In this document: positions 1 through 64,000 of the stretch, piece after piece
How the letters are laid out: the number at the start of each line of letters is the position of its first letter
Position numbering within the stretch: the stretch's first letter is position 1
Source: Mobula hypostoma
Lineage: Eukaryota
Length of the DNA: 64,000 nucleotides
Assembly (NCBI RefSeq): GCF_963921235.1
Contig: NC_086108.1
Span: 81,718,001-81,782,000 of the forward strand
Direction of reading: 5' to 3'
Notes under the pieces: generated by a model
Database searches by the model: none
Seen by the model: the letters and a program-made list of their open reading frames with translations, nothing else
What the model was told of the DNA's origin: nothing
Translations under genes and position numbers: made by a program

Positions 1-384
1 TAATTGAGGCACGGTGCACATAAACTGATCTCTCTTGAGAAGAGCAGGTTCTGTCAGTAACCGGACTTTGTGTGTGTTGTTTATAGGGCACGGCACCTCC
101 ACAACCCACACCTCCAATCTCATCTCATTGATTGGAACATGTGACTCCAAATAGCTTTTGTGGAAGGCATTACCCCAGAGGTTCACATACTTTTTGAACC
201 TGGATTGTGATTGTTTGAATGGTGTACTCAGTCTTGACAAGCAGTACAATTGTTTATTAGTTTAAGCAGATTGTGTTTGTCTATTATTGTTACTTAGATG
301 AAGACCAGACCACTTTTCACGAGTAATTAATGCAGAAAACCAGGTAATTGTTGCAAATGGTTCACAAACTTTTTCTGGTAACTG
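1..384. mobile_element. Terminal part of a Tc1/mariner-like element (continues beyond the window edge)
   Basis: Ends in ggttcacaaactttttctggtaactg followed by TA (385-386). An inner repeat ggttcacatactttt at about 180 gives the IR/DR layout typical of Tc1. Confidence 0.55.
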
Positions 385-1446
385 TATCTGATAGAGTAAA
401 GCTGGATGCTGCTTGATTTATGGAATGTTTTGAGTAGTTTCTTTTTCTATTTCAGCTTTCCAACATCTAATTTAAAAAAAATTCAATAGGACAAATAGTT
501 GTCGGTGTAATCTGTACTTTTCCTGCTATTTGTGGGCAATCAGTAGTATCACCTTCTACTCAACTGCACATTAGTGCAGTTATTATTAAGATTGGCCTAA
601 GGACTTAAAATTGTTTTGACACCTGACCCAAACCCATTTCATCTGGTTCGGGTAGCTAGGCTCTTCAGCTGTTAAAAATGATCATGCAATGCATGTCACC
701 CGATCAAAACACTGGGAATGCATCCAGCCAGCTTTGGCAACCCAGTGTTTCAATGAAGATGTTTTATCGAAGCTCCCTGAAATTAATGGGGATTTTTACA
801 ACCTGAATTGAGTGCTACAAACTGGGAATGTGGTGTTTTTAAACCAAATCATTTCTAAAATAGTTTTAAGTACAGTGCATTCCAGTTGATTGCAACACAT
901 CAGGACAGTACATTTTGGCCCAATTAGCAGCTGCCCCAATTAGCTGAAATACTTAAAAGGTACAGGTATTAAAAAAAGACACTATCTTTTAACTGAGTAA
1001 CACAATATGTACTTGAATAAAATGCAGAACAAAGTAAAACTCTATTAAAAGTACTACAGTACTATAAAGCTGCATATTAACTCCTAATAGTTATCCATGG
1101 AGGAATTTATTCTACGCTACCATGTTCTTTTGATCGACTGTAAATGAACAAAATTAGTGCAAATAATGGACTGCCTTCATACAGTGCTTTCGATAATTGC
1201 ATTCTCCAAATTTTCATTGTAATATTTAAAGTGATTGTTGATACCTTCAAATTCCTTGTAGTTCCTAACTTGAAGTAGTGAAATAATTTCATTTTCACTC
1301 CAGCCATTTCTGGCATCTCCAACCCTAAATGCTTGAAACCGCAGTGAGCAAAACAGTTGAACATTATCTTGCTCTTGCAACATACATCAAAGTTGCTGGT
1401 GAATGCAGCAGGCCAGGCAGCATCTCTAGGAAGAGTTACTGTCGTT

Positions 1447-1482
1447 AGTCCTGACGAAGAGTCTCGGTCTGAAACGTCGACT
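1447..1482 (+). ncRNA. Minimal type I hammerhead ribozyme motif (PLE-associated)
   Basis: agtc-CTGACGA-agagtctcggtct-GAAA-cGTC-gact: conserved core, stem I agtc/gact, short stem II, and palindromic ACGT in place of stem III. Confidence 0.7.
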
Positions 1483-1989
1483 GTACCTCTTCCTAGAGAT
1501 GCTGCCTGGCCTGCTGCGTTCACCAGCAACTTTGATGTGTGTTGCTTGAATTTTCAGCATCTGCAGAATTCCTCGTGTTTATGTTTTTAAATTCACTACT
1601 GCGAAGCCCCTTCCGTGATGCCTACACTGAAGAAGTTTAAATCTTCTCTTCGACGGGAGTTCAGTGAAATCTCTCACTGCTCCCTATCTGTAATTTCTTC
1701 GGCTCTTCAACTTTTCGACCACATTTTGACTCAGACTCGCAATCACAGCCATATATCCTTTCTTGGAACGTGCCTCCGTCGCCAACTTACTCCAGTTGGA
1801 TTTAGGACTTAATTTTCGAGCCTCTCAATTTGGACCTTCTGAGGATCCCAGGTACTCACATTTTATCGACTCTGCCTCTCGTCGCTTCTCCTGTCAAGCT
1901 CTGAAGGCAACCCTCTCTGCCATGAGGAGGTATTTGGTGTCCCTATCCCAGACCCTTCCACACCTTCGGGACACTTTCTTTGTAGCGTT

Positions 1990-2025
1990 AGTCCTGACGA
2001 AGGGTCTCGGCCGGAAACGTCGACT
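1990..2025 (+). ncRNA. Minimal type I hammerhead ribozyme motif (PLE-associated)
   Basis: agtc-CTGACGA-agggtctcggccg-GAAA-cGTC-gact. The base of stem II carries a mismatch. Confidence 0.65.
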
Positions 2026-4519
2026 GTACCACTTCCTAGAGATGCTGCCTGGCCTGCTGCGTTCACCAGCAACTTTGATGCGTGTTGCTTGAATTTTTGG
2101 CATCTGCAGAATTCCTCGTGTTTACGTTTTTAAATTATCTTGCTGTTGTTTACTTACCAACTATCAGTGACAAAAATCTCTGCTTTTTGAATATAAATGC
2201 ATGCAACTGACACTAATTAAAAACTGTTTGCTCTAAGAATGCTATAGTATCTAACGGCCGCACAGGTGCACACAGCTGACGCTAGTTAGATACTGTTTGG
2301 CAACAGTCTCCTATTCCAATTAAGCAGCATAGTGTCCCAAATAAATGAAGGGAATCCAACTATTTTCTCAATTGGTTTTTGTTCTTTAAGAGTTGTCCCA
2401 AACAAGCAGCTGCCTTGATTAACCAATGGCCCAATTAACCAGAATCCACTGTGTTTTCTATTGTAACCGCTCAGCAGAGACTTACAAAATTTGAAAACCA
2501 TTAAGACTTGCACAACCATATTCAAATTCAACCTAATTTTGTCTTTGCTTACTAAATATATTTTCTTGCATTTATTTCAGCTCACTTGATATTGCAAAAT
2601 GTATTTGCGTGTGCATTAATGGATTCCTGGAATTCTTAAATGGCAGAAATGTAGGACTTGCATCTCAACTGGCTTGCTACAGGGTTAACATTGTATTCAA
2701 ACTACATGCTACCTCATTTTATCCAACCCTATCAATGTATGCTTTCATCATACTTGTCTAGGTTCCCCTAAATCCAACAGTGCCATTAGTTTTAATAGCT
2801 CAATATGATTGTTTTACATATCCTCATGAGTTTTTGTCATGAAATTCCTTTTACATTTAATGGAATTGTCACATGTTCATGGTCTTTAGTTTTGGTATTC
2901 ATAAGAGGAAACATATTTTTCATGTCTGAGCAATAAAATTTCAACATATTGGGCTTCTGCATAATTTGGCAGTCCAGTCAGTGCAGACTTTACAATGATA
3001 CTCTTAATTTTGCCATTTATTTGGCAATAGTTATTTTACTTTGGTATATTAAAACCATATTTATGAACTCACTGCAATGGCTATTTCATTTAAAAGGCAC
3101 AGTATTTGCATTATTAGTAAAATGATTTTATTGTAATTTCTTGCCAATAATGTATTGATGAAATCTCTCGTGTTCTGTTCAAGGAAAACTAACATTAGAG
3201 CTGTTTTATTGGCATAGAGGAGTCCAAGCTAAATTGGAGAATAGATTCTCAGATTGTTTAATGATTTTGCTTCATGATGCTGTTGCGGGGAGCAAACTAC
3301 AATGTAATTTATTTTAAATTTCCATTTGCATGTCTTTGTCTATAGTGAAGAAGTTGTATTATCTTTCATAGACAGTCATTTACAACCACATGGCCTTGGT
3401 TTTATTCATTCATTTTAAGCATATAGTTTAGCAGTTAAACACTTTTCAAAAGGTTCTGAATTACTTGATACAAATGTGAACAAATTACACGGCTTGATAT
3501 AGATGAAAGCAATCTCAAGAGAATGTTTAATTCATATTATCAATTGCACAACAAATATAGGAATGATAATATAAAATTGGAATGAGTCTTTTCTGGAATT
3601 TTGCCAGTAAAAGACACCCTAAACTCTTGGTACTGTTGTGATGATATTATTTGACAGCAACTTGTGTAGTCAACATCTATTTTTATCTTTCCAGTAAGTA
3701 CTCATTGGGTGGATGGAAAATATGTATTCTACCTTTCAGTAGCAGGAAGTTGGAGAATGAACACAAAAAAAAAGCTCAAACTTGTATTTATTTAAATTGG
3801 TGTATGAAGTCAGTGTTGGAGAAATTCAGACTTTTCCTGGCTTGCTGAATTAATTATGTGCAAGATATTCAATGGAACACCACTTTCTTCCACTTTCAGT
3901 CGATAGTCGAAAAGATTAAAGTTTTTTTTGAATGTTGGAGGAAGCTGACTTGTTCCATTTTCATGGATCTTGCAGCTGTTGCCTTCATGCAGAAGATAAC
4001 AAGCAAGCTTCACTTCTAATTTTCTCTCGGCTGAATTTTATTGCCTGCTCCACAGGAAAGATTGATGAGTCAATGTCTTGAACTGCTGCACTAAGTATTT
4101 GAGGATGCTCCAACAGTAGTATTACAAAGTTCAAAGTAACTTTATTATCAAAGTAGGTATACTGTGTATCACCATATACTACTGGAGATTCATTTTCTTG
4201 CGGGCATTCACAGCATAACAAAGACGTTAAATAGAATCAAAACTACGCATAAAAACTAACAACCAATGTGCAAAAGGCAAACTGTAAGTACAAAGAAAAC
4301 AACTAATAAATAAATTATATTGAGAATATGAGTTGAAGAGTCCTTGGAAGTGAGTCCATAGCTTATGGAATCAGTTCATTGGTAAGATGAGTGAGCTCCC
4401 AAGATTTTGATCTATAACAATGAAAGAGCACTAAATGGCTCAGCTAGGAGAATGTGTGATTTGGAGGGTCTTAGAAGTGATTGCATTCTCATGTATCAGC
4501 TGCTTTTTTAAATTTAGAC

Positions 4520-7500
4520 TATAAGATATAGTAGCTGAATTAGGCCATTTTGCCCATCGAGTCTATTCCACCATTTCATCATGGTTGATTCTGTTCTCTT
4601 TCAACCCCAGTCTTCTGCCTTCTCCCTGTGTCCTTTTGTGCTCTGCCCACTCAAGAATCTATCAACCTTTGCCTTAAATATACCTAATGATTTGACCTCC
4701 ATAGCTACCTGAGGCAACAAATTCCATAGCTTCACCACTCTCTGGCTAAAGAAATTCCTCCTCATCTCCTAAATGGACATCCCTCTATTCTGAGGCTGTG
4801 TGCTCCAGTCTTAGACTCCCCCACCATAGGATACATCCTCTTCACATCCACTCTGTCAATGCCTTTTAACATGCGATAAATTTCAATGAGATTCTCCCTC
4901 ATTCTTCTGAATTCCAGTAATACAGGGTCAGAGCTATCAAACACTCCTCGTGATAAGCCTTTCTAACCCAAAATCATCTTTGTGAACTTCCTTTGTATCT
5001 TCTTCAATGTCAACGCATCTTTTCTTAGATAAGGAGCCTCAAACTGCTCACAATACTCCAAGCGAGGCCTCACCCGTGCCTTGTAAAGCCTCAACATTAC
5101 AACCTTGCTTTTATATTCTAGTCTTCTTGAAATGTATGCTAACATTGTATTTGCCTTCCTCACACTGACTCAAACTGCAAATTAACCTTTAGGAAATCTT
5201 GCACAAGGACTCCTAAGTCCCTTTGCACCTCAGTTTTTTGAAATTTCACTCCACTTAGAAAATAGTCTATGCTGTTATCTAGAGTCATAGAAAGGTACAG
5301 CACAGAATCCGGCCCTTGGGTCCATCTATTCCATGGGGAAACCATTTAAACTTCGTATTCCCGTTGACCTGCACAGAGACCAGTGCCCTCCATACCCTAC
5401 CATCCATGTACCTATCCAAACCTCACAAACATTGAAATTGAGCTCGCATGCAACACTTGTCCTGGCAGCTTATTCCACATTTTCATGACCCTTTGAGTGA
5501 AGAAGATCCCCCTCATGTTCCCCTTAAACTTTTTTTCACCTTTCATCTTTTACCTATGACCTCCAGTTGTAGTCCAATCCAACCTCAGTAGAAAAAGCCT
5601 GCTTGCATTTACTCTATCTATATCCCTCATAATTTTGTATATCTCTATCAATTCTTCTCTGTCTTAATGTTCTAAGGAATAAAGTCCTAACCTATTCTAT
5701 CTTCCCTTATAACTCAGGTCCTCTAGACCTGGAAACATCCTTGTAAATTTTCTATGTTCTTTCAATTTATTTGCATCTTTCCTGTAGGTGGTTGACCAAA
5801 GCTGCACACAATACCATATTAGGCCTCACCAATGTCTTATACAACTTCAACATAACATCCTATCTCCTGTATTCACCACTTTTGATTTATGAAGGCCAAT
5901 GTGCCAAAGGCTTTCTTTATGACCCTATCTCCCTGTGATACCACTTTCAACAAATTATACACCTGTATCCCCAGATCCTTTTGTTCTACCACACTCCTCA
6001 GTGCCCTACCATTCACTGTGTAAGACCTACCCTGTTTGGTCCTACTGAAGTGCAACACCTCGCACTTGTCTGCATTAAATTCCATCTGCCACTTTACAGC
6101 CCATTTTCCCAGCTGACCCAGATCCCTCTGCAAGCCACAGGCAGTGAGAAAGGCTATCACCATACCCCCAATCTTGCTGTCATCTGGAAATTTGTTGATC
6201 TAGTTAACCACATTTTTCATTCAGATTGTTGATATTAATAACTAACAATAAAGGACACAACACCAATTCTTGTGGCACTCCACTAATCAGTCAGAGAAGC
6301 AGCTATCTATTACCACTCTGTGGCTTCTCACACAAAGCCAATGTTTAATCCAGTTTACTACCTCCTCTTCAATGCCAAGTGACTGAATCTTCTTGATCAA
6401 CTTCCCATATGGGGTCTTGTCAAATGCCTTGCTAAAGTTCATGTAGACAACATCTGCTTGAAAATTTCTTCTCTCAAAATAAATGACTGTATTCCCGTCA
6501 CTACATTCCATCTGCCACTTCTTTGCCCATTTGTCCAATCTGTCTTAATCCTTCTGTAGCCCCTCTGCTTCTTCCAAACTACTCCACCAATTTTCATATC
6601 ATCTTCAAACTTGGATCATCCAAATCATTGATGTATAAGGTGAAAAGAATTGGTCCCAACACAGAACCCTGTGGAACACTACTGGTCATGGGCAGCCAAC
6701 CAGAAAAGGTTACCTTTATTCCCACTCTTTGCCTCCTGCCAATCAGCCAATGTTCTGTCTTTGCTAGTATTTTTCTTGTAACAGCATGGGCTCTTAACTT
6801 GTTAAGGAGCTTCAAGTGTGGCAACTTGTCAAAGGCCTTCTGAAAATCCAGGTACACAAGATCTACTGATTCTCTTCTGCCTATCCTCCTCGTTATTTCT
6901 TCAAAGAATTCCAACAGATTTGTGAAACAAGATTTTTCCTTAAGGAAACCATACTGACTTTGGCCCATTTTATCATGTGCTTCCAGGCACCCCGAAATCT
7001 CATTCTTAGTAATTGACACAACATCTTCCCAACCACTGAGATTAGGCTAACTGGCCTATAATTTGCTTTCTTCTGCCTCTCTCCCTTCTTGAAGAGTAGA
7101 GTGACATTTGCAAATCTCCAGTCCCCCGGAACCATTCCAGAGTTTAGTGATTCTTGGAAGATCATTACTCATGTCACCACAATCTCTTCATCCACCTCTT
7201 TCAGAACCCTGGGGTGCAGATTATCTGATCCAGGCGACTTAACTACCTTCAGACCTTTCAGTCTGATATCTACTCTTGCCTCTCTTTTACACTTTATATA
7301 TCTGAAGAAACTCTGTATCCTCTTTAATATTATTGGCTAGCTTACCTTCCTATTCTGTTTTTTGCTTCTTTATGACTTTTTTTTAGTTGCCTTTTGAAAT
7401 CTTCCCTATCCTCTAACTTCCCACTAATTTTTGCTCTATTATATGCCCTGTCTTTGGCTCTTATGTTGGCTTTGACATCTTGTTAGCCATGGTTCTGTCA

Positions 7501-7835
7501 TCTTGCCTTTAGAATCCTACTTTGGGATGTACCTATCATGTGCCATCTGAATTGCTCTCAGAAATTCCAGCCGTTGTTGCTCTGCTGTCATTCCCTGCTA
7601 GTGGTGCCATCCAATCAATTTTGGCCAGCTCCTTTCTCATGCCTCTGTAATTTGCTATACTGCACTGTAATAGTAATACATCTGATTAACCTCTCCTTTT
7701 CAAAATGCAGGATGAATTCTAGCATATTGTGATCATTGGTACCTAAATGTTCCTTTACCTTAAGCTCTCTAATCAATTCAGTTTTATAGCACAGTACTCA
7801 ATCCAGAATAATTTATTCCCTAGTGGGCTCAACCC
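4520..7835 (-). mobile_element. Degraded CR1 LINE ORF2 and 3' end, with a second CR1 fragment nested at about 5280-6450
   Basis: Minus-strand peptides [59 protein letters not shown] and WQMEFNADKCEVLHF. Two separate CR1 3' tails are present. Confidence 0.85.
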
Positions 7836-10019
7836 AATATAATAAAATATTATATTATAATATTATTAGGTGCTGGCAACCAGAAGGGTGAGAGGTAGTG
7901 CTGAAGTGGCCTGGTAATTTGCTGCAAAGCATCGTTCAGTTAATATGTACTGCAGCCATAATGCACACAAAATGCTGGAGGAACTTTGCAGGTCAAGAGG
8001 TATTTTCGTCATGAGGGGTCTCGGCCTGAAATGTCAGCTATACTCTTTTCTATAGATGCTGCCTGGCCTGCTGAGTCCCTCTAGCATTTTGTGTGCGTTG
8101 CTTGGATTTCCAGCATCTGCAGATTTGCTCTTGTTTGCAGGCATAATGCACCAGCTTTGGAGGGATTTGTTGTTGGTGAGAGCAAACTTATAAAGAGACT
8201 AGGTTTTTTTTTTAGGCAGAGATGTTACAAGCTGGCATGTTAACACTAACTGTCCTCTCTATCAAATACAGTTTGGTGAACTGATGAATAGTTAATACTG
8301 TGGTTCATTTGAGGAAGTTAGCACAGATGGTTGATTTTTGCATCTTTCAATTGGAATGTGTTGTCACCCCTGCAATTAAGTGAAACTACTTACTAGGAAC
8401 CTTTCTTAATAAAATAATGATCCTAATTGGTTCCAATTAACCACAGCAAGCTAGTTGCTTTATGAATTGATATACTTGTTCCAACAATGAAATCTATAAG
8501 TTTATTTTCTAAATTTGTAATTCATTGTCTGAAATCTCTTGAGCTGGAAAAGCCACCAAACTTCATTGATGTTACACTGATCACCCTTTGTCAAGTAGCA
8601 CTGAGATTTTCCAAGGATTTTAATAGTAAATGCCACAATATATTTGATGAGAAATAAGTGTTAACCAGCTTCTCAAAGCTAATCATGTCTGCAAAATGTG
8701 CTATTATTTTTCAATTTTAATGCAAATCATTCTATAATAAAAGTTCATTGATACAAATTAGTCTGGTCTCAGTGAAGTGATACTTTGGAAAAAATATGTT
8801 AAAAATAAAAGGTATTAAGCTTTAGATGCTTTTACTTCCTTCTTCTAAAAGCTTTGGGCATGTATTGCATCCAAAGAGTATGTGGATAAAAGATGGTGAT
8901 AAACAGTTATAGTGGTTTTGTTTTTGCAGAAGTGGCATAAAAGATTGTGGAAATAAAATATAAAGAAAAGGGCATTTCACTTGTTCTGAATTTTTTTCTC
9001 TTGCTTTTCAAACTAGCTTTATGCTATTATGTCCAACATTGTTGCATTGCCTGGTTGAAGAAATCCTTCACTCATCTTAAATGTATTTTTTTCATAAAAT
9101 AGAATGCTACGTTGCAAAAAAAACATTGTGTCAAGATTAGGTCTTTCTCCACTTAAAGCATCAACTTTAATCCAATCCTTTCATTTGTTCTCCAACATTT
9201 CTTTCTGAAACACTGTCTCAATCACTTCAGAAGCAATAAGTGCCAGATACCTCAATATCTCATGTACGGATTGTCACTAAGATGTAAAAATCAAGCGAAA
9301 TTAAGAAAAAGACTGCAGATGTTGGATATCTAAAATAGAAAATGCAGGAAACAGGTCAGACAACATTTGTGCAAAGAGACTGAATGAACAAAGAGACTTT
9401 GATATGAAACAAACTTAGTTTATCTGTCTGACCTACTGAGCTTTTGCAGCTTTCTCTGCATTAAAAATCAAGGTTTTGGTTTATCTTATTTTCCTGGCCC
9501 CACGTAAGTGCTGCTAACTTTTTATGATATCACTACATATCAGAATTTCTCTGTTCCTCCGTGTCATTTAAAATCTGCTGTTTTACTACATTCACTTGTC
9601 CGTTTTCCTTATAGTTTTACAAAAGATTGTATCTTCCATCTCTCCTCCTATTCTTTTAAGCCATTCACAACCACCTGTTCTCGTTTATGATTGCTATCAT
9701 TCACTTTGTTAAAACTATGAATTGTTAGAGATTAGAGTAGAATAAGCAACTAAACCTGTGTACTTGGTGAAACACACTGCATGCACATTTCTAGTCTTCA
9801 ATCTTTGCTGGTGTTATATTCTATCATTCCACATTTATACATTCCTTTTAGTTTGTTATCATTCTATGTAATTTTGTAAGGTTGCTTTCCTGAAATAGTT
9901 AATGAAATCATCCCCTGTTGTAAATACTAGAGGATAAACTGCTCTAAGTGCGCCGTTAGACAGTCAGTACAGTGGATTCTAGCCTAGGACATTTCTGCTT
10001 ATTGTTTCAATTTACATCC

Positions 10020-10459
10020 TTTTAGAACATAGAATATACAACAATGCAGCACAGACACAAGTTGTTTGGCTCAGTGCTGTGCTACACTAATTACATTAGA
10101 ATGCCAGCTACACTAATCCCTTCTGACTGCACATGTGCATACTCTTCCATTTCCTACACATCCACGTGCCTGTCTAAGAGCCTCTTGAAAGCCTCTATCA
10201 TATCTGCCAAAGCCTTCATCCCCATGCAGTGCATTCTACTCTCTCACCTTAAATGCAATAACTTTGTTATTAGACATTTCAACCCTGGCAAAAGATGCTG
10301 TCTACTCTATCAATCTTATAAACCTTATCAGGTCTCCCTTCAGCCTCCTCTGCTCCAGAGAAAGCAACCCAAGTCTGTCAACCTCTCCTTGTATCATGTC
10401 TTCTAATCCAGGAAACATCATGGTAAATCTCTTCTGCACCTTTTCCAAAGCCTCTATAT
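10020..10459 (-). mobile_element. CR1 3' fragment, split by the hAT element and resuming at 20295
   Basis: Peptide EALEKVQKRFTMMFPGLE...LEQRRLKGDLI. aaagcctctatat (to 10459) joins ccttcctgtc (from 20295) to rebuild the motif seen in other CR1 copies here. Confidence 0.75.
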
Positions 10460-10942
10460 CAGGGGTGGCCAACCTTTTACATTCCATGCGTCAGTCTTTT
10501 CACACACGAGTTCAGATGCGCCATACAACTCTTGTACCCCCATTCAATTCTTGTAAAAATATGTTAATTAGACATACTTAGCATTTTTACATGATATGTT
10601 GATTTAATATAAAAGCAAGATAAACATTACTTACCTTAATGAGACTTTTAAAAAATGTTTTGTCATTTTTTGATTTCTTCCTTTTTCTTAATCACATATT
10701 CTTTTCCTAACTCAGACCCAAGCACTAGCTTCAGTTTTCATTCTATTTCAGTCTGATGTTGTGTTTTATAGTGTCTATTAAGATCACGTATTCTATTATG
10801 TGAGAAAGTGTTTTCACAAACAATGCACAATGGTTTTCCTGACGGACCCGCTATAAATAAGAACTCATTTTCCCACTGTTCATTGAATTCACGCTTACTA
10901 TCACTTTCTGATTTTCTTTTGCTCATTTTCTTTTGCACTGTG

Positions 10943-11142
10943 TGTTATGTTACTTCTGTTTAAACATACCATGGGTTAACAGTAAAAAATCAAATTCTGG
11001 AAGGATTAGAGAACTTTTATTTACAGTAATGAACAAACATGTCTTAACCCAGCCACGTGTTGGAACATTCTGGCAATCCTGCGCATGCTCAGTGCTCTGT
11101 CCAGTCATGTACTGGCACATCATTGCACGTGATATCACCACA
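10943..11142 (-). repeat. 3' LTR (200 bp)
   Basis: Direct repeat of 18825-19022. By hand count the two differ by about 14 substitutions and one 2-bp indel. Confidence 0.92.
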
Positions 11143-11338
11143 TCTTCCTTTCTTTAGAAAGAAAAACAATTAACAATGTTAATCAAAGCATATCTATATC
11201 AGATAACTGAAACTCTGAAGTTGGTTCTTTCTTAAAGCCTTTGCGATTCTTTCTTAACACCACTCCCTCCCTGTTTGGACCATGTATGATCTGGTCTGTG
11301 TCCATGTGTTCCTTTTATCTTGTATCCTTACTTTGTCT

Positions 11339-11798
11339 CCTTGTCCTTTGGACAAACATCTCCTTAGATCAGTCAATTCACATTCCACTTCCATTTGTAA
11401 TGAAATACGAATCTTCTTTTCTTCATCTAATTCATTCATTAACTGTGTAATCTCTTTTTTAATGCTGAGACTTCATCATTTCAATAATACTTCTCAATTC
11501 CTTCACTTGTGCTTTCACTTCTTCCTTATACTGTGCCCACTGTGAGCGTTCTTGCTCTAGGCGGTGATGAAACTGAATCTCGTATTCTCTGTGTCTCTTT
11601 CATTATCGCTTGCATTGAAGCAACCTCCTCCTGCCATTGCTTTTTCACATCATCAGTTGCTTCCTGTTTCGTCGTCTGAGGCACTGCAGCTACTGCTTTT
11701 ATATTCTCCATGTCAGCATTTGCCTCCATGAGCTGGACCTGCAGTCGAGTTACATCACCTTCTGCAGACTGGAATGCAACATTCTGTCGCTTCAGCTC
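11339..11798 (-). pseudogene. RABEP1: Captured RABEP1 (Rabaptin-5) N-terminal coiled-coil fragment in two pieces (about 11798-11522 and 11388-11339)
   Basis: LKRQNVAFQSAEGDVTRLQVQLMEANADMENIKAVAAVPQTTKQEATDDVKKQWQEEVASMQAIMKET/REYEIQFHHRLEQERSQWAQYKE ... ECELTDLRRCLSKGQ matches recalled human RABEP1 LKRQNAVLQAAQDDLGHLRTQLWEAQAEMENIKAIATVSENTKQEAIDEVKRQWREEVASLQAVMKETVRDYEHQFHLRLEQERTQWAQYRESAEREIADLRRRLSEGQ. One frameshift lies near 11591. Confidence 0.9.
11383..11524 (-). pseudogene. SH3KBP1: Captured SH3KBP1 (CIN85) C-terminal coiled-coil fragment inserted within the RABEP1 fragment
   Basis: [47 protein letters not shown] matches recalled human CIN85 [47 protein letters not shown]. A 1-bp insertion lies at about 11461. 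Confidence 0.85.
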
Positions 11799-12533
11799 TG
11801 TGTCACTATCCAAGACAAAAATTCTTTTCACCAAATTAAGTCTTTCACAGTCAGATAAACCCAGAATTGACTGTACATTTTTTGGCACGACCACAAATGA
11901 AAGCGTATGCACAATATTTTTGTGTGATATCTTTGCCACGCATGTTCTTTTAACTGGAATATCTGCACCTGAATACTCTTTTTTTAATTTTATTTTTATT
12001 TGGATAAGGAATTCACAAATATCATGTACTTTTTTCACACATATAACCTTTTCCATTATTTTATATGTATAAAACTATAATTATTTATACATTCTTAAGT
12101 ACACATTGAGATGATATAAAAGGAAATTAAACACTTAAATAGATAATTATGTACTGTGGTAATTCTAATCTATTAGGCTAAGTAATGGTATTAGTTGTTA
12201 AGAAAAATAGTAATAATAGTTTCCATATAACTCTTCTGGACCATTTCCACTGGTCCAAAATGTTGTATGTAAGGCTATGTAACAACCATTGTAGGTGTTT
12301 ATAATCCTAATTTGTTCATGCTTGCTCCTGTCCGCAGACATAATTATCCAATCCCTATGTACTTATTTACTTAATTTTTCCATTTTTTTATCCCTTTCCC
12401 AAATCTTTCCCTTTACTTGTGTTAATTCTCTATTTTCCAAAAGAAAACAAAAAAAAAGACATTTAGACTAGGGGTGCTTACGTTAGCAATATTACTGTGT
12501 TGATGAGAAGAGCAGTATAAATCATTAGGAGAG

Positions 12534-15500
12534 TCATCTAAAGTCTGCTCGCATTGGGGTTATATATTCAATCCATTTATTCCAGATTTGATAAAATTTT
12601 TCTTTTTGAATTCTCAGGGAGTAAGTCAACTTTTCCATTTTAAATATTTCCAAGATAATTTCGTGCCAATCTTCTAATGTAGGTGGTATTGGATTTAGCC
12701 ACCTTCTAGTGATTGATTTCTTACTTGCCGGTAAGAGGACCTGCAGAAACTTTATATCTTCCTTCTGTTCAAGAAACAATACATGCCCCAAATAGAGCGT
12801 CTCAAAGTTCAGAGGTATCTGGGACCTAAGTACCTTAACTAATGTTCTAATGTTCCTTCCCAATATAGACTTAATTTAGGGCAATCCAAGAAAATATGAA
12901 AATGATTTGCCTCCTTGGAGCCGCACCTTCTCCAACACGTCACGTTTGTATCTTTATATTTTTCCTGATATGGGGTCTTGAAGTATCTTATAATGTTTTT
13001 CCAACAATGTTCTCTCCAAGTCAAAGAATTAGTCGAGGACCATTGAAAGCTGCAGATTTTCCCCCAAGCCTCCTCTGAAAGTACCAACCCCGCTTCTTTC
13101 TCCCACTTCTCTTTAATATACAGTGTATTTACATTTTTAGCATGGGAGAGTGCATTATATAATCGAGAAACTGATTTACTAGGTATTGAACTGTAAGCCG
13201 AATTCAGAATCTTGAAAAATTCTAATTCTACTGTTGATAGGTCTGTATATCTGCAACTCTGGTTAACATAGTTTCGTACTTGAAGGTACCTAAAAAAGTC
13301 ATTGTGTTCTAGGCCATGTTTGTCCTGCAGGATTTGGAAACTTTGTAATACTCTTTTATCTATAAATGAGAGGTAGGTAGTAAGACCTTTCTTTATCCAT
13401 AGCTCAAATCTTTTATCTCCTCTGTTGGGAAGGAATTCGGTATCATATGCACACCATCTAAAGAGTTTTAACATGTTATTAATTCCACATGAATTAACCA
13501 CCTTCTGCCATACTTTTAATGTAAGATTTATCCAACTGTTTTTAATTTTTTCCAACTGGGCCATCAATCCTTTGTCAGCTATTGAGGCCTGTAGAGGAAA
13601 ACTGTCAACTAATCCAAATTCTATTTCCTTCCATCTAGCCTTATATTCCCTATTACACCAATATAACAGAGGGGTTATCTGTGAGGCATAAAAATAATTT
13701 CTCAGGCAAGGAAGAACCATACCTCCTCCTTCCTTCCCTAACTGTAAGGTGTTATATCGAATTCTAGGTTTCTTTCCTTGCCAAATGAAGCGAGAAATCC
13801 ATTTGTCCCATTCCCTGAATTGATTATCATCCACCTCCACCGGTAAAGTACGGAAAAGATACAATAACCGAGGAAGAATATTCATTTTTATAGTATTTAT
13901 CCTTGAATTTAAACTTAGAAAGGGGATAAGATTCCATCTATGCATATCTGCTTTTATCTCTGAGATTAATGGCCCATAATTTACCTGTGACAGTGTTGAA
14001 AGATCCTTCGGCAGGGTTATTCCTAAATATTTTAATGATTTAGCTTCCCACTTAAGATCGTATGTATCCTGCAATTTTTTGGATGGTGTATAATTTAGGG
14101 ACATAACCTGCGTTTTCTTCACATTTATTTTATAACCTGATATTTTCCCAAAGTCATCAAACAGTGTAAACAATCCTATAAATGATTTTTCTGGTTCACT
14201 CAGATAGACCAAAACATCATCTGTGAATAACGTCACTTTCTGTTCAATCCCTGCCACCTTGATGCCTTTTACGATTTCGCTCTGTCTTATTAGTTGGGCA
14301 AGCGGTTCAATATATAACGCAAAAAGGAGAGGAGAAATTGGGCATCCCTGTCTAGTGCCTCTCTCTAAGATGAAGGAGTCAGAGAGGTCCCCATTTATCT
14401 TAATTCGGGCTGTAGGGCTGTCATATAGAGTCTGAATTACTTTAATAAACTTTTCTTGAAAGCCGAATCTTCCTAACACTCTGTATAGGAATGCCCAACT
14501 AACCGAATCAAAAGCTTTCTCAGTGTCCAATCCTACTACCATTGTCTCTGTCTCGTTCTTATTAACCTGTTCTAATATGTGCAGAGTTCTCCTTATGTTG
14601 TCCTGTGTTTGTCTTTGTTGAATAAATCCAATCTGGTCTAAATGGATTAGACCAGGTAAAGGCATTTCCAATCTGCGCGCTATTATAGATGTAAATAGTT
14701 TGTAATCTAAATTAAGAACACTAATTGGCTGATAATTGCCACATTCTAGTTTATCTTTACCCTCTTTAGGAATAACTGAAATAATCGCTTCTGTCCAGGA
14801 AGGTGGAGTTTCTCCTCTCTGCAAGATCCAATTAAAGATGTTAAGTAGTAATGGGGCTAACTCTGTCTTCAGGGACTTGTACCATTCTGAGGTAAACCCA
14901 TCAGAACCCGGGGACTTTCCAGCCTTTAACCTAGAGATGGCCACGTTCAGTTCTTTGACAGTTACTGGTTCTAATAAACTTTCATTTTGTAAATCTGTAA
15001 GTTTAGGTAGATCTAAAAAATTCAATACACTGTCTATATAGGGCTCATTGGGGGCCCGGGGTTGGGAGTACAGCTCTCGATAATATGTTTCAAAACTCTC
15101 TTGAATTTTCCCTATTGTACTCTCCACAAGCTTTGTCTTTGGATTCTTTATTTTATGAATTGTATTGTCTGCTTGTTGTTTTCGTAATTTATATGCTAAT
15201 AATCTAGCTGATTTACCTTCTACTTCATAATTCTTTTGTCTCAGGTAAAGAAAATTTCTTTGAGTTTCCAATGTATAAATATCGTCAATTTCACTTTGCA
15301 ATTTCCTAATTTCCTGTTTTCGATTTGAATTACTTTTGTTGCTATCTACAACTTGAAGTTGTTTTAATTTTCCTTGAAGGTCTGCTAATTTTTGTGCATT
15401 GATTTTTTTCATGTGAGTGGTAATGGAAATAATTTTCCCTCTCAGTACAGCTTTCAATGTATCCCATAATATCACTGGTGATGTTTCTCCCGTGTCATTA

Positions 15501-16320
15501 AGGTCTAGATATTCTTTGATTTCTCCCCTTAATCTCTCCATTACTTTCGGGTTATTGAGTATATGTGAGTTTAGCCTCCATAGTGTTTTCCTCATTTTCC
15601 TTTCCAGGATTAGAGACATAGAGACTGGGCTATGATCCGACAGATCAATTGTTGCAATATTACAGTTTTTTATCCTGAGTCTATCTGTATTAAAGATAAA
15701 GAAATAGCCTATCCTTGAATAGGCTGAATGAGGGAAAGAGTAATGTGTATAATCTTTACTAGTAGGGTGTAATTCCCTCCAGACGTCTATAATTCCCAAC
15801 TCCTCCATCAATGAGTTCATTTTCTGAGTCAGAGGTTTATTCTGAGTAACTATTCTTGAAGCATCTAATCAGGATTTAATCTAATATTAAAATCCCCTCC
15901 ACAAATTACTACCCCTGGAGAACTGACCATTAGGTCAAAAATGTGTCTATAAAATGACCATTCACAACCTGGAGGAGCATAAACATTCAGCAATGTTATT
16001 TCTGTACCTTCTATTCTTCCTGTGATTTTTACAAACCGTCCTTCTTTGTCTTTAGTCTCTGAAATATGTTCATAATTAAGAGTACTTGATATTAAAGTAG
16101 CTACCCCTCTTCTGTGACTCAATTTATATGATGAATAAAATACATGCTTAAAGCCCATTCTTTTTAATTTTCCATGTTCAGATTGGCTCATATGTGTTTC
16201 CTGGAGGAAAGCTATTTGTACCCTCTCTTTTTTCAATTTAGACATAATCTTATTTCTTTTAATTGGATTCAAAACCCCATTAACATTATAGGAAATTATT
16301 TTTACCAATTCAGTTTGCAT
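12534..16320 (-). pseudogene. L1 ORF2 (APE endonuclease, reverse transcriptase, C-terminal zinc knuckle) with two frameshifts
   Basis: EN motifs SYNVNG, FLQETH, LLNVYAP, GGDFN and SDH; RT motifs GTRQGCPISPLLF, LFTDD and KYLG; knuckle CWRRCGSKEANHFHIFLDC. Frame changes at about 15870 and 12850. Confidence 0.93.
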
Positions 16321-16682
16321 TTTTCATTAGTAGAAAAAAAACACTCTCTATTTCTAACCAAACAGTAAGCAATCCCTTCTCAACAGTAAACCAAGACATA
16401 TAACCACACCCTAGACATTTTTGAACGTGTAACATTTGAAAATTTTTCCCGACTTCCCACAGTGAGGCCTGAGCACCGACCCGCCTCAGTTCAGAGGGAT
16501 AACCTCTATCTTCACCCTGTGTTAGAGAGCCCTCAGCAGTTTGAATAATCATAGAGAATTTTCTCCTATTTATGTCTCGACCATATTGCTATCATTCAAG
16601 TTATTCCGCCTAGTTTATCTTCAGTTACCAGTTTTCATTTTACCTTTAAGTCCGATTTACTCTTTTCAGTCATTTCTCTTAA

Positions 16683-17669
16683 TTAATCTGTATTCTCTGT
16701 ATATTCGCCTCTGAATATTTGCAGCTTTTCCTTGTAGTTTGACACTCTGGTTGGAGTGGAGCGTCCTCGCCCCACTAACTGCCATGACTTCTGCCGAATC
16801 CTCTCCAGTAGCGACTCTGGTTGGGTGATAACTTTAATAGGTAGTCCCCGGTCCACCAGGTCCGACGTTGCCTCCTCCACCGTAACGTAAGTTTTTGTCC
16901 CTTCGTCGTAAAAGACTCTCAGCCGAGCTGGATACAGGATCTGGAATCTGATGTTGTTTTCCTTCAGGACTCTCCGTGTTTCCGTATATTCCTTCCGTCT
17001 GGCAAGAATCCCTGGTGCGTAGTCGTGATCTAAACTGATTTTACAGTTGCTCCACATGAAACCTTTCTTTTGCCATGCCCTTTTAAGCACCTCTTCCTTC
17101 GTTCTGTAACGGAGAAATCTGACCAGAATTGATCTGGGCTGGGCGCCTGCCAGGGGCTGTGGTGCAAACGCGCGGTGAGCCCTTTCTATCTGTAGGTCTT
17201 TTGCGGCCGGTGTATCAAGGTTCTCTCTAAGCAGCTTCTCTATGAAGGGAATCATCAATCCGGGTTTACCTTCGATTCCTTCGGGAACTCCGTAGATCCT
17301 CACATTTTCCCTTCTCGAGCGGCCTTCTTGATCTGTTAGTTTCCACTGGAGCCGGTCTTGCAGCTTCAGCATTTCTGCTATCACTTCCTCAACGTTTTGT
17401 AGCTTCTCTTCAATTCCAACAATCCTCGCTTCGGCTTCATCTATCCGCGAGTTAGTTTTTACTATTTCTCCTTTAATATCTTGCAGCTCTTTGCTGTTAT
17501 CTTGTCAGAACTCGCGAATCTCTCCGAGAATCAAAGACAGAGTCACCGATTCCCCCTCATTATCTCCGTCCTGGCTTGCCATGGGGGAGCTAGGCCCGTC
17601 GCCTTGCTGCGTCTCTTTATGTTTATCAGCCTTCGGAGCGGACTTTTTAACCTTGTTCTTAGACATCAT
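16683..17669 (-). pseudogene. L1 ORF1 (coiled coil, RRM, CTD) with one premature stop
   Basis: The ATG at 17669 is in frame with EGRSRRENVRIYGVPEG...IERAHR...PRSILVRF...YPARLRV. An in-frame TGA lies at 17505-17507 (likely CGA>TGA). Confidence 0.9.
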
Positions 17670-17816
17670 GCTTGCCCCTTTTATTAATATAGTTATGCAA
17701 TATTAAGTATTTGTCTAAATTCGATTTTGGGGCAGTTTACCTTCTTTTTTGTCAAAGAGACCTTTTCCTTACGCCGCCATTCCCTTGATGACCCGGAAGT
17801 CCACACCTGAATACTC

Positions 17817-18727
17817 AGTCACTTTTATATTTCTCTGATGTAACTTCGGTCTTGGCTTTAAAGCATTAAGCTCAGATTCTGCAAGAACATTTACTTGCGC
17901 TCCAGTATCAAGTTTAAACAGAATATTGTTTTGATTCACTTGCAACGGGATAGTCCAATCATTCTTTCTTTGTTTATTTTCACAAGGCACATCTATATAC
18001 AATTCCTCACATTCATCTTCAAACACAGCATTTACTTGTTTCAATTTATTTTCCTCCTTTCTACTTTTACAACGGTGTGAAAAATGATTAGTCTTACCGC
18101 AGCCATTGCAAATTTTGTCATATGCGGGACACTGATTTGGACGATGTTCCCGCGCACAGCGATCACATGACTTCTTTCTTTCCAGTGCTGTCTTGCTCTC
18201 TGTCGGTTTCATTGACGTGTTATTATATTTCTTGATATATTTGCGCTTTTTTACAGCGTTTACATTGCAGTTTTCGACAAAAAGCTCTTCAGCCTGCACC
18301 GTCACAGTCTCAGAAGCTTTGCAAAGAGCCAAAGCTTTTTCAAAATTTAAATCTTGCACTCTCAACAGTCTACTATGCTTTCTTAACTCAGTAACATACT
18401 GATCAATTGTTTCAGCAGCTCTGCGCACATGTGAAGAATTTTTATCCCTCATACGTTAAATTACGCATAGGTATACAAAATACTTCAAATCTGTCCATTA
18501 TCAACTTTAAATTGAAATTATCTCCATCTTCAAAGACAAAATTATTAATATACCTCTACTGTATCATTCCCGATTACAAGGAGCAAAAGCGCAGCTTTGT
18601 TTTTTTCTAAATTTTCTTCATAATCGATCACTAATAAGTATAGTTCAAACTATTGCTTGAAGATCCTCTAATTCTCCGCTACATTGCCAGTCAGCTGAAG
18701 TTTTGGTGGGGGTTGTAAACCTTCCAT
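17817..18727 (-). pseudogene. Degraded Gypsy gag and aspartic protease N-terminal half (protease continues at 11965-11799)
   Basis: MEGLQPPPKLQLTGNVAEN start, Cys/His knuckle CPAYDKICNGCGKTNHFSHRC, and catalytic FKLDTGAQVNVL. After removing the L1 the frame continues EYSGADIPV...SILGLSDCERLNLVKRI. Confidence 0.88.
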
Positions 18728-18810
18728 TTTACCGTTTACTGTTCGAACTTTTTTCTTTTTTTGTTCGATCATCTTCAATTCTCGATTCTCCCGTCTTATT
18801 CTTCCAGAAC

Positions 18811-18824
18811 CACTTCTGACACCA
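18811..18824 (-). other. Primer-binding site, probably tRNA-Leu
   Basis: cacttctgacacca on + matches the recalled 3' end of vertebrate tRNA-Leu (…CACUUCUGACACCA) and abuts the 5' LTR. Confidence 0.75.
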
Positions 18825-19022
18825 TGTTATGTTACTTCTGTTTAAACATACCGTGGGTTAACAGTAAAGAATCATATTCTGGAAGAATTAGAGAACTTTT
18901 ATTTACAGTAATAAACAAACACATCTTAACCCAGCCACACGCTGGAACACTAGCAATCCCGTGCATGCTCAGTGCTCTGTCCAATCATGTACTGGCACAT
19001 CATTGCACGTGATATCACCACA
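18825..19022 (-). repeat. 5' LTR (198 bp)
   Basis: TG...CA termini, direct repeat of 10943-11142, adjacent to the PBS. Confidence 0.92.
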
Positions 19023-19122
19023 CAGTGATGAGTAACTGAATGTAAAAACAAGGCTTAATTTTCAAAAAAAGTCCAAAACTGCAAATGTTCACGAAGGACA
19101 AACAAAGCACAACTCCGTAGCG

Positions 19123-19887
19123 CAAGGGTCCCCAACCTTTTTTGCACCACGGATTGGTTTAATACTGACAATATTCTTGCCAACCGGCCGACCCGGGGGT
19201 GGGGGGGGGTTGTGGGGGTGTTCAAGTAGGGTTAAACTCACCTCAACATGTCTTTTACAGTTAGGGTTGCCCAACTTTCTCACTCCCAAATAAGGGACAA
19301 AAGTAGCAGTCAAATCCCAGGACACTTTACCCAAGAAGACTACCATGACCATGAAGTCTTGCGTGGGCACCTGTGTGCGTGTGCATATGTGCCGATTTTT
19401 TTTTTCCCACAAATCGGTTTTGCCTTCATCTTCCTGACAATACTGTACATACAGCCTATATAAAGTAGAAATAATGTATATTTATCATATCATTCCTGCT
19501 TTTACTATATGTTAGTGTTATTTATTTTCAGTTTTCTGTTTTATTTGGTATGATTTAGTAGGTTATTTTTTGGGTCTGGGAACGCTCAAAAATTTTTCCC
19601 ATATGAATTAATGGTAGTTGCTTCTTCGCTTTACGCCATTTCGGCACGAAAGGTTTCATAGGAACGCTCTACCTTAGCGGGGGAAATACGGGACAAGGGT
19701 GGTCCCGTATGGGACAAACCAATTTAACCCAATATACGGGATGTCCTGGCAAATACGGGACAGTTGGCAACCCTATGTTGAAGTTCAACAGTGCGTGACA
19801 GGGAATGAGGAAAGGTGAAGCTGACTCATATCGTTTCCTTGCGGCCCGGTAGCACATGCTTTGCGGCCCGGTGGTTGGGGACCGCTG
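19123..19887. mobile_element. hAT MITE with a perfect 8-bp TSD and an internal second TIR pair
   Basis: TSD ccgtagcg (19115-19122, 19888-19895). TIRs caagggtccccaacc / ggttggggaccgctg. Internal tagggttgcc (19262) ... ggcaacccta (19775). Confidence 0.88.
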
Positions 19888-20294
19888 CCGTAGCGCATGA
19901 GTGTCAATTGTAAACTGACTAGCAAAAACCTGTGATGTACCGCTGGTGCAGACGCCTGGCACCTCAGGATCAAACAAGTATCAAACGGTTATGGAACGAC
20001 TGCAGAACAAAAGTCCCTTCTTTCCTAGTTTGACTCAATGTTGAAAACAGATTAATGTGAAAGCAGATAACATTCACCAAAAGATGTGCATGAAATAATA
20101 AAATCGCTAAAAATAATTGCTAAGTTTTAGATTTATTCTCAGTAAAACCCATTTCGAGCTCTAAGCTACTTGAATTCCTGTTATAGATTTTTTTTTCTAC
20201 AAATCAGTTTTTGGTTAATACTTTTTGCATGAGTAGGCTTACTTTTCCATTATTATCACTGGGGTGCAATGCACACTTTTGGTGCATGCGCCCT

Positions 20295-23200
20295 CCTTCC
20301 TGTCATACGTTGAACAGAACTGAATGCGTACTCCAAATGTAGAGCTTTATAATGCTGCAATATAACTTCCTGACTCTTGAAACCAGTTCCTTGATTTATA
20401 AGGTCAAACATGCCACATGCCTTCTTTACCACCCTGTCAGCCTGTGTAGCCACTGTCAAGGAACCAAGATCCCAAGGCGCATCAATAGTGTTAAGGGTCT
20501 TGCTATGAACTGTGTCTTTACAGTTATCTCCCAATATGCAACTCCTCACTTTTGGTTTAGTAAAACTCCTTCTACTATTTTTCTGCCTAAATCTGCAACT
20601 TCGAGCAGAAAATCCTCAAAAAGTAGTGGATTTGGCCCAGTACACCACAGGTAAAGCCCTCACAACCATTGAGCACATCTACATGAAACATTGCCATAGA
20701 AAAGCAGCATCCATCATCAAAGACCAGGTCATGCTCTTTTCTCGTTGCTGCCATCAGGCAGAGGGTACAAGAGCCTCAGGACTTGCACTACCTGGTTCGA
20801 GAACAGTTACTATCTCTCAAGCAGCAGGCTCTTGAACAAAAGGGAATAACTACACTCATTCTACTTCTGGTGTTCCCACAACCGATGTTCTCACTTTAAG
20901 GACTCTTTATTTTGTTATTTCATGCTCGTTATTTATTACTGTTTATTTATATTTGCATTTGCACACTTTGTTGTCTATTGATCCTGTTTACAGTTACTGT
21001 TCTATAGATTTGCTAAGTATGGCCACAGGGAAAAGAATCTCAGGGTTGTATGTGGTGACATGTTTGTACTCCGGTTTTAAAAATAAATACTTCGAACTTA
21101 TCTTTGTCCCACAATGTCCTTTGCTAGTCATCTACACTGTCAACATCACTATCAATTTTTGCATCATCTGCAAATTTGCTAATCCACCTATCTACATTAA
21201 CATTTTGCTCGTTCATATACTGCATATCACAAAAGCAAGAGGTCTGAGTACAGATCCCTGAAAAACACAATTGGTCACAGACCTCCAGTCAGAATTAAGG
21301 CCCATTGACAACTATCCTTTGTCTTCTATGGGCAAGCCAATTCAAGTCATGTCAAATTTATTGTAATTTAACTATATATGTATATGGCATATCATATAAT
21401 GTATATACTGTAGAAATGAGATAATATTTCTCCGAACCAGGGTGTACACAGAAGACTCACTACACACAATAACTTATGAAAGTAAGGATAAAATCTACAG
21501 ATGAATTGTGCATAAATAACAGACTAAAGTGCATTAATAATAAATATTGTAAGGTACGGAACAGATTAACCAATGACACTTCGAATATTTTGTGGCTGGG
21601 AGGTCAGAAGCCCAATTGCCTGGGGAAGAAACTGTTTCTCATTCTGACCATTCTTGTTTTTATACATCATAGTCTCCTGCCTGCTGGTACAAAGTCAAAG
21701 AGGATGCTGGATGGGTGGGTGAGATCCTTAATGGGCCCTGTATACGCAGTGCTCCTGATAAATGTTCCCAGTGGATGGTAGGGAGACCCCTATGATCCTC
21801 TCAGCTGTTCTCACAGTCATTTGTAGGGACTTCTGGTTCAATGCTCGACTGCTACCATACCAGATGGAGGTGCAACTTGTCAGGACACTCTCAATGGTGC
21901 TCCTGTAAAACACAGTTAAGATGGGGGGTGGGTGGTGGGAGCCTGACTTGCCTCAATCTTCTTAGGAAGTGGAGGTGTTGCTATGCCACCTTGTTCAGAG
22001 AGGTGATAGTAAGGGACCAGGTGAGGTCATCTGTGATGTGAACTCCCAGAAACTTGTAACACCTCTCTGTGAAGGAGCCATGTATTTGCAGAGGGGGATG
22101 GCTTGCCTGCACCTTTCTGAAGTCCACAATGATTTTCTTGTGTTCTCCACGTTCAGGATCGGGTGGTTGTTCTCTCAGCAATCCACCAGCCACTCCACTT
22201 CCTCTCTATACTCCATCTCGTCATCGTTCTTGATAAGACCAACCACTGTTGTGCAAACTTGATGACACAGTTTGAGATGGATCCTGTGTCAGCAGTATGA
22301 ACAACAGAGGGCTGAGCACACAGCCTTTGGGAGCGCCAGTGCTCAGCATAATGGGAAGAGAGACATTGCTGCTCACACAGACTGACTGTGTCCTTATTGT
22401 TAAGTCTAATATCCAATTGCAGAGGGAGGTGTTGAGACCCAACAAAGACAGTTTCCCCACCAGTTTCTAGAGAGTGATGGTGTTGAGTGCTGAATTGAAG
22501 TCTATAAATAGCAGTATGGCATATGAGACCCCACTTTCCAGGTTGATCAGGACAGAGGACAGATGGCCAATTCACTATGGATAACATGCTTCTTAATCTA
22601 CTGGATGAGTCTTGCATGACAGACCTTGTCAAATGCCATACCAAGATCCTTGTATACACAGTCCATTGCTCTACCCTCATCAATGATTTTTATCACCTCC
22701 TCAGAGTTCGGATAACTTGCTAACTTCCCTTAATTAGGTCATTAATTTTCCAAATGCTCATAAACCCTTTCCCCAAACCTACCACTTAACTTCCCTAGCA
22801 CTGGGTTGAGACTCAAGGCTCTATATTTTCCAGGACTGTTCCCATTTCTCTTCTTAAATAATAGAGCAACATTAGTTACTCAGCAGTCCTTCAGCCAGAA
22901 ACGACAAGAAAATATTGGTCAAGGCCCCAGCGATCTCATCTCTCAATAACCTAGGGTGTGTACCATCAGGCCCCAGGGACTGAACCACTTGAATGTTCTT
23001 TTAAGAGACCCAGCACTGCCTCATCTATCGCTAAATGCTCTAGCATATCAGCATGCTCCACACTGATCTCACTATTCTCTACGTCCTAAATACTGATTTA
23101 AAGTACTCATTTGGGATCTTGCCCACACCCTCTGCCTCTAAGGACGCATCCCTCCTAAGCTGTTGAGTTGTCATACCACTCACTATTTATCTTCTTGCTC

Positions 23201-23390
23201 CTGATGAATGTATCGAATATCTATCAATTCGCTTTAATGCTATTTGCCAAGGACTTTTCATGGCCTCTCCTGGCTTTCATAATTTCCTTGAGGTATTTTC
23301 TGGCATTTTTTTAAATCCACAGTAGCTCTGTCCGATTTAATACTCTTCCACCAGGTATATATTTACTCTTACCTATGGCTATCTTAAAAC
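20295..23390 (-). mobile_element. Continuation of the degraded CR1, interrupted by Rex1/Babar-like LINE fragments (about 20600-21085 on +, 21342-22520 on -)
   Basis: CR1 peptide QADRVVKKACGMFDLINQG. Rex1/Babar-like peptides FYRSTIESVLTSCTSIWYG, YKFLGVHITDDLTWS and [16 protein letters not shown]. Confidence 0.7.
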
Positions 23391-23399
23391 TTAAAGGAG

Positions 23400-23642
23400 A
23401 TTTTTAAAAAAGCGATATAGCATGGTAATAAGCCCCACAGGCTCAGTGTGTCCATGCCTCCCAGTTACACCTATGTAACCAACTGACCTACTAAACCATT
23501 TGTGTTTGAAATGCAAGAGGCACCCAGGGGAAACCCATGTGGTCATGGGGAGAACGTACAAACTCTTTACAGACGGTGTTGGGAAATGAACCCAGGTCAT
23601 TGGTGCTATAAGGTGTTGCGCCAACAGCTATGCTACCGTGCC
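23400..23642 (-). mobile_element. tRNA-derived SINE (related copies at about 32900-33060 + and 48310-48570 -)
   Basis: Head gcacggtagcatagc...ctgggttcatttccc with A/B-box-like motifs. The body gtttgtacgttctccccatgaccacatgggtttcc recurs elsewhere in the window. Confidence 0.65.
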
Positions 23643-26600
23643 GTCCAAGTTCTCCTGCTGAAAAGTCAGTCAACTGGCCAGGGTCGTCACCCAACACTGG
23701 TCCATTACTGCCCTTCTTGTAGAGCTAATTTAAGAAACCCTCCTGGATATACTTAACATTCTTGCACTATGTAGTCCCTTGCACTATATAGAGTCACAGT
23801 CTATATATTAAGGAAGTTGAAATTACCCACTGCTCCAACCCTACTGTTTTTACACCATTCCCCCACCTGCATCTATATCTGTTCCTCAATGTCCTGGTGA
23901 CTGTAGTGGGATGAGGGTGGGGTGGGGCAGAAGGTGGCAGCAGGGCCCAGGCCTGAGAGCAGGGAATATGCCAATGTTTGGCTGCTGAAGCAGACTTGGA
24001 GATGACATGAAGTGGCAGAGCCAAGGCGAGGCAGAGTTGAGGTCATAGGGCCCAGGCCCAAGAGCAAAAAACAAGCAGAGGTTTGACTGATTTTAAGCTC
24101 CATTCCAAACTGGAAAGGTCAGACATGGGCTGAATTGAGATGCGTCTGGGTCCAAGAGCAAAGAGTGACCGCTGTATGGCTGATAAAGGCGCCAGGTTGC
24201 TGGGGCTGGAGGTGAGGGCCAGTGTTCAGATCTCTGCTCTGTGAGGTTTACTCTGTCTCTGCGTTGAACTGAGGCTGTGGCCTGAAACTAAGAGGCTCCT
24301 GGATTGGCTGCAGTGATGACCGACTTTGTGGCCATGGACCCACGTTTGTGAATTTCAGCTTTGATTGTTATTTGCTTACTTTTATTGATTGCACAGTTTG
24401 TTTTTTTTCCCCCCATTCATTGGGTGTTTGACTGTTTTTAATGGTTTGGGCTGCTTGGTTTTATCACTGCCTGTAAGGAGACGAATCTCAAAGTTCTGTA
24501 TGGTATACCTACTTTGATAATAAATGTACTTTGTTGCTCTATATTTCCCTCAATTGCAAACATGGGCTGCTTGTTTGTTTTTGGAAAATATACTTAGAAG
24601 ATATTAAAGTTAAATTCGTAATAACACAGGATGAATTACAGTGAAGAAGGGTATCCCAGATTACAGTGTGATCCTGATCAACTGCATCTTTGGGCTAAGG
24701 AATGACAAATGAGTTTAATTCAGATGAATGCTACGTGTTGTGCTTTGCTAAGGTTAAACAGGACAGGACTTGGACAATAAATGGTACATAGTTCCTTGAA
24801 AGTGGTGTCACAGATAGACAGGGTGGTGAGGAAGGTATTTGACACATCGGCCTTCATCAGTCCTGATACTGAATACAGGATTTAATGTTATGTTTACACA
24901 AGACACTGCGAAGGCCATATTTGGAGTACAATCATTAAGAGTATAGATATGATAATAGCCACAGTATCTTCCATAGAAGATGGAAGTGCAAAATCAGAAG
25001 GCATGGGTTTATACTGAGAGTGGAAAAATTTGAAGGACTTGAGGGGCAACTTTTTCACAAAGAGGCTGATGAGTGTATATGGAATGAGCTGCCAGAGGGA
25101 GTGATTGAGGTGGGTGTGGAGATAACATATAGAGCACATATTGACACTTGTATCAATTGAGGGATATTTCTCAAACGCTGATAAAGGGACTGGTTAGGTT
25201 GGTTAACTTGGTCGGCATGGATTAGTCGGCTTGAAGAGCCCCTTTTCTGTGCTTTATAGCTCAATGGCTCTGCAGATGATGGTGTTGTTAAGTGGTATCA
25301 CAACTCTGAGGGCTAAGAGGGAAATGAGTTAAACTAACACCTGTTGCCATTCCATTAGGGAAGGGTTAATTGGACTCTTAGAAAATTGTAATGTGATTTG
25401 GCAAAGTGAACATGTTTTATGAAAGGAAAGGCTGTTTGTAAAATTTATTGGAGTTAAGAATGTAGCTATCTGGATGAATCTACAAAAGGCATTTGATTAG
25501 ATACCACATAAAAGGTTACTGCACAAAATAAAGGTCTGTTTTATTCATTTTTATTTTTTTCAGCTTGGACTATTTTTTTGAGATTTTTAAAAACATAATT
25601 TCAGTATTGAAAATTTTTAGTCATTAAAATGCATCATCCTTAAGTCCTTAAATGAATCTAAACCAAAATTATAGTCATGGCTTGATATAAAATGTCTGCA
25701 CTGATCCTCCAAGCTGTGTAGCTTGTTTACTCTGATTTTAGATGAATGCCAATGAGGAACCCTTGCACCTGTTGGATATGGTGAAAGAGCTGCCCTTGTA
25801 CTGAAGAGTAAAGTCAATTTTGTCATTTTTGCTGATATTTTCTTCAAAGAAGCATGTTGACTTTGCAGTCTGCAAGGAAATGAATTCGTACGAATGTGAT
25901 TCCATTAGTCAGTTCTTATTGGCTCTTGTTCTGTGGAGGCTTTGCTGATTGGTTGAAAGCTAGAAACAGGTTACTAAATTTCAGCTTTCAACAAAGCCCC
26001 AGAACAAAATCCATCAGAATGAACAGTTTCTTTTACATTATTGTTGAGATGCGCCTTATGAATTTTCTTCCATATGTTTTGACATATTCAGTTACTTTCA
26101 CCAACTTTATGCTACTGATCTGTATATACCTCGTCTTTTGGCATCAGCTAATAGCTGGTATTTGTGTTTTGAAGTCTAATGCAACAATATTGATTTTTAT
26201 AAAAATGGTTACCACTTGTGCCATAAAAATTTTATCTGTAAATAGTAACCTGTTCTCCAAGTCCATCTTCGGTGGTTTTCTTTTTTTACTTGGTGTGATT
26301 TTTTTAAAAATCCCATACCAAATGTGGAATATTTAGCATGGGTAAAATTCTGATTCGCAAACTGTACTTAGTGGAGTTTCACAGGGAACCAGTGCTAAAA
26401 GTTCTGCTATTTTTATACGCTGGGTAGGGCAATTCAACCCCAGGTACCCAGTGTACACCAGCAGTCTATCAGATAGTGATGAATCAAGAATCAATCCTCA
26501 GTAGAAGTTGATCAGTCATTAAAAATGATAAAACAGCTCAGAATATCCAAAGTAAACTGAATAGAATATTTAACCATGGCTAAAAATAGGAATGCAAATT

Positions 26601-26869
26601 GGATATTGCTCTCCCAATTTTGGTTTCTGTGGGATGGGCCAGCAAGTACAAATTGTATATAACCTGCAGGGCATTGGCATGGCTACATTTGGAGTCTTGT
26701 GCAGATTTTCTTCTCTAGATTACTTGGCTGGAATTAGGAATATTTTGGAGATATCTCACTAATGGAAATGTGGTTGAAATTTTAAACTATTAAAAGGGAT
26801 TGCACCGGTAGACTTTTCCTCATTCATAGTTATACATTTAACAAAGTATAGTTTTGGCTAGTTCCTCAA

Positions 26870-28310
26870 TCAGGTTTATTATGACAAAATTTATTGCTTT
26901 GCAGCAGCAGTATGATGCAAAGACACACAAAATTACTATAAATTACAAAATAAACAGTGCAAAAAAGGAATAATGAGGAATAATAATAATATACTGTTCA
27001 GAAATCCGATGATGATGGGAAAGAAGCTGTTTCTGAATCATTGAGTGTGGGTCTTCAGGATCCTGTGTCACCTCCTTGATGCTAGGAATGAGAAGAAGGC
27101 ATGTCCCAGATGGTGAGGGTACTTAATGATAGGTGACACTTTCTTGAGGCACTGCCTCTGGAAGATGTCCTCAATGGTAGAAAGGTTTTGCCCATGACAG
27201 AGCTGGCTGAATTCATGACGTTCTGTAGCCTCTTGCAATCCTGTAGTTTGGAGGCTCTATTTTAGGCAGCCAGTCACAATCCTCTCCACTGTACATCCTT
27301 AGAAATTTGCAAGAGCCTTTGGTGACAAACTAAATCACTTCAAATTCCTAATGAAGTAGAACTGCTGGTGTGCCTTCTTTATGATTGCAGATTCATTTAT
27401 CTACTTATCACATGTACATCGAAACAGACAGTGAAATGCATTAACAACTGGCACAGCCTAAGGATGTGCTAGGGGCATCCTGCAAGTGTCGCCACACATT
27501 CTGATGCAACATAGCGCACTCATAATGTTCAGCAGAATACCTCAAGTAACAACAACAGAACAGCAGCAACAAAGCAATGACAGCAAAACAAGCCCCTTTC
27601 CTCACTCCCTCTCCACCTACCCACCCACTCCATTCACAAATACAGACAGTCCTCCAAACCCAGGAAAAGCTGCCTGCAGACCTCCAGTCTCCAGTGGACT
27701 TTCAGACTCTCAGACCCTTGGGCTTCAGCTATTGGTCTTCAAGTTTCAACCTTCCATTTTGAACCCAAAACACACGGATGATGAGACCTTGAACTCCAGG
27801 CTTGTTGACCTAGCAAGTTACTAGCCCTTGTGTTTCTAGCCCGCACAGATATTAGATCCCTCAGCTCTTGCCATCCCGAGGCACTGTCAGCTCTCGTTCT
27901 CACAGGTCTTCATCCGTAGTGCTTACCGGCCTGACATCCATCTACGGATGTTTTTGGTTGAATATCCACGTCGGTACCCTTCAGATGTGGAGTGTGGAGC
28001 GGAGCACTAGACTCAGGCTTGAACTAATCTTCCCACATCTTTGTTCCTAAACATTAACCTGACCCCTAACTCCCCACTCTGTCCCCAGCCAGTAATGTTA
28101 GCCCCAGATTAGATCCTTTGAGATGTTGACACTCAGGAATTTAAAGCTGCTCACCATTTCCACCGCAGCTCCTGTAATAATGACTGGGGTATATTCGCCT
28201 GGCTTCCTCTTCCTGAAGTTCATGTACAGTTACTTAGTCCTGCTGATGTTTAGTGCGAGGTTGTTGTCGCAAAAGCATTCAACCAGCTGATCTATTTCAC
28301 TCCTGTACAC
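26870..28310 (-). mobile_element. Degraded Rex1/Babar-like LINE 3' part with an internal repeat insertion
   Basis: Shares the gggaagaagctgtttctga...tgtcccagatggtgaggg blocks with the copies at 21.6 kb and 38.3 kb. Confidence 0.55.
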
Positions 28311-29447
28311 ATTTTTATGTGGTCAGTTATGACACTTATGATTATGAAGAATTGGCAGAACCAAATTAGAATGTGTGCTCGCAAGTGTTTGTTCTCACGT
28401 TGCTTTAATACCCTGTAGGTCTAAGTGTCCAAGATGGAGGCCCTTGAAAATAATTGTTTATAGCAGAATAACTTGGAATTAAACAAGTTTACTTGCTGGT
28501 TGGTGTAATTTGTCAGTCATTTCCCATAATTTTTTCTAGACTGTCATACCTACCCCTCCCCACCCTGGTGAGAAAGTGAGTTAGGGTGTATGGGATTGCA
28601 CAATGTAATAGGTTTAATAATTGATATGGAGTGAATGGACAAAAGGAGCACATTGTTGGGAAATGTGAGATTATACATTTTGAAAGCAGAAAACATTGTT
28701 TATATTGTATGATAACAAATATTTGAAGAGATTGGCCATTGAAGCACAAGAGAGTCAAAGTGAGCTTGCAGGTGCTGCAAATAATTTGGAAAACAATGGG
28801 AATTTGGCCGACTTCATTACAACAATGAGAATGAAAGCAAAAGTATTGCTGCAAATGTACGGATTTTGGTGAGATTAGGCTTGCACTGCATATAATTTGT
28901 ATTTCCTTATGATATACTTTGAAGTATTCACTTCTCCAATAAAAGGGTTGTCTTTTGAGTAAGGTCCTAGCCATGATACAGGAATAAAGTAAGACATTTT
29001 TGTTGAGTTATGGGCAAAACAAACAGAATTGTGGAAGAGTAATGTTTATATTTATTGATCGAGATAAGGAGAGATCAATGACCTAGGTGTAGCTGAGTTG
29101 AAAGCTAGAGATCCCAGAGCAACTTGACAATCTCAAATGTGATGTGAAAGACCTGATTTGGCAGAATCATCTATTTCTACAGTATCAAATTTAGTGCAGC
29201 ATTATGGACAGAATTTGAGTAAATGGGCCTGTTATCTCTAGAGTTTCGAAGCATGAGAGGTGATCTTATTTAATGTCTAAGTTTCTGAGTTTGGTAGAGT
29301 AGATAGAAATCTTGTTTTGATGGCATAATTTCATGAGCCATTTAAAATTAGCACGAGAAAGTTTCTTCCAAGGTTTCTGTACTTTTGAAATTTTCTAACT
29401 TGAGCTGCAAATGCAGAGTTAAATTATTCAAACTGGCTTAAAATTTT

Positions 29448-30110
29448 GAACGCAAACAGGAGGAAATCTGCAGATGCTGGAATTTCAAGCAACACACAAC
29501 CATTATTTATATATTTATATACACACATTCTTTTTCTCTCTCTCCTTTTTCTCCCTCTGTCCCTCTCACTATACCCCTTGCCCATCCTCTGGGCTTACCC
29601 CCTCCCCCTTTCTTTTTCCCTAGGCCTCCTGTCCCATGATCCTCTCATATCCCTTTTGTTAATCAACTGTCCAGCTCTTGGCTCCATCCCTCCCCCTCCT
29701 GTCTTCTCATATCATTTTGGATCTCCCCCTCCCCCTTCCACTTTCAAATCTCTTACTAACTCTTCCTTCAGTTAGTCCTGACGAAGGGTCTCGGCCTGAA
29801 ACGTCAACTGTACCTCTTCCTAGAGATGCTGCCTGGCCTGCTGCGTTCAACAGCAACGTTTGTGTGTGTTGCTTAAAATCTTGCACAAATGCTTCAAGGA
29901 CTGAGGGTTTCAGCAAAGCAGGTAACATCTGCAGAGGGGAATAAACAGTTGAAGTTTCAGACTGTGACCCTTCATTAGGTGTCCTGATGAAGAGTCTCTG
30001 CCCAAAACATTGACTGTGTATTCCCCTGATATGGTGCCTGATTTGACAGGTTCCTCCAGCATTTTGCATATGTTGCTCAAGATTTCCAGCATCTGCAGAA
30101 TCTCTTGTGT
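29448..30110 (+). mobile_element. Penelope-like pLTR fragments with a hammerhead motif at 29774-29809 and a decayed inverted pair at about 29915-30110
   Basis: agtcCTGACGAagggtctcggcctGAAAcGTCaact followed by the same pLTR sequence as at 1480-1550. An inverted 5' piece lies at 29448-29498. Confidence 0.72.
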
Positions 30111-30819
30111 TAAAGGATTGAGAGTTCTATAGAAAAGGATTTGAGACCAACGGTGAGGTAAATGCTGTTTTTATTAGATACCAGAGCACGATTGAGTGGC
30201 TGCATGGGCCACTGCAGTTTTTTATGTGGATGGAAGTCCTTATAGGGATTTGCATGCCACTTTCGTAACACTACCATAAATTTATAAGTTTATATATATG
30301 CTTGATATATAAACTTATGTTCCAGTTCTGTAACTTCGAAAATATTTTGGCCAATGCAAGTGATGGAGCATTCTTATCTTAGAATCTCCACAGAGAAGAT
30401 TGGTAATGACTTGGATATACTATATTGAGGTGACACTATGTAATACCTTTTTGAAAATTGTAAGTGCAGCAGTCTTCTGGAGCATACCAAATATGTGCTT
30501 CTATTGAATCTGTAGCAAGGGCGCAAGGTTTTAGCAGGAGGTGCTGTGATTGGAGCCGATCAAATAGCCCTAAAATGTGATGTATACATGAGCAATTCAT
30601 GATGTATTCAAACTTGATTCCAAAGTAATGGAGCTTTATTGTTGGCATTTTTGGGTCACGCTCTTCATACTGACAAAATTGTGCATCTTATGCATTAAAA
30701 ATAAAACTTCCTATAAATTCTTGGAATAATTCATTTTAAATATTTAAAATGGCAGACTCATTAATACAGGATTTTGATTTCCTTGCAGTTCACTTTTACA
30801 CTGTTTACCTCTGTCAGTT

Positions 30820-31345
30820 TGCATGAGATGTCAACAGAATTATAGGAAAGATGTCAACAAAATTGGGAGAGTACAGAGAATATTTACTAGAATGTTACCT
30901 GGGTTTCATCTTCTAAGTTACAGAGAAAGGTTGAACAAGTTGGGTCTTTATTCTTTGGAGCGTAGAAGGTTGAGGGGGGACTTGATAGAGGTATTTAAAA
31001 TTATGAGGGAGATAGATAGAGGTGACGTGGATAGGCTTTTTCCATTGAGAGTGGGGGAGATTCAAACAAAAGGACATGAGAGTTAAAGGAAAAAAGTTTA
31101 GGGGTAACATGAGGGGGAACTTCTTCACAGAGAGTGGTAGCTGTGTGGAACGAGCTTCCAGCAGAATTGGTTAAGGCGGGTTTGACGTTGTCATTTACAG
31201 TTAAATTGGATAGCTATATGGAAAGGAATGGAGGGTTATGGGCTGAGTGCAGGTTGGTTGGACTAGGTGAGAGTAAGAGTTCAGCACAGACTAGAAGGGC
31301 CAAGATGGCCTGTTTCCGTGTTGTAATTGTTATATGGTTATATGG
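30820..31345 (+). mobile_element. Young CR1 3' fragment, closely similar to 48690-49318
   Basis: Peptide NYRKDVNKIGRVQRIFTRMLPGFHLLSYRERLNKLGLYSLERRRLRGDLIEV. The tail is (ttatatgg)n. Confidence 0.88.
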
Positions 31346-31717
31346 AGTGTAACTATTCTACTCATTGTATTTGATGTGGCTGCATGACTCATTATGTTCC
31401 TTGTAAGTGGAGCTGCTATGTACCTAAGTAACTATTGAATGTTGTTTCAACTGATTCCTAGCAAATGGAGGTTAAGTGCTAATATTCAAAAGCTAACAAC
31501 TGTCCTACAAATGTCTATCTATTCAAATTACAAAAATACTTAGTATAACAGTTGTTCAGATTGAAGTTAATAACTGATTTGTTTAAAAATAATTGTGCAA
31601 TATACTTGGTACCTGAGGAGACTTACTATCATCTAACTTTCCTAGGGGAAAACAGATAACATGAGAAGGAATGTTCAAATATAATAGATAGTTAATATGA
31701 ATTGTCTCTTGTTGCAG

Positions 31718-31883
31718 AGGAGCAGTGATGAGAATGGAAACTGTCCCGGAACCATTGAATTTCCAACCACAAATTTGTATGAATTGGAAAGTCGTGTGTT
31801 CACTGATCACTGGTCTATCCCTTACAAACGTGAAGAATCACTGGGCAAGTGCCTGATAGCATCCACGTGCCTTGCACGGCTTG
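31718..31883 (+). CDS. USP24: USP24 exon (166 nt)
   Basis: ttgcag|RSSDENGNCPGTIEFPTTNLYELESRVFTDHWSIPYKREESLGKCLIASTCLARL(G)|gtaagt. Confidence 0.96.
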
Positions 31884-34800
31884 GTAAGTTCCACATAACG
31901 TTTGAGTAGGCAAGTCACATCAGCAGTTTTTCCCCTGTTCAGTATCTGGACCAGAAATAACATGCTTTAGTTTCTAGCACTGAACTAGTACAATGGAAAA
32001 TGAGACAAAGGAAGAAATGGGTGAAAAGCATTCCCCCCCCCCCATAGCATTAGGGTGAGAATATGGAATTCATTATCATGTGGAATGGTTGATGCAAATA
32101 ATGGAAAAAAGAGACTCCTAAACATTTTAGACTGTTATGCTGATTGACACAAGCACTGACAGGAGGAGGCTAGAGTGGAGCATTAACAATGGCACATGTA
32201 TAGGTGATTATATAAAATTATGAGCAAGCAAAGGAAAGCTAAACTACAAGAAAAATAACAATTTTGCACCCTAATCCAACACTTCAGTTAACTTGCCTAC
32301 CACAGAGGTTAGGCTTACTGGTCTATAATTACCAAGTTTTTCTTTATAGTCCATCTTAAATGAAGCTACTCTTCAGTCTCTGGCTCTGCATATCGCTAAT
32401 GATATGTATATTTTAACCAAGGCTTCTACAATTTCTTCTGTAGTTTCCCTACAATATTCTGAGCAGGCCCTAGACATTTATCTATCTTCATACATTTTAA
32501 GATGTTCAATAACACCTCTAGTATAAAACAGAATATCCTAATAGCATTTACACGCCTAGCAGACGACCCCCCCATTAACTATCTCAAAGTCTTCTTGTTT
32601 TTCTCAGTGGGAAAGCAAGGAAATATTCACTGAAGACCTCGTACACCACCTGTCACTCCACAAAAAGATGTCCACTTTGGTTTTTGAAGGGCCCTATTCT
32701 CTCAGTACAATTTTCCCTTAATGTACTTAAAATATCTTTGCATTCGCCTTCATTTTCTCTGCCAAAGCTATCTGATGCCCCACTTTTGCATTCTGATTTC
32801 CTTCTTGAGCATACTCCTATAATCCTTCTGGTGTTTACTTTCTCCCAGCTGTCTGTACCTGACCCATAACTCCTTGTTTCTTGACCACAGGCTTAATGTG
32901 GGCAGCACAGTAGCGCAGTGGTTAACACAACCTTTTACAGTATAGGCAACCTAGGTTCAAATCCCACCACTGCCTATAAAGAGTCTGTATGTTCTCCCTG
33001 TGACCACGTGGGTTTCCTAAGAGTGCTCCCGTTTCCTTCCCTAGTCCAAAGACCTACCACACTGCATCTCAATAAATAGCTAATGTCCTTTGTCATCCAG
33101 CGTTCCCTCTACCATCAAAATTAATGACATTAAGAACTTGAACCCATAGATCAGTTCTGTCCTTTTCCATAACTATTTTAAATCTAGTAGTCTGGTCCAA
33201 AAGCGCTCACCCACTGACACCTCAATTGCTTGTCGTACCCCATTTCTCAAGAGTAGACAAGCTATGCCCTCTCCTCTCGTAGGTTACCAATATATTACAT
33301 GATGAAGCTTTCCTGAATATAATTAACAAATCCTTGGCACTATGACAGTTATAATCTTCAACTGTGACAACCTAATTATCCTTTAACTTTCTGTAATCAC
33401 ACTGCCTATTTATTCTTCTAATTGTCATTTACTATTAGGAATCTATAGCACAATTGTAACAAGCTGACCATCCTCTTAATATTCACCTCCACCCATAAGG
33501 TCTTATCAAACAATCCTCAGTAATTTAATCTCTGATTAAGGCGATGATGATCTTGTTGATCAGAAATTCAATTCCCCCTTTCCTCCATCTCTGTCCCGCT
33601 TGTAGTACCAGTATCCTGGAACTTTTAGCTGCCAGTCTGGACCTCCCTTAGCCATATTTCTGAAATGCCTATAGTATCCCAGTATAATGTATGCCCCTGA
33701 GTTGATCTTCCTTGCCTGTCAGGCCAAAAGACATTGGAGCAGAAGTAGGCCATTCAGCCCCTCGAGTCTGCTTCACTATTTCATCATGGGTGATCCCAGA
33801 TCCCACTCAACCCCATTCACATGCCTTCTTGCCATATCCTTTGATGCCCTGACTGATCAGGAAATGATCAACCTCTGCCTTAGATCTACTCACGGACTTG
33901 GCCTCCACGGCTGTCTGGCACAGCATTCCACAGATTCACTACTCTCTGGCTTAAAGGAAATCCTCTTTACCTCTGTTCTAAAAGGTTACCCCTCAGTTTT
34001 AAGGCTGTACCCTCCAGTTCAGGATACCCCCACCATAGGGAGCATCTTCTCCACATTCCATCCTATCCAGTCCTTTCAACATTTGGTCAGTTTCAATGGG
34101 ATCCTTCCGCATTCTTCTAAATTCCAGTGAGTACAGGCCCAAAGCTGCCAAATGCTCCTCATATGTTAACCCCTTTATTCCCAGAATCATCCTCGTGAAT
34201 CTCCTGTGATGTCTCTCCAATGACAACACATCCTTTGAGATATGGGGCCCAAAATCTGTCAAGTGCGGCCTGACTAGTGTCTTATAAGGGCTCAGCATTA
34301 TCTCCTTCCTTTTATATTCAGTTCCCCTTGAAATAAATGGAAACATTGCACTTGCCCTCTTTTACCATAGACTCAGCCTGTAAATTAACCTTCTGGGAGT
34401 CTAAGTCCCTCTGCACCTCTGATGTTTGAACCTTCTCCCCATTTAGATAATAGTCCGCACTATTGTTCCTTTTTAGCAAAATGCATTATCATAAATTTCC
34501 CAACATTGTCTTCCATCTGCCACTTCTTTTACCCATTTCCAATTTGTCAAAGTCCTGCTACAATTGCAGTGCTTCCTCAGCACTACCTGCCCCTCCACCT
34601 ATCTTCTGATCATCTGCAAACTTTGCCACAAAGCCATCAATTCTATTATCTAAATTATTGACAAACAATGTGAAAAGTAGTGGTCCCAAAACTGATCCCT
34701 GAGGAACACCATGAGTCACTGGCAACCAAACAGCCCCCGTCAGTATCTTTCCTATAATGCCTCTTGCATTAAAATAAATGTAACTTAATCCAAGTCTTTC

Positions 34801-37800
34801 TTCATTTCTTGCTGTACTGCTGTCTGTCATGTCTATTGACCTTATTGGTTTTGAATTAGACCATAAGACATAGGAGCAGAATTAGGCCATCTGGCCCATC
34901 GAGTCTGCTCTGCCATTCATCCATGGCTGATCCTTTTTTTCCTGTCTCCTCCTCAACCCCAGTTCCCGGCCTGCTCCCTGTAACCTTTGATGCCATGTCC
35001 AATTAAGAACTTTAAATACACCCAATGACTTGTCCTCCACAGCTGCATGTGGCAACAAATTCACCACCCTTTGGCTAAAGAAATTTCTCTGCATCTCTGT
35101 TTTGAAAGGGCGCCCCTCTATGCTGAGGCTGTGCCCTCTTGTCCTAGACTCTCCCACCATGGGAAACATCCTTTCCACATCTACTCTGTCTAGGCCTTTC
35201 AACATTCAAAAGGTTTCAATGAGATCTCCCCTCATCCTTCTGAATTCTAGTGAGTATAAATCCAGCGCCATCAAAATTTTCCTCGTATGATAACCCTGGA
35301 ATCATCCTTGTGAACCTCCTCTGGACCCTCTCCAATGCCAGCACATCTTTTCTAAGATGAGGAGCCCAAAACTGTTCCCAATACTTAAAGTGAGGCCTCA
35401 CCAGTGCCTTATAAAGCCTCAGCATCACATCCTTGCTTTTGTATTCTAGATGTCTTGAAGTAAGTGCTAACCTGGCAACATTCTATCTCAGCATCGTGCC
35501 TCTCGTTTTCCTCACTTATGCTTTGGATCCCACCCCTGCCAATCTAGTTTAAACTCTGCCTTGTAGCATTATTAAGTCTGTGCAGTAGGATACAGGTCCT
35601 CTCCATTTTAGGTACAACCTGTCCTCTGTGCCTGAAGAGATCCCTATAGCCTGTAAATTCTAATTCCTGCCCCTTGCATCAACTCTTCGCCACATATTCA
35701 TCTGTGATATCTTCCTATTCTTACCCTCATTTACTCCTGCCAGAGATTACTCCCCTGGAGGTCTTGCTTTTTAACCTTTTTCCTGTCTTCCTTTGTCCAC
35801 TCAGCAGGACTTTAAACCTTTTGCTACCTATGTCATTTGTGCCAACGTGCACAGCGACTTTAGTCTGCTCGCACTGCAACTGCCCCCCCCCCCACCCCCG
35901 AGAGTATTCTGCAGTGCTTGGAGAGATGCTCAACCCTGGCACAAGGGAGGCAGCGCACCATTCTAGAGCCTGTTTTGCAGCCACAGAATATCTTAACTGC
36001 GCACCCCACCCCAACTATTGAATCTCCTATAACTTATTTTCCTGCCTCATCCTTCTGTTGTGGGCCTCCGAGTCAGTATTGGTGTCACAAATATGGCGTC
36101 TGCTGCTGTCTTCCGATCAGTCACTCCCACAACCTCCCCCCAGGCAGTATCCAAAATGGTATACTTAAAGCGGCACAAGGGAATCGGGTACTCCAGAAGT
36201 GACCACTGCACTAAAACTCTTCTCTATGATGTTTTCAGCAATCTGAATGATCTTAAGTGCATCTAGCTCCAGCTGTTTAACATGTTCAGCTAGGAGCTGC
36301 ATCTGGACAAACTTGCCACAGGCATCATCCTCAGGGACACATGAACAAGTTTTAAACTCTGCAGAGCTCCTCCCTTCTACTGCAAAGGCTGCTGGGCCTT
36401 GAAAACAAATGTTATACTTCTGTATAGCGTAAGCTTCTCAGCTAGAGTATTGTGAAGAGGAAACAGCCCACAGAGGGAGCAATATAAGTGAATGGGCAAG
36501 AAGTTGATGGATGGAATATAATGTGGGAATTTGTGTTGGTTATCTACTTTGTAGGGGAGAATAAAAAGAAAAGTAAATTATTTTTCCATGTGAGGCAAAA
36601 CAGTGTTGCAGTACGAAGGAATTTGGTTTCTCAGTAGATGAGTGATCAGGATAATGTGACATTTTTATATATGGGCAGAAAAATACACTTCTCACAGAGG
36701 GGAGAAAAGAAATTAGAGCTGTATTTGTTCCAGAGTTAGTTTTGAAACAACCCAAAATATGGCAAGAATAGGATTTGCTGAAACTAAGCCCAGAATTCGT
36801 GTATAGCCATGACCATCATTGGCTCTCTCGTGAACTCTTTATATTAAAAAAAATAAGTTTAAAAAATCTATTCTTCTGTATAATTCTCCAGAATTTTTAT
36901 TGTGCCAATTATGTGCCCACCAGGGATCTTTTGTTCTCTCTGATTCTATAATTTATATATGCGATTGTTGCAGGTCTTGCCGATGCTGATGAAAATTGTA
37001 AACGATTTATAGACCGATGTATGCCAGAAGCTTTTAAAAAGGTAAAATAAACAGTTTAGGAATTTACAAATTACTAGCATAAAATAAAATCCTACCAGCA
37101 TTCTAACTTGTAGGATTGAACAATTTTTCATGTTAGTTTTTTTTAAACAAATACTTGCATTTTCAAGGTAAGGGACAAAACAGATCTTTAATAAACTTGG
37201 TAATCAATTTACTTTGAACATTTGAGATCTGATAATCATTTGCTGTGTTTTCAGTATGTCACTTTTAATGATATAAAAGTACAGAAAATTGTAATAAACT
37301 ATAATATTTTAAGCATTAGTCTAAAATTGGATTATGGACTCTTGAATTTATCAGTTGATTTATCACTCAAGTCTTATTAATTAGAGATTATAAATAATTG
37401 AGTTACTGATTCAGCTTTGCTTGATAATTTCTGCAGTTGTTAACTTCAAGTGCTGTGCATAAATGGGGCACTGAAATCCACGAGGGAATCTACAACATGG
37501 TCATGCTTTTAGTGGATCTGGTTGCAGCACGAGTCAAACAAGACCCAATTCCCATCAGCCTTATGGGAGTACTCACCATGGTAGGTTGCCATTTATACCA
37601 TCAAGAACCACTATTCTCATATTCTCATTCAGTTATTTAGCAGATTGTCAGGAGGAGACAGAACCATCAAAGGGATCAGAGTAAATCAACTGAGCAGGCA
37701 ATAAGTTGGCAGATGGAACATTATGTGGGAAAATGTGCGGTTATCTACTTTGGAAGGAAGCATAAAAAGAAAACAGAATTATTATTTAAGTGCTGGAATG

Positions 37801-40800
37801 CAAACCATCAAGTGCAAAGAAATCAAGGTCCTCAGTATATGAGCCACAGAAGGTTGGCATATAGCTACAGTAACTAGGAAAGCAGATAGAATTTTGGCCT
37901 TTATTAAAGTGGATAGTTTTGATGTAACATTTATAGGATGACAGTGAGACAGCACTAGGAGATCTGCTAACAGTTTTGGTCTCTGAACTTCAGGAAGGAT
38001 GCATTTACAGTGGAAGCAGTGCAGAGAAGGTTCACTAGGTTGATTCCTAGGATGAAGGGTTTAGTGTACTGGTTTATTGTTTCACATGTACCAATACATG
38101 GTGAAAAGCTTTTGTTAAATTCTATTTATACAGATCATTTTTTTTTAAAGATTGTATTAAGCTAGTATAAGATAAAACAATAATAATGTAGAATAAAGTG
38201 TAAAAGCTACTGGTAAACTGCAGTGCATATAAAATATGAAGTGTAAGATCATAATGAAGTGGAATCCATCTTATCATGTGAGAGGTCTATTCAGGAGTCT
38301 GATAACAATGGGGCAGAAGCAGTCCTTGAGCCTGATGGTACATGCTTTCAGGCTTTTGTATCTTCTGCCCGCTGGGAGAAGGGAAAAGAGAGAATGCCTG
38401 GGTTGGGTGGAATTGGTGATTATTGTTGCCTGATTTACTGAGGCAGTGAGAAATAAAGAAAGTGGCAATGGAGGGGAGGCTGGTTCCTGTAACGTGCTGA
38501 GTTGTGTCCACAATTCTCTGCAGTTTCTTGTGGTCAATGTGCAGAGCAGTTGCCATGCCAAGCCATTACACATCCAGACAGAATGCCTTCTGTGGTGCAT
38601 CAATAAAAATTAGTGATGGTCAACGGCGACATGCCAAATTCTTTTAGCCTCTTGAGGAAGTAGAGGCATTGGTGAGTTTATTTGGCCGTGACATTGACAT
38701 GGTTGGACCAGTTCAGAGGACAGACCATTGATGTTCATACCAAGGAAATTGAAGCTCTTGGCCCTCTTAATCTCAGCACTATTTTTGTAGGCAAGAGTGT
38801 GCGCACTGCCTGCCCATTCTGAGGAATGATTTAGTAGGTTGGGTGTATGCTCATTGGAGTTTGGGAGACTGAGAGAAGATGTTAATTGAAATTTATAGGA
38901 TTCTTAAGGGTTTTTAGAAGCCAAGAATATGCTTATGAACTAGGCAACATAGTTTTAGAATATTGGGACACATACTTAATACAAAGGTACAATATTTTTG
39001 AGTCCATGAAATTCTCTGCACCAGATCTATGGAGGTGGAGTTATTGTATACATTTAGGATGATAATTGGCAGATATTTGAACTATCAGCAAGTCAGAGAT
39101 ATGGGAGATGGGGCAGCGGGGTGGGGAGGGCAGTGCGAAGGGACATTGAAAATATTGGGTTAGCCATGATTTTCTTAAGTGTGTATAACAGGCCAGAGAG
39201 GCCTGATTATGTTGTTACATTTTGTAATGTAGAGAAAGCAGTGGTTTCTCAAGGATAATTCAGATCTGTAGATGGGTGGTGTGTTTAGGTCACACAGGTG
39301 GATGCAGAGAAGGAAAGTAATATGTAGGTGCGAGGCAAGAAGTTAAAGAAGGCACCAACCCAGAGGACACAGTCCTGAAATTTGCAGGTATTATCCCAGC
39401 TATGGTAAACCCATTTAATAAGCTCCAAAGCAAGTACATCAACTCTTCAGTTGAGATTTGCTTCAGTATTCAAGGCCCTACACCATTCATGGCCCTTGTA
39501 TGTGTGGTAGATGTTCATGCAAGTAACATCAAAGGGTCATTATAGGTAATTTTTTTATTGCTGTGTATTTGTGTGCACCTGCACACATCCATGGAGGTGA
39601 AGGTCTGCAGTCTTCTCTATTACCTGAAGATGGTTCACTATGCACAGTAATCTGTGCACTCAAGAGTTAAATTCTCACAGCTCTTGAGTTTCAGTCATGA
39701 AAAACAAAGAAAAACCATTGCGAATTACAGCAAAGTCATGATGCTGATTAGGATATAAATTGAGAATTATTTTTGTACTTGGAATTAACCTTTTATTTAC
39801 AAGTAATCTTTTATTTGCATAATAAAAAGTGACAGTGTATTGCATTTTAGTGATTTTATTGGATATTTTGCATTAAATCATTATTTGACTTTCCAGGCCT
39901 TCAATCCAGGTAATGAGTACCATTTCAAGAACCGTATGAAAATGTGCCAGAGAAATTGGGCAGATGTTTTTGGAGATGGCAAAATGTACGCCATCTCTCC
40001 ACCAGCCAACTTGCAGAAGGTGAGTTGGGCAGCGAGGTAACTATACGTGGGTATGTTGAGCTTTGGAGTCATTGTATATAGTTAGAATGCCACTTGATTG
40101 CATTGTCGAGTCCAATATAAAATGTGGCATGACTTGTTGTTCTAACCATTTTTGGTTAATATTTATTTGTGTATCTCAGTTGTGATAAATCTTTGTGCTA
40201 AAATCATTTCAAGAGTTGTTTTTGGGTGCTTAACCAACCCAGATATAGACTGAACTCCCAAGACTACACATCCATGGTATGTTTCTTTTCATGTCTAGGC
40301 TTATTGTACAATTAAATTATGGCACGGGCAGGACAGAATCTGTTTATTAATGCACCATAAGAAATTATTCTTTTGGGAGAATTGACAGCAATATCTGGCA
40401 TTGTTGAATAATTGTCCCTCAACTTCCTGTTCTCTCTCAGGGTCTCATTTATAATTTTTAAAATAATTGAAATCTGTGCTAACATAAACTACAAATACAG
40501 CTGTATGGATACCGTGTGTAGGATTGGGTTCATGCTGAACATTCAAACTGACTCTGTACATCAGCGAGGATGAGGTCTAATTTAGAATATTGTGGGTAGT
40601 TTGGGTCACCTACCTATATGAAAGATTTAAACAAAGTTGTAAAAGTACAGAGAAAATTTACAAGGATGTTGCTGGGTCTGGAGGACTTGAGTTATATGGA
40701 AAGATTGAATAGGTTAGGACTGTATTCCTTAGAATGTAGAAAATTGAGAGGAGATTTGATAGAGGTATTCAAAATTGTGTAGGGTATAGATAGGGTAAAT

Positions 40801-43800
40801 GCAAGCAGGCTTTTTCTACTGAGGTTTGGTGGGACTACAACCAGAGGTCATGGGTTAAGGGTGAAAGCTGAAAAGTTTAAGAGGAACATGAGGGGAAACT
40901 TCTTTGTTCAGAGGGTCATGAGAGTGTGGAACGAGTTGCCAGCATAAGTAGTGCATGCCAGCTTGATTTCACAGTTTAAGAGAAGTTTGGATAGGTACGT
41001 GGATGGTAGATATATGGAGGGCTATGAGCAAGTCGATAGGAGTAGGCAGTTTAAATGGTTTTGGCATGGAATAGATGGGCCTGTACTTCTCTATAACTGT
41101 GTTTGCCACACTGGCTACAGGTTTTGTATCGGCTTGTTTTCACTTTGTATTTAACCCTTCATACAAATTTTTTAAAAATTATAAATTAAGAGTTGCCAGA
41201 TAGAGTGAACATGAAGAGGATAGATCCAATAGTGGGAGAGTCTAGGACCACAGACTCAATAGAGATCTCTGAGAACAGAGATAAGGAGAAATTTCTTTAG
41301 CCAGAGGATGGTGAATCTGAGAATTCATCCCTCTGCACACAGCTCTGGAGGGTGTTTGGGTATATTTAAAGTGTAGCTTGATAGGTTCTTGATTAGTAAG
41401 GGCATCAAAGGTTACAGGGCAAAAGCAAGAGAATAGGGTTGAGTAGGAAAGTAAATCAGCCATGATTGAATGGCAGAGCAGACATAATGGGCTGAAATCC
41501 TGCTCCAATGTCTTATGGTCTTAAACTTAGGAGCTCCTGATATGGAGATATATTGCTGGTGCTTCATTGATGGTGAGTCTGAATTACAGAACTCCCTACC
41601 CAACAGCACCGAGGAAGTACCTTCATAGAAGGACTGCAGCAGTTCAAGAAGGTAACTCAACATTATTTTCTCAAGGGCACATAGAGATGGACAGTAATTG
41701 CTGATGTTGCCACTGCTGCTGACAGTAGAGAAGCTCACAAATTGTTTAATTTGTTTGATAAAGGTAGATGTAAGACATAAGTAAATCAGAACCAGGGATA
41801 AGCTACCTAACCCCCTGGAGCTTGTACATTATTCAACATGATCATGTGGGTCTCTGCTGGCCTCAACTCCTCTTCTGTCTCAGTTCCCCATACTCTTCAA
41901 TTCTCTGATCTTTTAGAAAGGTATCTACTTCCACCCTAAGCATATATAATGATTAAGCTTCCAGAAATATACCCCATCTTCTGGAGTAGAGATTCACCAC
42001 CCTCTGAAGTTTCCGACCATCCTTTTATCTTGTAGCTACAGTATATCCTCTTGTTTGGAACTCATGCATTAGTGAAAGCATCTCAACAATTACTGTCTCA
42101 TGCCCTCTCAGTAAGTATCTTGTATGTCTCAGTAAGATCATCTGTCATTCTTCTAAAGTCTAGGAAATATAAACCCAAACTGTTCAGCTGTTTTTGATAG
42201 GAAAACCCTCTCATACAAAATATGTTACGTACCCCGTAACTGGGTTGCCAAACCAGCAGAAATGGATCACTCAGTTGGAGTCTGGATTACTAGAACTAAC
42301 AAAGTTTTATTAAAGAAACAAGCAACACAGTAATCGAAAGGATAATAAATGCAACAGTTCAGCAATGATAAACACACATGTGCACAGAATTAAGATAACA
42401 GCATCAATCAAGCTCTATCGTTGTCTAAGGGTAAATGACCAAATTTCAAAGTGACTCAAAGTTCAGTCCAATTTAGTAGTTCAGTACGCAGTAATCGTTG
42501 CCATGGCGATGGACAACGTGGGGGGAGAGAGAGAGAGAACGGGAACAACTGATCACTCAGACACGGCTTCACTCACAGACCGGCGATCTGGCTCACAAGC
42601 AGCTTTTGGGCAGGTCCTTGGTGATGTCACCAGAGGTCACCGACTGTGACCCCTCCTCCAGATGCGGTCGACCCTCTGCAGTGAACCCGGCACCCAAGCA
42701 AGGGCGGACACACACCGGGTTCCCGCTGATCGTATCTTTCCACCCTGGAAGTTGTCCGGTACTCCCCACCGACTCGTGAGAGGCGCACCGCTTCCAGGGT
42801 CTCGTTACCTCGGGTGTCGTGTGTGTCCTGCCTTAGCGAACCGGTCCCTTTTTATCCCCCTGCTGGGGCATCGCCTGTCCACCACTTCAAACAGTTCAGG
42901 GTTCAAAGGGGGAGCCGCTCCGGACAGCTCTCTCTCCCTTTCCTTCATTACACATCTCCAGACGCTGCTCCATTGTTCCTTATCTCTCCTTCCCCTGAGG
43001 GCAGGTGGCAGACCACTTGCTGATGTCACTGATGCTAACCCAGGCCAGCAAACATCTTAATTTTATGTGTATTCTCGTCACAAATAAAATTAGCCCAGTC
43101 AATGTCCTTAGATAAAGATGAGCTTTGCTTATCACATGTTCATTGAAGCATACAATGAAATGTGTTGTGACTAGCACAATCTGAGGATGTGCCAGGAGCT
43201 GCCTGCAAGTGTTGCCATGCTTCTGTTGCCAACATAGCAGGGCAACACAACTTACTAACCTTAAACTTATGTCTTTGGAATGTGCGAGGAAACCAGAGCA
43301 CCCAGAGGAAACCACATGGTCGCAGGAGAATGTGCAAACTTGTTACAGACAGCAGTGGGATTGTACCCAGATCACTGGTGCTGTTCTAGTGTTAAGCTAA
43401 CCACTATGTTACCATACCTCCCTTCAGTGCTACTATAGCACTTTAGGTAAGGAGACCAAAGTGCTGTGCAGAAATCTAGAGGTGGCTTCACTACCACTGG
43501 CCGTGGATTTGAGGCCCAGAAGCAGCCTGTCCTGCGGTTGGAGGTCTGTTTGTGAGTGGGTGGTGGGTGAAGAGCTTGTTTTGCTGCTGTTGTCTTGTTT
43601 TGTTGTTGCTGTGGCTGTCGTTATTCTGTTCAACATTGGGCGTGAGTGTATGGCGACATCTGTGGGTTGCTTCCATCACAGTCTTGGGTAGTGATGGTTG
43701 GTATCGCAAGTAGAAGTGCATTTCACTGTATGTTTCGATGTGCCTGTGATAAATAAACCTGGACAAAGAAATGAATCTTCATTAGAAATAAATCTAAACA

Positions 43801-46800
43801 AAGCTTCAAACATGCCATTCATTTCCTTAACTATTTGTTGAATTTGCCTATTAACTACTAATGATTTATGCACCAGAATACCTAGACACAGTAACTGAGT
43901 TTAATATGTAGCCTATGAAACCAAATTTAGTTTTGTAAATTGATCACATCATTTGGTATACCTCTTTCTTGGAACCAATGGTTTATAATTATTAATAAAT
44001 TTAATTTATTTTCATGATTATTTTACAGGAACCTCATGGCTGGCTGATAGATCTGGTTAATCGGGTAGGCATTCCATTCTGTTTGCTCTCTTCCCTTGCT
44101 TCTCAAATATGGAGGAACCTGATGGATAGTGTTGTAAATAATCTGGTGTGGGCATGGCTTCACTTATTGGGTATCGTTGTTGTGTTGTTGCCTGGTCTTG
44201 TTGCATTTCATTGTGCCTTGATGACACGCAGTGAGAGTGATTGTCTTGGATGCTTTTATTATGACTGCAAGACCCTGTTGGACATTGGTAATGCAGAATA
44301 CTGTGAGTCTAATTCATTGGTGAGACTGGCGGGGGATCTGTGTTGCCTCAGTTGTGGCAAGGCCTAGGCCCAGGCCCAAGCCACGGGCTCACCTGTTGCA
44401 GTCGCCCAGGGGAGGAGATGTTGAGGTCGTGTGGAAGAGCCTTTGTGTAGCATGCTGGAATCTGCACTGGGTTGGGGTTGTCCCCTCCTGTAGGTGCTGC
44501 CTCCAGTGTTCACTCGATGGAAGATCAAACTGGACCAGGTCTACGGTCTTGCCACTGGAGGACTAAGGCTGTATTATATTTTTTCTTTGTGACTGTTTTC
44601 TGAAATCGTAGCCATATGTGCTATTTGTGTTATGTGCTGTTGGTAATGTGTGTTGCACCTTGGCCGGAGGAACACTGTTTTGTTTGTCTGTGTTCATATA
44701 TGATTGAATGATAATTAAACTTGAACTCAGAAGTACTATACTAAAAGAGAAAGTGGAAGTGGAAAGGATTAGGGAGAAGATGGTGCATTTTTTGTTTAAA
44801 TAGCATACTATAGGGATTGAAAAGAAAGAGTTCCAAATAAATCAAACTGAAGAGGCAGCACAGGTAAAAGACATAAGAAGAGCAATAGAACATACCATAA
44901 CATTTTAAAGATGTATTAGATGAAGGGATGAAGTATACAGAATGAATGTTTAGCTATTAGCGATAGTGAAAAGTTATCATCTAAGATTCCTAATTTTTTT
45001 TTGACACTTTAAGGACTTGATGAAATTATAAATCTTTTGGTATCATGAGAAGCAAGTAGAATGAAAGAGCAGAGAAGGTTCAGCAGATATGCTGGGTCCA
45101 ACTTTTTCAAATAACTCTTCATTTGTTGCCATTGTTTTATTTCTCATAGTCTAGAAAACAGCACAAAGGTTTAAAAAAACTGATGGTAAAGAGAACGCGA
45201 AAAAAAATAGAGATTGCTAAAGAAATTGGAGACAGTTTTGCTGATATATTTAAGTTCATTGGTTTAGATAATAAATAGAATATCTGAAGGAGTAAATTGG
45301 ATTGAGAATAATAATTTTGCATTCCCAAAGGACCAATTTATTCATCAATTTATTGGAATTTTATTAGAGGATTACACATCCTGGAGTCATTGAAAGCAGC
45401 TTTTCTTCAACCTAATAGAGAATTTCAAACATCTACCAGCTAAATTAAAACCTGTTACGCTCGGGTTATGAGGCCATTAGGTATCAAAGTGTGGTGAGCT
45501 TGAGAAGGTGTCAGAATCAAATGGTTATCAGAAGAATCCCAAGGGAGTTCGGATGATTTTTTTTAATGAATAGTTTTAGCAAGCAGAATATTACCAAGGA
45601 GTATACCTGTTAATTCAAAACGGGGGGCAATGGTGTGCATCAGAATAAATATTTTTTCCCGGGACGCCTTGGTAAAATGAAAGTGGAGTGAAGAAATTTC
45701 AGCACTTCACCCTTACCAGACAAACAAGCATGAATAAGCTGTTTCTAACCATTCAGTAGCAATAGAACATCAATGTGATAGTGACATGAATTAGAATCTA
45801 AACTGTTTGCAACTGCAGTGGCACAGTTTGTCATTACTGGACGCTTCAAAGGCTTTTCCTACATGGAGTGTAAAGTGGAAATACTGAAGTTCCTGTTAGC
45901 CTCTTCCTCAGGCTGTTTGTTTAACAACAACCTCTTTGTAGTTGGGAAATTAGCATATTTCAGATACTGGCCAGGTATTTTCATTGGAAAAACTGCACTG
46001 AAAATGTTTCATTTTGTTATCAGAGGTGTTAAATAAGTCAGTACTGGCATATTGAGCTATGATTCTAGTTTACAAATATTCTGGTCCTTAAATTTTGCAT
46101 ATACAACAGATAGCAAATCTATTCAGTGAATATTTCCAAAAAAACATATGCAGTGGATTCTGGTTAATTGGGCCATCGGTTAATCGGGGCAGCTGCCCAT
46201 TTTGGACAATTCCTAAAGAACAAAAAATAAGCCAAGAGAATAGCTAGGATTCCCCTTGTTTATTCGAGACACTAATTGGGACAAGAGGCTTTTTGCCGAG
46301 AATTTTCTAACGAGTGTTGATGAAGGGTCTCGGCCGGAAGCAACTGTTTACTTTCTTCCGTTGAAACTGCGTGACTTGCTGAGTTCTTCCAGCATTTTGT
46401 GTGTGTAACTAGTACCAGTTGCATGCACTTGTGTGGCCTTTAGAGATTATGCCTTGCTTAGAGTGATCAGTTTTTAAATAGTGAGTTACATGTTATCTTT
46501 ATCACTGATAGTTGGCAAGAAGTGAGCAGTAAGACAATTAAGAATAGTTTTGTTCATTGCAGTTTCAAACATTCAGGCGTGGAGATGCCAGAAATAGGTG
46601 GGAGTGAAAAGAAATGATTTCACTATTTCAACAAGTTAAGAACTACATCAGTATCGACAATAATCTTGAATGCTATAATGAAAATTAAGATTTGGAGAAT
46701 GTTCTAAAGCATTTATAAAGGCAATTCATTATCTACCCTAGGTGTCTGCACTGATTTTGTACATTTACAGTCAATTGTAAGAACACAGTAGATGAATTCC

Positions 46801-49800
46801 TGTTGATAACTATTAGAAACTAATGCACAGTCTTTTACTACTGTAGAGGTTTTGGTAGTGTTCTAATTCGTTCTGTATTTTGTTTAAATACGTAAATTGT
46901 TACTCAGTTAAACAGCAGTTTGTCTTTTCTATGCCTTTTAACTATTTCCATGAAACTTTGGCTAATTGGGATAGCCGCTTAATTGGGCCAAAATGTACTG
47001 GTCCAGATGTGTCCCAATTAACCGGAATCCGCTGTAGCTTAATTTTCCTTTTTTAATGTTTATGTTCCAGTGTTTATTTAATGATCTATAAAATATTTAA
47101 ATATTTTAAAATAAAAATTGTGCCTTTTCCTTCCTGCTTTGCCATCTGTGGAAAGTCTTCAATCTAAATGGCAGCTCAGGCCACTTGATAACATCACTGT
47201 GATTGCATGCCAGGGGTTCCTTTCAGCTGATACCTGACAGCAACTGATGATGGAAAAATGGAAGTCTATGCCACATAGAGAGCTAGCTCTTTGTGGACAC
47301 TTTTCTTGGAGGTGAGCAGCAAGTGCCATCTCTTTGCTGCTGGCCATTAGAATCCAGGCCAATGTTTTCAACTCGATTCCTATTAATAAAACCTGCTCAC
47401 CGAATCACTTTCCAGTGTTTGATTGTGTTCCTAATCTACTTCAGTCATTGTTCATTGTGGTTCCATGCTAATATTGAATTAGAAAGCTTTGTTTAAAAAT
47501 TAATAACATTCAGTCTAGAAGCATTTTGTTAGAAATGTTAACAATTGGCGTTGTATTAATTTCTCTTTGATGTTGTGCTGCTCAACATAATCTTTAAGTG
47601 TTTGACACCTTCCTTGAAACACCAGGATTTGTTTATCAGAATTTAATAATTTAAATATTTAGTCCCATTTTTAAAAATTAAGTTTTAGTAGTCAAAATAT
47701 TTTTAGTTTAAAAATATTTAAACACCGTATATTTAGTGTTGGTAAAATATATTGAAGAAAATCTTGACTCTACTTTTTGCAGTCAAATAGTATCAAATGA
47801 TATTAAGTTGTTTTCCTATATGGAGACAGGTCCAGGCGTAATTTTAAACCCTCACTGAACAAATTTACTGCAATCAATTTCTCTTTCCTTAACTAATATT
47901 ATGAGCTTTGCTACAGGGTAGTATCTTTTGTAAAGTATATCCTTTCTATGTAGCATGGGATTGCCTAATGCAGTCTGAGCTGTATTGGCAATGGTAATAG
48001 GAAGAATAAAAGCTGGTAACATCCAGCAGAAAACCTTGGGTAAGTTCTGTGTTTGTCCAGCTCATTTAGTGTGTGACTCCTAGACATCACCATAGTACGA
48101 TGTAATTGTTTACATTTAGAATCACTGATATGTATTTCATATTTTTATTATAAATCTAGATGTTGAACCAATTTAGATGCTGGTTTCATTTTATTTTCTA
48201 GTTTGGTGAAATGGGTGGATTTTCAGCAATCCAACTTAAACTTGGTGCAGAGGATATAGAAACTGCAGTAAGTATTTTCATAGCAGTAATTTGGGAATAC
48301 TCTTTTTATTTACTTAGAGATACAGTTTGGAATAGGCCCTTCCAGCCCTTTGAGCTGCGCCACCCAGCCACGCTCATTTAACCCTAGCTTAATCATGGGA
48401 AAATTTACAATGAATAATTAACCTACTAACCTGTATGTCTTTGGACTGTGGGAGGAAACTGGAGCACCTGGGGAAGCCCAAGCATTCCACAGGGAGGATG
48501 TGCAAATTCCTCACAGATGACGACAGAATTGAAATCAGAACTTCAACTCGCCGAGCTCTAGTAGCGCTCCCTTTTTGCATACATATTTTATGTACAATTT
48601 AGTGCTGATCTTCTAATTGACTACCTGATTTTTTGATTATTAATAGTTTTGCATCACCTTTTTATCACTGTGTATTGCTCTATTTATTTTTTGCATAACA
48701 TGTCCTTTATAAATCAGAGCATTGAGTATAGCAGTTGGGATGTAATGCTGAAATTGTATAGGGCATTGGTAAGGCCAAATTTGGAGTATTGTGTACAGTT
48801 CTGGTCACCGAATTATAGGAAAGATCTCAATAAAATTGAGAGAGTACAGAGGAGGTTTACTAATATGTTGCCTGGGTTTCATCTCCTAAGTTACAGAGAA
48901 AGGTTGAACAAGTTAGGTCTTTATTCTTTAGAGCGTAGAAGGTTGAGGGGGGACTTGATAGAGGTGTCTAAAATTATGAGGGGGATTGATAGAGTTGACA
49001 TGGATAGGCTTTTTCCATTGAGAGTGGGGAAGATTCAAACAAGAGGACATGAGTTGAGAGTTAAAGGACGAAAATTTAGGGGTAACATGAGGGGGAACAA
49101 CTTTACTCAGAGAGTGGTAGCTGTGTGGAACGAGCTTCCAGCAGAAGTGGTTGAGGCAGGTTCGATGTTGTTTAAAGTTAAATTGGATAGATATATGGAC
49201 AGGAAAGGAATGGGCTGAGTGCAGGTCCGTGGGACTAGGTGAGAGTAAGAGTTCGGCACGGACTAGAAGGGCCGAGATGGCCTGTTTCCGTGCTGTATTT
49301 GTTATATGGTTATATGGTCAATCAGGATTTTTCAGTTTCAGTGTTACATGCCTTATCTGGAAGGGGATACTTTCATTCAGAAAGTAATGAGGCATGGGAT
49401 CCAAGGAGACCTTGCTTTGTGGATCCAGATTTGGCTTGCCCACAGAAGTCAAAGGGTGGTAGTAGATGGTTCGTATTCTGCATGGAGATCAGTGACCAGT
49501 GGTGTTCCGTGAGATCTGCTCTGGGACCCCTCCTCTTTGTGATTTTTATAAATGACCTGGATAAAGAAGTAGAAGGTGGGTTAGTAAGTTTGCTGATGAC
49601 ACAAAGTTGGGGATGTTGTGGATAGTCTGGAGGGATGTCAGAGGTTACAGCGGGACATTGATAGGATGTAGAAATGGGATGAGAAGTGGCAGATGGAGTT
49701 CAACCTAGGTACAGTGGTTTGCAAAAGTTTGGGCACCCCTGGCCAAAATTTCTATTACTGTGAATAGCTAAGCGAGTAAAAGATGACCTGATTTCCAAAA

Positions 49801-52800
49801 GACATGAAGTTAAAGATGACACATTTCTTTAATATTTTAAGCAAGATTACTTTTTTATTTCCATCTTTTACAGTTTCAAAATAACAAAAAAGGAAAAGGG
49901 CCCGAAGCAAAAGTTTGGGCACCCTGCATGGTCAGTACTTAGTAACACCCCCTTTGGCAAGTATCACAGCTTGTAAACGCTTTCTGTAGCCAGCTAAAAG
50001 TCTTTCAATTCTTGTTTGGGGGATTTTCACCCATTCTTCCTTGCAAAAGGCTTCTAGTTCTGTGAGATTCTTGGTCCGTTTTGCATGCACTGCTCTTTTG
50101 AGGTCTAGCCACATATTTTCAATGATGTTTAGGTCAGGGGACTGTGAGGGCCATGGCAAAACCTTCAGCTTGCACCTCTTGAGGTCCATTGTGGATTTTG
50201 AGGTGTGTTTAGGATCATTATCCTGTTGTAGAAGCCATCCTCTTTTCATCTTCAGCTCTTTTACAGATGGTGTGATGTTTGCTTCCAGAATTTGCTGATA
50301 TTTAATTGAATTCATTCTTCCCTGTACCAGTGAACTGTTCCCCCTGCCACTGGCTGCAACACAAGCCCAAAGCATGATCGATCCACCCCCGTGCTTAACA
50401 GTTGGAGAGGTGTTCTTATGAAATTCTGCACCCTTTGCTCATTGCGGCCCAAAAGTTCTATTTTAACTTCATCAGTCTACAGGACTTGTTTCCAAAATGC
50501 ATCAGGCTTGTTTAGATGTTTCTTTGAACTTTTTGAATAGAACATTCACAGCTATTCACAGTAACAGAAATTTTGACTGGGGTGCCCAAACTTTTGCATG
50601 CCACTGTAAGTGTGAAGTGGTTCATTTTGTTAGGTCAAATTTGAAGACAGAATATAATATTAACAGTAAGACTCTTGGCATTGTGGAGGATCAGAGAGAT
50701 CTTGGCGTCAGTGTCTACAGGACACTCAAAGCAGCTGCGCAGGTTGACATTGTTGTTAAGAAGGCATATGGGTGTGTTGGCCATCAACCATGGGAATGAG
50801 TTCAAGAACCGTGAAGTAATATTACAGTTATTTAAGACCTTGGTTAAACCACACTTAAAGTACTGTGTTCAGTTCTGGTCACCTCAGTGCAGGAAGGATG
50901 TGGATACTATTGGGAGAGTACAGAGGAAGTTAACAAGGATGTTGCCTGGATTGGAGAGCATGCCTTATGGAAATAGGTTGAGTAAACTTGGCTTTTTCTC
51001 CTTGGAGGATGAGAGGTGAATTGATAGAGGTTTATAAGACGATGAGAGGCATTGATCGTGTGGATAGCCAGAGGCTTATTTCTAGAGTTGAAATAACTAA
51101 CATGAACAGGCATAGATTTAAGGTGCTTGCAAGTAGGTACAGGGGGGATGTCAGGGGTAAGTTTTTCTCACACAGTGGTGGGTGTGTGGAATGCACTACC
51201 AGTGATAGAGGCGGATACAATAGGGTCTTTTAAGAAACACTTAGATAGGTACATGGAGCTTAGAAAAGTAGAGGGCCATGCGGTAGGAAAATTCTAGGCA
51301 GTTCCTGGAGTAGGTTACGTGGTCGGCACAACTTTGTGGGCCTATGTTTTAAGGGGAAATACTGATTTTTTTTTAAATACATCTTCCCCAGACTCTAATT
51401 GCTGATACAGCTGTGAAGTTTGAAGCTATAAACTAATTGCATTACATGATTCCAGTTTCTTGTTAATGGACTTAATATTGTAACTATTTACTCTTTTTGT
51501 TTTAGGCTGTATCGGCACTGGTGCAGCCTTTGAGTGTCTGTGCTGAATATCTAAATCCCATGGTGGTGCAGGTAAGTACTGTTATGAAAGTCTTCAAACA
51601 CAATAGTCAAGTCCAAAATGGAAATTGACCCATTGCAAATGAACAAAATGGAAATTACACCAACTTTTCATCGGGCTAATGTCCAAGACTAAATTCTAGG
51701 TATGATATTTGTTCTAGAGTAAACATTGTGGGTTTAACCTCCACTTCTTTCATATTTTTGTTTTTTGCAGCCCATGCTAGACCCTGTTATCGACAAAATG
51801 ATTAGATATGTACAAAATTTAGAAGAAAAAGATCTGAAAGACAAGGTATTTTCATTAGAATTTTTGAACTGCCTTCTGTTTTAGCTTTGCCTAAGACTTT
51901 TGCACAGTGTTGTAATAATTTTATACATTGCACTGTACTGCTGCTGCAAAAAAAAATCTTGACTTATGTGAGTGGTGATAAGACTGATTCTGATGTAGTC
52001 TCTATTGTGAACTGAGAGTGGGAAGGGGGCAGGGAGAAGGGAATCATGGTTGGGAAAAGAGGAAGGGAGTGAGAAGCACCAGAGAGACATTTTGTAATGT
52101 TCGTTAAACCAATCAAATCAAACGACCTTGCCTGGTGCCTCAGGGCTGGGTGTGTCTGCGTCTGCACCTGCACCGCCCCCCACTTCTGGCACTCCTTTTC
52201 TGCCACCTGTCCCACACCAGTCCTGCAACATTCCACCCTTGGCATTCCCAGCATCCTTTGCTCCTGCCAACTTACAAGCTCTTTCCACTCCATGTTGGCA
52301 AATACAGTACTGTGCAGAAGTCTTGGGTACCCTAGAGAAATATATACCTAAGACCTTTGCACAGTACTGTATACTTGAGGTTTGTCTCTTTAACCTTATT
52401 GCATGTTGTGACTAAAATGGAAGCTGTAATTGGGGAATCACTTTATACTTTATTGTCGCCAAACAGTTGGTACTAGAACATACAATCATCACAACGATAT
52501 TTGATTCTACGCTTCACACTCCCTGGATTACAAATATTAAATATTAAAAATAGTTAAAATTAGTAAATATTAAAAATTTAAATTATAAATCATAAATAGA
52601 AAATAGAAAAATGGGAAGTAAAGTAAAGAATCACACAGCAAGCCTTCAGGAGAGACAGTCCAGGGAGGTCCAAGAGAATCTCACCGTCCTGGTGTGACAT
52701 TTTGTATTACTTCAACACAAAGATAACAATGAACAATTAATTGTTTCAATTGCTACAATCAGCAACTTAACTTCAACATTCTGAATATAGTCAGTTAAAT

Positions 52801-55800
52801 TTACAGAATTACATATTTACAATATGTACAATGTTTACAATAATATTAGCAGAGCCTCTTTGAATATTAAATACTGATGTCTGTTCCAAAAGCCAGGCAC
52901 CCAAAATATACCTCTTTGGTTTCAGTGTTGAGGGTGGTTCCATGAATGTACAACTACAGTGCCAAAATAAATGTCCACATCTAACTTTCATAATTCTCTA
53001 TACTGGTGTCTGTGTAATTTTCCTCATAAAATAAGATGTGCATTGTTGGGTCAGTTAAGGATTATTCTGGGGTTATGAAATTCTGGATAGCATGATTATG
53101 GATCAACTAAAATGAGAATCAGTTTCAGAAAATAACGACACGTGATTTCCAGCATTTGCAAAACCTCGTGTTCATGAGATAAAAACTTTACACTATTTAA
53201 CTTCCATCTGATACTTTGTGGCTAGTGGTGTGGGGCTTTCTCAGTCCCATGGAAGCTACATAGGGAAGCACAATGAATGAATGTTCCTTCTGTTATCACA
53301 TTATTAAATGTGTATCCCTGCCACTTTCAGGACAGATACGTTTTGTCCTTCCCGCGCCCCCCCCCCCCTTTGTTGTTGCTATGTGGGAAGTCCAGATGTT
53401 CTTTTAGCATGCTTCTGAGAGGCAAAAGGTTGAATCTCTAGATTTAACTAGAGATTCAACTTCTGCCTTTCAGGAGCATACTAAAAGAACATATGGCTGC
53501 CGTTTTCCTGTCTGACAGTTTGCCACAAGGGTGTTCTTTCTCAGTATTTGCTGCCTTGTCAGATGTTTGTAAACTGTACAAGTGATTTTAAATTCCTGTC
53601 TTCTAGAGATTGGTGACCATTCCAGAACTTCTCTCTGCTATCAAACTTCTGTGCATGCGCTTTCAGCCTGCGTTGGTAACTGTGGTTGATGACCTCCGAT
53701 TAGACATTCTCCTACGTATGCTGAAAACTCCTCACTTTAGTGCAAAAATGAACTCATTGAAGGAGGTAAATTAATCTTGTGCAAATATGTTTATCTTTGA
53801 TGGCTCTTGGTCTTGTCTATTACTGAACAATGGCTGGAAGTTTGAACCACTGTTCGTGGTGATAAATTGACAAGTAATTCAACATTGGTCTTTGAAATTT
53901 GTACCTTTCTGTTAATTGCAAACCTTAACTACTATATACAGTATATGCCATTATTGTGCCTATTTGGTGATGACAATAAATACATTTTATAAACATAATG
54001 CACAGACTGCCAAATATTTGATCAAACGTAGGAAGACAATTGATAGTTAAATAGTCTGTTTAACTGGAGGCATCCCTTCAGATGCATTTAGGTCATTTAA
54101 GATGAGGCTTGGAAAATTCTCTCGCTCTAAGAGAAAGTGCACATAGTTTTCTAGATAGGGGGACTTCTCATATAAGGTATAAATCCCGTACTTTTGAAAG
54201 CAGGTTTAGCACAAGAAGTATGAGTTAACAGATTTGTCTTCTCAGTACTTATGCCTTCTATATTCTGATTTTAGAAACATAGAAAACCTACAGCACAGTA
54301 CAGGCTCTTTGGTCCACAAAGCTGTGTGAACATGTCCTTACCTCAGAAATTACCCATAGCCCTCTATTTTTCTGAGCTCCATGTACCTGTCCAGGAGTCT
54401 CTTAAAAGACCCTATTGTATCTGCCTCCACCACTGTCGCCGGCAGCCCATTCCACGCACTCACCACTCTCTGCGTTTTTAAAAAAAAACTTACCCCTGAC
54501 ATCTCCTCTGTACCTACTTCCAAGCACCTTAAAACTGTGCCCTCTAATATTAGCCATTTCAGCCCTGGAAAAAAGCCTCTGACTGTCCACACGATCAATG
54601 CCTCTCATCACCTTATATACCTTTATCAAGTCACCTCTCATTCTCCGTCGCTCCAAGGAAAAAAGGCCGAATTCACTCAACCTATTCTCATAAGGCATGC
54701 TCCCCAATCCAGGCAACATCCTTGTTAATCTCCTCTGCACCCTTTCTATGGTTTCCACATCCTTCCTGTGGTGAGGTGACTAGAACTGAGCACAGTACTC
54801 CAAGTGTGGCCTGACCAGGGTCCTAAATAGCTGCAACATTACCTCTCGGCTCCTGAACTCAATCCCATGATTGGTGAAGGCCAATGCACTGTATGCTTGC
54901 TTAACCACAGAGTCAACCTGTGCAGAAGCTTTGAATGCCCTATGGACTAGGACCCTAAGATTCCTCTGATCCTCCACACTGCCAAGAGTCTTACCATTAA
55001 TACTATATTCTGCCATCATATTTGATCTACCAAAATGAACCACCTCACACTTATCTGGATTGAACTCCATCTGCCAATTCTCAGCCCAGTTTTGCATCCT
55101 ATCAATGTCCCGTTGTAACCTATGACAGCCCTCCATACTATCTACAACACCCCCAACCTTTGTGTCATCAGCAAATTTACTAACCCATCCCTCCACTTCC
55201 TCATCTAGGTCACTTATAAAAATCACGAAGAGCAGGGATCCCAGAACAGATTCCTGAGGCACACCACTGGTGACCAACCTCCGTGCAGAGTATGACCTGT
55301 CTACAACCACTCTTTGCCTTCTGTCGGCAAGCCAGATCTGGATCAACAAAGCAATGTCCCCTTAGATCCCATGCCTCCTTACTTTCTCAATAAGCCTTAC
55401 ATAGGGTACCTTATCAAATGCCTTGCTCAAATCCATGTACACTACATCTACTGCTCTACCTTCATCAATGTGTTTAGTCACATTCTTAAAAAAATTCAGT
55501 CAGTCTCGTAAGGCACGACCTGCATTTGACAAAGCCATGCTGACTATTCGTGATCATATTTTGCCTCTCCAAATGTTTATAAATCCTGCCTCTCAGGATC
55601 TTCTCCCTCAACTTACCAACCACTGAAGTAAGACTTACTGGTCTGTAATTTCCTGGGCTATTTCTACTCCCTTTCTTGAATAATGGAACAACATCCGCAA
55701 CCCTGCAATCCTCTGGAACCTCTCCCGTCCCCACTGATGAAGCAAAGATCATTGCCAGAGGCTCAGTAATCTCCTCCCTTGCCTCCCACGGTAGCCTGGG

Positions 55801-58800
55801 GTACATCTCATCCGGTCCTGGTGACTTGTCCAACTTGATGCTTTCCAAAGCTCCAGGACATCCTCCCTCTTAATGTCTATATGCTCAAGCTTTTCAGTCT
55901 GCTGTAAGTCATCCCTAGAATCGTCAAGATCCTTTTCTGTAGTGAATACTGAAGCAAAGTATTTATTAAATACCTCTGCTATCTCCTCCGGTTCCATACA
56001 CACTTTTCCACTGTCACACTTGATTGGTCCTGTTCTCTCACGTCTTATCCTCTTGCCCTTCACATATTTGTAGAATGCGTTAGGGTTTTCCTTAATCCTG
56101 TCTGCCAAGGCCTTCTCATGACCCCTTCTGGCTCTCCTAATTTCTTAAGCTCCTTCCTGCTAGCCTTATAATTTTCTAGATCTCTATCATTACCTAATTT
56201 TTTGAACCTTTTGTAAGCTCTTTTCCCCTTGACTAGATTTACACCAGCCTTTGTACATCACAGTTCCTGTACCCTACAATTCTTTCCCTGTCTTATTGGA
56301 ACATAATCTATGCACAACCCCAGGCAAATATCCCCTGAACGTTTGCCTCATTTCTTCTGTACATTTCTACATTTTTGTCAACAAAAATAAGTGTTTCTCA
56401 TTTTATCAATGAGAATCACCAAATTGCCTATTGGTATATTATTGGAATTTGTACTTCATTGATATTTATGTAGATTAATGCTCACAAACTAGCAGTAGAA
56501 TTGATATTAAATAACAATGCAGCATGATTTTTGTCTGCCTCTTGAGGCGCTGTTTAATTTTTGACCCCTTCTATCAACAGAAAAAGTTATTTGGAGAAAA
56601 TTTTATTCAGAAATGACCTGTTTATTTTTAATTTATCCTTTAGGTTACTAAATTGATTGAGGACAGTACCTTATCAAAGTCCGTGAAGAATGCAATTGAT
56701 ACAGACAGATTATTGGACTGGCTAGTGGAAAACTCTGTACTATCAATAGCACTTGAAGGTACAACAGATTTAACTGTTTACTATAATGACAAATTAGACC
56801 AGGGGTTCCCAACCTGGGGTTCCACAGACTCCTTGATTAATGGTAGGGGTTCATGGCATAAAAAGGTTAGGAAATCCTGATTTAGAGGGATGATCAACTT
56901 CCAGGCACTGCTCCAACTCCAGTTGCTCCGACTACTTAGATCGGTATTGAGACAGTCATTGAGGTTAATTTGAACAGCTTTTTTAAAAAAGGATGTGACT
57001 TTGAAAGGTACAGATATCTGCATGCATTAACAGTAAGTGGTTTGGAAAATACTGATTCCCAAGATAATGACCATTAATTACAGTTTGTATTCTCAATCAA
57101 AAATAGAAAGTTAGAGTGGCCTACCTTCTGCAGTAAGAATTGTACGATGTTGATGTATGGACTTCTCCTAATTCAGTAAGATGGTGTATACAAGGATTGA
57201 TATATTGGCCTGGATTTTGCACTCACTGGTGATCTTACAATGCAAGTCATGATCTTAAAGAAAGCTGCCCACAAAAATGTAACAATTCTTTGGCAGACTT
57301 GCCCAGTTCAAGTGTCAAGTTGCTGTCTTGTCTCATTTCAAAGAGATCCTTGGCATCCAAAGCCATAATCAGAAATGTCATTGAAGAATCATCACAGAGA
57401 GCAAACCTGACACCACGAGGACACAAGTGTTAGATAATGCTGCAGAAGTACAAAATTAGTTTTTTTTTAACCCATACAAACTTGTGTGGTCAACCCCCAA
57501 CCCCAGCTCATACTTTTCCAAATATATCTATCACTGAGGAACAAATCATTGCCTGTAAGAATAGGATAATTAGTTTCCAGATCAATTATGTTAAATGGCT
57601 CCCTACTGTGTACTGTTCAATAGAGAGCGGTCCCTGTTTACGTAGCTACACTTACTGATCTTATTGTTGCTTGCAAATTTTCAGTATGTTCAGTAATAAT
57701 GTATTAGTTAATATGATTTTCTTTAGGTACTTAAGCATTTTAATATGGTTATTAATGTGTGTTAATGATGTTAGAATGTTATTTATTTTGGGTGCAAAGT
57801 GTTTTGATTTCAAAGGAGAGGGCCTTGGTGTTATCAGGATTTTTCTCCACAGGGAGTCCATGCCTTATCCTTGCAAATGATAAGGATTTAGTTTAGTTTA
57901 GTAAAAATCTTAGCACTTGGCATACATACAATATTTCAGTTAGTTGTTTTATAAATAATTTTATAAACACCCAAATAAATTTAGAGTCATGATTTAATAA
58001 GAAGAGGAGGATGCAAACATTGACAGATTTGTGATTTTTACATCAAATGATGCATTTGCGAAAAATTTCAGTTAGTATCCATTGCTATGTACAAAGCTAT
58101 TGAATACTGATTGTTTTCACACAATAACTGTTGAAAAAAAATTGCTATTAGGATTTCCCTTCTTAATGGGAAGGTAAAAGGCACTTATTATTGATAGATT
58201 CCTGATTGGTCAGGGCACAAAGGGAAATGGGGAGAAGGCAGAAGATTGAGGCTGTGAGGAAAAAATGGGTCTGCCATGATGAAATGATGGAGCAGACTCG
58301 ATGGACCAAATGGCCTAATTCTGATCCTATGTCTTATTATTGTACTTTTTTCATTGCCCCTTGGAAGAAAAAAAAGGACGTTAGATGATGTCTTGTAGCT
58401 CCTTCCTCTCTATATGAGGGACACTATAGTGGCAGCCAAATTCCACAAAATTGTGCATCTTTGTGACACATGTTGTCGCCGCAGATGTTAGAAAAAGACA
58501 TGCTTTACCTGTTTCGTTTATGGCTGGAGAGCAAGGGTTGAAGTGCATTCTGGTGAAAGGAGGTCCCATAGTACTGTTGCCAGAATTACAAGTCACCTTT
58601 AATAATTGAGTTCTTTTTACTTAGCAATATTCTGAAGGCTATTTGGTGATTGAACTGATGTGTGCCTTTCAGTGATTGGAGGATAAATGTGCTTGGTTAG
58701 GTGTTGAAGCATTTTTTGGATTTGATCCATTTGAATGTTCTTTTTGTGCCATTTTCAGCAAACCATACTTTTATTCAATTTCTGCAGGAAATATTGATCA

Positions 58801-61800
58801 AGCACAATACTGTGATAGAATAAAGGGAATAATTGAACTGCTGGGCAGTAAACTCTCTCTTGATGAACTTACCAAGATCTGGCGCATTCAGGTATGGTAT
58901 GGGATTACTGCAACACAGTGGTAAATTACTGGACTAGGATTCTTGACAATATGAGTTTATAGTTTGAAGAAGTGAGTTTGTCACACTGTGGCAGCTATGG
59001 AGTTTCTTATTTATGAAGTAGCTCAAAAATGGTTCATATTGTTAATTGTGACCATGACATTTTGGATTGCTGTAAAATGAGAAGATTGATTTAATTTTCA
59101 CAATAGCCCCAAATCACTATAAGTAGCCTTAGGGTTTTACTGTCTTTGTTGCATTGCCCAGATCTCTTGAATACGCTTAAAAAATACTGAGTAGTAAAGG
59201 TTACTTATTATTGCTTTTAAGTGAGGGAGAGTTTTATTTTGGTTAAAAATGTTAAAAATCTAACAATTTAAACATTTTGAAATCATTGTACACAAGTCAT
59301 ATTTTATTACTGAACTTGCTATGTAGAAAAGATTTAAATGATGAAAATGCAACATACTATATGTTTTTATGAAGTGTTATTGAAAGTGGCTGAATACATT
59401 GGTATTGTGGGAGTTTGCATGGTGAGTTAAATCGAAAAGGAATTAGTATGAAAATGCTTAAAATGGTACGTATGGTCCTTTTTATGCACACTACTGGTAC
59501 TATATATCTTTGAGGGCAACATGAGCAGAGCAATATATGTAAAGGGCAGTTAATGCATTCAAGTAAGATGCAATGTTACTTGAACACTAGGATATTTACA
59601 GTTTTCTGTGGTTTATATCAAGTCAGGACAATCTTCAACTGTCATTGAAAATATCCACACCATTATTGCTGCTGCTGCCGCCAAGTTCAGCTATGATCAA
59701 CTGAACCATCTCTTTATCTTAATACAGAAGGTAAGTGACCATTGCTATTTCACATCCCAGCAAATCAAATACAAAACAATTTACCTTACTGAGATGTTAT
59801 GATCCTTGTCATCTTTCATGCTATTAGTGTTCATTGCACTAGGTTACAGCCCCTATTTTCGTTCTCTTTTGGCATCATTTGAGTTGTACTATAACTAAAT
59901 AAATTCAGAAAATAAATTTTATAGTATTTTGTATAGCATTATTTGGAAACTGTGTATGATACTTTCTTGGTTACTAATTGTACTATCATCTTTATGGCTT
60001 TTTGTCGTCCTTTTCAAGAGAAAATATAGCAAGTCAGGTAGAAAACTGAAAAACAGGACCTTCAGGGTAGTAATCTCTGGATTGCTGCCTGTGCCATGTG
60101 CCAGTGAGGGCAAGAACAGTATGATTTGGCAGGTGAATGCGTGGCTGAGTAACTGATGCAGGGAGCAGTGTTTCAGATTTCTGGATCATTGGGATCTCTT
60201 CTGGGAAAGGTATTTGTACAAAAAGGACAGGTTATACCTGAACCTGAGGGGTCTGATATCCTTGCGCTCAGGTTTACTAGAGCTGTTGGGGAGGATTTAA
60301 ACTAATTTGGCAGAGGTAAGGAACTGGCGTGCTGCTGTGTGGCCAAGTGGTTAAGGCATTCGCCTAGTGATCTGAAGGTCGCTATTTTGAGCCTTGGCTG
60401 AGGCAACGTGTTGTGTCCTTGAGCAAGGTACTTAACCACACATTGCTCTGCGACGACAGTGGTGCCAAGCTGTATGGGTCCTAATGCCCTTCCCTTGGAC
60501 AACATCGGTGGCGTGGAGAGAAGAGACTTGCAGCATGGGCAACTGCTGGTCTTCCATACAACCTTGCCTAGGCCTGCGCCCTGGAAATCTTCCAAGGCGC
60601 AAATCCATGGTCTTACGAGACTAACGGATGCCTATAATAAGGAACCGGAATGATAGGGCTAAGGATGGGCCAGTTGGTATACAAGTAGATGCAGTGTGTT
60701 GAGAGACCGTGAGGAAGGACAGATAAATAATGGGGCAAAATTGAGGTTAGTGGGATCAGTTGAAGTGTAACATGGGGAAAAATTAAAAAGGCTGATGAAT
60801 ACAGGACTGACTGTGTTATATTTGAATTCTTAGAGTATACTGAATAAGGTAGGTGATATTGTAGCACAATTAGAGATTGGCAGGTACAACATGGTGGGCA
60901 TCACTGAGTCGTGGCTGAAAGAAGATTGTGGTTGGGAGCTTAACATCTGAGGATACACATTGTATCGAAAGGACAGATAGATAGGCAGGGGGAGTGAAGT
61001 GGCTCTAGTTTTAAAAAAATTAAATCATATCCTTAGAAAGACGTGACATAGGATAAGAAGTTGCAGATTCTTTGTGAGTAGAGTTAAGAAACTGCAAGGT
61101 AAAAAGACCCTGATGAGAGCTGTAACCAGGTCTCTGAACACTAACCAGGATGTGGGATAGAAATTACAATGGAAGATAGAAAAGGCATGTAAAAAGTACA
61201 ATTTTATGATAGTTATGGGGGATTTCAATATGCAATATTCAGTATTGGGAAAATCAAGTTGGTATCGGATCCAGGAGAGGAAATTTGTAGAATGCCTACG
61301 AGATGGCTTTTTTGAGCAGCTTATGATTGAGAATACTAGGGGAAAGGCAATTCTCAATTGAGTGTTGTGTAATGAACCAGATTTGATGAGGGAACCTGAG
61401 GGAAAGGAACCCAAAGGAGGCAGTGATCATAATACAATAGAATTCACTCCTCAGTTTGAGGGGTACAAGATAATGTCAGAGGTTGCAGTATTATAGTGGA
61501 GTAAAGGAAATTACGGAGGTATGAGAGAGGAGCTGGCCAAAGTTGATTGGAAGGGGACACTAGCAGGGATGATGAAAGGACAGCAATGGCAAAAGTATCT
61601 GGGAGCAATTTGGAAGGCATAGGATAGATACATCCCAAAGATGACAAAGTATTCTAAAGGGAATATGATGCAACTGTGGCTGATAAGGGAAGTCAAAAAC
61701 AGCATAAAAGCAAAAGAGAGGGCAAATAGCTAAAATTAGTGGGAAGCTAAAGGATTGTGAAGCTTTTAAAAACAATAGTAGGCAACTAAAAATACCATAA

Positions 61801-63930
61801 GGAAAGAAAAGATGAAATATGAAGATAGGCTACCCAGTTATGGAAAAGAAGACACCAAAAGTCTTCTCAAATACTGTATATAAAGAGTAAATGAGGTGAG
61901 AATAGATATCGGACCACTGGAAAATTATGCGGGAGAGGTAGTAAGGGTGGTGGTGGAGTGGGGGGGGGGTGGTGGGAAGAACAAAGAAATGGAAGATGAA
62001 CTTAAGTATTTTGATTTAGTCTTCACTATGGAAGACTAGTGGTATGCCAGAAATTGGAGAGTGTCAGGGGCAGAAGTGAGTGTAGTTGCTATTACTAAGC
62101 AGAGAAGGTGCTTTGGAAGCTAAAAGGCCTGAAGGTAGGTAAGTCACCTGGATCAGATGGATTACACTCCAGGATTCTGAAAGAGGTAGCTGAAGTGATT
62201 GTGGAGGCATTAGTAATGATCTTTCAAGAATCACTAGATTTTGGAATAGTTCTAGAGGACTGGAAAATTGAAAATATCACTCCACTCTTTAACAAGGGAG
62301 GGAGGTAGAAGAAAAGAGATTATAGGCCAGTTAGCCTGGCTTCAGTGATTGTGAAAATGTTGGAGTCCATTATTAGGGATGATGTTTTAGGGTACTTGGA
62401 GGCACATGATAATATAGGCCAAAGTCAGCATGGTTTCCTCAAGGGAAACCATAACAAATCTGTTGGAATTATTTGAAGAAATAACGAGCAGGATAGACAA
62501 AGGAGAATCGGTTGATGTTGGATTTTAAGAAAGCCTTTGACAAGGTGCTACACATGAGGCTGCTTAACAAGTTATGAACCCATGGTATTACAGGAAAGAA
62601 GATTGACTGACTGACAGTAGGCAAAGAGTGGGAATAAAGGGAGCATTTTCTGGTTGGCTGCAAGTGACAAATGGTGTTCCACAGGGGTCAGTGTTTGGAT
62701 CACTTCTTTTCACGTATGTCGGGATTTGGATGATGAAATTTGATGGCTTTGTGGTCAAGATTGCAGACGACACAAAGATAAGTGGATTCTGCTGAAGGAC
62801 TAGATTGTGAGAATGGGCAAACAAGTGGCAGATGGAATACAATGTCAGGAAGTGTATGGTCATGCACTTTGGTAAAACGAATAGAGGCATAGACTATTTT
62901 CTAAACGGGGAGAAAATTCAAAAATCAGAGGTGCAAAGGGACTTGGGAGTCCTTGTACAGGATTTGCTAATGGTTAACTTGCAGGTTGAGTTGGTAGTAA
63001 GGAAGGCAAGTGCAATATAGTATTGTGAGCAGTGCAGTTTTGGGCCCGTTATATAAGAAAAGATGTGCTCGCATTGCAAAGGGTCCAGAGGAGGTTCACA
63101 AGATTGATTCCAGGAATTAAAGTGTAAACGTACTCTATTAGTAGCATATGATGGCCCTGGCCCTGTACTCACTGGAGTTTAGAAATATAAGGGGAGGTGG
63201 GGTGTTCTCATTGAAACGTATTGAATAATGAAAGACCTAGATAGAGTGGATGTTGGGAGGATGTTACCTATAGTAGATGTGCCTAGGACCAGAGGGCACA
63301 GCCTCAGAATAGAGGGATATCCATTAAGAAAAGAGCTGAGGAGGAATTTCTTCTGCTTGAGGGTAATAATTCTCTGGAATTCATTGCCACAGATGGCTGT
63401 AGAGTCCGAATATTTGAGTACATTTAAAGTGGAGGTTGATAGGTTCTTGATTTAGTCAGGTTGTCAAATGTTACGGAGAGAAGACGGGAGAATAGTATTG
63501 AAAGGAATAATATATCAGCCATGGTGAATGGCAGAGCAGACTCGATGGGCTGAATGACCTGTTTATGCTCCTATGCCCTATGGTCTTATCTCATGGTATT
63601 GTTGAAGAGCACATTTGCATCTGCGGTGGAGGGAGATATTTTGTCCATGTTTGAACCGTTTGCTAGAAAGTTTTGAAAAGCATTTTTGAACTGAGAAAAT
63701 CATAACTGCTTGTCAGTGAGTTTTATTTAGTGAGTAAGGACTAATCGACTGCACTTTCTGATATTTGCCATTGTTTGCTGTTGATTGAGAACTATTTTAG
63801 ATCCCTTTGTAAGCGTTCCTTACTGTTTCTTTAGAGTTGGGAAATAGAGAGTGACCGTATTAGACAAAAACTTCTCAGCCTTATTGGAAAAATTGGCCGT
63901 GAAGCACGTTCTGAGAGTACCACAGGAAAG
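31718..63930 (+). CDS. USP24: Ubiquitin carboxyl-terminal hydrolase 24, partial (13 exons, probably exons 2-14; exon 1 and the catalytic domain are outside the window)
   Basis: Exons 31718-31883, 36974-37041, 37437-37580, 39897-40019, 44029-44064, 48202-48267, 51506-51571, 51771-51845, 53607-53765, 56644-56758, 58788-58891, 59623-59730 and 63835-63930 are all AG/GT bounded. They total 1326 nt in one frame, colinear with recalled human USP24. Confidence 0.97.
33730..36350 (-). mobile_element. Cluster of nested CR1 fragments, including ORF1 esterase-like remnants
   Basis: Peptides [21 protein letters not shown]...KFADD, LYKALVRPHFKYWEQFWAP and VAVHVGTNDIGS. CR1 3' tails lie at about 33730 and 34860. 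Confidence 0.8.
36974..37041 (+). CDS. USP24: USP24 exon (68 nt)
   Basis: ttgcag|(G)LADADENCKRFIDRCMPEAFKK|gtaaaa. Confidence 0.96.
37437..37580 (+). CDS. USP24: USP24 exon (144 nt)
   Basis: ctgcag|LLTSSAVHKWGTEIHEGIYNMVMLLVDLVAARVKQDPIPISLMGVLTM|gtaggt. Confidence 0.97.
38060..38810 (-). mobile_element. Rex1/Babar-like LINE 3' fragment inserted in an old CR1
   Basis: Peptides HSLFSLLPAGRRYKSLKACTIRLKDCFCP and DHKKLQRIVDTTQHVTG. CR1-like sequence flanks both sides. Confidence 0.7.
39897..40019 (+). CDS. USP24: USP24 exon (123 nt)
   Basis: ttccag|AFNPGNEYHFKNRMKMCQRNWADVFGDGKMYAISPPANLQK|gtgagt. Confidence 0.97.
40570..41520 (+). mobile_element. Two CR1 3' fragments in tandem
   Basis: gagaggagatttgatagaggt...aggggaaacttcttt...agagggtcatgagagtgtggaacgag blocks shared with other CR1 copies in the window. 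Confidence 0.75.
42223..43082 (-). mobile_element. Solo LTR (860 bp) with a 4-bp TSD
   Basis: aata|TGTTACG...CGTCACA|aata with inverted ends. CpG-rich interior. On the - strand there is a TATA-like GATAAAAA at about 42850 and AATAAA at 42306-42311. Confidence 0.85.
44029..44064 (+). CDS. USP24: USP24 exon (36 nt)
   Basis: ttacag|EPHGWLIDLVNR|gtaggc. Confidence 0.95.
46151..47034 (+). mobile_element. Tigger/pogo-like non-autonomous DNA transposon with a small PLE-type insert at about 46315-46406
   Basis: TIRs cagtggattctggttaattgg / ccaattaaccggaatccgctg|TA. Colinear with the reverse complement of 873-2451. Confidence 0.75.
48202..48267 (+). CDS. USP24: USP24 exon (66 nt)
   Basis: ttctag|FGEMGGFSAIQLKLGAEDIETA|gtaagt. 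Confidence 0.95.
48690..49318 (+). mobile_element. Young CR1 3' fragment with an open C-terminal ORF2 frame
   Basis: ORF 48649-49218 SFINQSIEYSSWDVMLKLYRALVRPNLEYCVQFWSPNYRKD...; same tail as 30820-31345. Confidence 0.9.
49350..51350 (+). mobile_element. CR1 RT and 3' fragment interrupted by a Tc1 element
   Basis: Peptides WIQIWLAHRSQRVVVDG...SGVP, GPLLFVIFINDLD and LVKPHLKYCVQFWSP. The sequence rejoins across the Tc1 TA site. Confidence 0.85.
49712..50606 (-). mobile_element. Internally deleted Tc1 transposon retaining the transposase C-terminus
   Basis: TA|cagtggtttgcaaaagtttgggcacccc ... ggggtgcccaaacttttgcatgccactg|TA. ORF 49932-50375 has LQQDNDPKH...WPSQSPDLNIIENMW...KGGVTKY. An inner direct repeat lies at about 49907. 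Confidence 0.93.
51506..51571 (+). CDS. USP24: USP24 exon (66 nt)
   Basis: ttttag|AVSALVQPLSVCAEYLNPMVVQ|gtaagt. Confidence 0.96.
51771..51845 (+). CDS. USP24: USP24 exon (75 nt)
   Basis: ttgcag|PMLDPVIDKMIRYVQNLEEKDLKDK|gtattt. Confidence 0.96.
52305..52369. mobile_element. Tiny Tc1-type MITE (hairpin)
   Basis: TA|cagtactgtgcagaagtctt ... aagacctttgcacagtactg|TA. Confidence 0.7.
53607..53765 (+). CDS. USP24: USP24 exon (159 nt)
   Basis: ttctag|RLVTIPELLSAIKLLCMRFQPALVTVVDDLRLDILLRMLKTPHFSAKMNSLKE|gtaaat. Confidence 0.97.
54272..56365 (-). mobile_element. 5'-truncated CR1 LINE (RT domain and 3' end), relatively young
   Basis: Peptides KSPGPDEMYPR, NYRPVSLTSVVGK, GVPQESVLG...VSKFADDTK and LVRPHLEYCAQF. 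The tail is (ttctatgt)n-like. Confidence 0.9.
56644..56758 (+). CDS. USP24: USP24 exon (115 nt)
   Basis: ctttag|VTKLIEDSTLSKSVKNAIDTDRLLDWLVENSVLSIALE(G)|gtacaa. Confidence 0.97.
56800..56879. mobile_element. 80-bp hAT MITE
   Basis: caggggttcccaacct ... aggttaggaaatcctg with an imperfect 8-bp TSD (aattagac / atttagag). Confidence 0.65.
58788..58891 (+). CDS. USP24: USP24 exon (104 nt)
   Basis: ctgcag|(G)NIDQAQYCDRIKGIIELLGSKLSLDELTKIWRIQ|gtatgg. Confidence 0.97.
59623..59730 (+). CDS. USP24: USP24 exon (108 nt, AAG acceptor)
   Basis: atcaag|SGQSSTVIENIHTIIAAAAAKFSYDQLNHLFILIQK|gtaagt. Confidence 0.95.
60010..63590 (+). mobile_element. Long degraded CR1 LINE (ORF1 esterase-like end, endonuclease, RT, 3' tail)
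   Basis: RVVISGLLPVP...QVNAWL (ORF1), GITESWL and MGDFN (EN), KSPGSDGLHSRILKE, gcagacgacacaaag (ADDTK) and WQMEYNVRKC. Confidence 0.85.
60328..60637 (+). mobile_element. tRNA-derived SINE inserted in CR1
   Basis: Head gtggccaagtggttaaggc (A-box-like). Flanked by the near-perfect duplication taaggaac(t/c)gg at 60317-60327 and 60638-60648. Confidence 0.75.
63835..63930 (+). CDS. USP24: USP24 exon (96 nt)
   Basis: ctttag|SWEIESDRIRQKLLSLIGKIGREARSESTTGK|gtagga. Confidence 0.97.
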
Positions 63931-64000
63931 GTAGGAATTTGTGTTGAAGAACATGTTTGCTGCGTCATTTTGTTGCTACTTGAGGTTATATTTATAATTG

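Follow-up and report, generated by a model that had tools for sequence, protein, structure and literature searches.

In a family of non-autonomous Ty3/gypsy LTR retrotransposons of the ray Mobula hypostoma, whose members carry captured, spliced pieces of host genes, we found that the joins and large deletions shared between copies keep the reading frame far more often than the indels private to single copies (22/23 versus 30/86 in frame; Fisher p=9e-8), and that a similarity-matched null assigns the 22/23 a probability of 9e-9 to 1e-7. We consider it very probable that this excess reflects selection on the reading frame in the variants that spread, acting during replication on the element and not on the host. 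This selection is strong but not absolute, because certain lineages seem to have amplified despite a disrupted frame, and whereas the selection on frame is well supported, the reason for it is not.

A decayed LTR element with host-gene cargo

The feature in the window (the whole 64,000-nucleotide stretch of DNA analyzed) is a dead copy of this family with captured spliced host pieces, and displays the Ty3/gypsy hallmarks of direct LTRs with TG...CA ends, a primer-binding site, a polypurine tract and a short target-site duplication. Within Ty3/gypsy, it may resemble Mag-like elements. Its parts, from the 5′ to the 3′ end of the element, are as follows:

19023-19027: target-site duplication, copy 1, 5 bp, adjoining the 5′ LTR
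18825..19022 (-): 5′ LTR, TG...CA ends
18810..18824 (-): primer-binding site directly inside the 5′ LTR, which we take to match tRNA-Leu
17957..18727 (-): gag, with its ATG at 18727 and a Cys/His knuckle region
17804..17956 (-): aspartic protease, N-terminal part, with the LDTGA motif (gag-asp_proteas E=9e-4)
11979..17803 (-): L1-like LINE, a later sense-orientation insertion within the protease
17816-17804 and 11978-11966: target-site duplication of the LINE, 13 bp
11800..11978 (-): protease, C-terminal part, terminating where 159 nt of the RT N-terminus, still present in the RABEP1-only sister form, have been deleted in frame
11525..11799 (-): RABEP1 cargo 1 (~aa 61-152), spliced, crossing an exon-exon join; frameshift ~11591
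11390..11524 (-): SH3KBP1 (CIN85) C-terminal coiled coil, spliced over three exons; frameshift ~11462
11336..11389 (-): RABEP1 cargo 2, resuming the same exon as cargo 1, two codons on
11183..11335 (-): integrase C-terminal tail, with an in-frame 27-nt deletion at 11295/11294 common to copies; frameshift ~11270
11185-11183 (-): end of the frame of the integrase tail, set by a shared deletion
11143..11155 (-): polypurine tract
10943..11142 (-): 3′ LTR, 200 nt
10942-10938: target-site duplication, copy 2, adjoining the 3′ LTR, with 1 mismatch to copy 1

The two LTRs of this copy diverge by 8% over 200 columns. Its protease is split by the 5.8-kb LINE, its gag is broken by stop codons at 18670 and 18652, by frameshifts and by a private ~82-nt gap near 18370, and the three frameshifts listed above fall over the cargo and integrase tail. 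The LINE itself is nearly full-length, with an open stretch of 1009 codons in ORF2 (12839-15868). The sequence around the LTR element (10738-10944 and 19028-19100) resembles what is left of a hAT DNA transposon, with the element nested inside it.

A first-pass annotation of the window had named RABEP1 and SH3KBP1 as the sources of the cargo, all in sense orientation, and protein identity, Pfam and the host genes in the genome bear this out. The RABEP1 cargo is 94% identical at the amino acid level to ray RABEP1 and matches Pfam Rabaptin (E=4e-26), and the SH3KBP1 cargo matches the corresponding stretch of a natural chimeric protein (P0028) at 94%, as well as PDB 2N64/5ABS. Both host genes were located in the same genome, their exon joins are crossed by the cargo in sense, and the closest named host proteins are from myliobatiform rays. 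A third cargo, a lysine-rich piece of SLU7 (~aa 428-492), is found spliced and in frame within the integrase tail of a sister subfamily (L057:3074-3275, L135-L184), most copies of which have no protease and a duplicated 3′ tail. An ESM Atlas lead (score 0.76) that pointed to NKAPD1 for this piece was wrong. The SLU7 exon that serves as cargo appears to finish at a GC splice donor (L165:8226-8309). Exon-exon joins of all three genes are present inside the element, and the capture ends feature 4-7-nt shared runs, microsimilarity at the switch points being mostly 3-8 nt long. We rejected an origin as an L1-made processed pseudogene, which would bring a poly(A) tail, its own target-site duplication and an intact 3′ end: the cargo lies inside the element, is truncated at either end and is fused to pol sequence.

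Origin of the four joins in the window copy

Three-frame translation of the minus strand confirms the earlier observation that all four cargo junctions keep the frame, namely protease/RABEP1 (VLDSDTE/LKRQ, 11800/11799), RABEP1/SH3KBP1 (QYKE/EVKAQ, 11525/11524), SH3KBP1/RABEP1 (QMEVE/CELTD, ~11390-11383) and RABEP1/integrase tail (SKGQ/GDKVRI, ~11336-11333). Of 40 window-type loci, 33, 39, 36 and 39, respectively, have them on one and the same diagonal. The two cargo frameshifts, which had been ascribed to later decay, are indeed of that kind: the one at ~11591 sits at an AG repeat and occurs in 7/40 covered copies, the one at ~11462 sits at an A run and occurs in 4/41, and host-gene contigs have neither.

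Not all four joins mark captures, as had been claimed; only RABEP1/integrase is a primary capture end, which is common to the RABEP1-only form and shows a 7-nt microhomology. The protease/RABEP1 join stems from a later deletion, that of the 159-nt RT stub, which L051, L052 and L193 retain before the true capture end. The two joins between RABEP1 and SH3KBP1 are best read as template switches between sister RNAs that swapped two RABEP1 codons for the CIN85 coil, since SH3KBP1-only and RABEP1-SH3KBP1 forms exist. We accordingly rejected four independent captures: judged by the parents and intermediates, the joins comprise a single capture end, a pol deletion and two swaps between sister elements. 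The chance of about 1 in 81 assigned to four in-frame joins likewise rises to ~0.07 under a similarity-matched null, the in-frame shares matched to local similarity being 0.42, 0.67, 0.60 and 0.44 (product 0.07). The argument from the four joins is weak both for this reason and because the joins are not independent captures.

Forms of the family

A DNA search returned 662 first-look candidates; the 40 that were scored are all complete or nearly so, at 90-100%. Two exact motifs yielded 188 and 222 matches, and their reversed controls gave 0. We aligned 149 distinct cargo-bearing loci singly to natural references and host coding pieces. The forms among them are SH3KBP1-only (50 loci), the window type RABEP1-SH3KBP1-RABEP1 (40), RABEP1-SH3KBP1-SLU7 (52, in 43 of which the protease is deleted) and RABEP1-only. 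There are also full-pol parents: in 27/30 loci holding the RT stub, the RT runs on, with matches to Pfam RVT_1, RT_RNaseH and then rve, and the domain order of the autonomous parent is gag-PR-RT-RNase H-IN. For the three large subfamilies, the median divergence within LTR pairs is 7-8% (14, 14 and 19 pairs). A motif-based sample of 93 loci comprises 53 with cargo, 36 with the integrase core and no cargo and 4 that are uninformative; 46 of the 53 cargo loci retain 90% or more of the SH3KBP1 coil core, 3 have RABEP1 only and 4 a cut coil. Gag differs by ~11% between the mosaic and SH3KBP1-only types and the cargo by at most 1%, a disparity that points to exchange with different helpers; the net dN/dS of gag between subfamilies (0.32-0.35) was set aside as evidence given this likely exchange.

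Several individual rearrangements deserve a record. A shared, in-frame, stop-free join in L188, L210, L214 and seven more loci cuts the C-terminal third of the coil and includes ~12 nt of the reverse complement of the adjoining integrase sequence. The RT358/SH3KBP1 join (L068, L059-L061) used an in-frame 5-nt microhomology, with a 10-nt out-of-frame one lying 5 nt upstream. At a single locus, L245, SH3KBP1 is joined much further down the RT, which may be a vestige of an early form that had lost less sequence.

Preservation of the reading frame across the family

The 23 shared events are curated joins and large deletions located upstream of the stop codon and present in at least two loci each. 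We left out a double-counted RT360/RABEP1 join (L132 and L264 represent one place) and two joins that coincide with the stop or follow it. Nine shared indels of just 6-18 nt, of which six keep the frame and three do not, were excluded as well; with these nine the tally is 28/32 in frame. The private indels, which come mostly from genomic repair and not from RT, were counted at 6 nt or more; at 12 nt or more, 13/45 are in frame. The sample derives partly from a protein search, which may favor in-frame chimeras, and 19/23 joins (18 of them in frame) are also found in 70 loci sampled by DNA motif. A shared join after the stop codon (6 loci) offers an internal control and is out of frame. All 8 of the joins downstream of the coil are in frame, and many in-frame joins display just 3-4 nt of homology.

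The first-pass annotation had proposed that the progenitor was a selected Gag-protease-coiled-coil open frame, and had named a break in the family consensus as telling against it. That conclusion is supported by the family-wide frame excess and by the lack of a majority break, and not by the four-join argument on which it had been based. Openness was judged by whether breaks are shared between copies, without a consensus, and in the 40 window-type loci no stop or frameshift common to most copies was found. The most-shared stop (a CpG) is in 9/37 and the most-shared frameshift, in an A run of the protease, in 9-12/35, the latter showing no clustering on a 23-copy tree (434/500 shuffles were as low). 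When the stretch between gag codon 4 and the tail is divided into 16 segments, each has an in-frame length as its commonest one (40 window-type loci), and in a natural sister copy, L062, the frame stays open for 563 codons, beginning in gag and running via SH3KBP1 to the integrase stop. As most copies have no break in common, the window-type progenitor was likely one open frame.

Some sub-lineages seem to have amplified with inherited frameshifts. In the SLU7 type, a 2-nt loss in an A run of gag, upstream of the cargo, is found in 17/43 copies; it is weakly clustered (28/500 shuffles), with one supported 12-row branch consisting entirely of -2 or -3 states. The SH3KBP1-only type shows two 1-nt losses at the coil end, in 11 and 5 copies, one of which is in all four copies of one deletion type. 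An out-of-frame gag/SH3KBP1 join is shared by L231 and L254, and the single shared join that is out of frame coincides with the strongest microhomology of any (14/16). Cargo dN/dS, suggested earlier as a check, was computed against the host genes and between subfamilies and proved powerless, since few net substitutions separate the captured pieces from their host counterparts: amino-acid constraint was undetectable at net divergences from the host of ~1-9 substitutions per piece (bootstrap P 0.05-0.87), and within-family dN/dS is ~0.5-0.9 for the main pieces.

Why the frame is kept

We posit, with about as much confidence as doubt, that the spreading variants were selected to keep one Gag(-protease)-coiled-coil protein that helps its own RNA into helper-built particles. 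RABEP1, SH3KBP1 and later SLU7 would in all probability have been captured separately at 4-7-nt microhomologies, with spliced host pieces likely replacing the RT/RNase H/integrase core via reverse-transcriptase template switching, and the RABEP1-SH3KBP1-RABEP1 mosaic would, with similar assurance, have come from switching between co-packaged sister RNAs. Selection would most probably have operated while the element replicated, and on the element itself instead of the host. The coil might then take over the self-association of the lost Pol, such that the fusion oligomerizes and acts in cis, this being the weak link in the sequence of events; the benefit must be in cis because the element is helper-dependent.

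Of the purposes suggested in the first-pass annotation for such a coil, oligomerization gains indirect support, endosome targeting gains none and avoidance of NMD is a live rival (see below). The shared deletions repeatedly trim the proline-rich part and spare the coil; only 1/11 cuts it. This has P=0.004 when deletions are confined to the RT stub, cargo and tail, and a non-significant P=0.26-0.37 once gag and protease are also counted deletable. A three-copy structural model of P0028 aa 93-247 scores 0.45 against 0.00 for the best control, with contacts spanning both cargo joins, agreement between runs in at least 93% of contacts and pLDDT of at least 77. The mark it passes is reached by 21/30 solved pairs and 0/23 single chains (eukaryotes 17/29, animals 7/16), and the pass may reflect memory of the solved CIN85 coil, which trimerizes (as described in PMC10786037). 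The sequences read as keeping the heptad register across the first cargo join, with a stutter at the second. Dimerization of the protease cannot be the general role, because the protease is deleted in 43 SLU7-type loci. Coil function alone leaves the in-frame state of the 8 downstream joins unexplained, and the account of yeast mini-Ty1/Ty3 elements moving with every protein supplied in trans (PMC4974528) also counts against it. A more sweeping formulation, which we offer tentatively and at less than an even chance, is that a vertebrate germ-line retrotransposon took the host oligomerization coils of RABEP1 and CIN85 as working parts of its capsid protein in place of Pol and then evolved as a swarm of helper-dependent variants, among which selection preserved a common frame for Gag and coil and pared away everything else, i.e., domain theft for selfish particle assembly and not accidental cargo.

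The in-frame joins downstream of the coil, along with the SLU7 piece, which is unrelated and not a coil donor here, are better accommodated if selection acted at the level of the RNA. Ribosome transit to near the 3′ LTR could afford escape from NMD or translation-coupled export or packaging, the cargo protein being a passenger for which any stop-free sense filler would work. The tolerated frameshifts, which are mostly near the 3′ end, and a cargo free of amino-acid constraint agree with this, as does the coupling of Ty1 RNA targeting to translation (as reported in PMC4974528). However, a cargo-free in-frame deletion from protease to tail should then serve equally, and none of the 93 motif-sampled loci has the protease joined directly to the integrase tail. 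The repeated removal of the proline-rich part with the coil left in place, and the SLU7 sub-lineage that seems to have spread despite an early gag stop, also speak against such RNA-level selection, which we regard as possible but on the doubtful side. The neutral alternative raised in the first-pass annotation, that switching at codon-periodic, purine-rich microhomology yields in-frame joins, with founder luck supplying the rest, is improbable. It does raise the in-frame expectation to 0.35-0.67 per join, in-frame microhomologies being enriched (0.37-0.48 overall, up to 0.67 for RABEP1/SH3KBP1) in cargo that is 64-69% purine, and it copes with the four window joins taken alone and with an out-of-frame shared join at the best microhomology. 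Yet it fails on the family-wide pattern, given the matched null for the 22/23, the many in-frame joins with minimal homology and the 35% in-frame share of the private indels (mostly products of genomic repair, not RT), and is already disfavored. Even less credence, and indeed very little, attaches to the family having been seeded by a host-domesticated chimeric gene (e.g., a dominant-negative restriction factor or endocytic regulator) kept by host selection. Such a gene would fit the models annotated in two other rays that contain the fusion (P0028, P0033), but the copies decay near-neutrally, with terminal branches of ~3-7% and the LTR-pair divergence given above, no conserved single locus was seen among the many decaying copies, and both database proteins are partial or frameshifted.

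Comparison with known elements

Acutely transforming retroviruses are helper-dependent carriers of gag-onc fusions that are selected via cell growth, and not via germ-line copy number as proposed for the ray family. An artificial coiled coil placed behind protease or Gag has the oligomerizing effect proposed here, with the protease case lowering particle yield; these fusions show that the effect is possible, not that it is beneficial. The mechanism of capture is already established from LTR-mediated retrocopies of animals, which are described as arising by template switching at microsimilarity with a median of 6 bp (Tan et al. 2016, PMC5131818). As in those retrocopies, spliced partial mRNA stands in place of internal ORFs between LTRs, with multi-gene chimeras and renewed retroposition (PMC5131818), and the ray family displays intronless mRNA replacing ORFs, microsimilarity at switch points and non-autonomous re-spread across the 149 distinct cargo loci. 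The cases as presented there differ in having few insertion sites, and 'in-frame' is used in relation to the parental protein (PMC5131818), whereas the ray family runs to hundreds of copies, draws on three host genes and shows more than 20 rearrangements that were amplified, along with a measurable excess of joins in frame with gag. Maize Bs1 and human FAM8A1-in-ERV (cited in PMC5131818) are likewise retroelements with host mRNA pieces, some of them multi-gene and helper-dependent, but represent single or few events.

The TR-GAG elements of plants are short, non-autonomous LTR elements with a single Gag ORF, mobilized by an autonomous relative (PMC8704663), and are comparable as helper-dependent short LTR elements. 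No host cargo is described for them in the available text of PMC8704663, whereas in this vertebrate Gag(-PR) is extended by host coiled coils; the ray elements also depart from the TR-GAG definition of a single Gag ORF with no other coding cargo, in that host cargo and integrase tail lengthen the frame. We found no publication on this ray family in the literature searched, a scope outside which most subscription journals and repeat databases fall. Tested here are the frame excess, quantified with two controls, the four-join argument, which is demoted, and the counter-examples. Non-autonomous LTR elements are usually thought to need cis signals alone, and here the frame mattered for spread. With parents, intermediates and more than 20 amplified rearrangements in one genome, the family constitutes a rare natural test and makes it a testable question whether captured genes are passive riders or whether translation or the fused protein is advantageous to the carrier. 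It also provides a stepwise record of exon shuffling by a retroelement among three host genes in a vertebrate.

Contigs from strandless runs, whose RNA origin is a guess, span protease/RABEP1 (X3, X7) and tail-RABEP1-SH3KBP1 (X3) at a depth of 8-11; they do not demonstrate transcription. The same fusion is held in frame by both P0028 and P0033; these public gene models, labeled 'RABEP1-like' and 'uncharacterized', are copies of the retroelement and not RABEP1 paralogues.

What the first reader, a model, noticed from the sequence alone, without database searches (positions are those of the whole stretch)
11383..11524. A second host gene (SH3KBP1/CIN85 coiled coil) inserted in the middle of the RABEP1 fragment
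Seen: RABEP1 similarity stops at WAQYKE and resumes about 135 bp later at ECELTDLRRCLSKGQ, losing only about 1-2 codons. The insert reads [47 protein letters not shown]. Knowledge: this matches the C-terminal oligomerisation coiled coil of CIN85 (recalled), and both proteins act in endocytic or endosomal traffic. Inference: the A-B-A mosaic needs at least four switches (Gypsy>RABEP1>SH3KBP1>RABEP1>Gypsy). The GAA- and GTGGAA-containing junctions are candidate microhomologies. This is two-gene exon shuffling inside a retroelement.
Basis: partly seen in the sequence, partly recalled or inferred. Interest (0 to 1): 0.9.

Follow-up and report, generated by a model that had tools for sequence, protein, structure and literature searches.

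The report
Ray jumping gene carrying nested host-gene pieces
This is one dead copy of a crippled jumping-gene family in a ray genome that carries an intron-free piece of one host gene (SH3KBP1) nested inside a piece of another (RABEP1), and the one-gene and half-mixed relatives still lying in the genome show how such mixed cargo was probably put together step by step.

Summary
Observation confirmed. Window 11383-11524 is 98.5% identical to this genome's SH3KBP1 exons and lacks two of its introns. The RABEP1 around it lacks a 9-kb intron. The host RABEP1 exon is unbroken at the insertion point, so this is not an alternative exon. The mosaic sits in a roughly 2.3-kb non-autonomous Gypsy-type LTR element, split here by an L1. 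I fetched 44 copies of this A-B-A form, 15 RABEP1-only, 4 SH3KBP1-only and 30 A-B elements without the return to RABEP1; most A-B copies carry a third spliced gene, SLU7. The junctions lie on short microhomologies. Best reading: two separate mRNA captures, then recombination between cargo-bearing elements, then amplification. The order of the last steps is unresolved. The cargo decays neutrally (N/S 1.17; 4 of 44 frames open), and in-frame joins are expected from base composition, so no function is supported. Two stingray genera carry the same join. The mechanism is known (LTR-mediated retroposition, Tan 2016; maize Bs1). The scan noted other captured genes in this genome before, but not this family. 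The value lies in the surviving intermediates.

The parts
18825..19022 (-). 5' LTR (198 nt)
   Evidence: Direct repeat with 10943-11142; 184 of 198 aligned bases identical; flanking 5-bp target duplication matches at 4 of 5
18811..18824 (-). Primer-binding-site-like stretch directly behind the 5' LTR (tRNA-Leu type recalled, not tested)
   Evidence: Seen in sequence
17795..18727 (-). Broken gag and first part of protease
   Evidence: Pfam gag-asp_proteas E 8.8e-4, below the curated cut-off; zinc-knuckle-like cysteine pattern seen; 87-90% identical to an uninterrupted sister copy
11977..17794 (-). Later L1-type LINE insertion that splits the element; not part of the family
   Evidence: An uninterrupted sister copy maps to both sides with an overlap of about 20 nt, read as a target duplication, and an A-rich tail; ORF1- and ORF2-like frames (L1 label from own knowledge)
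11800..11976 (-). Protease tail, joined to RABEP1 by a deletion that removed the start of reverse transcriptase
   Evidence: RABEP1-only copies L032, L033, L060, L064 keep the reverse-transcriptase start; the A-B-A copies and L040 share the deletion join
11521..11799 (-). RABEP1 piece 1 (host exons taken as 3 and 4, spliced; exon join near 11597)
   Evidence: About 95% identical to host exons at C71:53174343 and C71:53165279; the 9-kb intron between them is absent (exon numbers recalled)
11383..11524 (-). SH3KBP1/CIN85 C-terminal coiled-coil piece, spliced across two host introns (joins near 11460 and 11395)
   Evidence: Left join: 4-nt exact microhomology, 10 of 12 with mismatches, at 11524-11521. 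Right join: 7-nt exact at 11389-11383
11336..11389 (-). RABEP1 piece 2 (rest of the same host exon)
   Evidence: 91% identical to host; ends at the same RABEP1-to-element join as in the 15 RABEP1-only copies and shares two non-host bases with most of them
11143..11340 (-). Integrase C-terminal remnant, short untranslated part and purine tract
   Evidence: Shared with all forms of the family; integrase-tail label from own knowledge, not tested by a profile
10943..11142 (-). 3' LTR (200 nt)

Best explanation
Passive cargo assembled in steps by reverse-transcriptase template switching. (1, shown) A Gypsy-type element swapped its RT-RNaseH-integrase core for spliced RABEP1 mRNA, giving RABEP1-only elements. 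(2, shown) A related element separately captured the 3' end of spliced SH3KBP1 mRNA, giving SH3KBP1-only elements. (3, inferred) RNAs of the two crippled elements were packaged together by a helper and recombined at short matches, giving RABEP1-then-SH3KBP1 (A-B) elements. The join seen in the window may have come from a longer A-B form by a 63-nt deletion between near-repeats. (4, inferred) A further switch at a 7-nt match back to a RABEP1-type RNA restored the RABEP1 tail and gave A-B-A. A sister branch took up a piece of SLU7 instead. (5, shown) The mosaic was then copied as a non-autonomous element and now decays neutrally. It does nothing for the host as far as can be seen.
For: Host introns are absent from all three cargo genes. 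The forms exist side by side: 44 A-B-A, 29 short A-B, 1 long A-B, 15 RABEP1-only and 4 SH3KBP1-only copies fetched. Of 40 copies with the exact left join, taken in list order, 25 were A-B, 12 A-B-A and 3 cut inside B. A-B copies L074, L089, L102 and L040 leave SH3KBP1 at the same point as SH3KBP1-only copies L043, L044 and L046. L040 carries the A-B-A-type upstream deletion, yet its gag groups with the one-gene elements (80-86%) and not with A-B and A-B-A (73-78%), as expected of an early intermediate. Of the three longest exact RABEP1/SH3KBP1 matches, two are used by real joins and the third lies outside the captured RABEP1 piece. Marker bases are shuffled between forms (L076, L097, L019), so these elements do recombine. 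10 of 17 A-B-A copies with both LTRs in the locus have perfect 5-bp target duplications and 3 more match at 4 of 5. Decay is neutral: 404 replacement changes against 346 expected at the silent rate, 37 stops against 30, and 14 of 61 indels a multiple of three.
Against: No base inside the 141-nt insert separates an element donor from the host mRNA. The long A-B form is one copy (1 match genome-wide at up to 3 mismatches), and its join carries 3 changes. None of the 15 RABEP1-only copies has the upstream deletion, so one expected parent was not seen. Private divergence is similar in all forms (about 2-5%), so age does not order them. The return lands one base from the departure point, which fits a single there-and-back excursion equally well. 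Only 4 of 40 listed SH3KBP1-upstream matches were fetched.
Confidence: 0.62

Rival explanations
1. One-round excursion. Reverse transcriptase copying a RABEP1-only RNA jumped at the 7-nt match onto SH3KBP1 RNA (host mRNA or a SH3KBP1-only element), copied about 130 nt and jumped back where it had left. The short A-B forms arose later by ordinary homologous recombination of A-B-A with SH3KBP1-only elements.
For: Only one RABEP1 base is lost. The same RABEP1 site resembles both ends of the insert. A-B and A-B-A share gag and LTR type and are of similar age. Tan 2016 reports more than two switches within one retrocopy (passages).
Against: It needs one more event than the serial route to explain L040 as well. 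Only 4 exact matches of 7 nt or more link the retained SH3KBP1 piece to the captured RABEP1 piece, so a precise return is not unlikely under the serial route either. A base change found in 37 of 44 A-B-A copies was seen in 1 of the 28 short A-B copies that cover the site, so any such recombination would have had to use an early A-B-A form or cross over in the first 36 nt.
Confidence: 0.28
2. The fused frame (Gag-protease-RABEP1-SH3KBP1-tail) was selected, either because added coiled coils or a long open frame helped the element's RNA to be packaged or kept stable, or because the host uses one copy.
For: Both joins keep the frame. The mosaic forms outnumber RABEP1-only copies among exact pattern hits: 66 left-join, 15 unbroken including the host exon, and 3 hybrids, of 84. 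Replacement changes run below the silent rate in A-B (0.70) and RABEP1-only copies (0.75). Stingray gene models P0017 and P0018 read through the join.
Against: A-B-A copies show no constraint (1.17; 4 of 44 frames open). All 8 exact matches of 7 nt or more between the two genes are in frame by composition (by hand), so frame keeping at these joins needs no selection. The low ratios rest on few silent transversions (26 and 9) and on related copies that share changes. A test on dead copies cannot see selection on the once-active masters.
Confidence: 0.07
3. DNA-level event: a processed SH3KBP1 cDNA or pseudogene was patched into a chromosomal RABEP1-only copy by break repair or gene conversion, and that copy then founded the family.
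For: Microhomology joins and the loss of one base also fit end-joining repair (own knowledge).
Against: No poly(A) tract or target duplication at the insert. The many other microhomology joins and cargo swaps in this family point to a recurrent reverse-transcription process.
Confidence: 0.03
4. Native alternative exon of ray RABEP1, or a generic coiled-coil resemblance.
For: None found.
Against: The host RABEP1 exon is continuous across the insertion point, as is electric-ray RABEP1 P0019. The insert is 98.5% identical to SH3KBP1 exons on another contig.
Confidence: 0

Closest known systems
LTR-mediated retrocopies of animals (Tan et al. 2016, PMC5131818; abstract and passages read; supplements not opened)
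   Same: A partial spliced mRNA replaces part of the element's ORFs; microsimilarity at the joins (median 6 bp there); chimeras of two or more genes (Drosophila CG4799_CG11924_r, mouse four-gene Super retrocopy); secondary retroposition as non-autonomous elements; often in frame.
   Different: Here one gene is nested inside the other, dozens of copies were verified, and one-gene and half-mixed relatives survive, which points to cargo exchange between elements. The passages read describe no such series of intermediates; the unread supplements may.
Maize Bs1 (seen only through Tan 2016 and the review PMC13317346, passages; the Elrouby and Bureau 2010 paper was not held)
   Same: LTR element with pieces of three host genes in one chimeric frame; all copies share the switch points.
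   Different: Bs1 has 1-5 copies and is reported as transcribed, translated and possibly functional. This family has many more copies, several cargo combinations, and decays neutrally.
Abnormal template switching between co-packaged retrotransposon RNAs (Veju TRIM, BARE-2; review PMC13317346, passages)
   Same: Chimeras form between two different RNAs in one particle and then found new subfamilies.
   Different: Those are plant cases that exchange element or unknown sequence; here the exchanged modules are identified host exons.
Replication-defective retroviruses with two captured host genes, such as avian E26 gag-myb-ets (recalled; no call)
   Same: Helper-dependent genome in which gag is fused in frame to pieces of two host mRNAs in place of pol.
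   Different: Those fusions were selected for an effect on cells; no selection is seen here, and this element shows no env.

Membership tests
LTR-mediated retrocopy (Tan 2016) | Host piece lacks introns | tested here: met
   One RABEP1 intron and two SH3KBP1 introns are absent from the window copy
LTR-mediated retrocopy (Tan 2016) | Lies between two LTRs and replaces part of the internal ORFs | tested here: met
   LTR pair 92.9% identical; cargo lies between the protease (or RT start) and the integrase tail; uninterrupted copies are 2.1-2.35 kb
LTR-mediated retrocopy (Tan 2016) | Microsimilarity at the switch points | tested here: met
   Both RABEP1/SH3KBP1 joins: 4 nt exact (10 of 12) and 7 nt exact. 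The element/host joins were judged against sister elements only, because no autonomous parent was fetched
LTR-mediated retrocopy (Tan 2016) | No poly(A) tail or target duplication at the host piece (not L1-made) | tested here: met
   None at either end of the insert or of the RABEP1 piece
LTR-mediated retrocopy (Tan 2016) | Further cycles of retroposition with shared switch points | tested here: met
   44 copies with the same joins; 10 of 17 have perfect 5-bp target duplications
LTR-mediated retrocopy (Tan 2016) | Co-transcription from the LTR | not testable with these tools
   Only contigs could be laid, and none from a run on record as RNA
Ty3/Gypsy, Mag-like clade (label recalled) | RT-RNaseH-integrase order and RT phylogeny | not tested
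   The core is deleted in all copies fetched and no autonomous parent was sought. Only a sub-threshold protease hit, 5-bp target duplications and the RT-start-before-integrase-tail order support the label
Bs1-like functional chimeric gene | Chimeric frame kept under constraint | tested here: not met
   N/S 1.17, stops at the neutral rate, 4 of 44 frames open; a single domesticated copy among unfetched loci is not excluded

The most novel reading that the evidence does not exclude
Myliobatiform rays host a long-lived pool of helper-dependent Gypsy elements that trade captured host exons among themselves like modules (RABEP1, SH3KBP1 and SLU7 here; the scan's unchecked notes add SUDS3, RNF213, USP35, RBM25 and MYH16). 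Codon-biased microhomology keeps the joins in frame, so the pool works as an in-frame exon-shuffling engine whose whole assembly path survives, and some Gag-fused mosaic may have been favoured or is still expressed.
Probability: 0.3. Interest if true: 0.75.

Novelty: new member of a known kind. Interest (0 to 1): 0.5.

Why it matters
How multi-gene LTR chimeras are built, in one round or by successive recombination of cargo-bearing elements, is usually inferred from a lone end product. Here one-gene, two-gene, nested and three-gene forms survive in tens of copies and in more than one ray genus, so the order can be tested with a full family tree. The case also shows that microhomology between coiled-coil coding sequences is mostly in frame, so an in-frame chimera is not by itself evidence of function. 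In practice the copies are being annotated as RABEP1-like or uncharacterised genes in stingray proteomes (P0017, P0018, P0003).

Tried and rejected
Native alternative exon and generic coiled coil: rejected. Functional link through endocytosis: not supported. One search was meant to count right-hand joins, but the pattern was badly set; its 32 hits are not used as a count. One search (protein search with the third insert) found nothing among 24 candidates; SLU7 was identified instead. Expression: no RNA holder listed, which says nothing either way. Four runs were laid as contigs; one contig of organism B bridges the left join (11439-11579), and depth was not used. Donor test on marker bases inside the insert: uninformative. 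Ordering the forms by divergence: no separation. Absolute dating was not attempted, as no rate was at hand. A table of the reading frame at all family joins, with a chance model, was not obtained, so frame keeping is tested only for RABEP1/SH3KBP1 matches. Protein searches returned element-type chimeras only from two stingray genera, among 17 and 16 hits; this is weak evidence on range. Literature: 5 searches found no paper on this family; the one paper holding RABEP1, SH3KBP1 and retrotransposon looks unrelated from its listing. Subscription papers are not covered. The scan's own look-up by sequence found nothing. Duplicate loci (L034-L037, L039) were dropped before the counts.

Full report
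Observation. Translation of the minus strand shows RABEP1-like sequence from 11799, a foreign block at 11524-11383, and RABEP1-like sequence again down to about 11336. Pfam gives Rabaptin at E 3.7e-26 for the first part. The block's 3' part hits only human SH3KBP1 coiled-coil structures, and a longer copy of it retrieved 15 proteins with SH3 domains, 13 of them named SH3KBP1 by a source, among 17 hits. The host genes were then found in the same genome. SH3KBP1 lies on C18, with exons at L047:114-364, L047:1452-1515 and C18:80909830 onward. RABEP1 lies on C71, with the two relevant exons 9 kb apart and later Rabaptin exons behind them. The block equals positions 187-327 of the spliced SH3KBP1 piece at 98.5% and crosses both exon joins. 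The host RABEP1 exon is continuous across the insertion point.

Setting. The mosaic lies in an LTR element on the minus strand: LTRs at 19022-18825 and 11142-10943 (92.9% identical), broken gag and protease, cargo, integrase tail. An L1-type LINE later inserted at 17794-11977. Uninterrupted copies are 2.1-2.35 kb and lack the RT-RNaseH-integrase core, so they needed a helper (inference). The Gypsy and Mag-like labels rest on recalled motifs and were not tested by an RT tree.

Family. A search with the mosaic gave 40 of 40 scored matches over its whole length (472 candidates). All 30 fetched were A-B-A. A pattern on the left join gave 148 matches at up to one mismatch. Of the 84 exact ones, 66 were the RABEP1/SH3KBP1 join, 15 were unbroken RABEP1 (one is the host exon) and 3 were hybrids (counted by hand). 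I fetched 40 of the 54 exact join or hybrid hits not already held, in list order: 25 were A-B with no return, 12 A-B-A and 3 cut inside B. In all, 44 A-B-A, 29 short A-B, 1 long A-B (L040), 15 RABEP1-only and 4 SH3KBP1-only copies were verified. The last four came from 40 listed matches (342 candidates) to SH3KBP1 sequence upstream of the insert. These are lower bounds. Of 17 A-B-A copies with both LTRs in the locus, 10 have perfect 5-bp target duplications and 3 match at 4 of 5; LTR identity is 87.7-95.4%. The mosaic was therefore integrated as a unit many times, long ago. Gene models from two stingray genera carry the same upstream deletion and left join (P0017, P0018), and P0017 carries the right join too. 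That stingray's SH3KBP1 differs from the host gene here, so the mosaic predates that split, unless it moved between species.

Joins. The left join has 4 exact shared bases, within a 10-of-12 match. The right join has 7 exact shared bases. One RABEP1 base is lost and the frame is kept. Of 8 exact matches of 7 nt or more between the two host pieces, one is the right join and one of the two 8-nt matches is the join of L040; the other 8-nt match lies beyond the captured RABEP1 piece. All 8 are in frame (by hand), so frame keeping follows from the shared codon make-up of two coiled-coil sequences.

Mechanism. Shown: two separate captures, since the 15 RABEP1-only copies share one exit join with A-B-A, and 3 of 4 SH3KBP1-only copies share one exit join with L040 and with A-B copies L074, L089 and L102. 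Shown: recombination among subfamilies, since marker bases are shuffled and A-B and A-B-A share a gag and LTR type distinct from the one-gene elements. Inferred: the order. L040 has the upstream deletion typical of A-B-A (0 of 15 RABEP1-only copies have it), unbroken RABEP1 past the insertion point, a longer SH3KBP1 piece, and a gag of the one-gene group. A 63-nt deletion would turn it into short A-B, and one switch at the 7-nt match would turn that into A-B-A. This serial route needs three events. The rival, a single there-and-back excursion followed by homologous recombination, needs four, but it explains the one-base return neatly. L040 is a single copy, no base in the insert identifies the donor, and the forms are of similar divergence. 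I put the serial route at about 0.6 and the excursion at about 0.3.

Function. In 44 A-B-A copies, with CpG and shared sites set aside, replacement changes were 404 against 346 expected at the silent rate, stops 37 against 30, indels 14 of 61 a multiple of three, and 4 of 44 host-derived frames were open. The A-B and RABEP1-only sets gave ratios of 0.70 and 0.75 on fewer sites, which I note against the neutral reading but do not consider strong. A sister branch added SLU7, a splicing factor, which argues against a shared endocytic theme. Expression could not be judged.

Comparison. The case meets the five testable features of LTR-mediated retroposition as described by Tan et al. 2016 (PMC5131818; abstract and passages; supplements not seen), which already reports multi-gene chimeras, in-frame products and secondary retroposition. 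It resembles maize Bs1 (through that paper and review PMC13317346) but fails the test for a constrained chimeric gene. Five literature searches found no report of this family. The scan's unchecked notes list other captures in this genome, including a two-gene SUDS3/RNF213 case, and none for these genes.

Verdict. Real, correctly identified, and a new member of a known kind. Its value is the surviving series of intermediates and the three-gene sister branch, which make the assembly order testable. Interest 0.5.

Noticed in passing
L109:2701-2889; L110; L113: A sister subfamily carries a third host gene: about 190 nt of SLU7 behind the SH3KBP1 piece, in the same frame in L109 and L110. Of the 29 short A-B copies, 26 have this tail type (L074, L089 and L102 do not). 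PDB hit to human SLU7 E 0.0017; the host exon (L114:1435-1518, 89% identical, GC donor) lies 6.5 kb behind the Pfam Slu7 exons on C21, and the piece runs past both exon ends.
   Followed up: yes
L045:3399-3627: An SH3KBP1-only copy with a different, further-upstream entry into SH3KBP1: a second capture or a longer original one.
   Followed up: partly
L052-L059: RABEP1-only copies fall into several subfamilies with different upstream deletions into RABEP1 (positions 93, 138, 153, 198); five share the join at 153.
   Followed up: partly
P0003, P0006: A stingray's SH3KBP1-only element keeps three residues and a glutamate that the listed SH3KBP1 of the same stingray lacks, which suggests the capture predates those host changes (gene models unchecked).
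   Followed up: no
window 11977-17794: Near full-length L1-type LINE with ORF1 and a 1009-codon stretch of ORF2, inserted into the protease gene of the element.
   Followed up: partly
L013:2518-2811; L015:2719-2899; G000:C66:33008906 and 33009072: Some loci hold partial or tandem repeats of the cargo next to a full copy.
   Followed up: no
window 1-64000: The rest of the window is dense in dispersed LINE- and SINE-like repeats (23 direct-repeat families, 58 inverted pairs); no host gene was looked for.
   Followed up: no
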